A stretch of 59,631 nucleotides of DNA, from the NCBI GenBank assembly GCA_004524725.1, contig SDNW01000003.1, forward strand, positions 1 to 59,631. Reading direction: 5' to 3'. The position numbers and the translations under genes were made by a program. Positions 1 to 59,631 of the stretch are shown in pieces (position 1 is the first letter of the stretch; each line of letters opens with the position of its first letter). The stretch comes from Promethearchaeota archaeon. GTDB taxonomy: Archaea; Asgardarchaeota; Lokiarchaeia; Sigyniarchaeales; SOKP01. The notes below the pieces were generated by a model. It searched no databases. It saw nothing but the letters and a program-made list of their open reading frames with translations, and was not told where the DNA came from.

Positions 1-4
1 AAAA

Positions 5-1078
5 TTGAAAAATGATCTATTAAAGAAATCTGCCAATATTGAAGATAATAGCCGGAGAATTTTATTTATTCTTCGAAACTTAGGTCCCCAAAGATTTACC
101 AATTTGGTAAAATATTCTAATTTAAGTCGATCCACAGTTTCTAAATATTTAAAGTTGCATACTAAAAACGAAAACATTGAACAGAAATTAATTACTGACA
201 AAAACAGCAATAATCAATATCAGGGATATGTTATTACAGATAAAGGAATAGAAGAACTGCGTGAGGGGCCTCTTAGGTTAAAAGATGAGTTATTAATTAT
301 CAATGAACTTAAGGAAAATGTCAGAAAGCTTGAAGTACTCATAGATTTTTATAAAAAGATTAATCTTGAGGATCCATTTATTATTCACATCATAAGAATT
401 GTATCCAAAATAGGAGATAACTTTTTTGAATTACAACAAGATAGAGATTTGTTCCTATCTGTATTTTATATTTTTTACAACTCTATACTTGGTCAAGGAG
501 CCTTAGCGAATAAATACTGGCGTTTTGATAAAGAAGGAACTCAACAATTTAAGGGTTATAAATTAAATATTGATCAATTTTGCAAACTCTTCAAAGTGCG
601 AAAAGAAGCGATAAATTACTTGGCAAGAGTAAAATTAATCCAAAGCGATTTTGGATTCTATTTGATTAAACGTCAAAACAATGATTTTTACTTTCACGAA
701 GAGGATTTGCTTGGAACTACAACATTAAGACTAATAAGAGATAGATTGTTTGATGAAATAATTATTCTCCAGGAAGGGATCTCCGATACGAATTTTGACT
801 TAGATATAATGTCTGAGGAAATAGTAGAACAATTAAGTGAAATGGGCTTGATTTGGAGTGCGATTAAATACCAATTTCAGTTATTACTGGTAAATTTAAT
901 TGTAAAGAGTGCAATCGATATGGGCTTTTTAGAAATAGAACGTGAAAAATTAATGGAGGGTATTGTGCAGTCAAAAATGCTTATATCCTCTGAAGAGGGT
1001 AAAATATTGCTGGAATCAATAGAAGAAGGGAAATTTTTTAATGTTAATTTAAATATTCTTACAGAACAAGACGTTTAA
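5..1078 (+). CDS. Winged-helix (ArsR/MarR-like) DNA-binding domain protein with a large uncharacterised C-terminal region
   Basis: 357-aa ORF with a TTG start 4 nt from the window edge, so the true start may lie upstream. The N-terminal RRILFILRNLGPQRFTNLVKYSNLSRSTVSKYLKLH resembles a wHTH module. I recognise no motif in the rest. Confidence 0.5.
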   Translation: MKNDLLKKSANIEDNSRRILFILRNLGPQRFTNLVKYSNLSRSTVSKYLKLHTKNENIEQKLITDKNSNNQYQGYVITDKGIEELREGPLRLKDELLIINELKENVRKLEVLIDFYKKINLEDPFIIHIIRIVSKIGDNFFELQQDRDLFLSVFYIFYNSILGQGALANKYWRFDKEGTQQFKGYKLNIDQFCKLFKVRKEAINYLARVKLIQSDFGFYLIKRQNNDFYFHEEDLLGTTTLRLIRDRLFDEIIILQEGISDTNFDLDIMSEEIVEQLSEMGLIWSAIKYQFQLLLVNLIVKSAIDMGFLEIEREKLMEGIVQSKMLISSEEGKILLESIEEGKFFNVNLNILTEQDV

Positions 1079-1420
1079 ATGAAAATTGAATCATAAATGT
1101 AAAAAAAATTTCAATAAGAGTTAAGGGAATATAAGATTTTCATCGTATATCATGATATAATCAGAGTCTAACCAACTGGACCATGTTCCTTGAATATTTT
1201 TTATTCTCAATCTGAGGCTGTATACGACATCAACGTTCCAGTTATGGGAAACCGTAATACTACTCCCAGAGGGATAGAATTGGGCTAAAATTTAAAATCT
1301 TAATTACATACAGAGAATAGAATAAATTTTACTTTTTCGGCTGAAACCTACATTTTCTTTATTGATTGAATGATATATACGAAAATGAGTTTTTAACTAA
1401 AATTTTATAATTTCTTAAAA

Positions 1421-2656
1421 ATGAGGAGTCTTATGGTCAAAAGTATTATCGCAATTCAAAAAATTGTAAATGATGACGTAAAAACTGCAGTATTCACCTC
1501 TCTTGAAATGATTAATGCAAAAAAATTAATGACACGAGAAGGATTAACAGTGGTCTTAAAACCTAATTTATTGATGGGAAAACCTCCTGAAAGGGCAGTA
1601 AATACGCATCCTGAAATTGTACGTTCGGTGATTCATTGGGTGAAGCAATTTAATCCATCAAAAATTTTTGTTTGTGATTCTTCTGGGGGTCAAAAACCAG
1701 GCGTTACAGAGGCGGCAATGCGTCAGAGTGGAATTGATGCAATATGTGACGAGGAGGGTGTGGAATGCATTCCATTTGAAAAAACAGAAAGAGTTATTTA
1801 TACGGTTGAAAATCCACTCGAGATAAATGAATTTTCAAGCTCTTATCTATTAAAAAAGGCAGATCTCATTATCAATCTTCCGAAGATTAAAACGCATGGG
1901 CAATGTAAACTTACATGCTGCATTAAAAATATGTTTGGAACAGTACTACTCGCAAATAAACCTAAGACTCACGCTCAAGCAGCAACTCTGGATCGATTCA
2001 CTTCAGCTTTGGTGGATATATATTCTGTCTCGAAACCCCAGTTAACTATTATAGATGGTTATTATGGTATGGAGGGTCAAGGACCTTCTAGTGGTATCCC
2101 AGTAAAAATGAATCTAGTTTTAGCGGGTTATGATGGAGTTGCCTTAGATAGGATGGTATGTGAGATAGTTGGATTTGATCCCTCTGAAGTGCTCTATTTA
2201 ACTAAAGCTGAAAAGAAGGGATTAGGTATTAATAATCTTTCCCAAATTGAGTGTATAGGGGAAAATATTGAGCAAGTAAAAAGAAAATTTAAACCTCCAA
2301 AGATCAGACCCGTTTCGATGCCTTTACCAAAATGGCTTGCAAATTATATAGGAAAGACAATCTTTAGAGCAAGGGTTAAATTCAACCGAGATAAATGTAA
2401 GTTATGCTCTACTTGTTGGACTAATTGTCCAGTTAACGCGATCTCTGCCCCAGAAATCATCAAAAAAGGAAATATTCCTAAGTGGAATAAAGATAAATGC
2501 ATTACATGCTTTTGTTGTGTTGAACTCTGCCCTTATGAGGCAGTAAATTTCAAGATCAATTATGTAAGAAATGCGCTGTTCTCTTGGCTTAGTGTAGGAT
2601 TTGTTGGAATCATGATTGTAATAACATTAATTATATTATTATTAATTCAACTATAG
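1421..2656 (+). CDS. DUF362-family protein with a C-terminal 2x[4Fe-4S] ferredoxin domain and a TM tail
   Basis: VVLKPNLL...PERAVNTHPEIV is typical of DUF362. Two CxxCxxCxxxCP clusters are present (CKLCSTCWTNCP, CITCFCCVELCP). The C-terminus is hydrophobic. An AGGAG 4 nt upstream of the second ATG (1433) suggests that may be the true start. Confidence 0.75.
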   Translation: MRSLMVKSIIAIQKIVNDDVKTAVFTSLEMINAKKLMTREGLTVVLKPNLLMGKPPERAVNTHPEIVRSVIHWVKQFNPSKIFVCDSSGGQKPGVTEAAMRQSGIDAICDEEGVECIPFEKTERVIYTVENPLEINEFSSSYLLKKADLIINLPKIKTHGQCKLTCCIKNMFGTVLLANKPKTHAQAATLDRFTSALVDIYSVSKPQLTIIDGYYGMEGQGPSSGIPVKMNLVLAGYDGVALDRMVCEIVGFDPSEVLYLTKAEKKGLGINNLSQIECIGENIEQVKRKFKPPKIRPVSMPLPKWLANYIGKTIFRARVKFNRDKCKLCSTCWTNCPVNAISAPEIIKKGNIPKWNKDKCITCFCCVELCPYEAVNFKINYVRNALFSWLSVGFVGIMIVITLIILLLIQL

Positions 2657-2661
2657 GGAGG
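2656..2661 (+). promoter_or_regulatory. Shine-Dalgarno-like GGGAGG 7 nt upstream of the ATG at 2669
   Basis: GGGAGG overlaps the stop codon of the DUF362 gene and has a 7-nt spacer to the ATG. It is complementary to the conserved archaeal 16S 3' end (CCUCC). Confidence 0.4.
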
Positions 2662-2668
2662 CAATATC

Positions 2669-2854
2669 ATGGCGTGGGGCGGTTCTTTAAACAGAGATGG
2701 TTCTGATTACATTCGAAAATTAAAAGAAGTGGAAAAAATATTGCATTTTTTGGAATCATTCCAAAAACGTCTAAAAAATGAAGAAAAAGAAAAAGTTATT
2801 GAAGTAATAGAGATCATTACTAATAATTTCAAAAATTTGTTTGAAAGTGAATGA
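2669..2854 (+). CDS. Small hypothetical protein (61 aa, helical, K/E-rich)
   Basis: ORF preceded by a good SD and tightly coupled to the upstream gene. No recognisable motif. Confidence 0.35.
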   Translation: MAWGGSLNRDGSDYIRKLKEVEKILHFLESFQKRLKNEEKEKVIEVIEIITNNFKNLFESE

Positions 2855-2860
2855 GGTCTA

Positions 2861-3457
2861 CTAAAGCAGATCAATCAACTTCTTTATCACTTCAATAACC
2901 TTATCGGCTGATCTTTGTACGGTATCTGTCAAGTGAATTTCAAAAAATGGCAAATCGATATTTTTATCTAACTCTTCTAAACTCAATTCATTGTTTCTAA
3001 ATTGACGGAGCTCAGTAAATCCTTCTAGACTTTGAGGTACAAAACCAATCATAAAAACTTCTAGATTCTGTATTTGATTCACTAATAAATCAATTACAAT
3101 ATGAATTGGAATTGTATGTGAAGAAATAGGGATGTAATTGCTCATGTTTTCACGTTCAAGGATACTTATAGTACCTGGTTCCTTTTTTAAAGTACATGTA
3201 TCAATGAGAACCAAATGGGATGGCTTAAAATTCACGATATCATCTATTCTTGCCATAGGATCAATACCCGCATTTATAAAAAGAAATTTTTGATTGGTTA
3301 AATGAAGTAGTTTGCTGATAATATAGGGACCAACCCCATCATCCGTCAATTTCTCTTCTCCTATTCCCATAAAGACAATCTTTGAAGCATCTTTAACCTT
3401 TGCAAGGATTCTCTTAAATATTTCTTCCATCCCTTTTTTAGGAATTAAACATCCCAA
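2861..3457 (-). CDS. Hydrogenase maturation endopeptidase-like protein (HycI/HyaD family)
   Basis: FMGIGEEKLTDDGVGPYI matches the GIGN..xDDGxG N-terminal motif. LVLIDT and SSHTIP fit the downstream Asp/His metal-ligand regions. The size (198 aa) is slightly long for the family. Confidence 0.55.
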   Translation of the reverse strand: MGCLIPKKGMEEIFKRILAKVKDASKIVFMGIGEEKLTDDGVGPYIISKLLHLTNQKFLFINAGIDPMARIDDIVNFKPSHLVLIDTCTLKKEPGTISILERENMSNYIPISSHTIPIHIVIDLLVNQIQNLEVFMIGFVPQSLEGFTELRQFRNNELSLEELDKNIDLPFFEIHLTDTVQRSADKVIEVIKKLIDLL

Positions 3458-3563
3458 ATTAATTTTAAGTTATTTCAAACACCATTATATCTTTTTTTAA
3501 TAAAGATTATATTCATGAGAAAATCAAGGAAAATCTTTTATTCTACTATAGGTTGATTTATTT

Positions 3564-4445
3564 ATGTTATTAAAGGGAAAAAATGTTATAATTACCGGCG
3601 CGGGAAGAGGTATCGGAAGAGCAATTGCGATCGCTTGTGCAGAAGAAGGCGCGAATTTAGGATTAGTCTCACGGACTATGGAGGAAATAAACCAAACTAA
3701 AGAGATTATCCAATCTAAGGGCTTTCCTTCAAAAGTGGTTATAAAGGTGGCAGATGTCACGAATTATGATGTTTTATCAAAAGTATTTAAGGAATTCTAT
3801 GAAGAATTAGGACCATTTAACGGAGTTATTGCAAACGCGGGATATTCTCGCATGTGGGCTACTCATGAATTCATTAACGAGAAGTTTTCCGAGATTTTAG
3901 ATACAAATGTTTTAGGAGTGTTTTATACTTTTAAAGCTGCTTATGGCTTGATGAAGAAGGATGATAAAAAGGATAAGGCACGTTTTATAATAACAGGTAG
4001 CGAGGCCTACCCCAATGCTCCTCCAAGACTAACTGCCTATGTTGCTAGTAAATATGCTGTGGTTGGTATGCAAAAGGCAATGGCTTCAGAATATAAAAGA
4101 GAGAACATCAATTTTAATATGATCCTCCCAACCCAAGTAGATACGCGTCTATTACGAGGAAAAAAGGCGGGGGATGGTAATAAAGCTGATCATGTATTAG
4201 ATCCATCGGATTTAAATGAATACTACTTATTTTTACTTAGTGATTACGCGAATCGCGTTGATGATATATTAATTTTTACTTTCGACATTAAGGAAACAAA
4301 GAAACTTCTACTGGACGCTCCAGACGACAAAAAGGAAAGTTGGGATAATTTTCAAGATTATTTAAAGAAGGAATCGCCAGAACTTTATGAAAAGGTTAAA
4401 AACCTAGGAAAATTAATTAATTTCATAATTTCCAGAGAAAAATGA
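3564..4445 (+). CDS. Short-chain dehydrogenase/reductase (SDR) family oxidoreductase
   Basis: TGAGRGIGRAIA Rossmann motif (TGxxxGxG), NAG motif (IANAGY) and catalytic YxxxK (YVASK). Confidence 0.85.
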   Translation: MLLKGKNVIITGAGRGIGRAIAIACAEEGANLGLVSRTMEEINQTKEIIQSKGFPSKVVIKVADVTNYDVLSKVFKEFYEELGPFNGVIANAGYSRMWATHEFINEKFSEILDTNVLGVFYTFKAAYGLMKKDDKKDKARFIITGSEAYPNAPPRLTAYVASKYAVVGMQKAMASEYKRENINFNMILPTQVDTRLLRGKKAGDGNKADHVLDPSDLNEYYLFLLSDYANRVDDILIFTFDIKETKKLLLDAPDDKKESWDNFQDYLKKESPELYEKVKNLGKLINFIISREK

Positions 4446-4517
4446 TATCCTAAAATCGCCTTCTATTCCCAATATGATTAAATTCATTAGAAATGGATGA
4501 TTATGTATTAGAAGAAG

Positions 4518-5135
4518 ATGACTGAAAAAGCGAATGAAAACAGCGAAAAAACCCAGTTTGAAGGTGTTATTGAAAAAGAGAAAGTGATAGTTTCCGACAA
4601 GAATGCAATCGAAGAGTTTTACAATGGCTCGTATATCGGAAGTTTAGAAGAATCAGAGAATAGTGCACCGAAATTAGTTTTAGATCCAATAGAAGTTCTT
4701 TTGTTATCTGAACGCAACAGAATTTTATTATGGAAGGATAATGATCACAACGAACCATTATGTGACTTTGAACGATTATTAACTTATTTTACTCAATTTG
4801 ATCGCCGATTATGGCAAAAATATATTATTTATATGGATTTACGGAAGCGAGGATATATCGTGAGACCTGGATATGGAGAGGGCATCGATTTTCTTGTATA
4901 TAAGCGGGGATCTGATTTTGAAAAAGATTCTGCCAAATATTTGATTTATCCGGTCTTTGAAGGAGATCCCGTCGAGTTGAAAGAATTAGATCGAATGTCG
5001 CGAGTAGCTCTTAGTTCCCGAAAGGATTTAATTATAGCAACGGTCGATAGATTGAGTAAGCCAATTTATTATAGTGTAAACAAATTTGAGATAATTAATA
5101 AAGTTAATTTGAATGGAGAAAAATATGCCCGATAG
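4518..5135 (+). CDS. endA: tRNA-splicing (intron) endonuclease EndA homologue
   Basis: YMDLRKRGYIVRPGYGEGIDFLVYKRG...KYLIYPV...SSRKDLIIATVD...IYYSV aligns without gaps with the C-terminal catalytic domain of archaeal EndA. The Tyr and Lys of the catalytic triad are present, but the His position holds Ser (see findings). Confidence 0.7.
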   Translation: MTEKANENSEKTQFEGVIEKEKVIVSDKNAIEEFYNGSYIGSLEESENSAPKLVLDPIEVLLLSERNRILLWKDNDHNEPLCDFERLLTYFTQFDRRLWQKYIIYMDLRKRGYIVRPGYGEGIDFLVYKRGSDFEKDSAKYLIYPVFEGDPVELKELDRMSRVALSSRKDLIIATVDRLSKPIYYSVNKFEIINKVNLNGEKYAR

Positions 5136-6777
5136 ATTTGCTTGCGATACATCTGTTATATTCAATGGACTTATTATTAATTTAATAGAGGATGGTGAAT
5201 TGGGAGACCATCCTGAAATATTTATCTCGAATATAGTTGTTGCGGAGGTTGAATATCGCACAAATATTCAAAAAGAAATCGGGTTTTATGGATTGAATGT
5301 TTTAAAAAAGCTTCGCCAATTCCATAATGAGGGAGATATTACACTTCATGTTATCGGCCATCGACCAACTCGAGAGGAAATAAAAATGGCTCCCGGAGGA
5401 GAATTAGATGCATTGATTAGAGAAAGTGCGAGAGATAATAGAGCAATTTTGATCACTGCCGATAAAATCCAAGGTGACGTAGGAATTTTTGAGGGAATTG
5501 AAGTGATGTTGGTAAAGGAAAAAGTGATACATCAGGAAAATACACCAACTGCTCTAAAGATAATGAGTTTTTTTGATGATGAGACTATGAGCATTCACCT
5601 TAAACGAGGATTACCGGCCTATGCAAAAAAAGGAAGCCCTGGAAACTGGTATATGGAGCAAATTGGTGATGAAATTATTGATAAGAAAAAAATTGAAGAA
5701 ATTGCAATTGAGATCGTAGAATATGTGCGAGAAGATCCACACTCGTTCGTAGAAATAGAAAAGTTTGGTGCGGTGGTCACCCAATTACGAGATTTACGTA
5801 TCGTTATTACCAGACCACCTTTTTCTAATGATGTTGAAATTACAGCGGTTAAACCTCTTGTTCACCTAACCTTAGAAGATTATTCGCTTGATAAGAGGAT
5901 AAGGAATCGATTGGAAAAAGCGGAAGGAATTTTAGTTTCTGGTTCTCCAGGAGCGGGGAAAAGCACTTTTTCCGCAGCATTGGCAAATTATTATTCCGAA
6001 AAAAATAAAATTGTAAAAACCTTAGAAAGTGTTAGGGATTTACAGGTAAATCCGAATATTACTCAATATACTAAACTTGAGGGGAGTTTGGAAAAATCAG
6101 CAGATATTCTTTTACTTGTAAGACCAGATTTCACAATTTTCGATGAAGTACGAACAACCAAAGATTTCCAAATTTTTGCTGACTTCAGATTATCCGGAGT
6201 GGGTATGGTGGGAGTTGTACACTCATCATCGGCTATTGATGCCGTTCAAAGATTTATAGGCCGTATTGAATTGGGAATGCTTCCTTCGATAATCGATACT
6301 ATAATTTTTATTGAAAATGGTGATGTTTCCACCGTACTTTCATTAAAGATGACAGTCAAGGTTCCATATGGTTTTCGAGATAAAGACTTAGCAAGACCTG
6401 TAATAGAAGTAAGAGATTATTTAACTAAGAAATTAGAATATGAAATGTATTCTTTCGGACAAGATATTGTGGTCAATCCTATCAACCCCTCAAAAGTAAA
6501 ATCGAATAGAAGAAGATCTGAGTTAAGTCTCGACAAATGGCAAAATGGTAGTAAGAAAATTTCCTTAGATATAATCGAATTTAAGAAAAAACTGGTTATT
6601 CGTGCTGATGAAGAGTATGCAAGTAGAAATATTAACGTATATGCAGATAATGATATTATATTTAGTGGTTCTTTGAGTAGAAATGCTGAGATTTCTCTAT
6701 CATTGAATAATCGAGAGGCAAAACGAGTTCTAAAGGAAACTCAGAGAAATTCTAATATTTATGGGATTCTGAAATAA
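5113..6777 (+). CDS. PIN-domain / P-loop ATPase (archaeal PilT-N/PhoH-like ATPase family)
   Basis: N-terminal PIN-like segment (FACDTSVI...ITADK), Walker A GSPGAGKST and Walker B-like IFDEV. It overlaps the endA 3' end by 23 nt, and an alternative ATG lies at 5125. Confidence 0.65.
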   Translation: MEKNMPDRFACDTSVIFNGLIINLIEDGELGDHPEIFISNIVVAEVEYRTNIQKEIGFYGLNVLKKLRQFHNEGDITLHVIGHRPTREEIKMAPGGELDALIRESARDNRAILITADKIQGDVGIFEGIEVMLVKEKVIHQENTPTALKIMSFFDDETMSIHLKRGLPAYAKKGSPGNWYMEQIGDEIIDKKKIEEIAIEIVEYVREDPHSFVEIEKFGAVVTQLRDLRIVITRPPFSNDVEITAVKPLVHLTLEDYSLDKRIRNRLEKAEGILVSGSPGAGKSTFSAALANYYSEKNKIVKTLESVRDLQVNPNITQYTKLEGSLEKSADILLLVRPDFTIFDEVRTTKDFQIFADFRLSGVGMVGVVHSSSAIDAVQRFIGRIELGMLPSIIDTIIFIENGDVSTVLSLKMTVKVPYGFRDKDLARPVIEVRDYLTKKLEYEMYSFGQDIVVNPINPSKVKSNRRRSELSLDKWQNGSKKISLDIIEFKKKLVIRADEEYASRNINVYADNDIIFSGSLSRNAEISLSLNNREAKRVLKETQRNSNIYGILK

Positions 6778-6827
6778 TAAGTTTCTGCTTCATAAATTGA
6801 AATGATTAGTGGAAGAAAAAATAAAAA

Positions 6828-7514
6828 TTATCCTTTATAGTCTTCCTCTAAATTTAAGACAACAAAATTATCCATTATGAAAAAGACATACTTAATATTT
6901 TTCAAATTCTTTAAGGATAGCCCAAATTCACTCAAATATAATCCTGATCGCAAAATTCCATTTAATGCTAGTAAAACAATCAAAGATGTGAGTGACAAGA
7001 AAAAATAAAAATCAACAAAATATATAGCTAAAACTATCGCGATTAAAGTTGCAAAACCTATAATAATATTTGCTTTTCTATAAAATGGGGAATATACTTC
7101 TATTATGAAGCCTTTTAAGATAGCTGCTAATCCTATAAAAACCATGAATATTGCCAAGAAATAAACTATATAACTAATTGATACTTGAGGATGGGAAAAA
7201 AATAACCAAATGACGAATGTTGATAGACCTATATAAAAAATTCCTAAAATTAATCTAAATATACGGGTTTTTGCATTATTATACTTCTTCTTTTTAGCTA
7301 CTCTATAGATGTAGACAGCACCATGTAAGAATAGAGAGACAAAGGGAAATATCATCAGAGACATATAAGTAAGTAGCCTAAAAAACAAAAGCAAAAATAC
7401 AATACCGATTATTAAGCTTATTGAGACTATATTGTCACATCTTAGCTTTCCCTTATCTATTAATTCTTTATAATCCATGATAAAAATTAGTTGTTTTAAT
7501 ATTATATCTAGCAA
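6828..7514 (-). CDS. Multi-pass integral membrane protein, function unknown
   Basis: About 6 hydrophobic helices and no catalytic motif. The start is uncertain; an internal Met (MDYKELI) is possible. Confidence 0.5.
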   Translation of the reverse strand: MLDIILKQLIFIMDYKELIDKGKLRCDNIVSISLIIGIVFLLLFFRLLTYMSLMIFPFVSLFLHGAVYIYRVAKKKKYNNAKTRIFRLILGIFYIGLSTFVIWLFFSHPQVSISYIVYFLAIFMVFIGLAAILKGFIIEVYSPFYRKANIIIGFATLIAIVLAIYFVDFYFFLSLTSLIVLLALNGILRSGLYLSEFGLSLKNLKNIKYVFFIMDNFVVLNLEEDYKG

Positions 7515-7545
7515 GGAAATTTATATATTTTTTTATTTAATTAAT

Positions 7546-8568
7546 CTATTTAAAACGAATTCTTGGATCTAAAAATCCGTTAATTATATCTGCTAAAAAG
7601 TTAAAAGAAATAACAACCACGCCAATCACAAAGATAAAAGCTACAATTACTGAATAATCCTTGTATCTTATAGCTTCTCTAAATATATATCCAAACCCTA
7701 CAAAACTATACGCTACCTCAACTGCAATCATTCCTCCTAAAACTATCGGAAAACCCATGGCTGATATCGTGATTATAGGAGGCATCGCAAGCTTCATAGC
7801 GTGTTTTCTTATTATTTTTCGATTAGATAAACCTTTAGCTTTTGCAGTCCTTATACAGTCCATTTGTATTATTTCTAAAAGGCTGGATCGGGTTTGTCTA
7901 ATTATGGCAACCATCTGAACAATCGTCATTGTAGAAATTGGAATAATTAAGTGCCATAATAAATCAGTGAATATATACCACTCACCAGCAATAAATGAAT
8001 CGAATAATGGAAATCCTGTAATGAAAGTTGGATCTGGATAATAAACTGTTTTATATCCATAAAGTGGAAAAATTTTGAAGGGCGTATTAATGTAGATTAG
8101 CACAAAAAAAACAATAATTACAAATGCAGGGATAGATATTACGAAATATGTTAGAATTCTTATGAGATAATCCCAAATAGAGTTAACCTTTCTTGCGGAT
8201 ATTTTACCAAACATTATTCCTAACCCAATCGCCAAGAACATACTAATAATCATAACTTCTAATGATCGAGGTAAATAAAATGCAACTAACGTCCATACTT
8301 CGGCATCTATTGCTACAGAATAGGAAAAACCCCAGTTCCCTGTTAAAAGATCACCTACAAACACAATCAATTGATATAAGACTGGTTTATCAAGTCCTAA
8401 CCTTGCTCGTTCTTCATAATAATCTTGAAGAGTCGCTTTTGGAGATAATCTAAACCAGACGGGATCACCTGGTAAAGCACGTGAAAGAATAAATATGATA
8501 ATTATAAGTCCAAATATACAAACAAGTGAGATCAGTAATCTACGAATAGTATATTTAAGTAATCCCAT
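7546..8568 (-). CDS. ABC transporter permease, Opp/Dpp B-type (peptide/nickel family)
   Basis: The N-terminus MGLLKYTIRRLL...LPGDPV is diagnostic of OppB/DppB-type permeases. An EAA-like loop (IRTAKAKGLSNRKIIRKHAMK) is present. Confidence 0.85.
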   Translation of the reverse strand: MGLLKYTIRRLLISLVCIFGLIIIIFILSRALPGDPVWFRLSPKATLQDYYEERARLGLDKPVLYQLIVFVGDLLTGNWGFSYSVAIDAEVWTLVAFYLPRSLEVMIISMFLAIGLGIMFGKISARKVNSIWDYLIRILTYFVISIPAFVIIVFFVLIYINTPFKIFPLYGYKTVYYPDPTFITGFPLFDSFIAGEWYIFTDLLWHLIIPISTMTIVQMVAIIRQTRSSLLEIIQMDCIRTAKAKGLSNRKIIRKHAMKLAMPPIITISAMGFPIVLGGMIAVEVAYSFVGFGYIFREAIRYKDYSVIVAFIFVIGVVVISFNFLADIINGFLDPRIRFK

Positions 8569-8646
8569 AATGAAAATTTATTATTGAATACAAAAAAAGA
8601 TTATTAAAAATCTATTTTGATTATAAGTAATCAATGACTTAATTGA

Positions 8647-9663
8647 TTGATAATGTATCAAGAACTTCAAGATAATGTTGACTTAAATGACAAATCCTTA
8701 TTAGGAGTCGCTAATTTTAAATCAATTTTATTTTGGATTATTCACAATTTCAAATTTCTTTTCATTCCTGGATATGATTTAAAAGAACTTACTGAACGGA
8801 AACATCAATACGAATTAAAGAATCCTAAAAAGCGGAGGATTCATCGATATAAAAAACCCATATTTATTATCGGGCTAATCATAATTCTCTTTTTGTGCAC
8901 TCTAGCCGTATTTCAATATTGGATTTATTCAGCGTGGGATCTAAGTGTTTGCAAATTACCCAGAAATCTTTACTGGTATAAACCACCATCGCCAGAACAT
9001 CCCCTAGGTACAACTTTTTGTGGTTGGGATGTCTTAGGACGCCTTATTTACGGAACAAGATCGGTACTTATTTTCGCAACTTATTCAACAGGAATGGCTT
9101 GTGTCATAGGGATTTTTATTGGTGCCGTTTCAGGTTATTATGGTGGATGGTTAGATGTTCTCTTGATGAGAATTATGGATATAATATTATCCTTTCCTGG
9201 AGTAGTCTTTGCTATTATCTTTATTACCATCTGGGGAACAGATTTCACAATAGTAGTATTGATATACGGTATAATCGGAATCCCTTTTTTTGCTAGAATA
9301 ATTAGAACTAATGTATTAAAAGAAAAAGAACTCCCATACATCGATGCCGGCAAAGCAGTTGGAGCGAAGAATCGTAGAATCCTTTTTCGTCATATATTAC
9401 CTAATTGTTTACAGCCAATAATAGTAAATGTAAGTTTTAATGTGGCGAGGAATATACTTAGTTTATCAGTATTAGCATTTTTGAGAAGCGGGGGTGGATG
9501 GATTGATTGGGGTTATGATATTGCACTTATGATAAACTATATATATGCGGCTCCATGGGCAGCCTTTTTTCCAACTTTAATGATCTTTCTATCAGTTTTA
9601 GGTTTCCTATTGCTTGGTGATAGTCTCAGTGAAATTGGCTTATTAACGAGCGAGAAATTATGA
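8647..9663 (+). CDS. ABC transporter permease, Opp/Dpp C-type, paralogue 1
   Basis: HPLGTTFCGWDVLGRLIYG, RIMDIILSFPGVVFAI and the EAA loop YIDAGKAVGAKNRRILFRHILPN are typical OppC/DppC motifs. The N-terminal extension is unusually long. The likely real start is the ATG at 8653. Confidence 0.8.
   Translation: MIMYQELQDNVDLNDKSLLGVANFKSILFWIIHNFKFLFIPGYDLKELTERKHQYELKNPKKRRIHRYKKPIFIIGLIIILFLCTLAVFQYWIYSAWDLSVCKLPRNLYWYKPPSPEHPLGTTFCGWDVLGRLIYGTRSVLIFATYSTGMACVIGIFIGAVSGYYGGWLDVLLMRIMDIILSFPGVVFAIIFITIWGTDFTIVVLIYGIIGIPFFARIIRTNVLKEKELPYIDAGKAVGAKNRRILFRHILPNCLQPIIVNVSFNVARNILSLSVLAFLRSGGGWIDWGYDIALMINYIYAAPWAAFFPTLMIFLSVLGFLLLGDSLSEIGLLTSEKL
9121..9236 (+). repeat. 116-nt near-identical tract (copy 1) shared with 10326..10441
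   Basis: By direct comparison 113 of 116 nt are identical, while the flanking coding sequence of the two paralogues is strongly diverged at the nucleotide level. Confidence 0.9.
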
Positions 9664-9839
9664 GAAATATAATAATGCATTGTTGAAAAGTATTTTTTAC
9701 TTTAATTTGAATCAAAATCCTGTAATAAAATTAGGATTGTTATTATTGAGAAACATTATAGGTTATAAAATTTTTGTCTCTCCTTATCAAAATTTTTAAG
9801 TAACCTACTATGAAATTTAATTAAAACAATTAAATCATA

Positions 9840-10871
9840 ATGTATGAGACTAAATTATCTGAGGATTTAAAAAATCAAGATTATAAAAAGACGAACTCAT
9901 TAAAGATGGTACTCTCTTGGATTATTCATAATCTTAGGTTCCTCTTTATTCCAGGTTATCGTTTGGATGAGTTGGAGGAGAAACAAACTCAATATGATTT
10001 AAAATTTGGTGTAAAGCATAAATTACATCGTTATAAACGATTATTATTTATTTATTCTATAAGTGCAATTCTTTTCTTAGTTACACTTGCAACTTTTCAA
10101 CATTGGATCTCTCCCTATACCTATATCGAATCATCGCTTTATGACCACCTTATCGGTCAAATATTAGTTACACTCGAAGGGTATTTTCCTCCTTCATCTG
10201 CTCATCCATTAGGTCAGACTTTTATGGGTTATGATATTTGGGCTAGGATCATATTTGGAACAGCACCAGTTTTAATTTTTGCCGTCACTTCAACCATAAT
10301 TTCGATATTAATTGGAATAGTTATAGGTGCCGTTTCAGGTTATTATGGTGGATGGTTAGATGTTCTCTTCATGAGAATTATGGATATAATATTATCCTTT
10401 CCTGGAGTAGTCTTTGCTATTATCTTTATCACCATCTTGGGAGGAGATTTCTTATATTTAATATTAATCTATAGTATTATAGGAATACCTTATTTTGCTC
10501 GAATAATTAGGACAAATGTAATAAAAGAAAAAGAACTCCCATATATTGTTGCTGGAAAAGTCTCAGGAGCCAAGAATAAAAGATTACTTTTTCGCCATAT
10601 TTTGCCCAATTGTACACAACCTTTAATTGTTGCTATTAGTTATAATATCGGGAGAAATATATTAAGTATAACAGTATTAGGCTTCCTAAGGCTTGGTGGT
10701 ATAGCATGGATTGAGTGGGGTTATGATATCGCATTGTCAGTTGATATGTTTATTAGTGCTCCTTGGGCTGCTTTTTATCCTAGTCTGATGATCCTTATAG
10801 CAGTATCAGGATTTTTATTATTAGGAGATTGTTTGAATGATATTAATCTTCTAAGACAAGAAATAATTTAA
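9840..10871 (+). CDS. ABC transporter permease, Opp/Dpp C-type, paralogue 2
   Basis: Same motif set as 8647..9663 (HPLGQTFMGYDIWARIIFG, RIMDIILSFPGVVFAI, YIVAGKVSGAKNKRLLFRHILPN). Tandem duplicate of the preceding gene. Confidence 0.8.
   Translation: MYETKLSEDLKNQDYKKTNSLKMVLSWIIHNLRFLFIPGYRLDELEEKQTQYDLKFGVKHKLHRYKRLLFIYSISAILFLVTLATFQHWISPYTYIESSLYDHLIGQILVTLEGYFPPSSAHPLGQTFMGYDIWARIIFGTAPVLIFAVTSTIISILIGIVIGAVSGYYGGWLDVLFMRIMDIILSFPGVVFAIIFITILGGDFLYLILIYSIIGIPYFARIIRTNVIKEKELPYIVAGKVSGAKNKRLLFRHILPNCTQPLIVAISYNIGRNILSITVLGFLRLGGIAWIEWGYDIALSVDMFISAPWAAFYPSLMILIAVSGFLLLGDCLNDINLLRQEII
10326..10441 (+). repeat. 116-nt near-identical tract (copy 2) shared with 9121..9236
   Basis: Same comparison as copy 1. 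The three mismatches are G/C, T/C and G/T. Confidence 0.9.
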
Positions 10872-10885
10872 AAAAAAGATATAAT

Positions 10886-11641
10886 TTAATCCTTTTCCTC
10901 AATTTCCTTTAATTTTTCTATTATTTGTGGAAGAACATCTATAATATCTTCATGAAATCGCAAATCAGGATTGAATATTAAGGGAATTTCCCCCCTATTA
11001 AGTATAATCAGTTTTGCGCCATTCTTTTTAGCATATAAGGGTAAATCCGCAGCAGGGTACACTACTAATGAAGAACCTATAACAAAGAAGACATCTGAAC
11101 GAATTGATCGATTTATTGCCTCCTCAAGTTCATCACTAGGTAAGGGATCCCCAAAATTGACAATGCTTGAGATTAGTCTATCATTGCATTTAGGGCAATT
11201 GGGTTGACCCCTATGAACCTTGTCTGTACGATAGCCATTTCCCCAAATACTTTTATCCCAACCTACCTCCTCATAGGTAAATTTAGTATTGCAACCAAGA
11301 CATTTCATAAAATAGCGATTTCCGTGTAATTCAGCTAACATTTCAAACGGAATTCCTGATTTCGCATGCAATCCATCCACATTTTGAGAAATAACGTAGT
11401 TAAGCTTTCCAATCTTCAAAAGTTCAATTATAGCATAATGTGCGGCATTAGGTTTTACTTGATCCCATGGTAACGATTTAGGTGGGGGCAGATTCTTGTC
11501 TCTTCGAGTCCATACTCCATCAGGACCGCGATAATCGGGTAATCCAGAATGAGTTGAGATTCCCGCGCCCGTAAATATTACTAAATTGTTTGAATCAGAT
11601 ATCCATTTGGCTGCTAATTCAATTTTCTCATCTAATTCCAT
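10886..11641 (-). CDS. cobB: NAD-dependent protein deacylase (Sir2/CobB sirtuin)
   Basis: GAGISTHSGLPDYRGPDGVW, QNVDGLH, the catalytic HG (ELHGN) and the zinc ribbon CLGC...CPKC. Confidence 0.85.
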   Translation of the reverse strand: MELDEKIELAAKWISDSNNLVIFTGAGISTHSGLPDYRGPDGVWTRRDKNLPPPKSLPWDQVKPNAAHYAIIELLKIGKLNYVISQNVDGLHAKSGIPFEMLAELHGNRYFMKCLGCNTKFTYEEVGWDKSIWGNGYRTDKVHRGQPNCPKCNDRLISSIVNFGDPLPSDELEEAINRSIRSDVFFVIGSSLVVYPAADLPLYAKKNGAKLIILNRGEIPLIFNPDLRFHEDIIDVLPQIIEKLKEIEEKD

Positions 11642-11686
11642 AATAAGATTAGAAAAAAAACGTATATAAAAATATGTTTATTGAAC

Positions 11687-12955
11687 TTAATAGATGTCGC
11701 TAAGATTAATCCCTTTCGTCTCTTTAAGATATTTATATATCAAAGGAATGTTAATTAAAAATAAAGAGCTCAAAATAACAAAGGAAAGGGCTAAACCCGA
11801 ACTAAATGTTATGAAAAAGCTGATTAATAAACCAATTGTGACTCCTGAAGCAGCAACTAATGATTTTACCCCTGTACCCGTACCTCGTGCTTCTGTTGGA
11901 ACTATCTCTAGGGAAACAATACTGATTAATATTCTAAAACCCCAGTAGCAAAGATTAGCTAATCCTGCCCCTATTGCTACCACTATCAAGGCACCTTCAG
12001 GTAAATTGATCCCGAAAACTACAATGAATAATGAAGTGGGGAATAGAATAGAGTAAAGATATAATAATGGTTTTCGCCCATATTTATCAGCAACTATTCC
12101 CGTAATGAGATAGCCGACTATGGAAGCCAGTCCCATTATCCAAACAATTAAATCCACATCGTCTTTAGATAGTGCACTTCCCGTCAAAAAATCCTCTCCC
12201 ACAAGTATAAAGAGATTATTAAGTCCTACTATTAAACTAATTATTAGAATGGCTATATATTGCGATTTGCGTTTTGAAATAAAAATACTTTTGAGATTTG
12301 CTCTAAAACTATTATTATGCTGATTTAACGATCTATTAGAAGTTTTATATTCTTGATATTTTGATGTTTCCTTAAAGGAAAAAAGGACTACCATACTTAA
12401 AGGAATTCCGAGAGCGATGGCAAAGTACGTCATGCCTCTCCAATCCATAATGATACTATGAAAAAAAGGAATTAGTAAAGCCCCTACAATTCCGCCTATC
12501 AATACGAAATTCGTATAAAATGCTCTTTTTTTAGGAGGACTTTCTTCATTAATAAATATAACCCAGATGTCTGAATTAAAGAAAAAATACATAAAAAACA
12601 GAAAAATCGTAAACAGATAGATATTCGTTGAGAGGGAGATCAATAATGAAAAAAACCCCATACCAAATATTGTGATCACTAAAAGCAGTTTTCTACCAAA
12701 TTTATCAGTGAGATATTGGTTTACAATAACAAAAAACATTCCCAAGGTAGCAATCGCTAAAAATAATTGATAAAAGGCGATTGCGGCATCTTCTGCCAGA
12801 AATGGAAAGAATTCTGCTGAAATATCTGATACTACGACATTTAAATTATTGGTAGTATAGGTATCTAGTATTTCTACAAACATCAAAATAAAGATCATAT
12901 ACTTAAAGTATCGTTTTGACTTTTGGTGACTGTTGACTGTGGTTGAAGTATTCAT
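11687..12955 (-). CDS. MFS transporter
   Basis: About 12 TM helices, with D(K)FGRK and DKYGRKP loop motifs after TM2 and TM8, characteristic of the major facilitator superfamily. Confidence 0.75.
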   Translation of the reverse strand: MNTSTTVNSHQKSKRYFKYMIFILMFVEILDTYTTNNLNVVVSDISAEFFPFLAEDAAIAFYQLFLAIATLGMFFVIVNQYLTDKFGRKLLLVITIFGMGFFSLLISLSTNIYLFTIFLFFMYFFFNSDIWVIFINEESPPKKRAFYTNFVLIGGIVGALLIPFFHSIIMDWRGMTYFAIALGIPLSMVVLFSFKETSKYQEYKTSNRSLNQHNNSFRANLKSIFISKRKSQYIAILIISLIVGLNNLFILVGEDFLTGSALSKDDVDLIVWIMGLASIVGYLITGIVADKYGRKPLLYLYSILFPTSLFIVVFGINLPEGALIVVAIGAGLANLCYWGFRILISIVSLEIVPTEARGTGTGVKSLVAASGVTIGLLISFFITFSSGLALSFVILSSLFLINIPLIYKYLKETKGINLSDIY

Positions 12956-13161
12956 AATATTATTTGGTTTTTATTCTATTTAATACTACAAAATTAGGAT
13001 TTGCTGTCTAAGCTTTACCAATTTGTCTAGATTTTAAGGTTGATACAAAGATAACCACGCACTTTTTAAAGGGATAATCTTATACATAATTGAAAAAATA
13101 AACTTAAAGTTTTTATATGTTTAAGTTGAATTATTATTTAGTATTCTTAGGTTGAGGATAT

Positions 13162-13554
13162 TTGACTTTCGCAATAAAATTTGAAGAAGATGCAATTAGG
13201 GATATCCAGAGAGATTACATTCAGGTAAAATGCAGTCCTTTCCAATTATTTTTAATTAAAAGAATCTCAGAAGCTATATGCGAGCAGATAGATATTCCAA
13301 TGTTAACTATAAGAGCGGCTACATGGTACACATTAAAAGAGTGGCAGTTGCGAAATAATAGAACTATCGCAGAGGTAAATTGCTCTGATATTAAAAGCAA
13401 GATTATTGCGGGAAAGGAAATTTTCGATATTGGTAAGCATATCTTGAAACAGTTCTTAAAAGAACCGAGTGTTGAAAATGAAATGAAATTAGATATCGCT
13501 TATGAAAAAGCGTTTAAGATCTACTTGAATGTAATTAATGAAGTAACTTCTTAA
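13162..13554 (+). CDS. Hypothetical protein (130 aa)
   Basis: ORF with a TTG start and no recognisable motif. It overlaps the convergent PHP gene by 4 nt. Confidence 0.3.
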   Translation: MTFAIKFEEDAIRDIQRDYIQVKCSPFQLFLIKRISEAICEQIDIPMLTIRAATWYTLKEWQLRNNRTIAEVNCSDIKSKIIAGKEIFDIGKHILKQFLKEPSVENEMKLDIAYEKAFKIYLNVINEVTS

Positions 13555-14303
13555 ATTGTATTATAGTAACGTTTTCTTGTTCTAAGAATTTCAATGAATC
13601 TCTTAAGATTTAACTCAAGAGCATAAAATTCTATCATATTTAGTGGTTCCTCAAAATTATCAAGATTAGATATATCGTGAGAATCGCATCCGATGGAGAC
13701 CAAAATTTGATTAGCTTGAAGTTCATGAAAAAAGTTACTATAGCGTTGGGAATAAAATTGTGGATAACTGGAATTGAATTCAAAATACACATTATATTGT
13801 TTTAAAAAATTCATCAATATCCCTAATGAACTATATTCAAAATAAGAGGGATCAAAATGCGCAAGACCAAAAATACAATACTCATTTATTTTTTCAAATT
13901 GCTGCTTCCAGTTAAGGAGTAGATTTTTCACGAATCCAACGCCTTCAACACTTTCCACATACTCAAACAGTAAAATATCATAATCTTGTGGAGAGATCAT
14001 TTTCATGATGTAATCGTAGGAACTAGTAATATCCACTTCAATTCCTTTTAGTAACACTAAATTTTGGCTATCTTCAATCAATTCTTGTCTTATTTCAGAC
14101 AATTCAGTTAAATATTGTTCCATCTTCTCTTTCGTATCTAAATTAGGAATTATATTTGCTTTCCATGAATTTGTAAAATGATCCGTAATGCATATGTATT
14201 CTAATCCCTGTTTAATCGACTTTTGCACAATTTCTCTTATTGAATTATTTCCATCTGAATAAGTCGAATGAATATGTAAATTTATCTTAGGAAAGATCAT
14301 CAT
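13551..14303 (-). CDS. PHP-domain metal-dependent phosphoesterase (histidinol-phosphatase-like)
   Basis: N-terminal LHIHSTYSDG, ICITDH, a GLAHFD-type His and a late CDSHD motif are typical of the PHP fold. Confidence 0.75.
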   Translation of the reverse strand: MMIFPKINLHIHSTYSDGNNSIREIVQKSIKQGLEYICITDHFTNSWKANIIPNLDTKEKMEQYLTELSEIRQELIEDSQNLVLLKGIEVDITSSYDYIMKMISPQDYDILLFEYVESVEGVGFVKNLLLNWKQQFEKINEYCIFGLAHFDPSYFEYSSLGILMNFLKQYNVYFEFNSSYPQFYSQRYSNFFHELQANQILVSIGCDSHDISNLDNFEEPLNMIEFYALELNLKRFIEILRTRKRYYNTI

Positions 14304-14322
14304 TTTAGTATTAAAACAAAAT

Positions 14323-16188
14323 TTAGAATGATTTTGATTCGTTATAATTTAGCCACATTAAGATTGAGCTAAAGACTAAGGTTAATTCAAGAAAGGTTAA
14401 AAGACTAATGAATATGAATAGAGCAGCTTCTTCAATAATAACAGTAGAGCCAAAAGAAATCTCTTGGAGGCCAACGATACCATTGAGTACAAGAAAAAGA
14501 ATGAAAAAAGTTACTATAATAGAAATTAATTCAATACTTAGTAATATAAAATTTACAAAGATTAAAATTCGTGATTTTTTTTTTCCCAATTCGATTATTT
14601 GAGCCTTGCCTAAATGAATAGCAACAACTTGTTTGTCAATTTTTTTTACAAAATAATAGACTATTTCTCGAAGAGATATAATGTCAAAGAAAAGCAGTCC
14701 AATATTGAAAATGCAAATTATAATTAAAACTCGATTAATTAAAATAATTGAAGGATTGGTTGCGGAGAAATTGTTAACGAACCAAATAAACACCCCTAAG
14801 ATAATGATCAACAAGAATTTTATACCAGCAAGTGTCAACCGGATCGAGTGGCGATCAGCAATCGTTATTAGGTAATAGGCAACTCCTATTATCGATATGA
14901 GAAATCCAAGGAGAATTGCAGTGAATGATAAAAATAAAGAGAAGAATAAAAATAAGAGACTAATGAGTATGGGTAAAAAAGGGAAAAAAGGTGCTTTAAA
15001 GGGACGATCTAAAGATTTTCTCTTTCTTCGAAGTTTAACGGCAGCATAATTTACCGTGGCTAGACCAAAAAAATAAATAAAGCTCACTGTTTCAGCAGTT
15101 AATCCAATTTCAGCAAAATAAGTGAACACACTGACAATTAAAGCAGTAATTATCAAGGCAAGTGGGGGGAAATTGGATACTTTTTTTTTTTCTTTAATTT
15201 TTGCAGGGAGATAACGATCTCTTGCTAAAGCCGTTATTATACTTGTTGCAGAACCTAAAGAAGCATTTATGGCTATTAACGTTGATATAAGAATCGCTAA
15301 AGCCATAATAAAAAATCCAACAATCCCGAATGGACCTAATATACTCATTAAAATATTAGCTAAAAGAATTGGACTATCATCTAAACTACTAGCATCATTT
15401 CCAATATTAATTAACACAACCAGAGTAACTGATATATAAATAGCCAAAGTAAGCACAATTGCTAGCATATATATTCTTGGAATTGTTTTTGAAGGATTTT
15501 TTAAATTTACGCTTAAGTAAGCAAGGTTGGAAGTAATAGAAGTATAAAATATAAATAAAAGTGAAAATATTGAGATTACGCTAAAAAAATCAGTCCCACT
15601 GAAAAGAAACTCAGGATTATACATAGGTGGATTGATAATAGGTGAAATAATAAGTCCACATATTACAAAAAATCCTAAAATGCCGATTAAACTTACAGTT
15701 AAATAGATTAAAGCTTTAATCGCGATACTTTGAGCACGAAATATAACAACGCTCGTAAAAACTATAGCAATTATGGCAATTGGGGCTGTAAAGGGAGAAA
15801 TTGCTGTTATTCCAAATTTTTTAAATACTTCATCGAAGAGCAAGGCGAAAATTTGTGCGGAGAAAGAGCAGGTTGCTATATTAGCAATCCATAAAAAAAA
15901 ACCAATGATGAACGCTAAGAATCCGCCTAAACCCTCTTTACTAAAATTATACGCACCACCCGCAATCGGAAGACTTGTAGAGAGTTCCGCATAATTCAAA
16001 GCTGTAAAAAAGATTAATATTCCTCCTAAAAGCAAACTTATTAACACTCCTGGACCAGCAATTCTTATTGCATCTCCTAATAGGATAAAAATTGAACCGC
16101 CAATACCACAACCAATACCGTAAAGCACTCCTTGAAATAATTTTACATCTCTTCCAGATGGTGCTTCTTCTTGTTTTGTCTCGTTCAT
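14323..16188 (-). CDS. APC-superfamily amino acid/polyamine permease with extra C-terminal TM helices
   Basis: GCGIGGSIFILLG and NYAELSTSLPIAGGAYNF are typical N-terminal APC motifs. At 621 aa it carries about 4-5 additional helices beyond the usual 12. Confidence 0.75.
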   Translation of the reverse strand: MNETKQEEAPSGRDVKLFQGVLYGIGCGIGGSIFILLGDAIRIAGPGVLISLLLGGILIFFTALNYAELSTSLPIAGGAYNFSKEGLGGFLAFIIGFFLWIANIATCSFSAQIFALLFDEVFKKFGITAISPFTAPIAIIAIVFTSVVIFRAQSIAIKALIYLTVSLIGILGFFVICGLIISPIINPPMYNPEFLFSGTDFFSVISIFSLLFIFYTSITSNLAYLSVNLKNPSKTIPRIYMLAIVLTLAIYISVTLVVLINIGNDASSLDDSPILLANILMSILGPFGIVGFFIMALAILISTLIAINASLGSATSIITALARDRYLPAKIKEKKKVSNFPPLALIITALIVSVFTYFAEIGLTAETVSFIYFFGLATVNYAAVKLRRKRKSLDRPFKAPFFPFLPILISLLFLFFSLFLSFTAILLGFLISIIGVAYYLITIADRHSIRLTLAGIKFLLIIILGVFIWFVNNFSATNPSIILINRVLIIICIFNIGLLFFDIISLREIVYYFVKKIDKQVVAIHLGKAQIIELGKKKSRILIFVNFILLSIELISIIVTFFILFLVLNGIVGLQEISFGSTVIIEEAALFIFISLLTFLELTLVFSSILMWLNYNESKSF

Positions 16189-16248
16189 AATTAATCTTTT
16201 AGGATAACTTTTAGGACAGAAGATTCATAATGGAATTTATATCATACC

Positions 16249-17742
16249 TTAGGATTTCTCTAGATGAAAGACTCCCGAAATAATCGTAAATCCCGCACTT
16301 ATTAATAATAATAAGCTAATAAAACTCATATCGAACTCCCCAATTTCAATAATATTAATACCTCCAAAATCGATAAAATTAAAAATGTCACCAATAGCTA
16401 AGATTATGAAAAAGATGCCCACCCCAATTAAGATCCCTCCGAAAAATTTGGAAATTCTATAAATTAACGACAATGTTTCCAATCGATTAATACGACTTTC
16501 TTTATCTCTTATCTCTTCTTCTTGGCTTTCTAATTCTACTTTCAGTTTTTGAAGAAGAGCTTTTGAATCATTCATACTCTTATCAATAAGTTCCTTGGAC
16601 TTTACTAATCGTTCATTCTCTTTTTGCATGTCTTCTAACTTTTCGGATAATGAATTCAATCGTTCCTCGCGTTCTATATATTCATTATTAGTGTTTTCGA
16701 TATTTGCTTTTAAATCTTCTAAACGTTTTTCATTTACTTCTACTAGATTTTTTTGTTTAGTAATCTGACTTTCAATAGTATCAGATGTTTCATTTAAGTT
16801 TTGAATTTTTGATTCCATTTCAATTAGCGATTGCTGTTTTTCTGAGAGTTGTACTTTGTACTTAGCAAGTAATTCCTCATAGGTCTCTCTTTGTTCCTCC
16901 ATTTCTGGAAATCCTTCTTTATAGTCTTGAATTTGTTGTTCAATTAATTTAATGCGCGATTCCCGTTTTTCAATTTGCTCTGATAAAAGTTTTCTCTCCT
17001 CTTCTTTTACCTCGATCTCTTTATTCGTATGATCTAATTCAAATTTATTTTTTTCAATCGTTGCTTTCATGGTTTCATTTTCCGCCTTTAAGCTTTTAAT
17101 TTTCTTCTCTAGTGCTTCAGCTTCTTCCTTTTGCTTTTCAATATAATCATTTTTCTCTTGGATTTCCTGTTTCAGTTTGGAAAGCTCATTTCTAAGTTCT
17201 TCTTGAGAAGCTACTTTCTCTTTTACACTGTCAGTAAGAACAATTAAATCAACTTGTCTTGCTTCATAGGTTTTTACTAATTGTTCATTTTGTTTTAATA
17301 ATTCTTTGTATTCCTCTTCGAGATTTTCTTTGCTTTCTTTGATAATATTAAGGCTCTCTTCTAAGTTCTGCATCTCCTTATTTTTTTTGTTATACTTTTC
17401 TTCTAAAAGCTTAGTAGTCTCTTCTAACGCTGTTAAATATTCATCTTTATCATTCACTTTTTTCTTAATTGCATTCAGCTTCTCTTCTGCTTCAATAATT
17501 TCTTGATTAATCTCCTCAAGTTCTTTCTTTTCTTTTACTTTAATCTCTTCATCTGAACCATTTTCCTTGATTGTTTCTGAAATATCTTCTATACTATTCT
17601 CGAAGGTTCGTAGTTTTTTATCTATCATATCTCTAGAATTCTTAGCTTTAGATAAAAATTCTTTATCAACTCTCTCGACATCCTTATCTAATTTACCCTC
17701 TGCTTTATTCTCCTTCTCTTCTTCCTTTAAATCGTCAGTCAT
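16249..17742 (-). CDS. Long coiled-coil protein with a C-terminal membrane anchor
   Basis: About 430 aa of uninterrupted E/K/L/I-rich heptad-like sequence, followed by two hydrophobic helices (FFGGILIGVGIFFIILAI, FISLLLLISAGFTIISGVF). Confidence 0.6.
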   Translation of the reverse strand: MTDDLKEEEKENKAEGKLDKDVERVDKEFLSKAKNSRDMIDKKLRTFENSIEDISETIKENGSDEEIKVKEKKELEEINQEIIEAEEKLNAIKKKVNDKDEYLTALEETTKLLEEKYNKKNKEMQNLEESLNIIKESKENLEEEYKELLKQNEQLVKTYEARQVDLIVLTDSVKEKVASQEELRNELSKLKQEIQEKNDYIEKQKEEAEALEKKIKSLKAENETMKATIEKNKFELDHTNKEIEVKEEERKLLSEQIEKRESRIKLIEQQIQDYKEGFPEMEEQRETYEELLAKYKVQLSEKQQSLIEMESKIQNLNETSDTIESQITKQKNLVEVNEKRLEDLKANIENTNNEYIEREERLNSLSEKLEDMQKENERLVKSKELIDKSMNDSKALLQKLKVELESQEEEIRDKESRINRLETLSLIYRISKFFGGILIGVGIFFIILAIGDIFNFIDFGGINIIEIGEFDMSFISLLLLISAGFTIISGVFHLEKS

Positions 17743-18130
17743 TTCATCCTTTTTGTATTGAATTGGTTTTATTAAATTAGAAGTAGTATTAGAAATATAA
17801 AGTTTAATTTTTATTTAAATATGAAAAAGAAATATGGGTTTGTACAAATATATTTTTATTAAAATCAATGAATTTATTATTCATCCATCTACACTTCCTT
17901 AGTAAATATACGTATTTAATCTATTTAAGCTTTTAATATCATCTTTCAATTCTGAGGTTAGGGCAAAAATTTAAACAATAGATTTAAATATGAGTATCGA
18001 CTGGAAAAAAAAAGTTTTCATTAGAGATTATTAAAAAAATGGGATTGTTTTTTCTCGTAAGAAGAAATCAAATATTCTATTGTAAAATCTATCCTCATAT
18101 TCATTCAGAAAAGATTCATCGTTCATAGGA

Positions 18131-19066
18131 TTAATGAGGTTTAGCAAATTTGTTAGATTTTTCATCAAAATAAATTACATAGTTCTTACCTAAAATTCTC
18201 TCTAATCGATCATGATATTGTGGTTCTTTTTTTTGAATCCACCGCATAGCATGCTTAATAGTCCAGATCAATCTCTTATTTTCCTTGGATAATCCCCTCT
18301 CAGAAGCTAAATCCTCCGTAACTTTGATTTTTGCTAAATCAATCCAATTTTCCATTAAATCGAATATCTTTTCGGGCATATATTTTGAGAGATCTTTTAA
18401 ATTGTTTCCAACTGATTTTCTGACATAAATTGAATTATCCGCTTTTAATTTTGATAAAATCATAAGGACTTTATTGTTTTTGTCTGCCTCTCTAAGCCAT
18501 TTGATCAAACTGGAAGGTCTTAAACTCTCTGAAACTAAACGTCGAAGATTCTCATTATTTTTGCTCGTTAAATAATTTAAATACTGGAAAGTAGTTTCAG
18601 GTTCTTTCTTTAAGCATGAAAGAATTGGATATATGGCAGTCTCACGAACACTCCACTCATGATCTATAGCGGCTAGCTCTATTAAACTTTTTGCTTGGGG
18701 TAAGGATTGAGGAGAAATTAATAAAAATTCTGCCAAAAGGAGTAAAGAAAGATATTTTGATGATAAAGAATTGTTCTTCATATCAAATTGATAAAACTCT
18801 CTACTTAATTCCAAATAATTATCAGAAGTTAAATCCAAAGTTTTTGATAGGAACGAAACCAGCTCTTTGGCAATATTTTTACAGATGTAAATTGCGCCTT
18901 TTCCGATTCGTTCGCGTTCTGGGATTATTTTATATTCATATTGTAAATGCTCTATTAGAGTTTTTATCATTTCTTGAGATCTTTGGAGAAAATATTCTTT
19001 AGGTATTTTTTGCAAAAACGAAAGTGTTCTCTTCCTGATTTGGGATGCAGAACTAATCGAAGGCAT
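18131..19066 (-). CDS. HEAT-like repeat DNA alkylation repair protein (AlkC/YhaZ-like)
   Basis: HEWSVRETAI, LRRLVSESLRPSSLIKW and SIYVRKSVGNNLKDLSK resemble the vRRlaSEgxRP...W and YVRRSVANxLNDISK signatures as I recall them. Confidence 0.5.
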   Translation of the reverse strand: MPSISSASQIRKRTLSFLQKIPKEYFLQRSQEMIKTLIEHLQYEYKIIPERERIGKGAIYICKNIAKELVSFLSKTLDLTSDNYLELSREFYQFDMKNNSLSSKYLSLLLLAEFLLISPQSLPQAKSLIELAAIDHEWSVRETAIYPILSCLKKEPETTFQYLNYLTSKNNENLRRLVSESLRPSSLIKWLREADKNNKVLMILSKLKADNSIYVRKSVGNNLKDLSKYMPEKIFDLMENWIDLAKIKVTEDLASERGLSKENKRLIWTIKHAMRWIQKKEPQYHDRLERILGKNYVIYFDEKSNKFAKPH

Positions 19067-19078
19067 TTCCTAATATAT

Positions 19079-20569
19079 TTAGTTTTCTTTGTATAATTTT
19101 ATTTCTATCAATAAATCAAGTATTCTTGGACCAAATGTTGCTAATAAGTATAGATTTTCCCTTGAACCTAATTTTAATTTTCGATTTCTGATTGGGAGGA
19201 CTAATTGCTTAGATCCGTAAGTGCTGGCGATTCTATGATCCAAGTGATTAAAATCGGGGCGGTTTTCTTCTGCAAGAACTGTGTGCATGAAATCTGAGCT
19301 ATCTTGGGTACTCAATTCTGCAAAGTAATAATGTAAATCAAGATAATTACCTACTTCGTGCTCATTAATAAGTAGTGTAGTAGTCGTATGGTAGGAGCGT
19401 AATAATAATTCACCGTCATTTAATTCTGGATACTTGTTTATTATTCTATCGAAGATATTCTTAATAATATCAGTCAAAAAGAGCAATTGAGTGATACTAT
19501 AACTTCTTAATTGTACTATATTGGTTGATATAATTTGATTTATATAAGATTTGTCAGATTGTTCTTTTATTTTAGGATAAGTACTAATGATACCATTATC
19601 AATCGGCTTAAAAATTGACTTATTGAATCGATTAAGATTGCGGAAAGCCCACGTTAGTAACAAATTTTTTTGAGTGAAATTTAGTTTTTCCGTTGCTTCT
19701 ATAAAACCTCTTACTATTTGAGAGATTTCTAGTGTTGGAGTAGCACTTCCAATTGATATTCTTTGCCAGAAATTCTGAATGAAACCTTGTGTTCCAAAAA
19801 TCTTGGTAAATAGATTACTAGGAGTCATTCCCCCAATAGATCTTGGATCAAATTCAAGCCATACATTAGGGTATTTCTTAAATCGGTTAAGAATATTTTC
19901 AAATTCATTATAAATGCTAAAACCACTAAGGATGATATAATTATTCAAATGAGAAGCAATAAAACTCTCAATTCTTTCTGGTGATGCAAATTGAGAGTGA
20001 TTGTCTCCAAATTTAAAATTACTTAAATCCACTTTTATAAAAAGAGAATTTTTTCGGCAGTAATTCATTAGATTCATTAAGTTTTGATTCACTTCTTCTG
20101 TTAGATTTAATTTTGTAAGGGAAGGATAAATTGCTACTCCACAAACGGGTATTAAATCTTGGATTTTTTGAATTTCGTTAATAATATGATGTTCTGTGGT
20201 TTTTTGATTAAGATTAAATGAAAGTATGCCCTTAAACATGCTAGGATCTCTCTTTACTAATTCAATAACATCTGAATTTGCTATTCCATATGATTTACTT
20301 GTATTCATAGCTTGAATTAATCCTACATGAATATTGGAGCAATTCATTTCAATTTTTAAATCTTCTATCCTTAAATTTCGTCGATAAAAAAGGGGGTTTC
20401 CTTCATTATCCTTTATTTTTAAAAGGTTCTTTAATGTATTTGAGGGCTCAATGTCCGAAAAAATTGGCCATATTAGGCTATCTATGTTTCTATAGGAAAA
20501 TGCATCGCCATAGTCTACTCCAAATATACATGTAAAATCGGGTTGGTATAACCGTTCCATAACAATCAA
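19079..20569 (-). CDS. Two-domain protein: degenerate amidohydrolase-like TIM-barrel region fused to a YjbQ/UPF0047-like C-terminal domain
   Basis: The C-terminal SYHTTTTLLINEHE...NHLDHRIAS...LVLPIRNRKLKLGSRENLYLL resembles the UPF0047 motifs HTTAxLxINE and H...PvxxGxLxLGTWQ. The N-terminal assignment is weak and based on pattern only. Confidence 0.4.
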   Translation of the reverse strand: MIVMERLYQPDFTCIFGVDYGDAFSYRNIDSLIWPIFSDIEPSNTLKNLLKIKDNEGNPLFYRRNLRIEDLKIEMNCSNIHVGLIQAMNTSKSYGIANSDVIELVKRDPSMFKGILSFNLNQKTTEHHIINEIQKIQDLIPVCGVAIYPSLTKLNLTEEVNQNLMNLMNYCRKNSLFIKVDLSNFKFGDNHSQFASPERIESFIASHLNNYIILSGFSIYNEFENILNRFKKYPNVWLEFDPRSIGGMTPSNLFTKIFGTQGFIQNFWQRISIGSATPTLEISQIVRGFIEATEKLNFTQKNLLLTWAFRNLNRFNKSIFKPIDNGIISTYPKIKEQSDKSYINQIISTNIVQLRSYSITQLLFLTDIIKNIFDRIINKYPELNDGELLLRSYHTTTTLLINEHEVGNYLDLHYYFAELSTQDSSDFMHTVLAEENRPDFNHLDHRIASTYGSKQLVLPIRNRKLKLGSRENLYLLATFGPRILDLLIEIKLYKEN

Positions 20570-20672
20570 AATTTAGAATTTTAATAAAATTTAGATATAT
20601 TAATTAAATTACAAAAATCAAATAATAATTATAAATTTACTTTCAACTACATTTTCACCGAAACTTCTTATC

Positions 20673-22652
20673 ATGCTAAATCTCGAAAAAGGAAAATTCC
20701 CAATCATAATTAAACCAAACTTAGGGCAACCAACATTGATAAATTTAAGAGATCATAAAGATATGAATGGTCTTCTCATGGAAAATATTACTTTTGATGC
20801 AATAATTATTACTATACCAGGTTATCCAACTACAAAGATATTACAATCATTTTATTCAAACCTTTTTATTCAGCCTATTTTAAAAGATGAGGGAGAATTT
20901 TCTCAAAGGAGAGGAAAAAATATTGATTTGCAACCTATTGAGATTAAGAAGTTAGAAGATTTCAATTTCAATGACGTAAAACTTCTAGAAGAAGAAAATG
21001 GTATCATTTGGGATATTTATAATTCATTGCTTGAAGTAGATAATATTTTTGGTAAAAGAAAAGAATTACATAAGATTACTTTCAAAATTCAAAATATTCA
21101 TCAGATTGAGGAATTAATGAGATCTTTAGATAGAGATTTTATCTTATTTGATATTGTTCATGATATCCCTAATATGATGGAATTTAAAATCAATTATCAC
21201 AGTATTGCGATTTATGATAAGGATTGGGCTACTTTTAACTTCATTCATTCTACTGATTTCCATATTGCTCGGAGAAATGATTTTATTATTAATTTTATTA
21301 AAAAGAAGGTAAAAATTAAAATTAAAAATCGTGCAAAAAATCCAAAAAGATCGCAGAAAGTTGATGATTTTATCCTTCATCGAGATTTTGAGTATAAAAA
21401 AGGTTTTCAAGATGAAAAATTGGATAAAATCCAAAAAGGGAAATTAAATTTTAATTATAGTTTACGCAAATTAATAGAATTTGCTAATAAAAAAGTGTTT
21501 GAAAATAAACTAGATTTCGTTTTAATGACGGGAGATTTAATCGATTATCTTAATATTGCTCGAGGTAATTATCAGTATGAAAATAATTTTCATGTATTTT
21601 TAGATATTTTATTAGGTAAAAATAAAAATCTACCTCCTTATTTAGGGGAAGATGAGGAGTTTATTAATAGAAAGGAGATTTTAACTCCAATCTTTACTAT
21701 AACAGGAAATCATGATTACAGAAGCGATCATTATGGTATAAGATTTGGGCAAATTCATAAAATTTTCGGAATGACCCGTTCAGACATTAAAGGATACTAT
21801 GACATAAAAATTTTTAATTATATCACTGCACTTCGTTCTCGACTAAAGTATTTGAAAGATTATTTCAGATTCATAAATCCTAATCTTAATTATCAAGTAA
21901 ATATCGGAAAATCATATAATTTTATCTTCCTTGACACAGGAGAAGACTCTATAGCGGATTTACACGATCTTCTCAAAGGAGGACCTAGCACCAAAGGAAT
22001 TAAGGATTACCAAATCGATCTGCTTCGAGCTTACATTAAACTAAGCTATGACAAGAAAGTTGTTATTGTTATGCATACTCCTCCTATAGCCCCAAACTTA
22101 ACATTTATGAAAAGAAGAAAATTTGCTAAACGATTTGGGGTGAAGAAAAAAAATTTAAAATGGTCTCACTTTTATGAAGAAAATCTTAGAAAATATAATG
22201 AGACAGGAAGATTAGATCAAATTTTAAATATGAAATACCAAACTATTATGTATAACTGGAGTACACTCCTCAAGATATTTACGGGTTCTGACAAGGTTAT
22301 TAGAAGGAAAGTAGATTTTGTTGTTTGTGGCCATACGCATACTTTAAGAGAGTATCGGCTAAAAGAAGCAAAAGAGCCTGAAATCATTAATTTTGGGTTC
22401 TGGCTTTTTCCTGTTTATATAAAAATTCCCTGTGAAATGTACACCTCGAATTATAGTGAGCAATTTAATGATTTTACGGAAGATGAGTTTAAGATTTGGT
22501 TTGATGTGTATAAACCATTTATATTTCAAACACAAGCAATCGGTCCAATATCGGCAAAAAGTAAGTTTAAACCTCCTGGTTTTCGTTTCATCGAGGTTAA
22601 AAGTAATCAAATCATAGGTGCGGACATATATTCAATTCATTTGAAGGAATAA
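20673..22652 (+). CDS. Calcineurin-like metallophosphoesterase with a ~190-aa N-terminal extension
   Basis: Ordered motifs DFH (STDFHIA), GDLID, GNHD (ITGNHDYR), MHTPP and GHTH. Confidence 0.75.
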   Translation: MLNLEKGKFPIIIKPNLGQPTLINLRDHKDMNGLLMENITFDAIIITIPGYPTTKILQSFYSNLFIQPILKDEGEFSQRRGKNIDLQPIEIKKLEDFNFNDVKLLEEENGIIWDIYNSLLEVDNIFGKRKELHKITFKIQNIHQIEELMRSLDRDFILFDIVHDIPNMMEFKINYHSIAIYDKDWATFNFIHSTDFHIARRNDFIINFIKKKVKIKIKNRAKNPKRSQKVDDFILHRDFEYKKGFQDEKLDKIQKGKLNFNYSLRKLIEFANKKVFENKLDFVLMTGDLIDYLNIARGNYQYENNFHVFLDILLGKNKNLPPYLGEDEEFINRKEILTPIFTITGNHDYRSDHYGIRFGQIHKIFGMTRSDIKGYYDIKIFNYITALRSRLKYLKDYFRFINPNLNYQVNIGKSYNFIFLDTGEDSIADLHDLLKGGPSTKGIKDYQIDLLRAYIKLSYDKKVVIVMHTPPIAPNLTFMKRRKFAKRFGVKKKNLKWSHFYEENLRKYNETGRLDQILNMKYQTIMYNWSTLLKIFTGSDKVIRRKVDFVVCGHTHTLREYRLKEAKEPEIINFGFWLFPVYIKIPCEMYTSNYSEQFNDFTEDEFKIWFDVYKPFIFQTQAIGPISAKSKFKPPGFRFIEVKSNQIIGADIYSIHLKE

Positions 22653-22669
22653 TATTATGCTTTAGTTAT

Positions 22670-23629
22670 TTAGGAGTGCTTCATGAATTCAATAACTTCA
22701 TTATATGTTGTATTAGGTATTGGTCCAAAATGAGTCACTTTTAGTGCACCCACGGCATTTGAAAAGCGCGCAGCATCAATGAGATCCCACCCAGCTAAAT
22801 ATGAGACTATAAATGCTCCATCAAAACTATCTCCCGCACCTGTGGGATCAAGTTCTTCTACTTCATAACTTGATATTTGCCTATAGGATTCAAAGTCTTT
22901 CGAATAAACAGTACATCCTGCTTTACCTCTTTTTAAAACAATAAGAGGAATATTTTGTTTTAATAACTCTTGACAAGCTTTGTTAGAATCTTTTGTTTGA
23001 GCTAACATTGTAGCCTCTTCCTCACTAGGTAATAAAATATCTGTGTGTTTTAAAATTGGTTTACAAATATCTAATATTTTTTCTATTTCAAGCATTTCAG
23101 GACGCAAGTTTGGATCAAAAGATATAATTACATCGGGATTCTCCTTTTTAGCTAATTTTAAAGCTTCATAACAAAATTCGCGAGAACTGGAACTAATTGA
23201 TAATGAGCTTCCCATTATATGGAGAACTTTTACATTTGAAAAATAAGAACTCTTGAAATCCATTTTAGAAAGGTCTCCTGCTGCTCCAGGGGCAAATATG
23301 AATTTGCGCGAGCCGTCCGAGTTATATTGGTTAAAAGCAATGCCCGTAGTTTTACCGTTCTCAATTCTAATTTGAGAAATATCAACACCATCCAATTTAA
23401 GTTTATGAATAATAGTTAAACCAAACTCATCATTTCCTACTACTCCAATAAATCCTGTAGTAAACTTAAAAGGCTTTGACATTCGAGCAGCGGAATCTAT
23501 AAAGATTGCAGGCGCACCACTTGGATATGGTCCACGATAAACTGCACCTATTGCAGCGTGAGGAACATTTACATCCTTGCGCATTATCTCAACCAATAAC
23601 TCTCCAAAAGAGATAATATCTGGTGTCAT
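22670..23629 (-). CDS. PfkB-family carbohydrate kinase
   Basis: The C-terminal DPTGAGDSFDGAF signature and an N-terminal GG-type lid region. Size is typical (319 aa). Confidence 0.8.
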   Translation of the reverse strand: MTPDIISFGELLVEIMRKDVNVPHAAIGAVYRGPYPSGAPAIFIDSAARMSKPFKFTTGFIGVVGNDEFGLTIIHKLKLDGVDISQIRIENGKTTGIAFNQYNSDGSRKFIFAPGAAGDLSKMDFKSSYFSNVKVLHIMGSSLSISSSSREFCYEALKLAKKENPDVIISFDPNLRPEMLEIEKILDICKPILKHTDILLPSEEEATMLAQTKDSNKACQELLKQNIPLIVLKRGKAGCTVYSKDFESYRQISSYEVEELDPTGAGDSFDGAFIVSYLAGWDLIDAARFSNAVGALKVTHFGPIPNTTYNEVIEFMKHS

Positions 23630-24076
23630 ATTGATGGCAAGTAAGTTTTTTATTATATTTATAAGAAATCAAAATAGCTTAAAACTTTAATAATTTGAAA
23701 GTAATGAATTGGAAAAAAAAATTTCTATAAAGAAAATTGTGAAAGGGAATAAAATTAGGAAATAAATAGCAATCCCATTTTTGTAAGCCTTTGACAAGTG
23801 TAAGACTAATTTACCTATTACGGATTGTTATGGATGCAGTATAAAGTTTAAGAAAAAAGCAACTAGAACTGGCATATATTTAATAATAGGTTTTGTGATA
23901 GGAGTTATTGTAATAACACTGGTTTTAAACAGCATATTTAATTTCTTTTTTACTAAAAAGTTGTTTGATTATTTATTTAAATCTCTTACCATAACGAAAT
24001 TAATTGAAATAGAATACTTTTAAATTTTCCAAGGTTAAATATAATATTAAAAATTGAATTCTCAAGGGATAAAAAA

Positions 24077-25111
24077 GTGGTATTAAAAACAAAATTAACT
24101 TCGATGTTTGGAATTCAACATCCTATAGTTGCAGCCCCAATGGGACCATTTTATACTACAAAATTAACCGTAGCAGTGTCTGAGGCAGGAGGTTTGGGTG
24201 TTTTAAGCCATACTAATCTATTTGGTAAGAGTAGTCTTCAGGAAATGAAAGCAAATATGGAATATGTTATAGAACATACAGATAAGCCATTTGGATTTAA
24301 TATTCGTACTTCAAGACTCCAGATTGATGCTGCTACTCTGTGTAGAGCTATTCCGAAATTCATAAGTAAAAATCCAAAATTAAGAGACCAATGTATTTAT
24401 GCGGTTACCAGTGCAGGCACCCCAAAAATGTTCCAAAGTAATTCACTTCGAAGACTAAGGGAAGCGGGTTCTCAGATGAAGCACTTTCATGTTGCACCGG
24501 CACTATGGCTTTCAGATAAATGTGTAAGTGCGGGTGTAGATGGTATTGTGGTAACCGGATGGGAAGGTGGTGGTCATCAATCATATGAAAAAATAAGCAC
24601 CTTAGTATTACTTCAACAAATCAAGCAAAGGCATCCCGATATCCCATTAGTTGCTTGCGGTGGTTTTTCAAGTGGACAGGGGTTAGCTTCAGCTTTAGCA
24701 TTAGGTGCGGATGGAATTGCGATGGGATCCCGATTTATTGCGTCTAAAGAAAGTGAATTTCATGAAAAATATAAAAATGTAATCCCCCCTGCTAAAGCAA
24801 GTGATACGATCTATGTTACAGGTGTTTTAGGTCCAATTCGGTTATGGAAAAACCAATATTCACTACATCATGGTGTAGTGTCAAGTAAAGAGGAGAAATT
24901 AGAGGAAGAAACCAAATTAACTCCTGAAAAAGCATTAGAGGACCAGAAGCATTACGAAATGACATACGATGGAAATATTGAGGATGGAGCCGTGTTGCTG
25001 GGTCAGAGCATTGGAGCGATTGATTCGATTGAAAGCTGTAAGGATATCATAGATAATATTGTGAAGGATGCAGAAAAACACTTAACTGATTCTTATTCTT
25101 ATATCCAATAA
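24077..25111 (+). CDS. NAD(P)H-dependent flavin oxidoreductase (nitronate monooxygenase / FabK-like)
   Basis: GIQHPIVAAPMG, GWEGGGH and GADGIAMGSRF are classic NMO/2-nitropropane dioxygenase family motifs. GTG start. Confidence 0.8.
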   Translation: MVLKTKLTSMFGIQHPIVAAPMGPFYTTKLTVAVSEAGGLGVLSHTNLFGKSSLQEMKANMEYVIEHTDKPFGFNIRTSRLQIDAATLCRAIPKFISKNPKLRDQCIYAVTSAGTPKMFQSNSLRRLREAGSQMKHFHVAPALWLSDKCVSAGVDGIVVTGWEGGGHQSYEKISTLVLLQQIKQRHPDIPLVACGGFSSGQGLASALALGADGIAMGSRFIASKESEFHEKYKNVIPPAKASDTIYVTGVLGPIRLWKNQYSLHHGVVSSKEEKLEEETKLTPEKALEDQKHYEMTYDGNIEDGAVLLGQSIGAIDSIESCKDIIDNIVKDAEKHLTDSYSYIQ

Positions 25112-25182
25112 TAAATAATAAAAATTTATTACTTTCTTATTTTAATTATATTGTAATATTTTTAGAAATCTTAGAGAAATTT

Positions 25183-25425
25183 ATGATGAAAGCAAAAAGG
25201 AAAATAGCTTTGATTACGGAAATTTTAGATCGATATGATGAGGGAGTCTGCTTTTATTGTGGAGGTAGTTTAAATCGAGATTTTGAAGCTGATGATTATG
25301 ATGAAGGATACTCCCCAGATTGGTGTCCAAATTGCTGTAACAACATAGATCCTTATGATGATTGGGACCAAGCTTGCCTTGATGCTATTGATAAAGTGAT
25401 TCATAATGAACCATTTGAAGCATAA
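25183..25425 (+). CDS. Small acidic Cys-rich (zinc-ribbon-like) protein
   Basis: CFYCGG...CPNCC arrangement in an 80-aa D/E-rich ORF. Confidence 0.4.
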   Translation: MMKAKRKIALITEILDRYDEGVCFYCGGSLNRDFEADDYDEGYSPDWCPNCCNNIDPYDDWDQACLDAIDKVIHNEPFEA

Positions 25426-25469
25426 ATTAATATTTGTATCTCTATTAATAAATTAATTACAGTGATTTT

Positions 25470-25952
25470 ATGAATGAAAATAGAACCCAAATAAAGCCAT
25501 ATGAATATATGGAATACTTTATGCTTGATACTGCCAATTTGGTCTCCATGGGAGGTGATGGGCAGGTAAATGTTATGGCATTATTATGGAAAACAATTGG
25601 ACAATTATGGATGATCCCAACAATAACTGTTGCGGTGGCTCCGTCGCGTTATACTTTTGAACTATTAACGAAGGGTGTTCCAGAATTTACGGTAAACATT
25701 CCTTCACCTGAAACTGCAGGGTCAATTAATGTTACAGGAGCCCTTTCAGGTCGCAATACAAATAAGGTAGAACGAGCTGGTTTGGAATTAATTAAAGGAG
25801 TTAAAACTGAAGTACCTACCATTAAAGGGAGTTTATTGAGTTATGAGTGTAAAATTATTCATACATGCCAATCCGGTAAAATGGCAAGCCATCATTTATT
25901 TTTCGGTCAAATATTAACTGCGTTTGCCTCCAATGACATCGTTAAGAAATAA
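25470..25952 (+). CDS. Flavin reductase-like (FMN-binding split-barrel) domain protein
   Basis: The size (160 aa) and the pattern NVMALLW...TVAVAPSRYTFELL...EFTVNIP...GxxSGR resemble the flavin reductase/DIM6 family. Confidence 0.6.
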   Translation: MNENRTQIKPYEYMEYFMLDTANLVSMGGDGQVNVMALLWKTIGQLWMIPTITVAVAPSRYTFELLTKGVPEFTVNIPSPETAGSINVTGALSGRNTNKVERAGLELIKGVKTEVPTIKGSLLSYECKIIHTCQSGKMASHHLFFGQILTAFASNDIVKK

Positions 25953-26013
25953 GAAAAAATATATCTTCCACATTCCAAATTCTGTGGAGAAGGATTAGGT
26001 AAGAGGTAATTGA

Positions 26014-26229
26014 ATCATTAGATCGCCCCTAACGTTCATTTGTACTCAATGTGAAAATGAATTTAAATTAGATAAGATACAATATAAATGTCCAGAATGT
26101 AATGGCTTATTATGGATTAAAGCAGAGATAAGTAATTATAAACAACAGTTTTTTAAACTTAAAACAGTATCTTGCTTCTGGGATTTACATTTTACTCAGC
26201 CTAATATCAAAAAAGAATACAAGACCAGC
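26014..26229 (+). other. In-frame zinc-ribbon coding extension of the ThrC-like gene with no ATG/GTG/TTG start
   Basis: 72 sense codons continuous with the 26230 ORF encode ...FICTQCENEFKLDKIQYKCPECNGLLWI..., the N-terminal CxxC...CxxC ribbon typical of archaeal threonine synthases. An in-frame TGA lies at 26011-26013, and there is no canonical start between it and 26230. Confidence 0.6.
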
Positions 26230-27447
26230 ATGAATGAGGGAGCAACCCCTTGTAATGATTCAGAAAAAATTGGAAACTCCATTGGTTTGAAAAATCTAAT
26301 CTTTAAAAATGAAATTAAAAATCCAACCAATTCATTTAAAGACAGAGTCGGTGCATTATTAGTCTCACATGCTAGAAGTTGGCTCTATGATAAGATCATT
26401 TGTGCATCCAACGGAAACCAAGGAGCCTCTCTCGCTGCTTATTGTTCTTTGGAAGGAATGAAATGTGTTAATCTTGTTCCAAGTAAAATAGATATGGGTA
26501 AAAAAGCTCAGATGATTGCTTATAATTCTGAAATTCTTATCAAGGGTGAATTCGTTAACGAGACTATAAAATATGCTTTGGATAAAAAATATGAAGATTA
26601 TTATCAAGCAACGCCAATATACAACCCGCTTACAATAGAGGCTCAAAAAACGATAGCCTTTGAAATATGGAAGCAAAAAGGTGTACCAGATTGGATAATT
26701 ATACCTATGGGAAGCGGTGAATTGTTAGTAAGCATTTGGAAGGGTTTTTTAGAATTAAAAAATTCAGAAATAATTGAAACTCCTCCGAAGTTAGTTGGTG
26801 TACAATCTTCTTTATCTTCTCCAATTGTAAATGGTTTTTTTGATAAAAAAAAATCAGAAATAGTAAAAACAGATATCCAGAAATCTCACGCATTAGGTAT
26901 ATTAGACCAAAAACCTATGTACAAGAACCTAGCAATAAAATTTATAAAAGAAAGTAAAGGAACTATGATAGCCATCCCTGAGGATCTAATAGTATCTTCT
27001 GTCGACGAACTAGTAAGAAGTGAAGGGATTTTCGCTGAACCCTCATCCGCGCTTACTTTAGCTGCTGTTCACCAATTAAACGACCAAAATCTCTTTGATG
27101 AAAAAGATCAAATAGTATGCCTTATTACGGGTAGTGGTTTAAAAGCACCATATATTTTAGAGGCGATTTCAACTCAAACAACCACCTCGGGAAAGGGATC
27201 AATCATCATTACCAAGTTAAAGATTCTCTCTCAGATCTCCTTATCAAGTATAAAGGGAATAAGTGGTACAAAAATTAGGGATTTAATTAGTTCTATCAGT
27301 TTAGCTGCGATCTACCAACATTTATATGATTTAGAAAGTAAGGGACTAATCTATCGAAAAAAAGAAGGGAAAAACGTACTTTATTTTATATCAGATACAG
27401 GCAAAAGAATTTTAGATGCATTAGATATCCTTCTTACCTTAATCTAA
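26230..27447 (+). CDS. Threonine synthase-like fold-type II PLP enzyme fused to a C-terminal winged-helix domain (5' boundary uncertain)
   Basis: SMNEGATPC (ThrC SLGEGxTPL), the PLP-lysine motif NPTNSFKDR, SNGNQGASLAAY and ITGSGLK. The C-terminal ~80 aa (ISGTKIRDLI...IYQHLYDLESKGLIYRKKEGKNVLYFISDTGKRIL) looks like wHTH. Confidence 0.75.
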   Translation: MNEGATPCNDSEKIGNSIGLKNLIFKNEIKNPTNSFKDRVGALLVSHARSWLYDKIICASNGNQGASLAAYCSLEGMKCVNLVPSKIDMGKKAQMIAYNSEILIKGEFVNETIKYALDKKYEDYYQATPIYNPLTIEAQKTIAFEIWKQKGVPDWIIIPMGSGELLVSIWKGFLELKNSEIIETPPKLVGVQSSLSSPIVNGFFDKKKSEIVKTDIQKSHALGILDQKPMYKNLAIKFIKESKGTMIAIPEDLIVSSVDELVRSEGIFAEPSSALTLAAVHQLNDQNLFDEKDQIVCLITGSGLKAPYILEAISTQTTTSGKGSIIITKLKILSQISLSSIKGISGTKIRDLISSISLAAIYQHLYDLESKGLIYRKKEGKNVLYFISDTGKRILDALDILLTLI

Positions 27448-27539
27448 TATTTATTATAATAATATACTCAAAATGTAGAAGCATCTTTAGAAATATGGGT
27501 GGGTCAAAAAATTAATATATAAGTTGAGACTTATATATT

Positions 27540-28157
27540 TTGATAATGAGTGATTTAAAAAAAGAAAATAGTTATAACTACGAAGGAAAATCCTTTAAAG
27601 GGTATTTATTACCATCCAACCCATTAATTGTTGCATTAACTGCAGTTTTTATGGCATTAATTTATATTATAACTGCATTCTTCGCCATTCCTGTACCAGC
27701 AACTGGAGGCTATATTAATTTAGGTGATATGTTAGTAATGTTTACAGCATTATTATTTGGACCAATAGTAGGTGGATTAGCAGGGGGATTTGGTTCAATG
27801 CTAGCTGATATACTATCACCTTATTATATTTACGCTCCAGCAACACTATTAATAAAAGGAATTGAAGGCTTTCTTATTGGACTAATTTCAAATCCAAGGA
27901 ATAATAACTCAAGAGTATCCTTTCGAGATTTAATGGCAGTTATTATTGGGGGTATTATAATACCTTTAGGTTATTTTCTTTACGAAGCATTCGTTTTAAA
28001 TCTAGGAGTAGCGGTTGCATTAGTTGAAGTTCCGGGCAATTTCTTTCAGTTTGGCTTTGCGGCTATTTCTTCAATAATACTAATTACAGCTACCCGTAAA
28101 AATCTAATAACCAATTTTCCACAAGTCTTTAATAAGGTTTTTATCCTTCAGTTTTAA
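27540..28157 (+). CDS. ECF-transporter S-component-like membrane protein
   Basis: 205 aa with about 6 TM helices. YINLGDMLVMFTALLFGPIVGGLAGGFGSMLADIL is typical of ECF substrate-capture subunits. No ECF A/T genes are adjacent. Confidence 0.55.
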   Translation: MIMSDLKKENSYNYEGKSFKGYLLPSNPLIVALTAVFMALIYIITAFFAIPVPATGGYINLGDMLVMFTALLFGPIVGGLAGGFGSMLADILSPYYIYAPATLLIKGIEGFLIGLISNPRNNNSRVSFRDLMAVIIGGIIIPLGYFLYEAFVLNLGVAVALVEVPGNFFQFGFAAISSIILITATRKNLITNFPQVFNKVFILQF

Positions 28158-28280
28158 TATATGCTTAGATAGTTTTAGAGTGGTTATACGACCCATATAA
28201 TCTGAAATTCACTTAAATTTTTAAACTAATTATTAGATTACATTTTTATATATTAAACAGAGATTTTTGTATTCGTAATA

Positions 28281-29081
28281 ATGTATGAGATTGTAATTCC
28301 GATTATTATTTTAACTTGCTTGATTGTTATCTTTTACACTGGCTTCTTTTTATTATATCGCCTATTTAAAACAAAATTGTATAATTTATTTGGATTAGCG
28401 ATGTTCTTCATCCTCTACGGAATCCAAATGACCGGAGAATTCTTCCCTTTTGGAGTATTTCGATATATACTTCCCCAATTGTGCTTGTTATTCCTAATTT
28501 TTTTTGTCAAATATACTTTCTATAAAGACTCTAAGAGTAAGATACCTCTATTAGTACTCCTAATATTCATTTCTTCAAGGATTTTAGAAGTTGTTTATGT
28601 GATAATTTATGATTTTCAATTACCATTAAAAAATACTATTTCTATTGAATTAATACCAAGTTTTTATATATACATAACAATTTTAGTCATAGAAATTTCG
28701 GTTCCTATGTTCTGGTTGGGATATAAAGCCCTTATTACGTATAATAATCTTAAAAATCATGATATTCAACCTTGGATAAAAAAAAGATATCAAATAATAG
28801 CAGTTTCAGCTTTTTTTTTGGGATTAAGTAGTTATGCTAATTATTTCTTACCATATGAAGGGGGTTATGAAGCAGTAAATCCAATAGTATTCATATTCAT
28901 AGCATCAGCCTTACTTATTTTCTCTTTTGGTAATCTTTTTGGTTGGATAATGCCCAATTGGCTCAAAAGTTTCTTTAATCGTAATTATAAAGCAAAAGAG
29001 GAGGAAACTTTATCTGAGAGAGAGCTCATGGATATGATTGAAAGAAAAATATCAGGAGGTAATAACAATAGAAATTATTAA
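28281..29081 (+). CDS. Seven-TM membrane protein, paralogue A
   Basis: Seven hydrophobic helices. Its conserved cytoplasmic tail (WIMPNWLKSFFNRNYKAKEEETLSERELMDMI) is shared with 29336..30139. Confidence 0.6.
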   Translation: MYEIVIPIIILTCLIVIFYTGFFLLYRLFKTKLYNLFGLAMFFILYGIQMTGEFFPFGVFRYILPQLCLLFLIFFVKYTFYKDSKSKIPLLVLLIFISSRILEVVYVIIYDFQLPLKNTISIELIPSFYIYITILVIEISVPMFWLGYKALITYNNLKNHDIQPWIKKRYQIIAVSAFFLGLSSYANYFLPYEGGYEAVNPIVFIFIASALLIFSFGNLFGWIMPNWLKSFFNRNYKAKEEETLSERELMDMIERKISGGNNNRNY

Positions 29082-29343
29082 TATCTTAGGCAAAAATTTA
29101 GCCACGAATCTTAATATAAGTCCTCCTGCAGCTAGAGGTCTAATTAAATTATCCATTAAAGATCAATTTGGACCCTTTAAACCATTATCACAACTTAGTT
29201 ATGAGGATTTGAAGTTAATAATAAACCAATCGCTTAAAAAAAGGTTATTAAATCTGGAAGTTGTTAATTTAAGAACTATTATCAATATTATGTTAGAAGA
29301 TTTAAAAAAAAATCAGTCAGTAATTACAATGGCAGGTGTATAA
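29038..29343 (+). CDS. Small soluble protein between the two 7-TM paralogues (start uncertain)
   Basis: Open frame with only a TTG at 29038. A strong AGGAGGT (29054-29060) lies inside the upstream gene's 3' end. It overlaps both neighbours (44 nt and 8 nt), which suggests translational coupling. Confidence 0.4.
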   Translation: MKEKYQEVITIEIINILGKNLATNLNISPPAARGLIKLSIKDQFGPFKPLSQLSYEDLKLIINQSLKKRLLNLEVVNLRTIINIMLEDLKKNQSVITMAGV

Positions 29344-30139
29344 TATGTTAAGTGAAATCTTGTTCAATACTTTTGCTCTAATTTTTGCTTTATTCATTAT
29401 TATAATCTTAGGCGTAGGATTTTTTCTTTTGGTGCGAGGAATTCAAATAAAAATGTGTAATATTATAATTGCGGCAATAGCTTTTATAGGTTTGCCTATT
29501 GGATTTATTGGTAATGTTTTATTTAATCTCGGTGGATTTTTCCAAGAGATTTTTATTTTTATTGCTTTCAATTTCACTGTAGTTTTTACTAACTTGACAT
29601 TCTATAAAAGGAAAAAAGTATACCCAACCATAGTATTCGCCATAGTTTTTATCTTGGGGGTTATTCAAATAGCTTTACATGCTTTACCTTTACTTTTTGG
29701 AATCAACGTCTATTATTTAAGAGTTTCTTTAGATCTACCTTATACTTTATTAACTTTTAATTGGCTTGCATGGGCAGCATTTCAGTCCTATAATCGTTTA
29801 AATGAATATATTATCGCTCCTTGGGTAAAATTAAGATATAAATTAATCGCAGTTTTCTCTTTCCTCATAAGCTTTAACAGCATACCTGAATTTTTTCAAC
29901 CAAAAGGAGTATATTGGGGGGATCCGGATAACATTACTAGTTTAATTATCTTTGGAATTACCGCAATACTGGCAATTTCTTTTTCCTTAGGATTTTTTAT
30001 AGCATGGATCATGCCTAATTGGCTTAAGAAGAAAATTAACAAAAATTACAAGCCATTAGAGGATAAGGAATATTCAGAAGAGGAACTAATGGAGATGATA
30101 AAGACTCAATTGGACGATGAAACTCGCTCAAATAAATAG
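29336..30139 (+). CDS. Seven-TM membrane protein, paralogue B
   Basis: Same topology and tail as paralogue A (WIMPNWLKKKINKNYKPLEDKEYSEEELMEMI). The likely true start is the ATG at 29345, preceded by AGGTG. Confidence 0.6.
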   Translation: MYNMLSEILFNTFALIFALFIIIILGVGFFLLVRGIQIKMCNIIIAAIAFIGLPIGFIGNVLFNLGGFFQEIFIFIAFNFTVVFTNLTFYKRKKVYPTIVFAIVFILGVIQIALHALPLLFGINVYYLRVSLDLPYTLLTFNWLAWAAFQSYNRLNEYIIAPWVKLRYKLIAVFSFLISFNSIPEFFQPKGVYWGDPDNITSLIIFGITAILAISFSLGFFIAWIMPNWLKKKINKNYKPLEDKEYSEEELMEMIKTQLDDETRSNK

Positions 30140-30225
30140 AATATTATCATTAAATAAAAATATAAATTCAATAATTTGCATTATAATAAATGAGAAAATA
30201 AATCAATATCCGAATCTACTATGGG

Positions 30226-31785
30226 GTGGTCCATATCATGGGCAAAAATGACCAAAAAGCAAACCATCTAAGAATAAATTTTTTAGATCCAATGAAAAAT
30301 GATATCACTAAAGCTTTAATGGAAAATTTTCCCGATATTGTACTGATTCTTGATAAAGAAGGAGTTATTGTAAAGGCTTCTAAAAATACATCATCTTATT
30401 TTAATATCAATTCTGAGGAAGAACTCATAGGTAAAAGTCTCATTGATTTAACAACTTCTCAATATAAAGATTATATCAAAAAAGATTTGGACCAACTTGA
30501 TGTTTCTAAAAGCATTGGGATGGTAGAATATGAATTTAATAGTAAAAGTGGAACTAATTTTATTGGAGAATTAAGTGTAACCGCTTTTTCTACTCAAAAA
30601 TCAGACCAAAAGTATTTTCTTGGCATTATCCGAGATATTACCAATCAGAAGATTATAGAAATTGAATTAAGAGAAAATAAACAAATGTTTCAATTGGTAA
30701 TGGATAATATCCCCCAACTAATTTCCTGGAAAGATGTAAGTTCTACATACCTAGGCTGTAATAAAAATTTTGCTCGTGTCGCAGGATTGAGCAACCCTAA
30801 AGAGATCTTAGGCAAAACTGATTATGAACTTCCATGGAAAATTAGTGAAGCGGAATCATTTTTCGAAATTGATCAATATGTTATGGACACTGATAAACCA
30901 GAATATCATATCATTGAACCTCAGCTTCAAGCAGATGGAAAACAAGCTTGGTTAGATACTAATAAGATCCCATTGCATAATTCTAAGGAAGAAGTAATGG
31001 GTATCTTGTGCACTTATGAAGATATTACTGAACGAGTAAATTCTGAAATTGCATTAAAAAATTCAGAAAAGAAATATAAAGAAGCATATAATCGAGCAGA
31101 ATTCTATAAAGATGTTTTTGCTCATGATGTAAGTAATATTTTACAAGGCATTTTATCCTCTGTGGAACTATGTCGATTTACTACAAGTAAGTCAAAAAAT
31201 GTTATCGATTTAGATAACTTATTTGATATTATTGAAGATCAAGTTAATCGTGGAGCCAATTTAGTTTCAAATATAAGAAAAATCTCAACAATCGATAATA
31301 TTAATAGATATTTGGAAAAAGTAGAAGTATGTGAAATATTAAAAACATCAATCGAAAATATCAAAAAGCGATTTCCTAAAAGAGAAATTGAATTTACTTT
31401 TGAGAGCAATTATGATAAATTATATGCTCGAACCAATCATCTAATTAGTGATGTCTTTAATAACATTCTTTATAATGCCGTAAAACATAATTCCCAACCA
31501 AAAGTAAGAATCAATATCCAAATATCAAAAGAAACTGTCAATGATGAAGCCTTGATTAAATTTCAATTTAAGGATAACGGCGTCGGGATCCAAGATTCGC
31601 AAAAATTAAGCATTTTTACTGCTACTATGATAGAATCTCAAAGTTTTAATCGATTGGGTTTGGGATTATCTTTAGTAAAAAAATTAATAGAGAATTATAG
31701 TGGGAAAATTTGGGTAGAAGATCGCGTTGAAGGTGATTCTACGCAAGGAAGTAATTTTATATTAATGTTAAAAGAGTGGGTATAA
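30226..31785 (+). CDS. Soluble sensor histidine kinase with two PAS domains
   Basis: Two PAS-like segments, H-box [13 protein letters not shown]-box NAVKHN, G1 DNGVGI and G2 GLGLSLV. There is no TM helix. The probable start is the ATG at 30238, preceded by GGGGTGG. Confidence 0.85.
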
Positions 31786-31828
31786 TCCACTAACCTTATT
31801 TATTTCCATAAATTCTAAGTTCATATCG

Positions 31829-34414
31829 ATGTATGTAATCTTAGAGAATTTGCATAAAAGTGAGATTTCAAATAATCAGCTCTTTCTTATACCGCAACCT
31901 CGCTATATTCGAAAGAAAGATTCCCCTCTATTAGAAATAACAGGGAAAATTCTTCTTAAAACTGATATTTCGGATAATTATTATTATTTAATAGATGAAT
32001 TTTTTGACTCGTTATGCGGTTCCAAAAGAGAAGTGGACTTTGATGTAAAATTTGAGGAGGAGGCTTTTAATCTTAAAGCAAGTTTATCATTGATTGAAAG
32101 TAGTTTTCCAAAGATCTCATTTTATAATATTAGAAAAGATAAAAGGTGGAGAGAACAAGGATATTTTATAAATTGTAATGACAGTTCCTTGCTTGTATAT
32201 TCAGAAAATATACAGGGTTTGTATTATGGGCTTCAAACTGTACTCCAAATATTTAATTCATACGATAAAAGTTTATCCTTTACACCAGTTATTATACTTG
32301 ATTATCCCGATCTACTAATAAGGGGCATTTCAGATGATATATCGAGGGGTCAAGCTCCAAAAATCTCCAATATAAAAAAATTTCTTAAAGATTTAAGCCA
32401 TTACAAGATTAATCACTATTATTTAGTCTACATCCATGATATGTATCAGTTCCTAGGGCATCCTGAAATTGGAAAGGAACGCGGGGCTTACAATAGGGAG
32501 GAGATAAAAGAATTATATACTTATGCTAAGCGATACTTCATTGAGTTAGTGCCAATTTTTCAAACCACAGGCCATTGGGATAATATCTTACATAAGAAAG
32601 GTTACTGGACCTACGGAGAGTTTCCCGGTTCTAATAGTTTGAATATAACCAATCCTGACGTTTATGATTTGTTAGATGAGATGATTGGAGAATTGAGAGA
32701 AAGTTTTAAGTCCAATTATTTTCATATAGCTTGTGATGAGAGTAGTGATGTGGGAAAATTGGCATCAAAACAGCATGTCGAAAAACTTGGTCTTGGGAGA
32801 GCATATCTTGAACACTATTTAAAAGTTTATAATATCGCTAAAAAGCACGGATATGATAAGATAATAATTTATCATGATATTTTGTATAAATATGATGAAG
32901 TTCTTGAGAATTTACCAAAAGATATAATAATAATGTATTGGAATTACAGTTCCAAAAAAAAGCACCCAATAATTGACAAGATTAATAAATCTAATTTAGA
33001 TATCATTATAAGTCCTAGTATTATGGATTTTAATAGAATTTTTCCGTCTCTTAGTAAAGCTGAAGAGAATATTATGAATTTAATCCAATATGGGTATCAG
33101 AAGGGAGCAATAGGTGAGATTACCTCCAGTTGGGGTGATTATAACAACAAAGAGATAAGAGAAAATCGATACTATGGCTTTATCTTTTCCAGCGAGATAG
33201 GATGGAATGCTGCAAAAAATGTGAATTTATTAAGGTTCTGGCGTTCCTTATTGATTCAATTATTTGGTATACGAGACATACGATATTTCAAGATTTTTTC
33301 TATATTTCGATCGATTCAGGATAAGAAACGATTACATATAAGAGATACGTCTTATTATAATCACTTTTTTAGCCACCCTTATAATAAAAAGAGTTCCATT
33401 TATCGAAAAAATATAAAAGTATCTAAATTTAATGACCTCATTGCTGATCTTGAGACAATTATTAAACTCTGTAATGAACTGGAGCAAAATGAAATTAAGC
33501 ATAAAGACCATATCCTTAATTTAGCATTTATTGCAAAACACATCAAATTCTTTTGTATGAAACGGATCCATTCAAAGAAGTTAGTATCCTTTCATCCTGA
33601 AAAAGGCAATCTCAAGTTTGCAAGCATATATAGCGATGAGATAGAGTCATTAAAAGCCAATCTAAATGATTTGGTAGAGGACTATGAATTTTTATGGAAT
33701 CAATGTGCGAAAAAGTATGGATTTAGCCCTATTCGACAGAAATATGTATGGTTGCAGAAGTTTTATGATTCCATGTTGTCAAAAATCGAAAATAAGAAAC
33801 CCTGGGAAAATCCTAACGTTCCAAGTCAAACAATATATTTGGATGCGAAGAAGAGACACAGTATATATACGAACTACTACACAAAAGAATTCTCTATAGA
33901 AGAGGATGTTAATAGTGCTTACATACAAGTTATGGCTGGAAGTTTTGCAAAAATTAAGATTAATAATATCTATATTGGGTATGTAATTACTAGAAATTCA
34001 CTTAATTATGTTATGAATTTATATAACCTCAAAATTTTTGATATTAAACCATTCCTTCACCTTGGAAAAAATACCATTCTCATTGAAAATAGCGATTTCG
34101 AGGGAGGAATCTCCCCTATTAATGTATATGGAGAGATTAACTTGAATTCTGGTAAGAAACAACATATTTTTTCCGATAAGTCGTGGAGAGGAACTCATTC
34201 ATTAGTATCAGAATATAAAAAAGTTAAGAGTTTAGGTAGACCTCCCCGATTTATAGGGGGAATATGCTATCCTGATTTTGAAAATAGAATTATTGCCTCT
34301 AAGTCAGACTATATTGCCCAATTTAATTTCCTTGTGGGTCGGTTTTCAAGAGTTTTTTATAAATTACTTAAATTTGCGTTCAAATTAATCCATCGTTATG
34401 ATTTAATTGAATAA
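31829..34414 (+). CDS. GH20-like (beta-N-acetylhexosaminidase superfamily) glycoside hydrolase with a large C-terminal extension
   Basis: [12 protein letters not shown]...[19 protein letters not shown]..., then KINHYYL, QTTGHWD and FHIACDES follow the order of GH20-type N-domain and TIM-barrel motifs. No obvious signal peptide. Confidence 0.5.
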
Positions 34415-34435
34415 TAAAAAAAAAATAAATTGGAA

Positions 34436-35395
34436 TTAGAAGTTCGAATAAATCATGAACTTATTTGCTGAGCCTAAACTATAAATTTCGAATTTTGACC
34501 CTTTCTTTGTTTCACAAAACATTTGAATCAAAGGAAACAAGTAGATTGGAGTAGTTATTTGAGTATCCTTATCTTTATCATAATTCTTATGGTCACTTCT
34601 AGCCGAACTCACAGTCTTTTTAATGTTTTTATTCATATAGCCAAGGGAAGCTTCTACTTTTGATTCGAGCTCTTTAAAATCACTGAATTTTATTCCTTCT
34701 ACATCATCTAATACTTGTTGCAGATCATCACCAATTTCTTTTTCATACTTCGTTTGAGCACTACTATGCAAAACTGGGAGACCCGTAACTACCGTCTGGA
34801 AAGGCACCGGTAGATTTTCATATTTATAAAGATTTTTATGTCCTTCACACTCTTTACATAACTCGCTTCTATTTCCAGAACCATAACATGCATTGCAAGG
34901 ATAAGAAAAAGGTCTTTTTTCTTTCTTTAGATCCTCACCAACTAACACCGTTAATGTCTCTTTTATGATTCCCGTTCCACTACAGGTTTTGCATTTATTT
35001 TCAATAAAACCTTTTCCTTTACACGAGTTACACGGAACCGCTTGAATTGATTCAAACATCGGTACTATTTCCTTTTCCTTCCAATTCTCCTTATTAACCT
35101 TCCCGCTACCCTTAAAACTATAAAATTGTTCGCGTCCTAATTTTGGAGCAGTCACTATGTTCTCATCCTTACCTTTGGGTGTCGGACCTAATGTTTTTTT
35201 CACAGCAAAATAAATTGCGGCCTCTTTCAGAGTGTCCTTTACATATTCTGCGGCACTGATCGCATCTAATGAAAAAATTGCCCCTTTTGTTCCGAATTGC
35301 TTCTCCATCTTTTTGTGATCGGTTCTACTCGCTTTTTGCTTCCACTTTTCAAATATATCGTCTAAATTTGGCGTCTTAATTCGCACATCTGGCAT
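34436..35395 (-). CDS. Protein with a DnaJ-type CxxCxGxG zinc-finger module and no J domain
   Basis: CNSCKGKG...CKTCSGTG...CNACYGSG...CKECEGHK gives four Cys pairs with the spacing of the DnaJ central cysteine-rich domain. The flanking regions are unrecognised. Confidence 0.55.
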   Translation of the reverse strand: MPDVRIKTPNLDDIFEKWKQKASRTDHKKMEKQFGTKGAIFSLDAISAAEYVKDTLKEAAIYFAVKKTLGPTPKGKDENIVTAPKLGREQFYSFKGSGKVNKENWKEKEIVPMFESIQAVPCNSCKGKGFIENKCKTCSGTGIIKETLTVLVGEDLKKEKRPFSYPCNACYGSGNRSELCKECEGHKNLYKYENLPVPFQTVVTGLPVLHSSAQTKYEKEIGDDLQQVLDDVEGIKFSDFKELESKVEASLGYMNKNIKKTVSSARSDHKNYDKDKDTQITTPIYLFPLIQMFCETKKGSKFEIYSLGSANKFMIYSNF

Positions 35396-35604
35396 TGAAT
35401 TTCACATCCAAGTTACAAGTCAAATTATAATTTTTAAAATTATAACATTATAAAATAGATAAAACTAAATAAATTCATCAGATCTTAACTAAATTTTTAA
35501 TGCTAACCTTTCAAATGAAATTAAAACTAGAAATAATTAAAATAGAGTAATTATATATAGAATGTAGATCAAATACTTGTTGAATTAAAAAACACACGAT
35601 TAAT

Positions 35605-35772
35605 ATGTCAGCAGAAGAACGTCAAGCAGTTGAATATTTTCTTCAGTGGATGACCCCCAATGGCGGTGGCCTTGCAGAATGGATTTCTTATTACCTCAAA
35701 GAAGGAAATGAAGAAAAACTTAAACAGATCAAACAAATTTACGATAAAATAAAGCAAATATTTGGCTTTTAG
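35605..35772 (+). CDS. Possible small ORF (55 aa)
   Basis: ATG-initiated MSAEERQAVEYFLQWMTPNGGGLAEWISYYLKEGNEEKLKQIKQIYDKIKQIFGF in a 548-nt intergenic gap. It is below the ORF-track cut-off and has no other support. Confidence 0.25.
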   Translation: MSAEERQAVEYFLQWMTPNGGGLAEWISYYLKEGNEEKLKQIKQIYDKIKQIFGF

Positions 35773-35943
35773 CTTCACTTACTTTTTTTAAAAAAGAGTT
35801 ACGAGAATTTTTTAGAAGTTTAAGGTGTACATATAATTCTAATTTACACATTGATTTGAAAATTTTTTTTACAAAATTAATAAAATTGAATTAATGCCCC
35901 TCATTACTATATATGTTCAAAAAGAATTGATTGGTATTAAATT

Positions 35944-38625
35944 GTGAGTATCCCATCGAAAAAATATTTTATCGTGCTGGATAGGAAATTGACGACAGGA
36001 GAAGATGATCATTTTAATGTCAATTTCTTTTATCTCAAATCTATAAAGAAAAGTTTATCCAAATTTTCATATGTAAGCCAGCCATTTTTTCAAGGATACG
36101 TAGTAATTGGTTTAGACATGAAAAATAAATTACGTCCCTTAACATTTTATAAAATCAATAAGGATGGGACTCAAAATCCAATTAATCCCCGGTTATTTAA
36201 GAAATATTTGTTAGCAGACAATAATATGTTTATTGGATTTTCGAGTCAAGCAAATGAAGGAGAGTTCGAATCTATAACGAAAATGTTGTACAATTTTCAA
36301 TTTAATCCAGAGAGAATTCAATATCTCACCTTTTGTAGCAGTTGTTTAGAGAAGGGAAATTTTAATATCCTCCCAAAAGGGTTCCAAATACATACCATTA
36401 ACAATAAAATTATTTGTCCAAATTGCGCTTTAGAAATAGTGATAAAACAAGCGGAAGTACGTGGTTTAATTCCAAAAAAAGGAATGAATCCAAAACTCAA
36501 AAACTTTTTTAACCATTTGATTTTGAAATTCAAGGATGTCAATAAAATTATTAGTACATTTAAAACTGATTTTAACCCGATTAAAAATAATGAGATAACA
36601 CTCTATGATGTCGAGGAAAACCCTAAAATTCCTAAAAATCTACTTAATGCGAGAGTAAATGATTTAGAGATTCCAGATCAATTTAAAAAAATACTTTTAG
36701 GTCAAAACATAAAGACCCTATTGCCGATCCAAGCAATATCTCTCGATGCAGAATTATTGAAAAAGAGGACTAATCAACTAATTATGGCTCCAACTTCTGC
36801 TGGTAAAACCTTAGTCGGGGAACTAGCGGGAGTAAATCAAATTATCTCAAAAAAGGAGAAAATGATTTATTTGGTTCCAATTGTCGCCCTGGCAAATGTG
36901 AGAACGGAAGAATTTAAAAAAAAGTATGACCCATTAAAATTGAAAATTGTCAAAAAGATAGGGGAATCATTGTTAGAAACTAGTGAAGAAAATAATGTTG
37001 ATGAACTTATTGACGCTGATATAATTATTGCAACTTACGAGGCTATTGATTATATCTTAAGGAGTGGCCAAAAAGAAAAATTGGGAAAGATCGGAACAAT
37101 TATTATTGATGAAATCCAAACTTTAATCGATCCCGATCGCGGATATATTCTTGATGCACTCATATCTCGTCTCAAATGTTTATATGAAGGTGCTCAATTT
37201 CTTTACTTGAGCGCTACAATTGGCGCTCCCGATATATTGGCAAAAAGACTTGGTTCTCGCTTAATCAACTATAAGAATCGCCCAGTTCCTATTGAACGAC
37301 ATTTAATAATGTGTATTAATGAAGCAATGAAATATAGATTAATAACAAGATTAGTAAAATATGCTTTCAATCTGAAGTCTGAATACGGATTTAAGGGTCA
37401 ATCAATTATCTTTACAAATACAAGAAAAAAGTGTGAATATTTAGCAAACTATTTGACCAAAAGAGGTATTAAAACAGAACCATATCATTCGGGCTTAACT
37501 AACGATGAAAGGAAATATATCGAGAGTAGGTTTCAGGAACAGAAAATTGCTGCTGTTGTGGCTACAGCAGCACTCGCGGCAGGCGTTGATTTTGCAGCAA
37601 AACAAGTAATATTTGAATCCTTAGGAATGGGAATAAAAACTCTGACTGTTGCTGAATTTGAACAGATGTTAGGGCGAGCAGGACGATTAAAAAAGCATTC
37701 ACTTGGATATGCGTATTTACTTGTAGAACCTGGTAAAATTTATAACCCTAAGATGAAAACTACTGAAGATAATATCGCAATTAATCTTTTAAATGGCAAA
37801 ATTAAAGACTTTGAATTAGACCCAGATGAAGATAAATCATTAACCGAATTATTAGCCTTAATTTCTACTTTCTCTGAATGCATACCTCTGAATGAGATAG
37901 CTAAATTCCAAGATTATTTGATCAATGGTAATTATGAACTAAATAAATTCTTAACTAAATTGCTTACATTAAGTTTGATTAAGATAGAAAATCAAGCGCA
38001 TTATTGCACAACTAACTTAGGGAGAGCGATTGCCAAGTCTTTTATTACTATAGCAAAAAGCTTTGAGATAATTGAGAAATTAGAACAGAAAGAAGTTCCG
38101 TTATTAAATATTATTTTAGAACTTAAACCTCTTAAGAATGTATATTTATCTAAAAGTGTTGTCGCGGATTTATCAAAAAATATGAATATGAAATATTTTA
38201 GCAATAATTTCTTCAGCGCAAGTGTAATTTCTCTAATGAATGCAGATTATGTGCGAAAACGGAAAAAATTTTCTCAGGAATTCATTGATTACGTATCAAA
38301 ATGGACAACGGATATCTTCAATTGTACCTGCAAAGATAGTCCTTACTGTGATTGTGGGAGGATAAATCTGGAAAAAATATTGCTGAATCTAAGAATCGAA
38401 GAAAAATTAAGTGTTGAGGAAATCCGTGAATATTTTGAAGAGGAATATAAAATCATGATCTTCAAGGGGGATATTATTGATTATTTAGAAAATTTAATTT
38501 ATACCTTTGAAAGTGTTTCTCATATTGCTAAGACGATTACAAATCTTGATACTGAATACAAAAATGAGCTGGAAGAAATCCCAAATATTATCCTTGCTAT
38601 AAGAAATATTGATATTATGCTTTAA
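35944..38625 (+). CDS. Superfamily-2 Ski2/Hel308-like helicase with an N-terminal zinc-ribbon extension
   Basis: Motif I APTSAGKT, II IIDEIQ, III SAT (LSATIG), V ATAALAAGVDF and VI QMLGRAGR. An N-terminal CSSC...CPNC ribbon and a C-terminal CTCKDSPYCDCG cluster are also present. GTG start. Confidence 0.8.
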   Translation: MSIPSKKYFIVLDRKLTTGEDDHFNVNFFYLKSIKKSLSKFSYVSQPFFQGYVVIGLDMKNKLRPLTFYKINKDGTQNPINPRLFKKYLLADNNMFIGFSSQANEGEFESITKMLYNFQFNPERIQYLTFCSSCLEKGNFNILPKGFQIHTINNKIICPNCALEIVIKQAEVRGLIPKKGMNPKLKNFFNHLILKFKDVNKIISTFKTDFNPIKNNEITLYDVEENPKIPKNLLNARVNDLEIPDQFKKILLGQNIKTLLPIQAISLDAELLKKRTNQLIMAPTSAGKTLVGELAGVNQIISKKEKMIYLVPIVALANVRTEEFKKKYDPLKLKIVKKIGESLLETSEENNVDELIDADIIIATYEAIDYILRSGQKEKLGKIGTIIIDEIQTLIDPDRGYILDALISRLKCLYEGAQFLYLSATIGAPDILAKRLGSRLINYKNRPVPIERHLIMCINEAMKYRLITRLVKYAFNLKSEYGFKGQSIIFTNTRKKCEYLANYLTKRGIKTEPYHSGLTNDERKYIESRFQEQKIAAVVATAALAAGVDFAAKQVIFESLGMGIKTLTVAEFEQMLGRAGRLKKHSLGYAYLLVEPGKIYNPKMKTTEDNIAINLLNGKIKDFELDPDEDKSLTELLALISTFSECIPLNEIAKFQDYLINGNYELNKFLTKLLTLSLIKIENQAHYCTTNLGRAIAKSFITIAKSFEIIEKLEQKEVPLLNIILELKPLKNVYLSKSVVADLSKNMNMKYFSNNFFSASVISLMNADYVRKRKKFSQEFIDYVSKWTTDIFNCTCKDSPYCDCGRINLEKILLNLRIEEKLSVEEIREYFEEEYKIMIFKGDIIDYLENLIYTFESVSHIAKTITNLDTEYKNELEEIPNIILAIRNIDIML

Positions 38626-38637
38626 CCTCATATGGAG

Positions 38638-39831
38638 TTAAATTATGTGTATTTCTATAATATCATTATCTTTTAAACCGTAATCTAAGCCCACTCGTTT
38701 TCTCTTTTGCTTTACTCCCTTTCGGATAACAATCGCATAATCAAATAAGTCATAAAAACTACGATGAATTTTTAAAGCAACATCTTTGACTAGGACTCCT
38801 TTGTCCATAATTAAAGGTTTGTCTGCTACTTCCCCGGCGTGCATGGTATAAATTCTTATCTTTTCTAGTAGTGCCAAAATAATTTCGCCAAAATCGTCTG
38901 GGAATTCCTTTTTCTTAGTACTTGTGCCAATGATAACCTTAAATCTATTTGAATATTCCTCTTTTAAACTCTCAAAATGATCTTCAGTAGCGGGAAGATC
39001 ACCTTTAGTGCCTAAAATTATTGCTTTTTTATATACCACTGATGGATCTAAAGCATCTACCACATCACTAATACTTACTTTACCATAAAGCTTTACCACC
39101 GCGTTTCGAATACCGTTCTCGAAAACAACCTTCTTTATATTTTCTGTCAACTCATCAATATTTGGTATTTTCTTCGCTTCTCGAGTCAAGTAAAAGACTT
39201 GGATTTTATTAGCTCCTGTTTTATCGATTGTTATGGGAGGGGGTTCAATGTTGAGCCTTATACTTGCTCGTGTTAATTCCGTTAAAATCAAACTCATCTG
39301 TTTGTTGTAATCACGAGAAAGATCAACACAAATACAAATTAAATCACAGGATCGTAATTGAGAGAGAATTTCTTTTCCATTACCCACTCCAGTGGATGCA
39401 TCCTCCATTAATGATGGCATATCCACGATCTGAAATCGAATTTTATCGTACTCATAAATTCCAATCTCCGGAATAGCAGTAAATTTACCAATTTTATCTT
39501 TAGCAGCATGAGTAAGATAATTGAGGAGTGACGTTTTTCCTACTCCGGGAACGTAATAATCACTAATTAAGATGAGCTGGGTACCCTCTTTCTTTATTGA
39601 AAAGGGACTTACAATCTTTGAAGTGGTGCGTGATCGTATTCTCCTCTCTTCTTGTTCTTTTCTAAGTTTGGCTAAACGAGATTTATTTAAAGCGACGATA
39701 TTTTCAGTAGCCTTGTGCTTTGGAATTAAAGAAAGAAATTCCTCTAGGCGTTTAATCTTCTCATCAATACTTCCCGCATCTAAATATTTCTGGTATGCCG
39801 CTTGAGCTTCAGGGCCAATATTACTTGACAA
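38638..39831 (-). CDS. DRG-family (Obg-like) GTPase with a C-terminal TGS domain
   Basis: An N-terminal helical segment with KHKATE...LAKLRKE, as in DRG. G1 is PGVGKTS, G4 is TKGD, and the TGS-like C-terminus reads GLKDNDIIEIH. G3 reads DMPS rather than DxPG. TTG start. Confidence 0.75.
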   Translation of the reverse strand: MSSNIGPEAQAAYQKYLDAGSIDEKIKRLEEFLSLIPKHKATENIVALNKSRLAKLRKEQEERRIRSRTTSKIVSPFSIKKEGTQLILISDYYVPGVGKTSLLNYLTHAAKDKIGKFTAIPEIGIYEYDKIRFQIVDMPSLMEDASTGVGNGKEILSQLRSCDLICICVDLSRDYNKQMSLILTELTRASIRLNIEPPPITIDKTGANKIQVFYLTREAKKIPNIDELTENIKKVVFENGIRNAVVKLYGKVSISDVVDALDPSVVYKKAIILGTKGDLPATEDHFESLKEEYSNRFKVIIGTSTKKKEFPDDFGEIILALLEKIRIYTMHAGEVADKPLIMDKGVLVKDVALKIHRSFYDLFDYAIVIRKGVKQKRKRVGLDYGLKDNDIIEIHII

Positions 39832-39853
39832 AAGTATCTACCTTTCCAATCTC

Positions 39854-40312
39854 TTATAATATGGATCGAAATCGATCCTCTGTTTTTAATTTTAAATCTC
39901 CAATGATTTGATCTATTCGAGTTTCAAAGCCCTTAAAAAATTTAGATTTTTTTGAAAAAATATCGTTAAGTGAATATCTGTTAAGAAAATGGTTATTTAT
40001 TTCCCTCAAATGCTTCTTGACGATTTCAGCATCAGTTTCTTTTTCAATAATGGCATAGGAGAGTAAGGGTTGTTTATTTGAAATTTCTTCCGAAGGTATT
40101 GAAATGATGTCACAATAACAAACAAGTTTAAATGACGCGAGAGAAACTACATTAATATTATCTCCAAAAACTTCTGAGGTAAAACTCTCAAGAGCAGATA
40201 GAAATCCCGCCCTGAGTTCGGGATCTAGCCCTACTCTTGTATCAGATTGATAATATTTTTGGTTTATTAGATTTCTAGTACCTAAGGTTATTCCCAGTTC
40301 AAGTATTGCCAT
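39854..40312 (-). CDS. Small alpha/beta protein, possibly longin/roadblock-like
   Basis: 152 aa whose residue pattern suggests a beta-beta-alpha-beta-beta-beta-alpha-alpha order (ELRAGFLSALESFTSEVFG helix, then VVSLASFKLVCYCD strands). This is an assignment by pattern only. It lies 22 nt upstream of, and co-oriented with, the DRG gene. Confidence 0.35.
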   Translation of the reverse strand: MAILELGITLGTRNLINQKYYQSDTRVGLDPELRAGFLSALESFTSEVFGDNINVVSLASFKLVCYCDIISIPSEEISNKQPLLSYAIIEKETDAEIVKKHLREINNHFLNRYSLNDIFSKKSKFFKGFETRIDQIIGDLKLKTEDRFRSIL

Positions 40313-40428
40313 TTGTTAATCGTTAAGTTAGTAAATTTTGAGATTAGTTTTATCGTATTTAATATTTATTTCGTGATAGTTCATATTAAAATTTAGCTTA
40401 TTTCTTTCATTCGAGGATCGAATATGAA

Positions 40429-41295
40429 TTAGCTTAAATTCACTTGTTTCTTAAATACGTGAAAAGTGTTATGACATAAAAATGACACTGTCAAAGGACC
40501 AACTCCACCCGGAGAAGGTGTTACTTTAGAGCATTTTTCCAATACTCTGTCAAAATCGACATCGCCACACAATTTTCCATCAACTCTATTGGTACCAACA
40601 TCAACAATAATCGCTCCTTTTTTTATTTTATCCTTTGTTATAAATTTTGGTCTTCCCACAGCTACAACTAATATATCTGCACGTTTAATATGGTTTTCAA
40701 TGTTCACGGTAGAAGTATGACATACGGTTATGGTGGAATTTCTTTTTAAGAACATAAAGATTAAGGGTTTGCCAACGAGATTGGAGCGGTTGATTATTAT
40801 TACTTCTTTTCCTTTAAAATTAATATTGTAATGTTCTAGTAACGCAATAATACCTTTTGGAGTGGCTGGAGCAAATTCTTCATCATAATTGAATAATTTA
40901 CCTTGGTTATAAGGGTGTAACCCGTCAACATCTTTTAGGGGAGAAATATGCTCAACGAATTCCAATGAATATTCTTGAAGATGTTTTGGAAGTGGTAGTT
41001 GAAGGATGACTCCGTTCACTTTGTCGTCATTATTCACTTTATCTATTTCTTTAAATAATTGATCTTTAGTGATATTTTGGTCTAAGTTAATAAGTGTAAA
41101 ATCGATTCCAATATCCTCACATGTTTTCTGTTTGATATTAACATATGTCATTGAGGCGGGATTCTGTCCCACAAGCAAAGCTGCTAATCTTGGCCTTTTA
41201 CCCATCTTTTTATATGCATCGGTAATTTTTTCCTTTAGCTTCAAATTAAGGTGATCTGCGAATCTCTTTCCGTTTAGTAGTTTTTCCTCAGACAT
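40429..41295 (-). CDS. folD: Bifunctional methylenetetrahydrofolate dehydrogenase/cyclohydrolase
   Basis: PRLAALLVGQNPASMTYVNIKQK, VDGLHPYNQGKL, NRSNLVGKP and PGGVGPLTV are canonical FolD motifs. Confidence 0.9.
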   Translation of the reverse strand: MSEEKLLNGKRFADHLNLKLKEKITDAYKKMGKRPRLAALLVGQNPASMTYVNIKQKTCEDIGIDFTLINLDQNITKDQLFKEIDKVNNDDKVNGVILQLPLPKHLQEYSLEFVEHISPLKDVDGLHPYNQGKLFNYDEEFAPATPKGIIALLEHYNINFKGKEVIIINRSNLVGKPLIFMFLKRNSTITVCHTSTVNIENHIKRADILVVAVGRPKFITKDKIKKGAIIVDVGTNRVDGKLCGDVDFDRVLEKCSKVTPSPGGVGPLTVSFLCHNTFHVFKKQVNLS

Positions 41296-41388
41296 CTTTT
41301 TATAATAGAATATTTGATACTAATTGAAGTAATTTTGCCTTAAAATTAAAGGTCTATTATTAGAGATTTATTAAATTTTAAAAAAAGA

Positions 41389-42501
41389 TTAGATCTTTCT
41401 TTTACGCCATATAAAATAAATTAAGCCAATAACAGTGGCAATTACAACTAGTAGGATTATTAATATGATAAAATTAAACTCTACCATAAAAATATCTTCG
41501 TTTAATAACTCTTCACTATCGAAATTCAAAAAGAGGATAAATGCGTAATAGGATGCTGGAATAGAAGATGCCCCCTGCACCGTTCCACCATAAAGATTGC
41601 TAAAACCTCCATCTTCAAAATTTTGGCGGTTAAGAATCCAATTTAAGGTTGCCGCTTTACTCAGTTGCGTGTTATCAAGTAAACTGATTGCATTTATACA
41701 GTAGAAAGTACTACTAAACAATGTGGTTTGGGAGAGAAGATCAGGTAAATATCCTCCGTAGTTATACAGATTATTACTGTCACTCACATAAAATGACTTG
41801 AAGTAATTTAGCGTTGCTGTTCTATTGACAAGTTCATTTAAATTACCGATCTGGTCAATCAAGTATACTGCTAAATAGCTTGTAAATTGGGACGAATTTA
41901 AAGTACTATTACCCCCATATCCTCCATCAGAGTTATTACAAGATAAGATCCAACTCTTAATTAATGTATGATTGAGTTCTTCATTTAAGTAAGTTCTAAT
42001 TTCATAAGCAAAATATGTTGAGGTCATATCTGCTGTTGATGTAGAATTATCAGAGGAAAACCCACCTTCAGCCTGCTCTGTTTGATTTACATAGGTAGAA
42101 ATCTGCATTTTTAATGTTGAATTCAATGTAGCATCTAAAATCTCTAGTGATTTAATAAGATAATATAACTCGAATAATTTGATATCTCCACTACTAAACT
42201 TAACATCTAAAGCAGATTCTAAATTATCTTGAAAGTCTGAGATATCGATCTTAATTTCAGCTCCAAATAAACCGGGGATTTGATAAAGGTTATAATAATC
42301 AATAATTTCCAATGAATAAGCGGTATCTTGATAGGAAGATCCAAATCGTTCATTTCCAACTTGTTTTGAGAAAATGAATTCGGTTAAATATGATTGCCTT
42401 GTTTTTGCTAACGCCATTGGAGTTAATAAGACGAATAAGAGTATTATCGTCGATAGGAGCGCGATATTTCGAGTTTTTAATTTCAATCTAAAAAACCTCA
42501 A
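41389..42501 (-). CDS. Secreted, C-terminally anchored protein with prenyltransferase/terpene-cyclase-like alpha-alpha toroid repeats
   Basis: An N-terminal signal-like helix. Repeated xGGF/Y motifs (AEGGFSS, SDGGYGG, EDGGFSN). Eight N-x-S/T sequons. A C-terminal TM helix followed by RKRKI. TTG start. Confidence 0.55.
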   Translation of the reverse strand: MRFFRLKLKTRNIALLSTIILLFVLLTPMALAKTRQSYLTEFIFSKQVGNERFGSSYQDTAYSLEIIDYYNLYQIPGLFGAEIKIDISDFQDNLESALDVKFSSGDIKLFELYYLIKSLEILDATLNSTLKMQISTYVNQTEQAEGGFSSDNSTSTADMTSTYFAYEIRTYLNEELNHTLIKSWILSCNNSDGGYGGNSTLNSSQFTSYLAVYLIDQIGNLNELVNRTATLNYFKSFYVSDSNNLYNYGGYLPDLLSQTTLFSSTFYCINAISLLDNTQLSKAATLNWILNRQNFEDGGFSNLYGGTVQGASSIPASYYAFILFLNFDSEELLNEDIFMVEFNFIILIILLVVIATVIGLIYFIWRKRKI

Positions 42502-42638
42502 GCGAGTTTTAAATAAGTTTTAAGTTTTTAAAATATAACTTGTAATTAAAAATTAACGATAAGTAAAGAGATTAGTTGAAATTTCGCATTTAAAGGTCCC
42601 CATACATGATTCCCTTTTATAAAAAAATTATTGAATGG

Positions 42639-44165
42639 TTAGAAGATTTCACTAATATCTTTATATAGAACGTCACTATTTTCCATAAACTGTTCATGCG
42701 TAACAAAAAGATTTTGAAAACTAGGAAGACTTCCTAATATTGCGGCTCCATTAAAAATTGCATAATGAAGATTATCTGGTACATAAAATCTTATAACTTC
42801 ATCAGTTGATTTATAGTATCCTGAGAATTCTCGAGCGGGTTTTGTTTTTTTAATCACTTCACTTGGAAGTTCCTCAAAACTTGGAGGTTCTAAAGTTTTT
42901 CCACAGTAGGGACAAAAAATTGAGGATTCATCTTCAATTTGTTTATTACAATGAGGACAAAATAACTTTCCATTTACTTTTTTAACTTTCTTAGGAGTAG
43001 CTTTAGGCTGAGTTGGTAATTCAGGTAAGACGACTCTTCCACCACAAGAAGGACAAAATTCTTTCCCGTCAGTAAGATCCACTAAAACACCACAATGGGG
43101 ACAAGTATCTTGTTTTTTTTTCGCAACTTCTCTGGCTTGCATTTTTAATTTATGATTCTCCATTAAGGGCTTCTCTTTCGGTTTTGGTATCTTCCCCAGT
43201 TGGGGTAATATTTTGTTTAATTCTGCACGTAATCGCTCTTCAAAACCGGAATAGGATACATTACCTCCCGAGATTACTATATGCGATAAGAGATCACTCC
43301 AATAATGCTCATCAATGCCTTGAAGGGAAGCGATAATAGCTTCAGGGATATTATTCATAGTATAACCGATGAGTTGGGGTTTAAATAACACTTCGGGTGC
43401 TTCATGAAAAATGTAATTAGGGATTTTAATATTTGAACCGTCTGGCATGGCAAAACTGAAAGAATCTTTCACTTTGGGAGGATTGTCGGGATCAAGTGCA
43501 AAGTAACAATTTTTTTCTTTAATATCCTTAATTATCTCATCTACAGCGGAGGATTCTATATTAATTCCTTCCCGCATTAGCAAATTTTTCAAGTATTGAT
43601 TAACATCAGTTCCGGCTAATGGTAATTTCTGCACCGCTTGATCAACGATCTCCCCGTTAATAATAGGGCATATCCAAGTTATACCATCTCCACTTTCAAT
43701 GACTAGCCCTGTAGTTAATCCAACACTGAAGATAGAAAGAATTGGAGTAGGGATCATTATTAAGCTTTTAACTCTATGAGTTTCAAAAAAAACACGGGCA
43801 ATATATTCTTTTGTCTCTTTTTGAACAAATGGTTGCTCTGTATATAATACAGGATACTCAGAAAGATTAGGAATTCGTAAGAGGGAATAGAAACAATAAT
43901 TTAGGATTTCATAATAATCATCCCAATCCATTATTGCCCCACGATCAATGGGATATTTAATTTTGAGTACGCCTCGCATTTTTGCGGCATCTGAACCAAT
44001 ATATGTATTACGTGCACTTACATCAACCATTACCGATTTATATTTTTCTTTTCCCGTCATGGTTGGAAATACAAAACGAGGACTTGGTTCACCAGCAAAT
44101 CCAATTTTAGTATATGCTGATCCTATGTCTAAAATCACCGGAGTACCGGGAAGCGGGATTGCCAT
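42639..44165 (-). CDS. Actin-family ATPase (actin/ARP-like) with an internal double zinc-ribbon insertion
   Basis: LDIGSAYTKIGFAGEPSPRFVFPT (actin [23 protein letters not shown]), MDWDDYYEI, VIESGDGITW (phosphate-2), IKDIKEKNCYFALD, VISGGNVSYSGF (adenosine motif) and a C-terminal FNGAAILGSL. Confidence 0.85.
   Translation of the reverse strand: MAIPLPGTPVILDIGSAYTKIGFAGEPSPRFVFPTMTGKEKYKSVMVDVSARNTYIGSDAAKMRGVLKIKYPIDRGAIMDWDDYYEILNYCFYSLLRIPNLSEYPVLYTEQPFVQKETKEYIARVFFETHRVKSLIMIPTPILSIFSVGLTTGLVIESGDGITWICPIINGEIVDQAVQKLPLAGTDVNQYLKNLLMREGINIESSAVDEIIKDIKEKNCYFALDPDNPPKVKDSFSFAMPDGSNIKIPNYIFHEAPEVLFKPQLIGYTMNNIPEAIIASLQGIDEHYWSDLLSHIVISGGNVSYSGFEERLRAELNKILPQLGKIPKPKEKPLMENHKLKMQAREVAKKKQDTCPHCGVLVDLTDGKEFCPSCGGRVVLPELPTQPKATPKKVKKVNGKLFCPHCNKQIEDESSIFCPYCGKTLEPPSFEELPSEVIKKTKPAREFSGYYKSTDEVIRFYVPDNLHYAIFNGAAILGSLPSFQNLFVTHEQFMENSDVLYKDISEIF
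42801..43193 (-). other. Roughly 130-aa insertion within the actin fold encoding two CPxC...CPxC zinc ribbons and a K/P-rich linker
   Basis: Residues ~325-455 read ...DTCPHCGVLVDLTDGKEFCPSCGG...PKKVKKVNGKLFCPHCNKQIEDESSIFCPYCGK.... They sit between the segments that align to actin ...EITALAP and [24 protein letters not shown]. Confidence 0.75.
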
Positions 44166-44230
44166 GGTTGGTCAATTTTTTATTTTTTTAATGTTTAAGA
44201 CTATATTTTCTTCTATATAATTATCAAAAT

Positions 44231-44665
44231 TTAAGTGTTAGTATCCTTTAAAAACTTAAATAATCGTTCTAAAATCGATTGTTTTGTGATTAAGCCAATT
44301 AGTTCGTTATTAGGATTAATTACGGGTAATCTTTCAATACGTTTTGTTATCATTTTTTCTAAAGCATCTCCAAAAGTATCCTCTTGTTTAAGTGTTATGG
44401 GTTCGGGAGTCATTAGATCTTTAACCTGGGTATTTGGAGAATCAAGATTTGTTGCAAATCGGGCTAAACGAATGTCTCTTTGAGTGATTATGCCTATTAT
44501 TTTCTTATTTTTGTTATTCATTACGACAGGTAATCCACCAACATTTTTCCTTAACATAAGCCTTTCAGTTGCGCTTATTTTTTCATCGGGAACAGTAAAG
44601 TAAGGATCACGAATCATAAATTCTGAAACCTTAATTCTATTCAGTGATCGATGATTTTCTCCCAT
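44231..44665 (-). CDS. CBS-pair domain protein
   Basis: Two CBS repeats (GGLPVV...GIITQRDI and ERLPVI...GLITKQSI) in 144 aa. Confidence 0.8.
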   Translation of the reverse strand: MGENHRSLNRIKVSEFMIRDPYFTVPDEKISATERLMLRKNVGGLPVVMNNKNKKIIGIITQRDIRLARFATNLDSPNTQVKDLMTPEPITLKQEDTFGDALEKMITKRIERLPVINPNNELIGLITKQSILERLFKFLKDTNT

Positions 44666-44755
44666 TTATCTTGAACTCTTACTGTGATACTATATAAGTA
44701 AGTAAAATACTCGGTCTTAGAATAAATAATATCTCTTTTATTTAAAAGATATTTA

Positions 44756-45166
44756 TTACTTTATTTGAAGTGATTTTTTTAAATTAGTCTCAATGGCTTC
44801 CAATTCTGAACGTAAGCTATTGAAAGTAGAAAGTAGAAAATTACCCCATTCATTCAGTTTTATCCAACCACCTCCACCTGGTCCTCCTCTTGCGGTTTCT
44901 ACTGGTGAGATACCCGTTCTTTTCTCTATTCTTCTTAATATGTTCCAAGCATACTTATACGAGTATCCACAATCTTTTGCTGCTTGAGTTAGAGACTTTA
45001 AATTATTAGCGTTACTTGATTTTATACTTTGTAGTAAATTTGCCCATCCCGATCCTAAAATATTTGCAGATTCACCATCGTGAAATTCCAACCATATTTT
45101 AATCCCAAATCCCACTTTGGATTTGAACTTTTCTAGATCGACATCCTCAACAGATTTTCTCTTCAT
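44756..45166 (-). CDS. ModE-N-terminal-like winged-helix regulator
   Basis: SLTQAAKDCGYSYKYAWNILRRIEKRTGISPVETARGGPGGGG matches the ModE/LysR-type HTH pattern (S..AA..lgiSYr.AW..i...e...g..lv...rGG..GGG). Confidence 0.65.
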   Translation of the reverse strand: MKRKSVEDVDLEKFKSKVGFGIKIWLEFHDGESANILGSGWANLLQSIKSSNANNLKSLTQAAKDCGYSYKYAWNILRRIEKRTGISPVETARGGPGGGGWIKLNEWGNFLLSTFNSLRSELEAIETNLKKSLQIK

Positions 45167-45357
45167 ATATGAATGTATGTTAGAAGAATAAATATAATTT
45201 TTTAATAATTCTGAACAATAAAAGATTAAAAGAAAGCTATTTTTATTCTAACAACAAGGAATTAGAGGTTTTATCAATATTTTACCCAAATTTAAGCGGA
45301 TCTCGTAAAGTAGGAAAAGAAGTTACTGATAATTTATTCTATTTTGACGAAAATCAG

Positions 45358-46029
45358 ATGCTAGATTGCAATCAATATATTTTAGTTAATACTGATACTA
45401 ACGAGTTGTCTTTATTCGATGCGGGTAATGGCATATCACTCAAGGGATTAATTGAGGGCATGCAGAAAATTGGGCTAAGTTATAACGATATTACCCAGAT
45501 ATTTTTAACTCATGAGCATGTTGACCATGTTCTTGGACTCTATCCACTTATAAAATTACTACAGGATTCCCCACCTCAAATTTATGCCTATGGAGAGACT
45601 AGGAAAATTTTAGAAACTGGAGATGAAACTAAAATATTTCCTGGAAATTTAGGAATAAATCCGAGTATGTTTGGAGTTGAAATTATTCCATTAAATATAA
45701 TTGAATTAAAGGATAAACCCGAGATTCAAATTACACCCGATTTCAAATTTAGAATTTATTATACTCCTGGTCATTCCTTAGGATCTATATCCTATTACGA
45801 ACCGAAACGAAAGATTTTAATTCCCGGTGATTTAGTCTTTACAGGGGGAAGTTTTGGAAGGTATGATTTTCCTGGAGGTTCCCTTAAAGTATTAACCAAT
45901 TCGATTAAATTAGTAAACGATCTAGATGTAAAATATTTACTTCCGGGTCATATGGGCATTAGTTCTAACGGAAATCAAGAGATTGCTTCTTCATATAGAA
46001 TGGTTCGATCCATTAGCAGTTTTTATTAA
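45358..46029 (+). CDS. MBL-fold metallo-hydrolase
   Basis: The THEHVDHV (HxHxDH) motif, followed by TPGHS and a downstream PGH. Confidence 0.8.
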   Translation: MLDCNQYILVNTDTNELSLFDAGNGISLKGLIEGMQKIGLSYNDITQIFLTHEHVDHVLGLYPLIKLLQDSPPQIYAYGETRKILETGDETKIFPGNLGINPSMFGVEIIPLNIIELKDKPEIQITPDFKFRIYYTPGHSLGSISYYEPKRKILIPGDLVFTGGSFGRYDFPGGSLKVLTNSIKLVNDLDVKYLLPGHMGISSNGNQEIASSYRMVRSISSFY

Positions 46030-46186
46030 TATTACATCGTGGGATAAATTTTCACAACACCTAAGCTAAATTCAAACCATCATAATATTAGGATTATAAC
46101 AAGGTTTTTTAAATAGAATTTCTATATATATTGTTAATCATACAATTATTTAATTACAAATATTATAAAATATATAAGTAAAATAT

Positions 46187-46861
46187 GTGATTAACATGGA
46201 TGAAAAACCAAAAAAACCAGTTAACGAAGTAATATTAAGATCTTATCCTAAAATAATCTTTTTCTGGCCCTTACTGCTAACTTCTTTTATATTGTGGTTG
46301 CTTCAACTTTTAGCACCTATTCCAATTGCTTGGTACGGTAATTTCTGGTTCATTATGTTCTTTATTAATCTTTTTATCACTGCTTTTGATTTTTCTTCGA
46401 CAAAATTTTTTGTTCTAATTCTAGTTGCAGTAGTTGTGATTTTATTGTTAATATTCTTAGTATTACCAAATGTTGCACTACCAGCACCCACGATTGAATT
46501 CAATCCGAACTTAACCGCCGAATTCTATTTCCTCATGACTATTATTTTAGCAGTAATTCTTGGAATTGTGGTGATTAGTGCTCAATTTGATTACTGGAAA
46601 ATCGAAAGAAATGAAATCTATCATAAATCAGGAATCTTTACTTCTGCTGAACGTATGCCCACAAAAAGCTTACGAATAAAGAAAAGCATACCAGACGTCT
46701 TCGAATTCTTTACTTTACGCGCTGGAACCATTATATTATCTCCTGGACAAGGGGAAACTATTCATCTAAATACTGTGTTGAACATAAACAAGAAACAAGA
46801 GCAAATTGATTACTTATTAAGCCATATAGGCACTGAACCAGACGAATTAGATAATTTATAA
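46187..46861 (+). CDS. Membrane protein with a possible bacterial-PH (YdbS/YdbT-like) C-terminal domain
   Basis: Three to four TM helices, followed by DYWKIERNEIYHKSGIFTSAERMPTKSLR...ILSPGQG, which resembles bPH_2-type domains. Weak call. GTG start. Confidence 0.4.
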   Translation: MINMDEKPKKPVNEVILRSYPKIIFFWPLLLTSFILWLLQLLAPIPIAWYGNFWFIMFFINLFITAFDFSSTKFFVLILVAVVVILLLIFLVLPNVALPAPTIEFNPNLTAEFYFLMTIILAVILGIVVISAQFDYWKIERNEIYHKSGIFTSAERMPTKSLRIKKSIPDVFEFFTLRAGTIILSPGQGETIHLNTVLNINKKQEQIDYLLSHIGTEPDELDNL

Positions 46862-46893
46862 TGAAACCCGAATCTGCGAATTACAATCTCTAA

Positions 46894-46902
46894 TTTTTTT
46901 TT
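46894..46902 (+). terminator. Oligo-T tract (T9) downstream of 46187..46861
   Basis: Nine consecutive T about 33 nt after the stop codon. Archaeal termination commonly uses oligo-T, but T runs are frequent in this AT-rich DNA. Confidence 0.25.
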
Positions 46903-46983
46903 AATTTTCTTTTATTATATTAATGCGATCTACTAATTTTTTTAATTAAATTTAAGAATTTAATAAAATTTTTAGAAATACAG

Positions 46984-47709
46984 ATGCCTCATCCTCCGAT
47001 ATTATTATTTGATTTTGATGGAGTTGTTCTTACTCAAAAAGCATTAGAGTTTACGGCTTTATTCTATAGAAGAAAGAAATTCTATAACTGGAAAAATATA
47101 CAAGGATTAAGATTAATTGATTTTGCGCGTTTGTTTGAAGAATCTGATTCAGATAATCGGGTTAAAGCATTAATACAAGCCTATCGAGCATATAAACCTT
47201 ATATCTCAAACCCATTAAAGAGAATTATTTTTTTTATTAAATTTCGGTGGACATATCCCAAGTTTGAGATATATGAAACATTAAAACCCAATTTAAAAAA
47301 AACACTTAAGTTATTCAAATCCATAAATTCTCCTTTAGGCATTGTCTCCAATACTAAAGATTCAAGGTTAGAATTTTTTAAAAAAAAACTGGATCTGGAT
47401 AAATATTTCTCTGCTTATATCTCAAGGGATGACTCACTCTTCAGAAAGCCCCATCCTTATCCAATTTTTAAAATACTTACTAAAATCAAACAAAAATATC
47501 ATTTTGCAATTAATAAAAAGAATGTGTACTTTATTGGTGATCTCCCAACGGATATCATTTGTGCTCATAATGCAGGTATTAATAGTATTGCTCTTTTGAA
47601 TGGCCATGGAACAGAGAGAGAATTAAAAGAAGTAAATCCAACGTATATATTGCGAGATATTTCCGATATTAAAGAACTTGAACCATTCAAAAAATTATTA
47701 TTGGATTAA
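46984..47709 (+). CDS. HAD-superfamily hydrolase
   Basis: Motif I LFDFDGVV, motif II VSNT and motif IV GDLPTDIICAHNAG. Confidence 0.75.
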   Translation: MPHPPILLFDFDGVVLTQKALEFTALFYRRKKFYNWKNIQGLRLIDFARLFEESDSDNRVKALIQAYRAYKPYISNPLKRIIFFIKFRWTYPKFEIYETLKPNLKKTLKLFKSINSPLGIVSNTKDSRLEFFKKKLDLDKYFSAYISRDDSLFRKPHPYPIFKILTKIKQKYHFAINKKNVYFIGDLPTDIICAHNAGINSIALLNGHGTERELKEVNPTYILRDISDIKELEPFKKLLLD

Positions 47710-47728
47710 ACATTAACAAGAAATAGTT

Positions 47729-50470
47729 ATGTTTAATCCGGAAGATTTTAGAGAATACTCTACCCTTTTTCCTTTTGTAGAGAAAATAAATAGGTATTTA
47801 AAAAAAGGAAAATCGGACAAAGTTTCACAAATCGTTGGACATCTGAAATCCTTATTGCAAGAGAAAGGATTCGCAATTCCAATTACATATATTTTCAGTA
47901 TTTTAGCTGAAAAAGAGATATCATTCATTCAGGAGGATTTAGTTAATGAAGTTACGCTTTTTTTAGAATCAGACGATACAAAGCTACGATTAAATTCTAT
48001 TATCATCGTAGGATTTTATCTATTAATGAATTCAAGTTTAATTGATTCCTATTTGCCCCAATTTATCGAAATGCTTAAACAAGATTCAAATGAGATTGTA
48101 GAAAATGTCTACTATTTTTTACATAAATTTGCTGAGCTAAATCCTACTTTCTCATGTAAACATAAACGTGCTCTTTTGGAACGTTTAAAAACTGAGAAGA
48201 TTGAGAAGAATCAACTCGCACTAATGCAATTTATTGAACCATGTTCTAATTTCGATTTCGATGAGTTATATGAATTTAAGGATATAGCATTAATGTTGGT
48301 TTCCCAATATCAGGATAAATCAAATAATATGATTATATCGAGTTTAATCTCTAAGCTTTCCCAGCTTTTCCCCATATTTCAAGAGATGAACCTTGATACC
48401 GTTGAAGTTGAGGAACTTAAAAGAAATATTTCGAATTTATTTATCATGAAAAAATACGATTTTACCAAGATAGCTAAGGAACAAGAAATAAGTCTTAAAG
48501 ACTATCTTCACTATAAAAGTGAAAGTCCCTTAATTGATTTGAAATCTACTTTTTATATTCGCAATCGGGATGAAACCCAAACTTATTATTATGAAATAGA
48601 GAAAGCCAAACTGATTTCCTTTTTTAAAGGTGCAGAAAAAATTTCAGGTGACGCGATAAAGAAAATATTCTCTCAAATAATCGAGGATGATAGTGAATTG
48701 GAATTATTCATGAAAATGTTGATCAAATTAAAAATAGTTAAAGGTTATTTCTCAAACCTCCACTACTTCTATCCTTATGCATATTTACGCGAAGATATAG
48801 TAGTTGATCTTCAAGAAAAAGGGATAGTCAACTGTGATAAATATAATTACGTTCCTCCAGAATTTTTAAGAGGAATTATTGACGAGGTTTCTACAAACAC
48901 TAAACAATCTTTTCTCTTAGGGAAGAAAGGAAAATTATACTATTCTCAAAAAAAGATCAATCAAACGGTTAATCAAGAAGCAGCGAAAAGTAATGCTATT
49001 GATTTAATTGCATATATAAAGCGATTACGGAAAGAAGATTTTACAAAATTAATTAAAAACCTACCAAAGGAGTATTTATCTAAATATCATGAAGGGACAC
49101 AATATCTTACGAATTTAGGTTTAATAAATGTAAGAAAAGAAATTGAGAATTCGAAAATTCTTGGATATTTTTCAATTTCTGATATTTCGACTAAATTAAA
49201 AATACGTAAGTCAATTCTTTTTAGCGTCTTAGAAGAAAATATTGATTTGCGAAGTGGAGTTTTTGATAAAGATAGAAACATTTTCTATTACTCAAAATTT
49301 CTAAACGAGAAAATTAAACACATTAATCAGATCAAAAGTGAGCAAGAAAAAGCTGATTTGGTAAACCAACTAGCTAATGAGCTTAACATAAAGAAAAATG
49401 TAGTCTTTTTTAAATTAGAAGAAAATCTTAAATCAATTGGAGAGGAAATTAAATCCCAAAGTGAGATCAATATCAATGAATATATTGATAAGACGGGAAT
49501 GGATTATGAAGATTTTCTGAAGTTTATACGAACTTTAGATATTGATTATTTTAAGAAAAATGACATAATTATCATCGATGCTGCCAGAATAAATGAAGCC
49601 AAAACGGAAATAAAAACTAAGTTAATTGATAAGGCTAAAAATGAAGATTTTATTGAATTTAGTGATCTTGATCTCACCCAAAATATTTTTGAGGATCTCC
49701 TCCACGGATTGCAAGAAGAGCAAAAGATTATTGGTATTTTCTATAATGATGGAGAGAAAATAAGATTCTATACTAAGAAAGGCATTGAGAATCTGATGTT
49801 AGAAAATCAACAATTTTTTTCATTCCAAGATTTCTTTTCAGAAAAAACGCTTTCAGAATCAGAATTAAAGCTCCTAACCTCTATATTAAATGATTTAATG
49901 GAAACCAAAAGATTAAATGGTACTTTTGATGAGGAAAGTTTAATTTTTTCTAGTAGTGAAGTAATTTTTGCGCAAAATTATAATACTATCCTTTCTGAAT
50001 TTGAGAATCTCATTATGGATTATACCAAATATTTCGAATCAGAATTTGGAAAAATTAAGAGAATTCTAATTAAAAAAGATGAGACGATTCTTCCTCATGA
50101 AATAAAAGTTATCCAAGAAATAATTAAAGAAGTGAATTATAATTATGTACATTGGAGAAGCGGAATAGAAGCATACGTCAGGAATGCCAACAGTAATTTA
50201 TTAAAAAAGCAAGGATTGACTCTCAAAAAATACAATGCAATGAAAATTTCTCCTGATGGTAAAAGAGATGTTAAATTGTTCGAGGAAGATGGAGAAGTAG
50301 TAGCTCTTTTAGATAAATTTAAAGAATGGGTTAAGCTTTTCAATAGCATTGAGTTAAAATATGGGAATGTAATTTTCTATCAAAAAAGATTATCTAGAGA
50401 TCCCGATAATACAGAAGATCGCGAGAAATTAAAGGATTTACTAATTCAACTTAAAATGATTGAGAGTTAA
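47729..50470 (+). CDS. Large uncharacterised protein: HEAT/ARM-like N-terminus plus a tandem winged-helix-like array
   Basis: 913-aa uninterrupted ORF. The N-terminal ~170 aa are helical-repeat-like. There are at least 5 recurrences of an hxGxF(D/Y)x4-6(I/L)(F/Y)(Y/S) wing-like motif (VKGYFSNLHYFYPY, RSGVFDKDRNIFYYS, IIGIFYNDGEKIRFYT, LNGTFDEESLIFSS, GKKGKLYYS). Confidence 0.6.
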   Translation: MFNPEDFREYSTLFPFVEKINRYLKKGKSDKVSQIVGHLKSLLQEKGFAIPITYIFSILAEKEISFIQEDLVNEVTLFLESDDTKLRLNSIIIVGFYLLMNSSLIDSYLPQFIEMLKQDSNEIVENVYYFLHKFAELNPTFSCKHKRALLERLKTEKIEKNQLALMQFIEPCSNFDFDELYEFKDIALMLVSQYQDKSNNMIISSLISKLSQLFPIFQEMNLDTVEVEELKRNISNLFIMKKYDFTKIAKEQEISLKDYLHYKSESPLIDLKSTFYIRNRDETQTYYYEIEKAKLISFFKGAEKISGDAIKKIFSQIIEDDSELELFMKMLIKLKIVKGYFSNLHYFYPYAYLREDIVVDLQEKGIVNCDKYNYVPPEFLRGIIDEVSTNTKQSFLLGKKGKLYYSQKKINQTVNQEAAKSNAIDLIAYIKRLRKEDFTKLIKNLPKEYLSKYHEGTQYLTNLGLINVRKEIENSKILGYFSISDISTKLKIRKSILFSVLEENIDLRSGVFDKDRNIFYYSKFLNEKIKHINQIKSEQEKADLVNQLANELNIKKNVVFFKLEENLKSIGEEIKSQSEININEYIDKTGMDYEDFLKFIRTLDIDYFKKNDIIIIDAARINEAKTEIKTKLIDKAKNEDFIEFSDLDLTQNIFEDLLHGLQEEQKIIGIFYNDGEKIRFYTKKGIENLMLENQQFFSFQDFFSEKTLSESELKLLTSILNDLMETKRLNGTFDEESLIFSSSEVIFAQNYNTILSEFENLIMDYTKYFESEFGKIKRILIKKDETILPHEIKVIQEIIKEVNYNYVHWRSGIEAYVRNANSNLLKKQGLTLKKYNAMKISPDGKRDVKLFEEDGEVVALLDKFKEWVKLFNSIELKYGNVIFYQKRLSRDPDNTEDREKLKDLLIQLKMIES

Positions 50471-50513
50471 TTTGGAAAATCTTTGTTTTTTAAGAATTAA
50501 TGAAATGAGAGAT

Positions 50514-50521
50514 TTTTTTTT
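50514..50521 (+). terminator. Oligo-T tract (T8) between convergent genes
   Basis: T8 lies 44 nt after the stop of 47729..50470 and just outside the 3' end of the convergent 50524..50886 ORF. Confidence 0.25.
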
Positions 50522-50523
50522 GG

Positions 50524-50886
50524 TTAAGAATTCTCATCAGAATTTTTCTTTTGTTCTATCTTTGTGACTATATCATCTACATCGAGTTTCTCGTCTGATT
50601 TAATTTTATAGGTCTTTGGCGAGTAGGTTCCATTCATCTCTAATATCCCCTCCTCCGCGAGACAATCTAATGATCTCCATATAAAATTAATTTTTGAACG
50701 ATCTGAAGATTTAATTTTATTGCATCTCCGAACTCTCTTGGTATTAACCATATTGACGTTGTTATCAATTAATTTATTAATCGCTTCAACAGTTTCCCTT
50801 AAATTTTTTAAAAAGAAGTCCATGAAATGCACATTTAAATTAATAATTCCGATATGGAAGAGTAATTTAAATTTATTTTTAGGCAT
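50524..50886 (-). CDS. Hypothetical protein (120 aa), possibly wHTH-like
   Basis: ORF only. IWRSLDCLAEEGILEMNGTYSPKTYKI is reminiscent of a recognition helix plus wing. Confidence 0.3.
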   Translation of the reverse strand: MPKNKFKLLFHIGIINLNVHFMDFFLKNLRETVEAINKLIDNNVNMVNTKRVRRCNKIKSSDRSKINFIWRSLDCLAEEGILEMNGTYSPKTYKIKSDEKLDVDDIVTKIEQKKNSDENS

Positions 50887-51059
50887 ATATAAACTTTTTT
50901 TATGTTTCTGAAAACTCTCTTAAATCGAGAGTAGGATAAATAATGGCTTATTTTCTCATTTTTTACCATTATATCAGCATCATTCTTTTATATGTAATCT
51001 TGAATTATGAAGAAGGCTAAAAATGAAAAGAATTTGATGAAAAGATTTAAGAAAAAGAA

Positions 51060-52661
51060 TTAATGCCTAAATACTCTTTTATCACAGAAAACTAATGCAC
51101 AATTAAGCTCATTTGCTTTTTTGATCACCAATTCGTCTCGAATAGATCCGCCTGGATTGATAATTGCCTTTGCTCCCGCTTCTACAGCCACTTCTAATCC
51201 ATCAGGAAAGGGAAAGAAAGAGTCTGTTCCCATGAGTGAATCTTGCAATTCTTTTTTATGGCCAAACTCTATGGCTTTTTGGACTGCTAACTTTACTACG
51301 TGGACACGGCTTTGTTGACCTGCTCCAATGCCGATAGTGTAAACCCCATCTTCATAAGTCTGAACGAAACATGCTGAATTTGATTTAGCCCATTTTGAAA
51401 CAATGTAGGCAAAAATTAGTGCTTCTTTTTCTGTTTCGTCAACATTGCGATTGCTCACTACCCTCCAGTTCTTTATCACCGGCTTAGTATCGTATTCTTG
51501 AGCTAAAATTCCCCCTAATACGCTTCTTAATTCAGGATTATTATAAAACTTGTTTCTTCTAGATAAGAAATCACCAAATTCCAGAAGAATCATTGTTTCT
51601 TTTTGTTTTAATATATTAAGCGCTTCTGGATCGAAGGAAGGAGCCATCAAAACTTCAATGAAAATCTTTTCCTTATTTACGATAAAATCAGCAATTTTTT
51701 TGGAGACAGGTTTATTTAATCCCCAGATACCGCCAAAAGCAGACATTGGATCCGTTTTAAATGCCATTTTTACCGATTTCAGTTGATCGTTTTTATCAAT
51801 AGCCACACCATTTGGACTAGTATGCTTTAAAATGGCAGTAGTATAGTAAGAATTATCTAAATCTAAAAGAATTTGCATACAAGAATCGATATCTAGATAG
51901 TTATTAAACGAGATTTCTTTTCCTGATACTTTTTTAATGGTATGTAGACCTTCATCCATACTGAGATCTTTATAATAGGCTGCAGATTGGTCCCAATTCT
52001 CTCCATATCTACAATCTTGTACTTTTTCATATACTTTAATCATTTTACTGCCAAAAGTTACTTTTGGATTATGAAAGCTTTGCAAAAAGTTCGCAATAAT
52101 TGCATTATATTCTGCCATTTTAAAAAAAACCTCTTGAGCCAAAATAGCTCTTGTTTGAGAGCTTATTCCGCCATTTTCTCTCATTTCTTTAATTAATTTT
52201 GGATAGTGATCTGGATTGGAAACAACCACAACATCATGAAAATTTTTTGCTGCAGCTCTTATCATTGTTGGCCCACCAATGTCAATCATCTCTAAGGCTT
52301 CTTGTAGTGAAATCTTGGGTTCAATAATCTTATCTTTAAAATTATAGAGATTACAAACTACCATATCGATAGGTTGAATATCATATTTTTGGGCTTCTTG
52401 AAGATCTTGTGTATTATTGCGGCGCAATAAAATCCCTCCTTCAATTCTAGGGTGTAGGGTTTTGACTCTCCCATCAAATATTTCCGGAGATTGAGTATAC
52501 TCTGCAATATTTACCACATTAATATTATTAGATTTTAATAACTTGCTGGTCCCTCCTGTTGAGAGAATTTCAACTTTAAATTCATCTGTTAATATTTTAG
52601 CAAATTCAACTATACCTTTTTTATCAAAAACCGAAATTAAAGCTCTTTCTACTTTTTTCAT
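51060..52661 (-). CDS. purH: Bifunctional AICAR transformylase / IMP cyclohydrolase
   Basis: RALISVFDKKGIVEFAK...EILSTGGTSKLL...DGRVKTLHPRIEGGIL (MGS-like IMPCH domain) plus a full-length AICARFT domain. Confidence 0.9.
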   Translation of the reverse strand: MKKVERALISVFDKKGIVEFAKILTDEFKVEILSTGGTSKLLKSNNINVVNIAEYTQSPEIFDGRVKTLHPRIEGGILLRRNNTQDLQEAQKYDIQPIDMVVCNLYNFKDKIIEPKISLQEALEMIDIGGPTMIRAAAKNFHDVVVVSNPDHYPKLIKEMRENGGISSQTRAILAQEVFFKMAEYNAIIANFLQSFHNPKVTFGSKMIKVYEKVQDCRYGENWDQSAAYYKDLSMDEGLHTIKKVSGKEISFNNYLDIDSCMQILLDLDNSYYTTAILKHTSPNGVAIDKNDQLKSVKMAFKTDPMSAFGGIWGLNKPVSKKIADFIVNKEKIFIEVLMAPSFDPEALNILKQKETMILLEFGDFLSRRNKFYNNPELRSVLGGILAQEYDTKPVIKNWRVVSNRNVDETEKEALIFAYIVSKWAKSNSACFVQTYEDGVYTIGIGAGQQSRVHVVKLAVQKAIEFGHKKELQDSLMGTDSFFPFPDGLEVAVEAGAKAIINPGGSIRDELVIKKANELNCALVFCDKRVFRH

Positions 52662-52796
52662 AATAACTCATGTAAAGTTAATTAATTTGATAGTCATTTT
52701 CTTATATAAAATCTAACGATTACTTTTGTAAAAAGCTTTTTGATTGGTGATTAATAACTTTCAGCTAAGAAAAAGAGTAAGTTAAAAGTCCTTAGA

Positions 52797-54275
52797 TTAA
52801 TATTTTCCAATCAAATCATGGGTGGAGGTTTCTCTCTGACCCGTCGGTGTAATGACTCCGATCTTAGCTTTTTTCATTTCTTTAATATTTTTAGCCCCAG
52901 AATATATCATACCATTTATTAAACCTTCTTTCAAGGATAATAATACGCCTGCTAGATCTCCTGTGAAGGGCACGTAATCACTTACGCCTTCCGCTAACAT
53001 TTTAGAGCCCTCTGTATACCTATCTGTTACATAGCCCGAAGTACGTGCCTCCTTAGAGCCCATTCCGCGATATACTTTCACTTTTCTTCCAGCAATAGTA
53101 TCAATAAAGCCAGGACTTTCCTCTGTACCAGCGAAAAAGTGGCCCGACATAATAAGATCTGCTCCCGCCGTAATTGCCTTTGGAATATCGCCGGGATTTT
53201 TAAATCCTCCATCAGCAATAAGCGCAATCTTGGGATTATAGTCATTGATTGCATCGGCTACTTGCGCAGTAGCGAACATAGTTGGAGCACCCACCCCAGT
53301 TTGGATTGAAGTGGTACAGATCGAACCTGATCCCATACCAACCTTTAAACCGATAAATTTTTCGCTATCAAACCCACTCTTAGTAAGGATATGCTCTGCT
53401 GCTTCATAAGTTCCAATATTTCCTAAGACAAAATCAGAATCTAATAAGTTCATAAGTTTTTTAGTACCTTGAATATCTGCTGATTTAAAATAATCTGCAA
53501 CATCAATAAAAAAAATATCTACGTAGTTATCAATTTCTCTGAGCATATCTTGAGCTTGTTTAGGCTCGGGGAATCGTGGAGACAATGCTAAAGCACACAA
53601 TAAGTGTCCTTCTTTATCCATTGAGGCAAGGGGAAATTCAGGTGCTAAATCTTTTTTAGTGATTAAACCCGTCAACTCTCCTTTATCATCAATAACCGGT
53701 AATTTTTCTTTACGGGATTCAAATAGTAAATTTAAAGCATCGATTCTAGAAGCTCCTGGTTTAATAGATATAACCTTTTTAGTCATAAAATCTTTAACTA
53801 ACCCATTTTTAATTTGTTCTTCAGAGTAAGGGACATCTCTTTTAGTTAAAATCCCACAAACTTTCTTTTCATTGTCAACTACCACTAATCCGCTTATATT
53901 ATAATTTTCCATAATGTATTTTGCTTTTGAGATACGATCGTTAGGCAGAATTGTTGCTACATCTTCAATTACGAAGGATCTAGCTCTTTTAACGATTCTA
54001 ACCATTTTTAACTGCCGTTCATAAGAACAATTTCGGTGTAAAACACCAAGTCCCCCTAAAAGAGCCATTTTAATTGCCATTATCTCTTCGGTTACTGTAT
54101 CCATAGCTGATGTTAAAATCGGTATATGGAATTTATAATTCCCCAAATTCGACGAGATATCTACATCGAACGGGCTAAAGTCAGTATAACCCGGTAATAT
54201 AAGAACATCATCGAACGTGGCAATTATGTTCTCATAATGCACTTTTTTGCGATAATAATCCGTCATTTTAAACAC
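52797..54275 (-). CDS. guaB: IMP dehydrogenase with a CBS pair
   Basis: TFDDVLILPGY, the CBS pair, the catalytic loop GMGSGSICTT, IADGGF and GMGS...YVPFTG. Confidence 0.9.
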   Translation of the reverse strand: MFKMTDYYRKKVHYENIIATFDDVLILPGYTDFSPFDVDISSNLGNYKFHIPILTSAMDTVTEEIMAIKMALLGGLGVLHRNCSYERQLKMVRIVKRARSFVIEDVATILPNDRISKAKYIMENYNISGLVVVDNEKKVCGILTKRDVPYSEEQIKNGLVKDFMTKKVISIKPGASRIDALNLLFESRKEKLPVIDDKGELTGLITKKDLAPEFPLASMDKEGHLLCALALSPRFPEPKQAQDMLREIDNYVDIFFIDVADYFKSADIQGTKKLMNLLDSDFVLGNIGTYEAAEHILTKSGFDSEKFIGLKVGMGSGSICTTSIQTGVGAPTMFATAQVADAINDYNPKIALIADGGFKNPGDIPKAITAGADLIMSGHFFAGTEESPGFIDTIAGRKVKVYRGMGSKEARTSGYVTDRYTEGSKMLAEGVSDYVPFTGDLAGVLLSLKEGLINGMIYSGAKNIKEMKKAKIGVITPTGQRETSTHDLIGKY

Positions 54276-54430
54276 TCCTATGAATATTGTTAATAATTGA
54301 TTTTGTTAATTTGAATGGTATATATTTTGAACTTTAAATATTAATAATATAGATAAGGCATATATTAAATTCTTATCAATTTAGATTACATGAAATATAT
54401 ATTTTTTTAGATGATGATAATTGTTAAGAA

Positions 54431-55342
54431 TTACATGCGCGTTAGATTCTTTCGCGGCAAACTCTGGATTCTGGGATCATTAATATAACTGTTTAAGGTT
54501 GCAATAAATTTTTCTCTATCTTCTTGGATGTTAGCACTTTCCAATGAACAATAATTTGAAATGTGATCGTTATACACTTCAGAAGTAACATTTTCTCCTA
54601 GATTAGCAATGATATCGCGTTCTTCTTTTAAGCATTCCAGCGGAGATAGTAATTTAAATTCTTCCGTTTTCCATTTCTCCCATAAGGGAGTTCCAGGTAA
54701 GATATTTAAGGTCCGAAACCTAAAAATTGTAGGATTAATCTCAGTTAGAACTCTCGCGGTTTCTTTTACATGCTCCTGAGAATATTTTTTTCCACCCAAT
54801 CCCAGTAAAATATAAAGAGATAAATCGATTCCCGCATTTAAAATTTTATGACCCGCTTCAATCATAGACGCCGCATTAGTTCCTTTTTTCATCAACCGCA
54901 ATATGATACTGCTTCCGCTCTCTAATCCCATATAGACTATATCTAGACCGGCATCAGATAACTTTTTTAATTCCTCATCAGATTTTCTTAAAATATCGAG
55001 TGCTTTAGCATAGCAACTTATTCTTGGTACATTTTTTAAATGAATTCGTACATATTTGATGATTTTGACAAGGTAATCTGTGGGAGCAGAAGTAGGATTT
55101 CCTCCCGCAAGAAAAACGGGATATCCATGATAATTTTTTTCAGCAAAACTATCGATATCTGATAAAACATCTTTTAACGGACGGATGGCGTAATCCTGTA
55201 TTATTCCATACATTCCCTTATATGTTCCGCAAAATTCACATTTATTCCACGAACATCCGCCTGTGACGGGAACTAAAACACTATAGGCTTCTACTGGCGG
55301 CCGAATTACAATCTCACTGGGAGGGATTTTAATCGTCATCAA
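54431..55342 (-). CDS. Radical SAM domain protein
   Basis: Cys cluster GGCSWNKCEFCGTY near the N-terminus, a GGNP-type motif (LAGGNPT) and a TIM-barrel-sized body (303 aa). Confidence 0.7.
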   Translation of the reverse strand: MMTIKIPPSEIVIRPPVEAYSVLVPVTGGCSWNKCEFCGTYKGMYGIIQDYAIRPLKDVLSDIDSFAEKNYHGYPVFLAGGNPTSAPTDYLVKIIKYVRIHLKNVPRISCYAKALDILRKSDEELKKLSDAGLDIVYMGLESGSSIILRLMKKGTNAASMIEAGHKILNAGIDLSLYILLGLGGKKYSQEHVKETARVLTEINPTIFRFRTLNILPGTPLWEKWKTEEFKLLSPLECLKEERDIIANLGENVTSEVYNDHISNYCSLESANIQEDREKFIATLNSYINDPRIQSLPRKNLTRM

Positions 55343-55517
55343 ATAATCAAATCTTATTGTTTGCTAATTATATATATTTAACCATGAAATTTAGTCTTAG
55401 CCCTTATGAGATATAATTGCATTTTATTAGCATATTGGGATTATCATCCTCTAATATACCAAATTTTTTTTAATAAAATTAATTTTGTTGATCAAAGATC
55501 TTATTTAAACCATATTC

Positions 55518-56141
55518 TTGGAGCAGTTGGTATCGAGATTGATTAAAAATCCTAATAAGGAAATACTCTACACTTTTAAAATTGTAATTATAGGGGGAGG
55601 AGGAGTCGGAAAGACATGCCTTTTCAACCGATTTTGCTTTAATTCTTTCAATTTTGATACATCTATGACTATAGGGATAAATTTTCATTCTATAAATTTA
55701 AAGATACGAAACAAAGAAGATCCAAGCAAGGTAGTGGAAAAAAGCATTGCTAATTCAATTTTTGATTTTGGAGGTCAGGATCGGTTTAAACCGTTAATAC
55801 CAAAATTTATAGGAGGTGCCAACGGAGCTTTGTTAGTGTTTGATTTAACAAACCCATCTTCACTTAATCAATTAAATTTCTGGTATGATCAATTAATTCA
55901 TCATGCTGATGGTCATAAGATCCCAAAGATCTTAGTAGGAAGTAAAAAGGATCTTATAGAAGAAAAAAAGTGGACCGCTCTTAAAGAAAATACCCAGATT
56001 ACTGATTTCATAAAAAAAAAAGCTCTTGATGGGTTCATTATGACCTCATCTCTAAAAAATTATAATGTAGTGGAAGTTTTTAAAGAATTAAATAATTATA
56101 TGTTAGAAAAAATCAAAAAACCCTACGAAGTCTTCTCATGA
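55518..56141 (+). CDS. Ras-superfamily small GTPase (Rab/Ras-like)
   Basis: G1 GGGGVGKT, switch I Thr (SMTIGINF), G3 DFGGQDRF, G4 GSKKD and G5-like TSSLK. 207 aa. TTG start. Confidence 0.85.
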   Translation: MEQLVSRLIKNPNKEILYTFKIVIIGGGGVGKTCLFNRFCFNSFNFDTSMTIGINFHSINLKIRNKEDPSKVVEKSIANSIFDFGGQDRFKPLIPKFIGGANGALLVFDLTNPSSLNQLNFWYDQLIHHADGHKIPKILVGSKKDLIEEKKWTALKENTQITDFIKKKALDGFIMTSSLKNYNVVEVFKELNNYMLEKIKKPYEVFS

Positions 56142-56153
56142 TGGGTAAAATAA

Positions 56154-57227
56154 TTAAAGATCTCTCATGTAAATGAAATCGGCAAACTGGTTGAAAAATT
56201 GTTTTTGTTCTTTGTTGAGATCAGGATAGATATCTTTAAGATAACTCTTTGCTTGAGATACTAGATTTTTTGAAAAATGTTCAGCCACAATGATAGCGTT
56301 CGTTTCTGCAAAGATTTCTAATACTTGTTTAACATCTGATTTATTCAATTCATCTTTTCTATACGCTTCATTCAAAACTCGAGATTGTTCCTCATCGGTA
56401 TTTTGCACAGCTAAAATATATATTGCTTTTTTAGCTTTACTTTTCACATCGGCCTCCATATCGAGAATGTCGTCTCTGATCGCATAAGCTTGTCCAATTC
56501 TCAACATTGCTTCACTTAATGGTTGAATTTGATAATGTTTATTCCCTTTAGCCATAATTGCACCGATTTTAGCTGATTTCTCTAATAAACTAGCTCTTTG
56601 CAGTTCTGCAATATGTAAATATTGTTCTAAGGACATAGTAATATTATGATAGTTCATATATTCTTCAATAATTTGTCCTTTCAATAGTGAATCCATTGCA
56701 GCATTATATTCGTTGATTGCCAATAACTTGAGGTTATCTGGAAATTTAGATTGTTTGATAATATCTAACCCGAGCAAATATGTTTGAGAGCCCCCTAAAA
56801 TACTTAAATATCTTCCATATTCAACGATCAAGCCTTCTTTATTTTGGAGTGCTGAGTTTTTATATAACGTCTTTAATTCATTTTCTAATTGAGCATGAAA
56901 AGTAGGTTTACCTCTTCTTACCCGATCCTCATCAATAAGATCATCATGAATGAGATAACCACTATGCAATAACTCTACAGCTAATGAGACCTTACGAATT
57001 TGGTCAAGTTGTTCATCTAAAAACTGTGGATTGACGATTCCAATAAAAGCCGCAATCATAAGAATCGGATGGATTCTTTTAGCTTGTTCATTCAAAATAA
57101 ATTCTTGCAATTGGGAGAAGAAATCTTGTAATAATATTTCATGTTCACTATTGTTTAGCATTTCAAAATATACGTCTAGTAGGTGGTCAATTTCAGCCTT
57201 TTCTTTTTTTAAAAAATCTTCAATCAT
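56154..57227 (-). CDS. trans-Polyprenyl diphosphate synthase (GGPP synthase-like)
   Basis: The first Asp-rich motif LIHDDLIDEDRVRRGKPT and the second, IRDDILD. Confidence 0.85.
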   Translation of the reverse strand: MIEDFLKKEKAEIDHLLDVYFEMLNNSEHEILLQDFFSQLQEFILNEQAKRIHPILMIAAFIGIVNPQFLDEQLDQIRKVSLAVELLHSGYLIHDDLIDEDRVRRGKPTFHAQLENELKTLYKNSALQNKEGLIVEYGRYLSILGGSQTYLLGLDIIKQSKFPDNLKLLAINEYNAAMDSLLKGQIIEEYMNYHNITMSLEQYLHIAELQRASLLEKSAKIGAIMAKGNKHYQIQPLSEAMLRIGQAYAIRDDILDMEADVKSKAKKAIYILAVQNTDEEQSRVLNEAYRKDELNKSDVKQVLEIFAETNAIIVAEHFSKNLVSQAKSYLKDIYPDLNKEQKQFFNQFADFIYMRDL

Positions 57228-57364
57228 TTTCCATCACAGAATTAAAATACCCAGTTTTTTATTTATTATATTACTCTTATGTCTTTTTAAGTTAACAATA
57301 TTTTTATTGTTACTTTACCATTACAAACTTAAAAATTATTTTAAAAGAGTAATTGTGATTTAAA

Positions 57365-57877
57365 ATGTTGATTGGAGTTATTTCGGATACGCATGATCAT
57401 AAAGATAACATTTTGAAAGCAGTAAGTATCATGAATGAAAGAAAAGTTGATGCCTTGATTCATTGTGGAGATTATTGTTCACCGTTTGTAAAAATTTGGT
57501 TTGATAAATTAAATCCAAGAATAAAAGAAAATTTTTTTGGCGTATTTGGCAATAATGATGGAGATCATGTGTTTTTAAGGCAGAACCTAGGAAGTATTTG
57601 TAAGTTAGTGGAAAATGGATATGAATTGATTTTGGAACTTGATGGTAGGCGAATTTATGCGGCTCATATGCCAAAAGCGAAGACTATTCAAGCACTCACA
57701 AATTCAGGAAATTTTGATATCGTGCTTTCGGGGCATACTCATTCAATGGTTCATAAAAAACATGAAAATGGTGTGTTAGAAGTCAATCCCGGAGAGTGTT
57801 GCGGATATTTAACAGGAAATCCAACATGTGCAATTGTAAATTCAAAAAGTATGGACGCAGAAATAATCCATTTATAG
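57365..57877 (+). CDS. YfcE/MJ0936-family metallophosphoesterase
   Basis: ISDTHD, HCGD, GNNDG and SGHTH in a 170-aa protein. Confidence 0.8.
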   Translation: MLIGVISDTHDHKDNILKAVSIMNERKVDALIHCGDYCSPFVKIWFDKLNPRIKENFFGVFGNNDGDHVFLRQNLGSICKLVENGYELILELDGRRIYAAHMPKAKTIQALTNSGNFDIVLSGHTHSMVHKKHENGVLEVNPGECCGYLTGNPTCAIVNSKSMDAEIIHL

Positions 57878-57939
57878 CAGTAAATGAAAATCTAATTTAT
57901 TAATAAGGTTTTTTTAGGTATTTCACATTAATCTTTATT

Positions 57940-59154
57940 ATGAAATTGCCATTAGAAGGAATTAGAATCTTAGATTTATCAAGAATGCTACCCGGTCCTT
58001 ATTGTTCAATGATTTTAGCGGATCTGGGAGCTGAGGTCATTCATATTAATAATCCACGGTATCCATATGCCAACCCACCTCCATTTTATCAAAAAGGAAG
58101 ATATCGAGAGAGTGCATTTAACTCAATTTTAATGCGGAATAAAAAATCAATTTCACTTAATCTTAAAAAGGAAAAAGCAAGAGAAGTTTTTTATGAATTA
58201 GTTAAAGGAGCCGATGTGATCTTGGAGACTTTTCGTCCAAAAGTAACTACCAAATTAAAAATAGATTATAAAAGCCTCTCTAAAATCAATGAATCAATTA
58301 TTTACTGCTCTCTAACAGGATACGGGCAAGAGGGACCATACGAACAAATCGCGGGTCACGATTTGAATTATGTGGGATTATGTGGGATTTTGAATTTGAA
58401 TAGAGAACGGAAACCTTTTGATCAAGAAGAATTAGAAAATAAACCAATAGTTCCCGGAATTCAAGCTGCAGATATTGGAGGAGGTTTAGTAGCTACTATC
58501 GGGATTTTAGGAGCAATCATAGGACGAAATACTAACCCTAATAAAAAGGGACAATATATTGATGTTTCAATGTTAGACAGCGTGTTTTCTTTTATGCCTA
58601 TGGCTGCAGCAATTAATTTTTCTAAAGAGTTAAATGATGGAATACAGAACGAAAACATTCTCCATGGCTCAGTACCCTATTATTCTATCTATAAAACCAA
58701 AGATGGAAGATACATATCTGTGGGAGCCATAGAATTAAAATTCTGGCATGCACTTTGTGATGGATTGAAACGTGAGGATTTGAAAAATAAACAAACGGTA
58801 AGAGGAGAAGAAAGAGAATATGTGTTTCAAGAGCTTGAACAGGAATTTTTAAAGAAAACACAATCTGAATGGATTAAAGAATTTAGGGGTTTAGATGCGT
58901 GTGTTATGCCGATTAAGAGCTTTAATGAAGCATGCAAGGACCCTCAAATTATTACACGAAAGATGGTAGTTCCCCTGAAAGATCCTAAATTTGGTGAAAT
59001 CCCAAACATTGCATCTCCCATTAAGTATTCGCAAACTCCGCTTTCAATAAGAACACACGCCCCAAAAGTAGGACAGCATACAATAGAAATTTTAAAAGAA
59101 CTTAAATACTCTGACGAACAAATCAGAGAATTCAAGAAAAATAGTATCATCTAA
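57940..59154 (+). CDS. Family III CoA-transferase (CaiB/BaiF / alpha-methylacyl-CoA racemase-like)
   Basis: N-terminal LEGIRILDLSRMLPGPYCSMILADLGAEVI, GHDLNY and the central Asp region (GIQAADIGGG). Confidence 0.85.
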   Translation: MKLPLEGIRILDLSRMLPGPYCSMILADLGAEVIHINNPRYPYANPPPFYQKGRYRESAFNSILMRNKKSISLNLKKEKAREVFYELVKGADVILETFRPKVTTKLKIDYKSLSKINESIIYCSLTGYGQEGPYEQIAGHDLNYVGLCGILNLNRERKPFDQEELENKPIVPGIQAADIGGGLVATIGILGAIIGRNTNPNKKGQYIDVSMLDSVFSFMPMAAAINFSKELNDGIQNENILHGSVPYYSIYKTKDGRYISVGAIELKFWHALCDGLKREDLKNKQTVRGEEREYVFQELEQEFLKKTQSEWIKEFRGLDACVMPIKSFNEACKDPQIITRKMVVPLKDPKFGEIPNIASPIKYSQTPLSIRTHAPKVGQHTIEILKELKYSDEQIREFKKNSII

Positions 59155-59258
59155 GATATTTTATTGAACATTGAATTTGAATTCAATAAATATAGATATT
59201 TAAATTCTAGCAATGTTATTATCATTAATAAACTCTTAATTTCATTGGTGAAGTCCGA

Positions 59259-59631
59259 TTGGTTGATTTATGTCCTGAATGTGGGAATCCTTTAAAGAAA
59301 AACGCAGAATTTTGTATGTATTGTGGGAAAAATATGAAAAATAGCCGAAAAGTGTCTATAATAGGAAATAATCAATCTAAAAACGACGATGGGGTTAATA
59401 AACAATCGCGGTATCTTTTGAATGATTCTCAACGAAGACTATTGGTATATCGAATTATCCCTTTATTAATCATAGGATGTGTGATATGGTTATTGGCAGA
59501 GAGTGTTTTCAGTTTTTTATTTAAAGAATCAAGCTTTACACCACAGTTTATCATTATCTATGTAACTTTTGTAATAGCAGATTTAGTCGCTTTGTTGTTA
59601 TTTTTTATAACTGCACGGAAAAATTATGTTT
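59259..59631 (+). CDS. Partial CDS: zinc-ribbon protein with TM segments, running off the window
   Basis: A TTG-initiated frame that stays open to the window end. It reads CPECGNPLKKNAEFCMYCGKNM, then hydrophobic stretches (LLIIGCVIWLL, IIIYVTFVIADLVALLLFFI). Not in the ORF track because it has no stop. Confidence 0.45.
   Translation, partial: MVDLCPECGNPLKKNAEFCMYCGKNMKNSRKVSIIGNNQSKNDDGVNKQSRYLLNDSQRRLLVYRIIPLLIIGCVIWLLAESVFSFLFKESSFTPQFIIIYVTFVIADLVALLLFFITARKNYV

Follow-up and report, generated by a model that had tools for sequence, protein, structure and literature searches.

In a 59,631-nucleotide stretch of a Lokiarchaeial genome (contig SDNW01000003.1; hereafter the window), we identified a gene whose product joins an N-terminal zinc ribbon, a threonine synthase (ThrC)-type PLP domain and a C-terminal PadR-type winged helix. 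Judged from sequence, this protein is probably a vitamin B6/PLP-responsive one-component repressor of the adjacent gene, which encodes a candidate B6 importer. Direct observations comprise the arrangement of the domains and its conservation, the neighbouring genes, a conserved palindrome and a set of gaps in metabolic pathways.

The original prediction described an open reading frame at 26230-27447 on the forward strand as a ThrC-like enzyme fused to a winged helix, and this frame is present with the translation as quoted. The true coding sequence is longer, running from a probable ATT start at 26017 to the TAA stop at 27445-27447 (26017-27447, +; approximately 476 amino acids). The frame is open from 26014, the position from which we count residues, and is preceded by TGA at 26011-26013. 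ATT 26017 is most likely the true start, lying 9 nt past a Shine-Dalgarno sequence (GAGGT, 26003-26007, +). Of 52 related loci with an ATT, ATC or ATA start, 51 have the identical Shine-Dalgarno sequence at identical spacing, and four of the five loci with an ATG start lack it. The NCBIfam model NF004170 aligns with the protein over its full length (profile positions 4-441 of 442). The non-canonical start codon is the sole oddity that might point to an artefact, namely a frameshift or a misassembly of two genes, and we give that explanation next to no weight. The same unbroken frame occurs in 72 Asgard loci, drawn from independent assemblies and in two cases from closed chromosomes, as found in a recurrence survey of contigs from one genome per species, and the same architecture is shared by more than 100 proteins. 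The fusion is thus real.

The zinc ribbon (CxxC...CxxC; 26035-26121, +) has its cysteine codons at 26041, 26050, 26089 and 26098, and all four cysteines are at least 90% conserved among 140 sequences. An AlphaFold2 (AF2) model built from 140 sequences reached a mean pLDDT of 91.6 and a pTM of 0.83, where a 10-sequence input gave a pLDDT of only 57, and it places beta strands in the ribbon region (pLDDT 85-96). The ThrC-type domain, of fold-type II, comprises residues 72-380 (26227-27153, +) and carries the Schiff-base lysine K109 (codon AAA, 26338-26340). It matches the Pfam PALP family at 6e-63, and its best Foldseek matches are the ThrC entries 6nmx, 6cgq and 2zsj (E ~1e-24). A flexible linker (residues 381-393; 27154-27192, +), with pLDDT below 50 at residues 382-392, leads to the winged helix (residues 394-477; 27193-27444, +), whose recognition helix occupies residues 430-442 (27301-27339).

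The C-terminal tail was modelled with confidence (pLDDT 90-97) as helices at residues 394-410, 418-425 and 430-442, strands at 446-451 and 454-459, and a final helix at 461-476, in agreement with a PadR-like domain, where three helices precede a beta-hairpin wing and one more helix closes the C-terminus. The protein's own PadR (PF03551) score is 16 bits (E 0.012) against a gathering cut-off of 27, and other weak winged-helix matches for this protein alone are to HxlR and TrmB. The homologous tails of its relatives score 31-58 bits against the same PadR cut-off of 27 and cover profile positions 1-74 of 75. Weak PDB matches of the tail are mainly to ArsR-type regulators and other DNA-binding winged-helix proteins. 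The winged helix proposed from the sequence is upheld, and the region is neither a normal ThrC C-domain nor disordered, since the solved ThrC chains end before it and its pLDDT is high throughout.

The protein retains only part of the ThrC signature. The motifs originally listed (MNEGATPC, NPTNSFKDR, SNGNQGASLAAY, ITGSGLK and the winged-helix-like C-terminal stretch) are all present. SNGNQ stands where all five solved ThrCs have STGNT. K109 aligns with the lysine of these five structures and is kept in 34 of the 34 Loki-type sequences examined. Besides the STGNT-to-SNGNQ change, two further motifs that are invariant in the five solved enzymes are altered, NS..NPxR.EGQKT to PI..NPLT.EAQKT and GNAGN to GSGEL. 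The STGNT, NS..NPxR and GNAGN positions are reportedly ligands for the phosphate of O-phosphohomoserine, and we take the corresponding residues of Thermus thermophilus ThrC to be T88, N154, S155, R160 and N188. Three curated equivalog cut-offs are missed (TIGR00260, 158-159 against 167.1; NF004170, 293 against 421; NF006050, 203 against 303), although the orthologue in the complete genome G001 passes TIGR00260 at 174.

These features bear on whether the gene could instead encode the organism's real threonine synthase, with a winged helix that is only autoregulatory or of minor importance, a reading that we consider unlikely. The retained K109, SFKDR and TGxGLK, the ThrC entries as best structural matches and the TIGR00260 scores all speak for it. 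So does the search for a second canonical thrC that had been suggested at the outset, which found no other ThrC homologue in the source genome (G000) or in two complete relatives (G001 and G002). In three further genomes (G067, G106 and G143), homoserine dehydrogenase is accompanied by a sole ThrC-like gene, which is of the Loki type. The rest of the pathway argues otherwise: none of the family's 31 genomes gave a thrB match above the profile cut-off, and homoserine dehydrogenase (PF00742) was not found in the source genome, the two complete relatives, or 12 of 16 sampled genomes carrying a Loki-type gene, being present in the other four. Threonine-pathway genes are never neighbours of the family. 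The altered motifs also count against an active threonine synthase, though the same positions vary as well in some archaeal relatives that lack the tail and keep the lysine. Finally, the winged helix is nearly invariant across the Loki-type family and is more conserved than the enzyme part.

Some 60 distant archaeal relatives share the winged-helix tail. It is present in approximately 65 of the best 150 representatives (clustered at 50% identity), and almost all of the proteins with the tail lack the Schiff-base lysine, the K of NPTxSF[K]DR being replaced by R, I, L, M, V, T or F. In the same alignment-based survey, all 76 tail-less representatives keep it. F108, N135, G233, G235 and T372, which we presume from ThrC structures to be PLP-contact positions, are at least 90% conserved among the 140 sequences. 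In our tree, the Loki-type clade is nested among lysine-to-arginine forms, which is a further argument against threonine synthase activity. The lysine-less ThrC-like/PadR proteins of Thermoproteota and other Asgard archaea are labelled "threonine synthase" (NCBIfam NF004170/PRK05638). They share with the Lokiarchaeial subfamily the three domains, an end-to-end alignment, the class of operator and the kinds of neighbouring gene. The Lokiarchaeial subfamily differs from them in keeping the Schiff-base lysine, in scoring under the NF004170 cut-off, in being tied to a transporter rather than to pdxST, in having carriers that lack both pdxS and any other ThrC homologue, and in start codons that are mostly ATT, ATC or ATA. 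Because it keeps K109, unlike most relatives, the Lokiarchaeial protein could be an active enzyme.

Across the family, the neighbours are either pdxS-pdxT, which encode PLP synthase, or a gene for a PF07155 membrane protein. In the window, the latter is an ECF-S-type membrane protein (27546-28157, +; Pfam 2e-37), a candidate importer of B6 vitamers and the probable target of the regulator. Its open reading frame was listed from TTG at 27540, and ATG at 27546 is the likelier start. A PF07155 gene adjoins the regulator gene in all 55 Asgard loci that include downstream DNA, and also in an Aigarchaeota locus (divergent, with a 53-nt gap), in one Asgardarchaeia locus and in one further metagenomic locus. 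In three Asgard genomes from three families, the regulator gene instead lies beside pdxS-pdxT. The known B6 importers PdxU and PdxU2/HmpT belong to PF07155 (PMC9997740). We did not find pdxS in the source genome (70.7% complete), in the two complete relatives or in any of the 16 sampled genomes with a Loki-type gene. Because pdxS was not found, the source organism appears unable to make PLP, and uptake of B6 would therefore be the step that needs control.

This context makes vitamin B6 the likely ligand, rather than a threonine-pathway metabolite, a proposal that the original prediction did not foresee. A regulator of the PF07155 transporter could also respond to something else, such as riboflavin/FMN or an amino compound that reacts with bound PLP to give an aldimine. 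PF07155, which also includes riboflavin importers, was named for riboflavin S components, and the best NCBIfam matches of the PF07155 protein, although weak, are the RibU and FolT models. Upstream, the conserved neighbouring genes encode flavoproteins (NMO-like and flavin-reductase-like), and a relaxed Pfam scan gave no PNP-oxidase match for the flavin-reductase-like protein. The retained lysine would permit aldimine exchange with an amine effector, and GABA forms an aldimine with bound PLP in GabR. We nonetheless judge a different ligand improbable, given that relatives with the same class of operator are found at the PLP-making genes pdxS-pdxT, that the sensor has a PLP-binding fold in which the PLP-contact positions are conserved, and that pdxS is missing precisely in carriers of the Loki-type subfamily.

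The promoter of the PF07155 gene in the window holds a palindrome of the ATAAGyTnnArCTTAT type. Here the candidate operator is a perfect 24-bp palindrome (ATATATAAGT-TGAG-ACTTATATAT; 27515-27538; a 10+4+10 repeat) that ends 8 nt 5' of the importer ATG. The palindrome ATATAAGTTnnAACTTATAT can be found 5' of the PF07155 gene, at 30-70 nt, in 52 of 55 Asgard loci, 38 of which have exact 16-mers and 35 of which have at least two copies. In 490 kb of sequence, 87 of 99 matches to the palindrome fall inside the segments that precede PF07155 genes, and the exact 16-mer occurs once in the complete relative genome G001. Related palindromes lie between the regulator and its target in six further loci (L095, L097, L099, L100, L101 and L102), and this arrangement extends to other phyla. 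The target is a transporter in L097 and pdxS in L102, and these two loci share both the operator variant and the recognition-helix variant. We did not find a full operator in the regulator's own promoter in the Asgard loci. No wider regulon was detected in the source genome or G002, where copies of the operator with one mismatch did not exceed the reversed-pattern control and had no B6-related neighbours.

A second palindrome, TTTACGATnnATCGTAAA, occurs upstream of the regulator gene in many relatives, is unique in two complete genomes and is absent from the window. We rejected it as an operator of this regulator, as it follows the neighbouring ZupT/Znu-type metal transporter and MntR/DtxR-type regulator wherever these move, rather than the ThrC-like gene. 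A near-match on contig C90 of the source genome lies inside a thioredoxin-reductase-like coding sequence and is attributed to chance.

Might the winged helix not bind DNA at all, serving instead in oligomerisation or in contact with a protein or RNA partner, with the palindrome belonging to another factor or to the importer promoter itself? For a DNA-binding domain, the tail shows unusually little variation, the AT-rich palindrome overlaps the place where a TATA element is expected, and the two genes are convergent in most Asgard loci, unlike the classic layout of a regulator and its target. However, PadR is a DNA-binding family whose Pfam cut-off the relatives pass, and the palindrome accompanies the regulator at different targets in different phyla. 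No other regulator is consistently near, and the MntR-type neighbour has a separate palindrome of another sequence that stays with the metal transporter. We therefore regard an absence of DNA binding as very unlikely.

Under the B6-responsive reading, the ThrC-derived PLP-binding domain would act as the sensor and the C-terminal PadR-type winged helix as the DNA binder. The regulator would act as a dimer, because ThrC enzymes are dimeric and the operator is palindromic. It would bind the 24-bp palindrome, which overlaps the expected TATA/start region of the PF07155 gene, and would switch the importer off when cellular PLP is sufficient. Relatives that make PLP carry a regulator and an operator of this kind at pdxS-pdxT. 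What we infer in this scheme is that the protein binds DNA, that its ligand is PLP or some other B6 vitamer, and that the sign of regulation is repression.

The broader idea, that a ThrC-derived protein has become a metabolite-sensing regulator and forms a fold-type II parallel to MocR/GabR, is supported by the fold of the tail, the loss of the lysine in relatives and the pdxST/PF07155 context. It is further strengthened by the promoter palindrome, by the lack of a second thrC and by threonine-pathway genes that were not found. In Bacteria, the regulons of PdxR comprise pdxST, pdxK and pdxU, and Archaea are reported to lack MocR regulators (PMC5320631). PdxR/MocR regulons centre on B6 synthesis, salvage and uptake via PF07155 transporters (PMC5320631; PMC11619246; PMC9997740). 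As in PdxR, MocR and GabR, a PLP-enzyme fold would serve here as the sensor for a winged helix in a one-component regulator. PdxR/MocR genes often lie in divergent orientation to pdxST, and MocR regulators, like the Loki-type protein, retain the PLP lysine. Membership of the MocR/PdxR family does not follow, as the sensor is a fold-type II PALP domain, ThrC-like instead of fold-type I and aminotransferase-like, the winged helix is PadR-type and C-terminal instead of GntR-type and N-terminal, and the zinc ribbon is an addition. The resemblance to PdxR is one of convergent design, and the whole proteins are not homologous.

Compared with ThrC itself (EC 4.2.3.1; 6cgq, 1v7c and 2zsj), the middle domain is of the same fold, with a TM-score of 0.82-0.85 when normalised to the target, and keeps the SFKDR lysine motif and TGxGLK, whereas the solved ThrCs have neither a winged-helix tail nor a zinc ribbon. 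The regulator departs from them in its replaced STGNT, NS..NPxR and GNAGN motifs and in its missing threonine-pathway context. With PadR and LmrR it shares the winged-helix topology, the Y..L..LE..GLI pattern of the recognition helix and palindromic operators. PadR proteins have an N-terminal winged helix followed by a short dimerisation helix, with ligands at the dimer interface; in our protein, the winged helix is C-terminal to an enzyme-derived sensor of 380 residues.

In the literature that we searched, we found no published description of this family or of a vitamin B6 regulator in Archaea. We lean, with some reserve, towards the view that archaeal B6 supply is regulated by a mislabelled ThrC-fold and PadR family, convergent with PdxR, of which the Lokiarchaeial branch may be a "trigger enzyme". 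In such an enzyme, covalent loading with PLP, or aldimine exchange with an amine effector, would set DNA binding at the importer promoter. If our reading is true, a PLP-enzyme fold has been recruited as a transcription sensor a second, independent time. The naming of lysine-less relatives as threonine synthase is a systematic annotation error that inflates predicted threonine prototrophy in archaeal reconstructions. Few parts of B6 metabolism are as little known as its transporters (PMC9997740), and the locus offers a testable trio of sensor-regulator, candidate 24-bp operator and candidate importer. Lokiarchaeia appear to depend on external B6, which bears on both their syntrophic lifestyle and their culturing.

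The original prediction placed a threonine-synthase-like (ThrC-like) PLP enzyme with a C-terminal winged-helix domain at 26230-27447 on the forward strand. That ORF exists, and its translation matches the sequence quoted at the time. Coding extends upstream of 26230, however. The reading frame is open from 26014, from which residues are numbered here, and the upstream stretch, which holds no ATG, GTG or TTG, encodes a CxxC...CxxC zinc ribbon. Sixty related loci were aligned at their first Cys codon; eight codons before it stands ATT (41 loci), ATC (8), ATA (3) or ATG (5). A strong Shine-Dalgarno sequence, (A/T)GAGGT, ending 9 nt ahead of this codon, is present in 51/52 ATH loci versus 1/5 ATG loci. 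In the window, a Shine-Dalgarno sequence (26003-26007, +) precedes ATT at 26017 (+), the most likely start, at the conserved ATH position, and the protein is therefore about 476 aa long, not 405. The pattern suggests that a non-AUG start is conserved and compensated by the Shine-Dalgarno sequence, possibly keeping the regulator at low abundance. Gene callers shorten the protein to 405 aa.

The protein contains a PALP domain (Pfam, 6e-63), and the 442-position model NF004170 (NCBIfam; PRK05638, "threonine synthase") aligns with it over the full length, including the C-terminal tail, with 293 bits where the cut-off is 421. TIGR00260 scores 158 against a cut-off of 167. Winged-helix matches to the window protein itself are weak (Pfam PadR, E=0.012). 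Because AlphaFold2 gave a poor model with 10 sequences, a 140-sequence alignment was used instead (mean pLDDT 91.6, pTM 0.83). The model runs from a zinc ribbon through a ThrC-like domain, for which the top Foldseek matches are 6nmx, 6cgq and 2zsj, and a low-confidence linker (residues 382-392) to a wHTH with helices at 394-410, 418-425 and 430-442, a beta hairpin at 446-459 and a helix at 461-476 (pLDDT 90-97). Solved ThrC structures cover only residues 72-385. The conditions named as refuting the prediction thus do not hold: the tail lies outside the ThrC fold and is ordered, and no frameshift or assembly artefact produced the fusion. Searched alone against the PDB, the tail gives weak matches, mostly ArsR-type regulators along with other winged-helix proteins that bind DNA. 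In the same genome, a small stand-alone wHTH protein of ArsR type (G000:C110:887-1069; L008) shows a weak match to the part of NF004170 that covers the tail (E=3.7e-4), which probably reflects generic wHTH similarity only.

The fusion, whose recurrence had been left to a survey, recurs in Asgard and other archaea. More than 100 close homologues (55-96% identity) occur in bins of Loki-, Hod-, Hermod-, Odin- and Thorarchaeota, and a scan of one genome per species yielded 72 Asgard loci with the fusion. Across an alignment of 10 sequences the final ~90 residues are nearly invariant, and the enzyme part falls to ~62% identity. Across a sample of 151 Asgard genomes, the close subfamily (at least 52% identity over the full length) was found only in the window's own family. 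When 1.84 billion cluster representatives were searched exhaustively, many distant relatives came up at 30-42% identity; alignments reach residue ~470 in those of 440-500 aa and end near ~380 in those of ~400-420 aa. All ten long relatives tested match the whole Pfam PadR profile (31-58 bits). By source name, long PadR-positive relatives come from Odin-, Baldr-, Bathy- and Aigarchaeota, Nitrososphaerales and Thermofilum; their NCBI label is "threonine synthase".

In an alignment of full-length matches, about 65 relatives carry a tail of 85-125 residues, and all but three (the window protein, P0121 and P0125) have replaced the Schiff-base lysine of NPTxSFKDR by R, I, L, M, V, T, F or another residue. 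The lysine is kept in 76/76 tail-less relatives. Positions F108, N135, G233, G235 and T372, which we take to be PLP contacts by comparison with ThrC structures, are at least 90% conserved among 140 sequences. Fusion therefore accompanies loss of catalysis and probably not loss of PLP binding, a combination that is the signature of a sensor. K109 (AAA, 26338-40) is kept in 34/34 members of the window's subfamily examined, and a FastTree phylogeny of the core domain nests this lysine-keeping clade among Lys-to-Arg forms. The retained lysine may serve sensing through a covalent aldimine, as in MocR regulators, or some enzymatic activity may have been kept.

The gene order in the window is NMO/FabK-like flavoprotein, 80-aa Cys-rich protein, flavin-reductase-like protein, ThrC-like/PadR gene and PF07155 ECF-S-type membrane protein, with no threonine genes among the neighbours. 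The PF07155 gene (27540-28157, +; likelier start ATG 27546) adjoins the regulator gene in 55/55 Asgard loci that include downstream DNA. The pair is convergent (tail-to-tail) in 55/55 related loci and co-directional in the window only. PdxU and PdxU2/HmpT belong to Pfam family PF07155, and one review counts them with P5PA, of another family (PF13531), as the only three characterised prokaryotic B6-vitamer/PLP transporters (PMC9997740). Among more distant relatives the association recurs at three loci, one from Aigarchaeota (divergent, with a 53-nt gap), one from Asgardarchaeia and one metagenomic, and is absent from three others. In three Asgard genomes from three families, a tailed ThrC-like gene lies beside pdxS-pdxT. 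In L100 it stands upstream on the same strand, in L101 it is divergent and in L102 it is upstream; the lysine position holds L, I and R, respectively. We did not find pdxS in the window's genome (70.7% complete), in two complete relatives' genomes (G001 and G002), in the Aigarchaeota genome or in 16 sampled carriers of the window's subfamily. One genus of the window's family has pdxS and lacks the ThrC-like/PadR gene. A PdxK/ThiD-family kinase is present in G001 and G002. The upstream cluster (24077-25952) is conserved across the 60 loci (NMO/FabK-like in 39, Cys-rich in 29, flavin-reductase-like in 50). In bacteria, PdxR regulons often contain pdxO, a putative PNP oxidase of split-barrel type, which makes a role of this cluster in B6 salvage conceivable; the flavin-reductase-like split-barrel neighbour gave no PNPOx match.

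A palindrome with the consensus TATATAAGTTnnAACTTATATA lies in the 160 nt ahead of the PF07155 gene. With up to two mismatches allowed, it is present in 52/55 loci, 30-70 nt before the start, with 38 of the 52 exact and 35 holding at least two copies; 87 of the 99 matches in 490 kb of locus DNA fall in these pre-PF07155 windows. The window's candidate operator is a perfect 10+4+10 repeat, ATATATAAGT-TGAG-ACTTATATAT (27515-27538), ending 8 nt before the ATG, which puts its left arm at the position expected for a TATA box if the transcript were near-leaderless. The inversion in the window has kept the operator immediately ahead of the importer's start. In the closed genome G001 the exact 16-mer occurs only once; as to a wider regulon, one-mismatch copies elsewhere were no commoner than a reversed-pattern control and had no telling neighbours. 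G002 carries a second exact core copy just past the 3' end of its PF07155 gene (L107, G002:C1:1478273-1478288) and a third at 1997156, between unrelated genes. Other lineages, too, have palindromes of this class between the regulator and its target. The Aigarchaeota locus has TATAAGCTnnAGCTTA, L099 has ATATAAGCTATAGCCTATAT and L097 has TTCAAGTTnnAACTTG; at pdxS the palindrome is TTCAAGTTAAATCTTG in L102 and TATAGGnTnnAnCCTATA in L101, and in L100 TAGGTAACAACCTA precedes the thrC-like-pdxS-pdxT operon. L097 and L102 have an operator variant and a helix variant, IQA[VI]YQHL, in common and differ in target, a transporter in one and pdxS in the other; it is thus the regulator that the motif follows, and not the target.

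Another repeat, TTTACGATnnATCGTAAA, was rejected as operator of the ThrC-like gene. It lies ~130 nt upstream of that gene in many relatives (L045:3859-3876 and ~30 other loci), is unique per genome, is sometimes doubled 21 or 33 nt apart, and is absent from the window. It always accompanies a ZupT/Znu-type metal transporter and an MntR/DtxR-type regulator inserted between the flavin-reductase-like and ThrC-like genes, and is thus probably the latter regulator's operator. About 25 Asgard loci (including L023, L045 and L077) have in common a ~100-nt non-coding block at -110 to -10 of the ThrC-like gene, in which an inverted repeat, TTAAnTTCTCT-N22-AGAGAAnTTAA, overlaps a TATA-like TTAATAAT and CCAATTAATgATTAAATC comes next. 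This block is missing from the window because its flavin-reductase-like gene ends ~60 nt upstream.

We propose that the ThrC-like/PadR protein would act as a dimeric one-component regulator. Its ThrC-derived domain would sense PLP/B6 status, and its PadR domains would bind the palindrome over the importer's promoter, repressing when B6 is sufficient. In PLP-synthesising relatives an equivalent system would control pdxST. The proposed system resembles that of the bacterial MocR regulator PdxR in controlling B6 supply. PdxR regulons comprise pdxST, pdxK and pdxU, and MocR regulators are not present in Archaea (PMC5320631); a PdxR-PdxKU locus is the subject of PMC11619246. The archaeal protein is not a MocR/PdxR member, because its PLP fold type and its wHTH family both differ. 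We found no description of a ThrC-like/PadR B6 regulator family in the literature searched. Four points are new: a Lokiarchaeial branch that keeps the lysine, the finding that this branch, in genomes lacking pdxS, is tied exclusively to the importer, the statistics on the operator, and the start at an ATH codon.

The window's genome, at 70.7% completeness, has four PALP genes (IlvA/TdcB-like, cysK, trpB2 and the ThrC-like/PadR gene). The proposed check for a second canonical thrC found none there, nor is there a second ThrC homologue in the closed chromosomes of G001 and G002. Homoserine dehydrogenase was likewise not found in these three genomes, and is present in 4 of 16 sampled carriers of the subfamily; thrB above cut-off is missing from all three and from all 31 genomes of the window's family. 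Other Asgard families in the 151-genome sample typically have two genes, one a tailed copy that lacks the lysine and the other a ThrC of ~410 aa with no tail. The motifs STGNT, NS..NPxR.EGQKT and GNAGN, invariant in five solved ThrCs, instead read SNGNQ, PI..NPLT.EAQKT and GSGEL in the window protein. These motifs reportedly hold the ligands for the substrate phosphate (Omi et al. 2003). The changes argue against a threonine synthase role, and are only suggestive because some tail-less archaeal relatives likewise deviate at these positions. Lysine-less, tailed proteins such as P0124 and P0141 (e.g. Odinarchaeota and Aigarchaeota entries) are named "threonine synthase" by NCBI, presumably via NF004170/PRK05638. 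This label is likely a systematic misannotation, one that affects predictions of threonine prototrophy.
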